Source of the DNA: a bacterium
GTDB taxonomy: Bacteria; Fidelibacterota; Marinisomatia; Marinisomatales; UBA1611
Length of the DNA: 10,069 nt
Reading direction: 5' to 3'
Assembly: GCA_038127595.1 (NCBI GenBank)
Contig: JAYPIC010000063.1
Location: forward strand, 1-10,069
Part shown: positions 1 through 10,069 of the stretch, piece after piece
Numbering within the stretch: the stretch's first letter is position 1
Layout of the letters: the number at the start of each line of letters is the position of its first letter
Translations under genes and position numbers: made by a program
The notes under the pieces: model-generated
Databases searched by the model: none
Seen by the model: the letters and a program-made list of their open reading frames with translations, nothing else
Told to the model about the DNA's origin: nothing

Positions 1-1
1 C

Positions 2-487
2 CGTTTTGTAGTAGCTATTCCAGGTGCAGCATGGGGTAGAAAAGTGTGGAGCTTTTCAAAATATTGTGATGTAATAGATAAAATTAAAGCAAAGACAGAT
101 CTTGATATTATACTACTTGGTACAGATCAAGATAAAATAAATAATCAGATATCTGAGAAAAATAAATCTGTGATTAATCTTTCGGGAAAAACAAACCTAA
201 GGCAAGCTATGGCCATATTATCGCTTTCAGAATCAGTATTCGGAAGTGATACAGGATTATTGCATATTGCAGAAGCGTTAGGCAAATCAGCTAATATGAT
301 TTTAGGTCCAACATCTAAAGAAACTGGAGGAGGAGTATCTTTAAAGATATCAAACAATATTGAGACAGATATTTGGTGTAGACCATGCTCACAAAATGGT
401 AAAAACCTATGTTACCGTTCAAAGCAGTACTGTATGGATTTAATATCGCCAAGCACAGTATCAAATGCAGTAATAAAAAGCTCATAA
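2..487 (+). CDS. Glycosyltransferase family 9 (ADP-heptose:LPS heptosyltransferase, WaaF/RfaF-like), 5' partial
   Basis: The frame is open from position 2 (RFVVAIPGAAWGRKVWSF), giving the GT9 PGA-x-W-x-x-K-x-W motif upstream of the track's GTG at 44, so the true start lies before the window. It also has LSGKTNL, GSDTGLLHIAEALG (GT9 D-S/T-G-x-x-H motif), LGPT and a C-terminal CRPC...C...CM cluster. It is adjacent to waaA. Confidence 0.88.
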   Translation, partial: RFVVAIPGAAWGRKVWSFSKYCDVIDKIKAKTDLDIILLGTDQDKINNQISEKNKSVINLSGKTNLRQAMAILSLSESVFGSDTGLLHIAEALGKSANMILGPTSKETGGGVSLKISNNIETDIWCRPCSQNGKNLCYRSKQYCMDLISPSTVSNAVIKSS

Positions 488-488
488 A

Positions 489-1763
489 ATGAACACATTG
501 TTTTTTGTAGTGTATAATATTTTATACCCTGTGTTTTTATTTTTTGTGTTTTTTCTTTCAATATTTAATAAAAAAATAAGGGTTGGTTTGGCTGGTAGAT
601 TTGAATCAATTCATATATTAAATAAATACTTTAATCAAAATAATATAAAATCTAATATATATTGGTTTCATTGTTCATCTTATGGTGAATATTTACAAGT
701 TGAGCAAATCATAAATGGTTTAAAAAAGAAGGATAATAATTCTATCATTTTATTAAGTTTTTTTTCACCAAGCGGGTTTGTTAATTGTAAAAATGATAAT
801 GTTGACTGTAAAATATATTTACCCTTTGATTTTTTGTGGACAATAAAAAAAGCTATAAAGATTGTTAGTCCAAATGCAATAATTCTTGCAAATAATGATA
901 TATGGTATAATTTTATAAATGTTTCTCAATCTAAAAATATAAAAACGTATTTAATTGGTGCTGAGTCAAAACAGTTTCACAAAAATATATTCTCCACTGC
1001 TTATTACATTTACAAGCCAATCTACTTTTCTTTTTCAAAAATTTTTGCGGTGGATGAAAATGATCAAAAGGATATTTTTAATTATTTAAAAAATAAAACC
1101 ATTAGTGAAATTCCTATAACCGGTAATCCTCGATTTGACCAGGTTATTCAACGGTCTAAAAAACAACATGAACGTGATAAAATCGATATTAGTAAGAGGG
1201 CAGATATATTACTGATGGCTAGTATGCACAAAGAAGATCGGAATATGATTCTAGCTCAATTAATAAAATATCTAAAAAATACTAATATCCAAGTTTATTG
1301 GATTTCTCACGAGCCAAATAGCCAGGAAAATAAATATTTGAGTAATATATTTAATAGAAATAGTCTGAGTACTGAAGTAATTGACTCTATTGAGAGTATC
1401 GGTCAAGTTAATTCTAGAATAGTAATTATAAATGCGGTAGGCGTGTTAGCTGATTTATATTGGATTACAAAGGTTACTTATGTTGGCGGAGGTTTTTCAT
1501 CAGGGGTGCATAACCTAATGGAACCTGCTGTGGCTGGAGTTCCAATGATTTTCGGCCCTCGCTATAAAAAATTTAAAGAGGCTGTTGAAATAGTTAGTCA
1601 AAACGCTGGGCTTAGTATTTCAAAAAGTATAGATTTCAATAAATTTCTTGATTTTTATTTCAATAGCGAAGAAAATCTGACTCATTCTAGTAAATCAGCT
1701 AGAAATATCATTTTAAATCACTCTGGAGCATCTGTCAAAATATTGAATCATTTAAATTCTTAG
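489..1763 (+). CDS. waaA: 3-deoxy-D-manno-octulosonic acid (Kdo) transferase, GT30
   Basis: N-terminal hydrophobic anchor, YWFHCSSYGE (cf. W-x-H-x-x-S-x-GE), FFSPSG, YLPFD, TGNPRFD, G-x-LADLY and YVGGGF...GVHNLMEPAVAGVPMIFGP. The length of 424 aa is typical. Confidence 0.92.
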   Translation: MNTLFFVVYNILYPVFLFFVFFLSIFNKKIRVGLAGRFESIHILNKYFNQNNIKSNIYWFHCSSYGEYLQVEQIINGLKKKDNNSIILLSFFSPSGFVNCKNDNVDCKIYLPFDFLWTIKKAIKIVSPNAIILANNDIWYNFINVSQSKNIKTYLIGAESKQFHKNIFSTAYYIYKPIYFSFSKIFAVDENDQKDIFNYLKNKTISEIPITGNPRFDQVIQRSKKQHERDKIDISKRADILLMASMHKEDRNMILAQLIKYLKNTNIQVYWISHEPNSQENKYLSNIFNRNSLSTEVIDSIESIGQVNSRIVIINAVGVLADLYWITKVTYVGGGFSSGVHNLMEPAVAGVPMIFGPRYKKFKEAVEIVSQNAGLSISKSIDFNKFLDFYFNSEENLTHSSKSARNIILNHSGASVKILNHLNS

Positions 1764-1779
1764 TAGTGCAATACTAAAA

Positions 1780-2364
1780 ATGAATAAAATAAGTCACATT
1801 AAAAATAATTATATGAGTAACCCTTCAAAGGTATTAACTCTAGCAAATATTATTAGTTTATTGCGAGCAGCATCAGCTATCCCAATAATTTATACTTTAA
1901 ATTATCCTGATTTAAGGGCTGTTACAGCAGGAATAGTCATCCTCGCAATTCTGTCTGATGCTTTAGATGGATATTTTGCTAGGAGAGCTGGAGAAGTTAC
2001 TCACCTAGGTATGTGGTTAGATCCTATTGCTGATTTTATAATTATAACCTCTGTGGTTTTATATTTGGTTATAATGGAAATTTTTCCATTATGGTTTTTT
2101 TCATTTTATATTATTAGGCATTTTATGATAGCGGTTCCAGCTATCTATTTTGTAAATACTGGACAATATATTCTGCATTCAAATTGGTGGGGTAAATGGA
2201 CAACAGGAATAACAGCATTAACTGTATTTTTACATATTTTTGAGATTGAATCAATTTGGTGGTTAAAGCCATTTACTCTTTATTCCGCTTTCGTGCTAGC
2301 CATAGTTAGTTGGATGATATATTATAAAGATTATTTTAACGTTTTTAGAGGAAAAAATGTTTAA
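1780..2364 (+). CDS. CDP-alcohol phosphatidyltransferase (PgsA/cardiolipin synthase-like)
   Basis: Signature ANIISLLR...SDALDGYFARR...THLGMWLDPIAD (D-x-x-DG-x-x-AR...G-x-x-x-D-x-x-x-D), several hydrophobic helices and WWGKWTT. Most likely pgsA, but substrate cannot be fixed from motifs. The start could instead be the ATG at 1813. Confidence 0.85.
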   Translation: MNKISHIKNNYMSNPSKVLTLANIISLLRAASAIPIIYTLNYPDLRAVTAGIVILAILSDALDGYFARRAGEVTHLGMWLDPIADFIIITSVVLYLVIMEIFPLWFFSFYIIRHFMIAVPAIYFVNTGQYILHSNWWGKWTTGITALTVFLHIFEIESIWWLKPFTLYSAFVLAIVSWMIYYKDYFNVFRGKNV

Positions 2365-3247
2365 TACATTATTCAGCGCTTTAGAGAATACTCGCTCTTC
2401 AATTTCAAAGGCTTTTAACAAGCTTAAAAGTGGAAGTATGTCTAAAGAAGAGATTGAAAATATTGAAGAAAAATTATTGCTGGCTGATATTGGTTATGAT
2501 ACTGTTGAAAGCATAATAGAGATTATCAAAAAATTTAAAGCTGGTGATTTTTTGTTTGAGGTAAAGAAGTATCTAATTAATGAACTACCAAAATTACATG
2601 ACCCTACAATTTTGAGTAAAAAACCTGTTGTAGTTATGGTCGTTGGTGTTAATGGAACCGGTAAAACTACTAGTGTTGCAAAGTTGGCAAAGATGTATAA
2701 AGATATGGGAAATTCCGTTACTTTAGTTGCAGCTGATACCTACAGAGCTGCTGCTGTAGAGCAATTAAAAGTGTGGTCGAAAAGAGCAAATGTTGATCTT
2801 GTATGCAATGAAAATTCTAATGAACCTTCATCAGTTCTTTTTGATGGTCTCTCAGTTTCAAAAAAAAATAATTCTGATATAGTTATTGTAGATACGGCAG
2901 GGAGGCTGCACACCTATAAAAATTTGATGAGTGAATTAGAAAAAATGCATAGAATAACGATGAAAAGGTTCCCGGAATATTTAATTAAAAATATTATTAC
3001 TATAGATTCTCTTTTAGGGCAAAATTCTATAGTGCAGGCAAAGGAGTTCAACAAGCATGTACCAATTGATGGTGCAATCCTAACAAAATTAGATGGGACC
3101 GCAAAGGGAGGAATAATTTTTTCATTGCATAAGGAAATTGGCATTCCAGTGCAATTTATTGGCGTAGGAGAGGAATTGTCAGATTTTGAGGTGTTCGACC
3201 CTGAAAAATATGTAAATGGTCTTATTGGAGAAGATAGTGGTAAATAG
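2357..3247 (+). CDS. ftsY: Signal recognition particle receptor GTPase FtsY (NG domain only)
   Basis: LLLADIG, GVNGTGKTT (G1), DTYRAAA, DTAGR (G3), TKLDGTAKGG (G4) and FIGVGE. There is no C-terminal M domain, so it is not Ffh. An AGAGGA SD-like site lies upstream and the gene overlaps the previous one by 8 bp. Confidence 0.96.
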   Translation: MFNTLFSALENTRSSISKAFNKLKSGSMSKEEIENIEEKLLLADIGYDTVESIIEIIKKFKAGDFLFEVKKYLINELPKLHDPTILSKKPVVVMVVGVNGTGKTTSVAKLAKMYKDMGNSVTLVAADTYRAAAVEQLKVWSKRANVDLVCNENSNEPSSVLFDGLSVSKKNNSDIVIVDTAGRLHTYKNLMSELEKMHRITMKRFPEYLIKNIITIDSLLGQNSIVQAKEFNKHVPIDGAILTKLDGTAKGGIIFSLHKEIGIPVQFIGVGEELSDFEVFDPEKYVNGLIGEDSGK

Positions 3248-3256
3248 AAAGTATAT

Positions 3257-4540
3257 ATGGATAAAATTGTAAACTTAATTAGCCTAGGGTGTGCAAAGAA
3301 TCTTGTTGATTCTGAGATACTACTAGGTGGCATGGATAAATCAAATTTAACAATCACAAATGATCCGGAGGAAGCTGATACTATTATCGTTAATACATGT
3401 GGTTTTCTGGATATTGCCAGAGAAGAATCAATTGATACCATATTGCAAGCAGCCGAGTTAAAAAAGACAGGGAATTTGAGCGAACTTGTTGTTATGGGGT
3501 GTCTGTCTGAGAGGTTTCCTGATGAAATAGCTAAAGAAATTCCAGAGGTTGATAGGATATTTGGTAGCAATGATCACAAGCAAATTATCTCTTTTTTAAC
3601 CGGGAAAGAGTTTGCTAAAGATGACCCACTTTTCTTTCGCTCTCTGATGACTCCCAACCATTATGCATACATAAAAATAGCAGAAGGCTGTGATAATGGT
3701 TGTTCATTCTGTAGTATTCCAATTATGAGAGGACTACAAAAAAGTAGAACTATTTCATCTATCATGGATGAGGCTGTTAGGTTATCGGAGAATGGAACCA
3801 AGGAATTATTGGTAATTGCTCAGGATTCTACTTCTTATGGTTGGGATTTGGATAAAAAAGTTTATCTAAGTGATTTACTACGAGAATTGAACACTATCGA
3901 TACAATTGATTGGATAAGGGTCCATTATGCGCATCCTGCACATTTATCTCAACGTATAATAGATGCCATTGCAGATTGTGATAAAGTGTGTAATTACTTA
4001 GATATGCCTGTTCAACATGCCTCAGATGACATACTGAAATCTATGAAAAGAGGTTTAAATCAAGAGGGAATAAGGAATCGTATTGAAAGACTACGATCAG
4101 CTGTTCCTAACATTGCCCTAAGAACAACTTTAATTGTTGGTTATCCAGGAGAGAGTGAGGAGCATTTTAATGAGTTATATGATTTTGTAGAAGAGATGCA
4201 ATTTGATCGGTTGGGCGCTTTTACATATTCAGAGGAAGATGGAACTACCGCAGCAGACTTAAATGATAACGTCTCAAGAGAAGATAAAAATGATCGTAAA
4301 AATAAAATTATTGAGCTTCAGCATGGTATAAGTTTAGAAAAAAATGAATCATTTATTGGAAAAACTATGAAAGTAATTGTTGACCAGGCTGAAAATAATA
4401 TCGGCGTTGGTAGGACAGAGTTTGACTCTCCTGAAATTGATAATATCGTTCGCATAGATGGTAAGGTATCAAAGGGCGATTTTGTTAATGTTAAAATTGA
4501 GAAAGTTAATGAGTTTGAACTTATAGGTAATCCGATTTAA
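3257..4540 (+). CDS. rimO: Ribosomal protein S12 methylthiotransferase RimO
   Basis: UPF0004 domain SLGCAKNLVDSE / VNTCGFL..A.EES / GCL, radical SAM motif IAEGCDNGCSFCSIP (CxxxCxxC), YLDMPVQH, LRTTLIVGYPGE and a C-terminal TRAM domain with GRTEFDSPEID. The KNLVDSE and PEID motifs point to RimO rather than MiaB. Confidence 0.96.
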   Translation: MDKIVNLISLGCAKNLVDSEILLGGMDKSNLTITNDPEEADTIIVNTCGFLDIAREESIDTILQAAELKKTGNLSELVVMGCLSERFPDEIAKEIPEVDRIFGSNDHKQIISFLTGKEFAKDDPLFFRSLMTPNHYAYIKIAEGCDNGCSFCSIPIMRGLQKSRTISSIMDEAVRLSENGTKELLVIAQDSTSYGWDLDKKVYLSDLLRELNTIDTIDWIRVHYAHPAHLSQRIIDAIADCDKVCNYLDMPVQHASDDILKSMKRGLNQEGIRNRIERLRSAVPNIALRTTLIVGYPGESEEHFNELYDFVEEMQFDRLGAFTYSEEDGTTAADLNDNVSREDKNDRKNKIIELQHGISLEKNESFIGKTMKVIVDQAENNIGVGRTEFDSPEIDNIVRIDGKVSKGDFVNVKIEKVNEFELIGNPI

Positions 4541-4551
4541 GCAAAAAAAAC

Positions 4552-5808
4552 GTGATTTCAGAAAATCAAAAAAAAAGATTAGAAAATCTTTCTGAGCTCA
4601 TTTATAGAGCTAGTTTAAAAGTAAAAATACTCAGACATATTTCATGGCCTCCTGAAGTAAAATATCAGTTCTTTAAACAGAATTGTCAAAAACTCCCTGA
4701 ACATAATTATCCAAAATTTGATTCTACAGATTTAGATCAGATTCTATTAAAAATTGATGGTCAGATTGGAGACACCAAATATGACCTTTGGCTAAAAAAT
4801 AAGCTGAAAGATATTAGTTTGAGTGCAAATTTGTTAAAAGCAAGTGGGACCAAAACTTTTTTCGAAATATCGTCAAATATTTATGGACTTCCAAGTACAC
4901 TCATTCATGATGGTCAAACAAAGCCTTTGGATCTTTCTGAGCAGTTTTACCAGATAATAAACTCTATCGACAAAACAAAATTAAAGTTGTCTAAAAGTTC
5001 TAAGATCAGCTCTCACGATGTCGCAAAGCAAATTTCTTCTACAGTCAGTGATTACTTTGGTGAATTTGCTCCGAAAACATCTGTGGTAAAGCATTTATCA
5101 GCGAAAGCTACAGCAACATCAAAAAAAATAAAAATACGTGAGGATGGCGTTTTCTACCAATCTGATGTAGATCAACTTATAAACCATGAGGCATTCATTC
5201 ATGTTGCGACTACAATTAATGGCAGAAAACAAAATAAAATGAAGATATTAGGTTCAAATTACGGTGCTATTACAAAAACTCAAGAAGGACTGGCTGTTTT
5301 TTCTGAGTTTATCACTGGTTCGATCAACATCGATAGAATGCGTAGAATTTCTGATAGAGTGAAGGCAATACAAATGGCTATTGACGGAGCTGATTTTATT
5401 GAAGTCTATAGATATTTTATTGATAAAGGAATATCAAGGAATCAGGCATTTGAAAATAGCAGAAGGGTATTCAGAGGAGGAGTATTGAGTGGAAAGTACC
5501 CCTTTACAAAAGATTTGGTGTATTTAGATGGTTTTATTAGGGTATATAACTTTTTCCGATCCTCAATCTCCCAAGGGAAAATAGAATGTATTGAATTACT
5601 ATTTGCAGGAAAAATGGAGTTGGATGATTTGCCTGTCGTATATAGTATGTACAAAGACGGATTAGTAAATAAACCTAGTTTTATACCTCCATGGGCAATG
5701 AATTTAAATTATTTAATATGTTTCTTAACTTTCTCAGTATTTCTTGAAGATATCAATTATTCTAATGTTTCAAAATATTATGATTCTTTACTCACGGGAG
5801 TTAAATAA
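4552..5808 (+). CDS. DUF1704 / QEGLA-motif protein, putative HExxxH zinc metallopeptidase (MATCAP-related family)
   Basis: HEAFIH (HExxxH) at 5185-5202, TKTQEGLA with QEGLA at 5281-5295, RVFRGG and FTKDLVYLDG. GTG start. Confidence 0.85.
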   Translation: MISENQKKRLENLSELIYRASLKVKILRHISWPPEVKYQFFKQNCQKLPEHNYPKFDSTDLDQILLKIDGQIGDTKYDLWLKNKLKDISLSANLLKASGTKTFFEISSNIYGLPSTLIHDGQTKPLDLSEQFYQIINSIDKTKLKLSKSSKISSHDVAKQISSTVSDYFGEFAPKTSVVKHLSAKATATSKKIKIREDGVFYQSDVDQLINHEAFIHVATTINGRKQNKMKILGSNYGAITKTQEGLAVFSEFITGSINIDRMRRISDRVKAIQMAIDGADFIEVYRYFIDKGISRNQAFENSRRVFRGGVLSGKYPFTKDLVYLDGFIRVYNFFRSSISQGKIECIELLFAGKMELDDLPVVYSMYKDGLVNKPSFIPPWAMNLNYLICFLTFSVFLEDINYSNVSKYYDSLLTGVK

Positions 5809-7671
5809 TTACTCTTTCATTAATAACTTAATTTTTTGTTTCATTGCTTCGAATTCATCTTTGTCAAATAATCTAGTTAAAAAAGCAATATTCCCTTTTT
5901 TATCAATCACTATGTTCCTAGTGACTCCAGCATTTTTATGAGCAAATTTAGAAAAATGATTTGCTTCTGGGTCTAAAGCTAAAGGATAAGTTATTCCGGT
6001 TTGTTTTTTAAATTTTTTAACAACTTCTAAAGGTTCATCCCTATCAATGCCAATAAGCATAAGACCTTCATCTTTAAAGGGTAACCAAACTTCTTTTTCT
6101 AGATGTGGCATTTCTTGGATGCAAACAGAGCACCAACTAGCGGTGAATTGAAGAACCACAACCTGTCCTAAAAGTTCAGAGAGATTTATTCTTGTCCCAT
6201 CAAGCATATTAAACTCTAAATTTGGAGCCTTATCTCCAATTGAAACTTTATACCCTCTAGAATCAACTGCTGGCCTATTAATGATTTCTTTATATGCCTG
6301 ACTTCCATCCCTGAGGTTTCTATCTTGGCTAGAAAAATCAACTTCATATAATCCAAATTTCATTGAATAACCCTCAGCCCATTCGAAATTATCCATCAGA
6401 GACCAGTAAAAGTATCCATTTACAATCAATCCATCTTGCATAGCTTGAAAAAGCGCATACAAATACCTATTGATAAATAGTTTTCTTCTATCATCTTTAT
6501 CATCTGCAATGCCATTTTCAGTTACGATGACAGGAATTTCTAATTTACTTATCGTATTCAAAGCTTTGTAAAAACCTTCCGGGTAGATGGAATAGGGCAT
6601 ATCTGTTTGTATGTCTTGCTTTCTTTTTTCAAAAGTGAATGGTTCGTTAGGATTTAAATGGCCTTTTACGTGCCACCTTGAGTAATAATTTAAACCAATA
6701 AAATCTAAAGCTTTAATCGCTTTAGTATTTGTGTAAGATAGATCTGCCATACCTGGTAGATAAAATCTGAATTCTCCTTTCAATAATAGATCTATTGTGC
6801 TATTTGTGAATATATCATTTAAGATCTTGCTAAAATACCAATCTAAAACATGCCATCTCCGTAGTGGATCAAACTGAGTGATATTTTTTACAAGACCAAT
6901 TTGTGATTGATCTCCATTTTTTAATGATTTTAAAAGGTGGTACACCTCTGTGTGAGCATACAAAAGATTCTTCATCACCTCGCCAGCTAGTAAGGGATCC
7001 TTTTTGCCTGGTGGAAATACACCATTAAAATAACCTTGTGATACATAAACTGCTGGCTCATTTATCGTACACCAGTACTTTACAATGTCCGATAATTCGT
7101 TAAATATTAGCTCCGAAAATTCTAAAAAGTATTTAATATTTTCTTCCTTTTCAAAACCACCCAGGTCCTCAAACCATAAAGGATGTGTAAAATGATGTAG
7201 AGTAACCACAGGAACTAACCCTGAATCAATTAGGGCTATACAAACTTCGCGGTAATGATCTATGGCATCTTGATCTATCTTATTAATAGTTGGCATTATT
7301 TTACTCCATTCAACAGAGAATCTGTAAGCATTAACGCCAATATTTTTCATTAGATTAATATCTTGTTTATAAAGATTCCAGTGGTCTGCAGCATCACCTG
7401 ACTTATCACTATTATGTATTCTAGATTTACCATTTTGATCAAACGAATGTTCCCATCTATACCAGTTGTTATTTGTATTGAATCCTTCCACTTGATGCGC
7501 AGCAGTGGCTGTTCCCCAAATAAAATTCTTAGGAAAATACATGTCTTTGGTATTTATATTTTCCCAGTCCCACTCAACATCTGGGTACTTATCATTTAAA
7601 TAAATTATGGATCCAACCCAAACAGTACCCAAAAGTAAAACAAGAATTTTAAATATTTTTTTAATGTTCAA
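5809..7671 (-). CDS. Fusion protein: N-terminal membrane anchor, glycoside hydrolase family 1 (beta-glycosidase) and C-terminal TlpA-like thioredoxin (redoxin) domain
   Basis: GH1 motifs [44 protein letters not shown] (acid/base Glu at 7057-7059), VTENG (nucleophile Glu at 6517-6519) and [14 protein letters not shown]. The C-terminal ~150 aa has GDKAP...[19 protein letters not shown] (CxxC at 6121-6132). The TTG start overlaps the upstream stop (TTGA). Confidence 0.9.
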
Positions 7672-8621
7672 ATTTCAAACCCGTTTTCTTCCATCCAACT
7701 ATCATTTGGAAATTTCGTCATATAGTTTCGAATCCCATCAGCGAGTATAACTAAACAGTTCTGACCATTTTTAAGCTTTGATGCCGCTTTCAATGCTGCA
7801 ACCATCGTAGCTCCGCATGAGCCTCCACATAATAAACCTTCTTCTTTAATTAATCGTCGAGCCATAATGAAAGATTCTTCATCTTTTGTTTTAATATATT
7901 CATCAATTAAAGAATTATCTAATACATCTGGAATAAAGTCATATCCAATTCCTTCAACTAAATATGAGCTTACTTTGTCGCCACCTCCTAAAATAGAGCC
8001 TTCGGGGTCAGCTCCTATAATTTTGATTTTGGGCATTTCTTCTTTTAACCTTTTCGCAATTCCGGTGATTGTTCCTCCTGTACCAACAGATATAACAACC
8101 ATGTCTAAATTATTATTAAAGTCTTTAATTATTTCTTCAGCGGTACCATAATAATGAGCTTCAGGATTTGATGGATTTGAATATTGATCTAGAATATGGG
8201 AGTTTTCTATTTCTTTATTTAATTTTTTTGCCACAGAAATATGACTCTCTGGATCGCTTGATTTAGCTTCGGTTGGAGTTCTAATAATTTCAGCACCCAA
8301 TGCCTCGAGAGCTATCTGTTTTTCTTTACTCATTTTTTCTGGCATCGTAATAATACATTTATATCCCTTAACCGCAGCTGCTAATGCTATACCTTGGCCA
8401 GTATTCCCTGATGTTGGTTCGATAAGTGTATCTCCAGGTTTAATTCTTCCAGAAAGTTCAGCTTCTTTTACCATATTCCATCCTATTCTATCTTTCACTG
8501 ATCCGCCTGGATTAAAGAATTCACACTTAGCAAAAACATTGCAATCTAGATTCTTTGCAATTTTATTTATTTTGACTACCGGGGTGTTGCCAATGGTGCT
8601 TAAAATATTTTCATGTATCAT
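7668..8621 (-). CDS. Cystathionine beta-synthase-type PLP enzyme (cysteine synthase family), catalytic core only
   Basis: [15 protein letters not shown] (PLP lysine codon at 8493-8495), EPTSGNTG and [38 protein letters not shown] and RNYMTKF are CBS-type rather than CysK-type motifs. Confidence 0.88.
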
Positions 8622-8713
8622 TTGTTTATGTTAATTAGTTAAAATTGTGTTCTATATTATTAAATAGTCTATGCAATATAAATGTGTTATTTCGTAAATA
8701 TGCACAATAAAAA
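8622..8713. promoter_or_regulatory. Very AT-rich 92-bp intergenic region between divergent genes; probable bidirectional promoter region
   Basis: This is the only sizeable non-coding gap in the window. It lies between the divergent starts at 8621 (-) and 8714 (+). Individual -10/-35 boxes cannot be assigned reliably. Confidence 0.5.
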
Positions 8714-10069
8714 ATGATAAACCAATCTCATAAATTATCCGGTCCATTTTTAATTGATCTAAAAAATAGGTTCAGGCAAATAGCTGGAAGTGATAATAAA
8801 ATCGATAGGAAAGAATTTAAGAACGGCCTATTAATTGATAATGATCAAATTAAAAATCGAATCTTTGACATTTTTGATACTGATCAAAATAATTTTTTGG
8901 ATATTAGAGAATTTATTGATGGTATTGAAAGATTGATTAATGGAACCACTTACGAAAAAATTAAGTTTGCTTTTCAAGTTCATGACATTGATGGAAGTGG
9001 AGATATTGATAAGCTTGAGTTAGAAATTTTAGTAAAAAACATTTTAATTGAAAATAATTTAGATTTTGACGCTAATCAAATATCTCTAATCGTAAGTGAT
9101 TTATTCAAAAAAGTCGACATTGATGGAAATGGCAAGATTGATTTTGATGAGTTTTTAAAATTAGTAGAGGAGTATCCTGATTTTTTAAAAAGCCTAGCTG
9201 TAAATCCTTTGTCATGGTTTTATGAAAAAGATCAAAGTAAAGATGGAGCTGCTGTTAAAAAATATAAATCGTCAGGAAAAGTTCAAATTGAAGGTTTGAG
9301 TCTAATACAATGGCTTCTAGTCCCGAGGTTAATTTATCTGTTCAATATAATTGTTAAGCGAAATTCAAATATTAAACCTATTCCAATAAAATCCGTAAAA
9401 ATATTGCCTGAAAAAAATGTGTCATTTTCTTTTGAAAAACCTAAATGGTTACAAAGTAATCCTGGTGATTATGTTTATGTTAATTGTCCTTGGGTCTCAA
9501 AGTTTCAGTGGTTTCCTTTTAACTTAATGACATCTACAAAAAATAAAATTGCCTACTTGAATATTAAAGCTAGCGGTGCCTGGTCAGAAAAAGTATATGA
9601 TAAAACTATAGCAAAATTAAATGATAGTAGCTTAGAAAAATTAAACATAAGAATAGATGGTCCATATGGATCATCTAGTAATGAAATTTTAAATTCTAAA
9701 AATATCATTCTTATTGCAGCTGGTGCAGGAATAGCAAAATTTGCTTCTATCCTCCAGGATATTGCTTTTAAAATTAAAGATAATATCGTGAAATCTGACC
9801 TTGAATCAGTTCATTTTATATGGCTGTGTGATGACAGCTTTTATGTTGAGTGGTTTAAAAAATTATTGCGAGAGCTTGATAACGAATATGAATCTATTAA
9901 TTTTAACTATGATATTTATTTTACGAAAAGAAATGCAGCTTCTTTACCAAAAGACATGCTTTATATTTCTAAAGATCTTGTTAATAACGAGTACGATATT
10001 GACCTATTAGATGGCTTAGGAAAACACAATCACATTTGTTCAACAATATGGTATGATAAGTTTAAAAAT
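8714..10069 (+). CDS. NOX5-like EF-hand / FAD-NAD(P)H dehydrogenase (FNR-fold) protein lacking the ferric reductase-like transmembrane domain; 3' partial
   Basis: Translated manually; it is not in the ORF track because it has no stop in the window. ATG at 8714 follows an in-frame TAA at 8708-8710 and the frame stays open for 452 codons. EF loops: AGSDNKIDRKE (8783-8815), DTDQNNFLDIRE (8876-8911), DIDGSGDIDKLE (8984-9019), DIDGNGKIDFDE (9116-9151). Then WLLVP (9311), PGDYVYVNCP..S..QWFPFN, IKASGAWS, IDGPYG (DGPYG 9656-9670), LIAAGAGIAKFASIL and VHFIW...VEWF. Confidence 0.88.
   Translation, partial: MINQSHKLSGPFLIDLKNRFRQIAGSDNKIDRKEFKNGLLIDNDQIKNRIFDIFDTDQNNFLDIREFIDGIERLINGTTYEKIKFAFQVHDIDGSGDIDKLELEILVKNILIENNLDFDANQISLIVSDLFKKVDIDGNGKIDFDEFLKLVEEYPDFLKSLAVNPLSWFYEKDQSKDGAAVKKYKSSGKVQIEGLSLIQWLLVPRLIYLFNIIVKRNSNIKPIPIKSVKILPEKNVSFSFEKPKWLQSNPGDYVYVNCPWVSKFQWFPFNLMTSTKNKIAYLNIKASGAWSEKVYDKTIAKLNDSSLEKLNIRIDGPYGSSSNEILNSKNIILIAAGAGIAKFASILQDIAFKIKDNIVKSDLESVHFIWLCDDSFYVEWFKKLLRELDNEYESINFNYDIYFTKRNAASLPKDMLYISKDLVNNEYDIDLLDGLGKHNHICSTIWYDKFKN

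Follow-up and report, generated by a model that had tools for sequence, protein, structure and literature searches.

The gene under study lies at positions 8714..10069 of the forward strand of the window (the whole 10,069-nucleotide stretch of DNA analysed) and encodes a NOX5-derived protein in which EF-hands are joined to a dehydrogenase (DH) fold and transmembrane (TM) helices TM1-5 are absent. On balance we read this short protein as a Ca2+-sensing pseudo-dehydrogenase: the membrane part is lost, the cofactor residues are changed and the calcium motifs are intact, so it is likely a calcium switch and not an enzyme. The fuller reading, which taken as a whole we hold to be evenly poised, is that of a natural NOX pseudoenzyme, in which NOX5 would have been made a stand-alone calcium sensor by deletion of its heme domain and fixation of inactivating changes in the FAD and NADPH sites, with the EF-DH movement and the TM6 remnant reused to signal to a new target. 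The family of TM-less EF-hand and DH proteins is real and conserved, and apparently undescribed.

The gene, its assembly and its family

The source genome (2.0 Mb, 33% GC, 95.8% complete) contains the window as one whole contig, C63. The reading frame starts with ATG and is still open at the contig end, covering aa 1-452 of 492. Extension past position 10069, proposed in the preliminary description, was obtained from contig C13, whose reverse end (38079) overlaps the last 84 nt of C63 (81/84 identical) and whose reverse strand adds the final 40 codons and the stop, giving a full protein of 492 aa. Three mismatches in the overlap (window 10037-10043) alter a conserved Gly and an invariant Pro; since they lie near the contig end and both residues are conserved in the family, they are probably contig-end errors. 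The entire 492-aa ORF, with the same neighbours, is present in a MAG at 94% identity. Among the matches listed, the deletion junction (9215-9310) is crossed by single contigs in two of four runs (X15, 8065-9936; X1, 8735-9530). Contigs from RNA libraries overlap part of the gene; such contigs cannot show transcription, and the libraries may contain DNA. A promoter scan upstream of the start, where a divergent intergenic region of 92 bp (8622..8713) separates the gene from a cystathionine beta-synthase (CBS) gene, gave no clear site. At locus L002 (9476-9510) a 14-pair hairpin lies between the stop of the NOX5-derived gene and a convergent hsp20, with a terminator-like score on the minus strand.

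Pfam searches confirmed the ORF as EF-hands followed by an FNR-type dehydrogenase region and returned the pattern that had been predicted: EF-hands, FAD_binding_8 (aa 222-322, E 5.6e-18) and NAD_binding_6 (aa 329-421, E 3.4e-16), with no match to Ferric_reduct in ORF 8714-10069 at E<=0.1. The homologue search returned 138 homologues, and among the best 120 of these, 113 were full length (480-510 aa); counts for the short form refer to these 113 listed proteins. The comparison set comprised 77 full-length NOX5-like proteins, being the 77 of 90 candidates of 590-960 aa that passed a coverage filter. All 113 short proteins have the same EF-hand and DH architecture and share the junction, at ~40-96% identity, and the relatives' names are Marinimicrobia or Fidelibacterota.

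In the search of related genomes that the preliminary description had proposed, the short form recurs, at one locus, in 44 of the 54 genomes of one Fidelibacterota (Marinimicrobia) family, that of the window. A match of any kind was found in 46 of the 54, two of which (G208 and G047) have only a full NOX5. The short form was absent from all 357 genomes sampled outside this family, one of which (G241) has a full NOX5. Several of the 44 carriers have copies cut by contig ends, and two have the gene in two pieces (G402:C43:15700-17185 and G391:C73:1263-2185, both low-completeness genomes; frameshift or assembly error). At locus L074 (G258:C42:1-1828), in genus g5, CBS is directly divergent from an SDR gene and the NOX5-derived gene is missing, apparently a clean loss; eight of the nine genus g5 genomes have a match.

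Four disjoint unsaturated pairs out of 29 sequences gave dN/dS values of 0.10-0.29, that is, purifying selection; by region the values were 0.078 (EF), 0.044 (TM6 remnant), 0.12 (FAD-binding-type subdomain, FBD), 0.15 (NAD(P)H-binding-type subdomain, NBD) and 0.41 (linker), and the neighbouring CBS gave 0.052 (5 pairs). That the gene is an assembly artefact or a decaying pseudogene is most improbable. The window copy is indeed cut by a contig end, its pair with MED-G177 has the highest dN/dS (0.29 at dS 0.09), and the two divided copies and the empty G258 locus point the same way; set against these, the junction is common to all 113 listed homologues across their range of identity and is spanned by independent contigs, which rules out misassembly, and the presence of the gene in 44 of 54 genomes at the dN/dS values above rules out a young pseudogene. 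The preliminary description had itself named three weak points, namely an unspanned junction, close homologues that keep the membrane domain while this copy decays, and a better placement outside the NOX family. Instead, the junction is spanned, the homologues are TM-less and under purifying selection, and NOX5 is the best structural match.

Independent TM-less EF-hand and DH proteins were also sought. A search for longer proteins returned EF repeats and DUOX alone. The candidate P0213 was rejected, as it has neither TM helices nor FBD and appears to be a eukaryotic gene model with errors, and the other candidates checked among the best 150 representatives were fragments. A 488-aa plant cluster in the ESM Atlas has NADPH_Ox, FAD_binding_8 and NAD_binding_6, with no Ferric_reduct among the three families shown; it may be a parallel TM-less RBOH or a set of faulty gene models.

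Descent from NOX5 and the genomic setting

The closest solved structures were human NOX5 (E 2.9e-57, in three stretches) and the DH of csNOX5. In the PDB alignment, which contains the human NOX5 segments cited in the preliminary description, query residues 17-169 correspond to NOX5 14-166 and query residues 194-301 to NOX5 370-479, and NOX5 residues 167-369 (TM1-5) have no counterpart. The earlier claim that the membrane domain is missing thus held for TM1-5 and the heme histidines and failed for TM6, to which aa 197-218 match. Three of the four heme His columns are gapped in 113/113 short forms and the fourth falls on the linker, with His in 6/113, vs His in 75-77 of 77 in the full-length set. 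The linker over the deletion junction (aa 170-196; 9221..9301, +) replaces preTM1 and TM1-5; it is variable, with aa 171-193 predicted to be disordered, and this stretch measures 27-33 residues in all 113 short forms vs at least 180 in full NOX5, which points to one deletion.

Full NOX5, with its four heme His and unaltered motifs, was found in four genomes (G208, G217, G241 and G047), three of the genes being complete (662-663 aa). In a joined EF and DH tree (shared columns, 34 of 190 rows, eight cofactor columns removed) the short proteins form a single group (100/100) nested with bacterial NOX5, as sister to the Marinimicrobia full NOX5 (95/94), and the two together adjoin cyanobacterial NOX5; trees built from EF alone or DH alone give no resolved sister group, and shared low GC could draw these two Marinimicrobia groups to each other. 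The NOX5 origin proposed at the outset is therefore upheld by best structural match and tree alike: the short protein comes from a bacterial NOX5 that shed TM1-5 together with its four heme histidines. With the heme domain lost, it should not be able to act as a stand-alone trans-membrane superoxide generator, in agreement with the preliminary description.

The CBS gene (7668..8621, -; TIGR01137 over cut-off) is the divergent neighbour in 27/27 loci having at least 400 bp upstream, and downstream of the NOX5-derived gene were found hsp20 (18/27), SDR (8) and FMN reductase (5). In genomes without the gene (G047, G208, G240, G012 and G258) CBS is directly divergent from SDR or an SDR remnant, and the carriers' CBS genes group together (SH-aLRT 99); from these two observations, the locus probably arose by a single insertion at the start of an SDR run. 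The divergent CBS thus predates the NOX5-derived gene and is inherited synteny, which is not evidence of a functional link. An FMN reductase gene is present in 29 of 54 family genomes, mostly alongside the NOX5-derived gene, and replacement of the one by the other was ruled out, the pattern being absent. The gene context holds no signalling partner.

Two further genes of the window were recorded. Positions 5809-7671 (-) encode a fusion of a GH1 beta-glucosidase with an AhpC/TSA thioredoxin-like domain at the C-terminus; in other genomes (L041, L043 and L047) the AhpC/TSA part is found by itself, next to CBS. Positions 4552-5808 (+) lie downstream of a UPF0004 radical-SAM TRAM gene and encode a MATCAP / QEGLA-motif protein (PF08014, E 2e-116). 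The full Marinimicrobia NOX5 has a setting of its own: in three genomes of two families (L037:7507-15250, L038:7229-14967 and L039:1485-9258) it lies directly against the 3' end of a run of four genes with a common orientation, three of which are multiheme cytochrome c-like. This context is odd for a NOX, and the full protein may pass electrons to cytochromes rather than to O2.

The preliminary description had offered a split NOX, with a cytochrome b partner encoded elsewhere, as one of three functions. That the short protein is half of such a system, feeding a separate cytochrome b in the manner of Fre with an MsrQ-like protein, or is a regulatory subunit of a full NOX5, we hold to be very unlikely. 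The motif (V/I/L)xGP(F/Y)G, which sits at the TM interface of NOX (PMC9421330), is kept in 107/113 short forms; one carrier (G217) has both forms; and eight weak, sub-cut-off PF01794 matches occur in 7 family genomes. Over the cut-off, however, PF01794 matched 3/54 family genomes, each time within a full NOX5, and a Marinimicrobia NOX5 membrane-domain profile (3 sequences) matched the same three, again inside full NOX5. No stand-alone Ferric_reduct gene and no free NOX membrane domain were thus found over cut-off across the 54 genomes, many of them incomplete. A full NOX5 is present in only 1/44 carriers (G217) and was not found in the source genome, 95.8% complete, and no membrane gene adjoins the NOX5-derived gene.

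Cofactor sites, calcium side and function

Both cofactor sites are altered. In the FBD (aa 222-322; 9377..9679, +) the flavin motif (aa 266-270; 9509..9523, +) has Phe for His and Asn for Thr in the window copy, with Pro and Phe kept; across the short forms His remains in 3/113 (Tyr 99, Phe 11) vs 77/77 full-length proteins, Thr in 3/113 (Asn 104) vs 74/77, and the following Arg in 6/113 (Lys 87) vs 71/77. In the NBD (aa 329 onward; 9698..10069, +, cut by the contig end) the pyridine-nucleotide motif (aa 337-343; 9722..9742, +) keeps its Gly pair and has Ala-Lys for Thr-Pro; the family has Ser/Ala then Arg/Lys here, the Thr of GxGxTP remaining in 3/113 vs 76/77 and the Pro in 0/113 (Arg 62, Lys 51) vs 77/77. 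The Arg following the second NBD strand remains in 2/113 vs 70/77, the Cys of CG in 8/113 vs 76/77, and the C-terminal Glu in 4/113 vs 73/77, with a C-terminal Phe in 73/113. Of these eight positions, 89/113 short forms keep none and the maximum kept is 3, vs all 8 in 62/77 full-length proteins and a minimum of 6. The motifs used as published filters (PMC5676040) gave the same picture: the FAD motif H[PSA]F[TS][LIMV] occurs in 76/77 full-length proteins, the NADPH motif in 75/77 and both in 74/77, vs neither in any of the 113 short forms.

The DH fold itself is retained. Its structural Gly, Pro and Trp are kept, as are the ring-sandwiching Pro and Phe (112 and 113 of 113) and the second Gly of GxG (113/113). 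Full NOX5 has 53 conserved DH columns, of which the short forms lost 14 of the 17 polar and 10 of the 36 non-polar ones (Fisher p 0.0003, for columns that are non-independent and were chosen on the full-length set). Conservation extends to the replacement residues (aromatic 110, Asn 104, basic 113 and Ser 102 of 113), so the cleft is under selection for something. In NOX2, the substitutions H338Y, T341K, P415H/L, C537R and E568K abolish oxidase/diaphorase activity or FAD incorporation (PMC4550764, PMC11161758). The His-to-Tyr change reported there as disabling is the residue found in 99/113 short forms; it alone equals the disease allele in most members, the other replacements being milder residues. 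We infer from these changes that catalysis has been lost; fold kept, catalytic residues lost and purifying selection, the sequence marks of a pseudoenzyme, occur here together.

It is possible, though rather doubtful, that the protein is a soluble flavin reductase or diaphorase under Ca2+ control whose site has been re-tuned; it would then probably use NADH and free flavin, much as Fre does. The entire FNR fold, the stacking Pro/Phe and the glycines are kept, the replacements are conserved, the DH evolves at dN/dS 0.12-0.15, and the gene heads an ancestral SDR and FMN-reductase run. The NBD Arg has become Glu/Asp in 82/113, which resembles a switch from NADPH to NADH; an acidic residue at this position favours NADH over NADPH. 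Precedents are Fre itself and the SpNOX DH, which alone is a flavin reductase holding the ring mostly by backbone contacts (PMC11031084); the TM-poor splice form NOX4D is reported to produce ROS (PMC5739649). E. coli Fre has Ser-Tyr in place of Thr-Pro and Ala in place of Cys and is active, so that the changes on the NAD side are no proof by themselves. On the flavin side, however, both residues differ from those in all 77 full NOX5-like proteins and in Fre, Hmp and NqrF, three comparators that retain Arg and Ser at the two flavin positions; in place of the Fre-type Arg-x-aromatic-Ser motif the family has Tyr/Phe and Asn. In addition, the first Gly of GxG is lost in 8/113, preTM1 and the two Asp, through which Ca2+ is coupled, have gone, and the FMN reductase gene has not been replaced. 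The Ca2+-gated diaphorase first proposed is weakened: the segments IDGPYG and FASILQ, cited at the outset as matches to NOX5, are present but structural, and positions contacting flavin and nicotinamide are changed in nearly all members. An improbable reading is a sensor without turnover that would still bind a nucleotide, or another anionic ligand, in its altered cleft and integrate it with Ca2+; the new invariant or near-invariant cleft residues (basic at 342 in 113/113, Asn270, Asp349, Tyr377 and Ser467) would suit it, but the same residues could simply pack both subdomains shut.

On the calcium side, the N-terminal segment (aa 1-22; 8714..8779, +) includes, at aa 1-16, the family's most conserved region (mean top-residue frequency 0.82), which is largely family-specific. 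The claim of four EF-hands stands for EF2-4 as canonical loops, and EF1 proved to be non-canonical, with the calpain-like loop of NOX5 (A24, D27, D31 and E34; 8783..8815, +), as defined in PMC9421330; the whole follows the NOX5 subfamily pattern. EF1 was assessed by column, the canonical pattern being inapplicable to its loop (0/113 and 0/77). EF2 (aa 55-66; 8876..8911, +) is canonical in 112/113, and EF3 (aa 91-102; 8984..9019, +) and EF4 (aa 135-146; 9116..9151, +) in 113/113 each; the corresponding counts in the full-length set are 44, 62 and 49 of 77, this set being more diverse and its counts possibly lowered by misalignment. Conserved EF columns are kept at 12/13, and the window protein is the sole EF-hand_7 match in the source genome. 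We infer from these loops that the EF-hands bind Ca2+.

The coupling of Ca2+ to catalysis fares differently. The equivalent of the NOX5 regulatory EF-binding domain (aa 407-434; 9932..10015, +) has a conserved core Tyr417. Two Asp of this segment are required for Ca2+ activation of NOX5 (PMC7317449) and remain in 30 and 37 of 113 short forms vs 56 and 68 of 77 full-length proteins, the window copy having only the second, with a one-residue alignment gap near the first. In NOX5, Ca2+ displaces the regulatory segment and loosens preTM1 over the NADPH pocket, preTM1 thereby coupling Ca2+ to that pocket (PMC11088703). PreTM1 lies inside the deletion of the short form. With preTM1 deleted and the Asp pair unconserved, the link from Ca2+ to catalysis looks cut and Ca2+ binding looks kept.

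In place of the six TM helices of NOX, the short form has one TM6-like helix, TM1-5 being absent in 113/113. This TM6 remnant (aa 197-218; 9302..9367, +) has P204, N211 and R216 invariant, a maximal 19-residue hydropathy of 1.56 (median), and a new mid-helix basic residue (R205 here) in 113/113 short forms vs 0/77 full-length proteins. The basic residue argues against a membrane-spanning helix, as does the fact that EF and DH would face opposite sides of a single span; the remnant is thus likely a soluble or membrane-surface helix. In an AlphaFold2 model (pLDDT 74.5, pTM 0.65) the linker is disordered and aa 197-218 form a helix; the model superposes on human NOX5 in its Ca2+ state over 411 residues (Z 21.6, rmsd 6.2) and on the csNOX5 DH over 237 residues (Z 21.3, rmsd 2.9). 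Pfam and model agree on the FNR superfamily fold, an FAD-binding barrel with an NAD(P)-binding Rossmann-like subdomain.

For the Ca2+-sensing pseudo-dehydrogenase, the following course may be envisaged. Ca2+ would bind the intact EF-hands and move the EF domain against a DH fold predicted to be inert, with no hydride transfer. The EF-DH movement of NOX5 would be reused as a switch, exposing or hiding a binding surface made up of the new conserved N-terminal segment, the TM6 remnant and the remodelled cleft, and the EF domain moving on the inert DH scaffold would regulate a target (protein, membrane or small ligand). Of the three functions first offered, the Ca2+-sensing regulator fits best. 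As a sensor, the protein would show plainly how an oxidase can become a signalling protein and would open a way into calcium signalling among uncultured marine bacteria; it would be a calcium-signalling component in a lineage for which a second EF-hand pair protein was not detected in the source genome. In the pseudoenzyme reading, one of the inactivating changes fixed at the cofactor sites matches a granulomatous-disease allele exactly. Should it be an enzyme, an FNR-fold site works without the Arg/His and Ser/Thr thought necessary. Either way, structural work on the Ca2+-driven EF movement of NOX5 gains a soluble EF-DH module of natural origin.

Comparison with known systems

In the full-text literature within reach, which left out most subscription journals, no TM-less EF-hand and DH protein was described (general NOX papers alone were returned), nor was a Marinimicrobia NADPH oxidase or an NADPH oxidase pseudoenzyme, in line with the earlier statement that the architecture is undescribed. 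The NOX surveys PMC3591440, PMC5676040 and PMC9421330 select for the membrane domain; as NOX is defined by heme domain and cofactor motifs, motif-based surveys are blind to a TM-less family.

After NOX5, the EF domain is matched best by the four-EF-hand sensors of the calcineurin B, CBL and NCS types (E 1e-15 to 1e-22, Z ~14-15), from which the short form differs in that its EF domain is fused to a DH fold and descends from NOX5. Fre and LuxG share with it a soluble FNR fold and tolerance of Thr-Pro and Cys loss, but the NCBIfam match to Fre/LuxG is weak (22.8 vs a cut-off of 230 bits), and Fre, unlike the short form, has Arg and Ser in its flavin motif and no EF-hands; the MsrQ-like partner of a Fre and MsrQ pair was not found over cut-off in the 54 family genomes, many of them incomplete. 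Isolated NOX DH domains and NOX4D likewise have a DH without most of the membrane domain, but they keep the cofactor motifs, lack EF-hands and are constructs or splice forms and not a separate gene family.

The closest likeness is to csNOX5 of Cylindrospermum stagnale and to Marinimicrobia and human NOX5, which share with the short form the four EF-hands with a calpain-like EF1 and, in order and fold, the post-EF segment, TM6 stub, FBD and NBD. Unlike these, the short form has no preTM1, TM1-5 or heme His, its activating Asp pair is unconserved, its FAD and NADPH motifs fail in 113/113 when set against the published definitions, and it measures 492-507 aa vs about 660-720. By published criteria the short form is outside the NOX family, and it would work, if at all, like the cytosolic half of NOX5.
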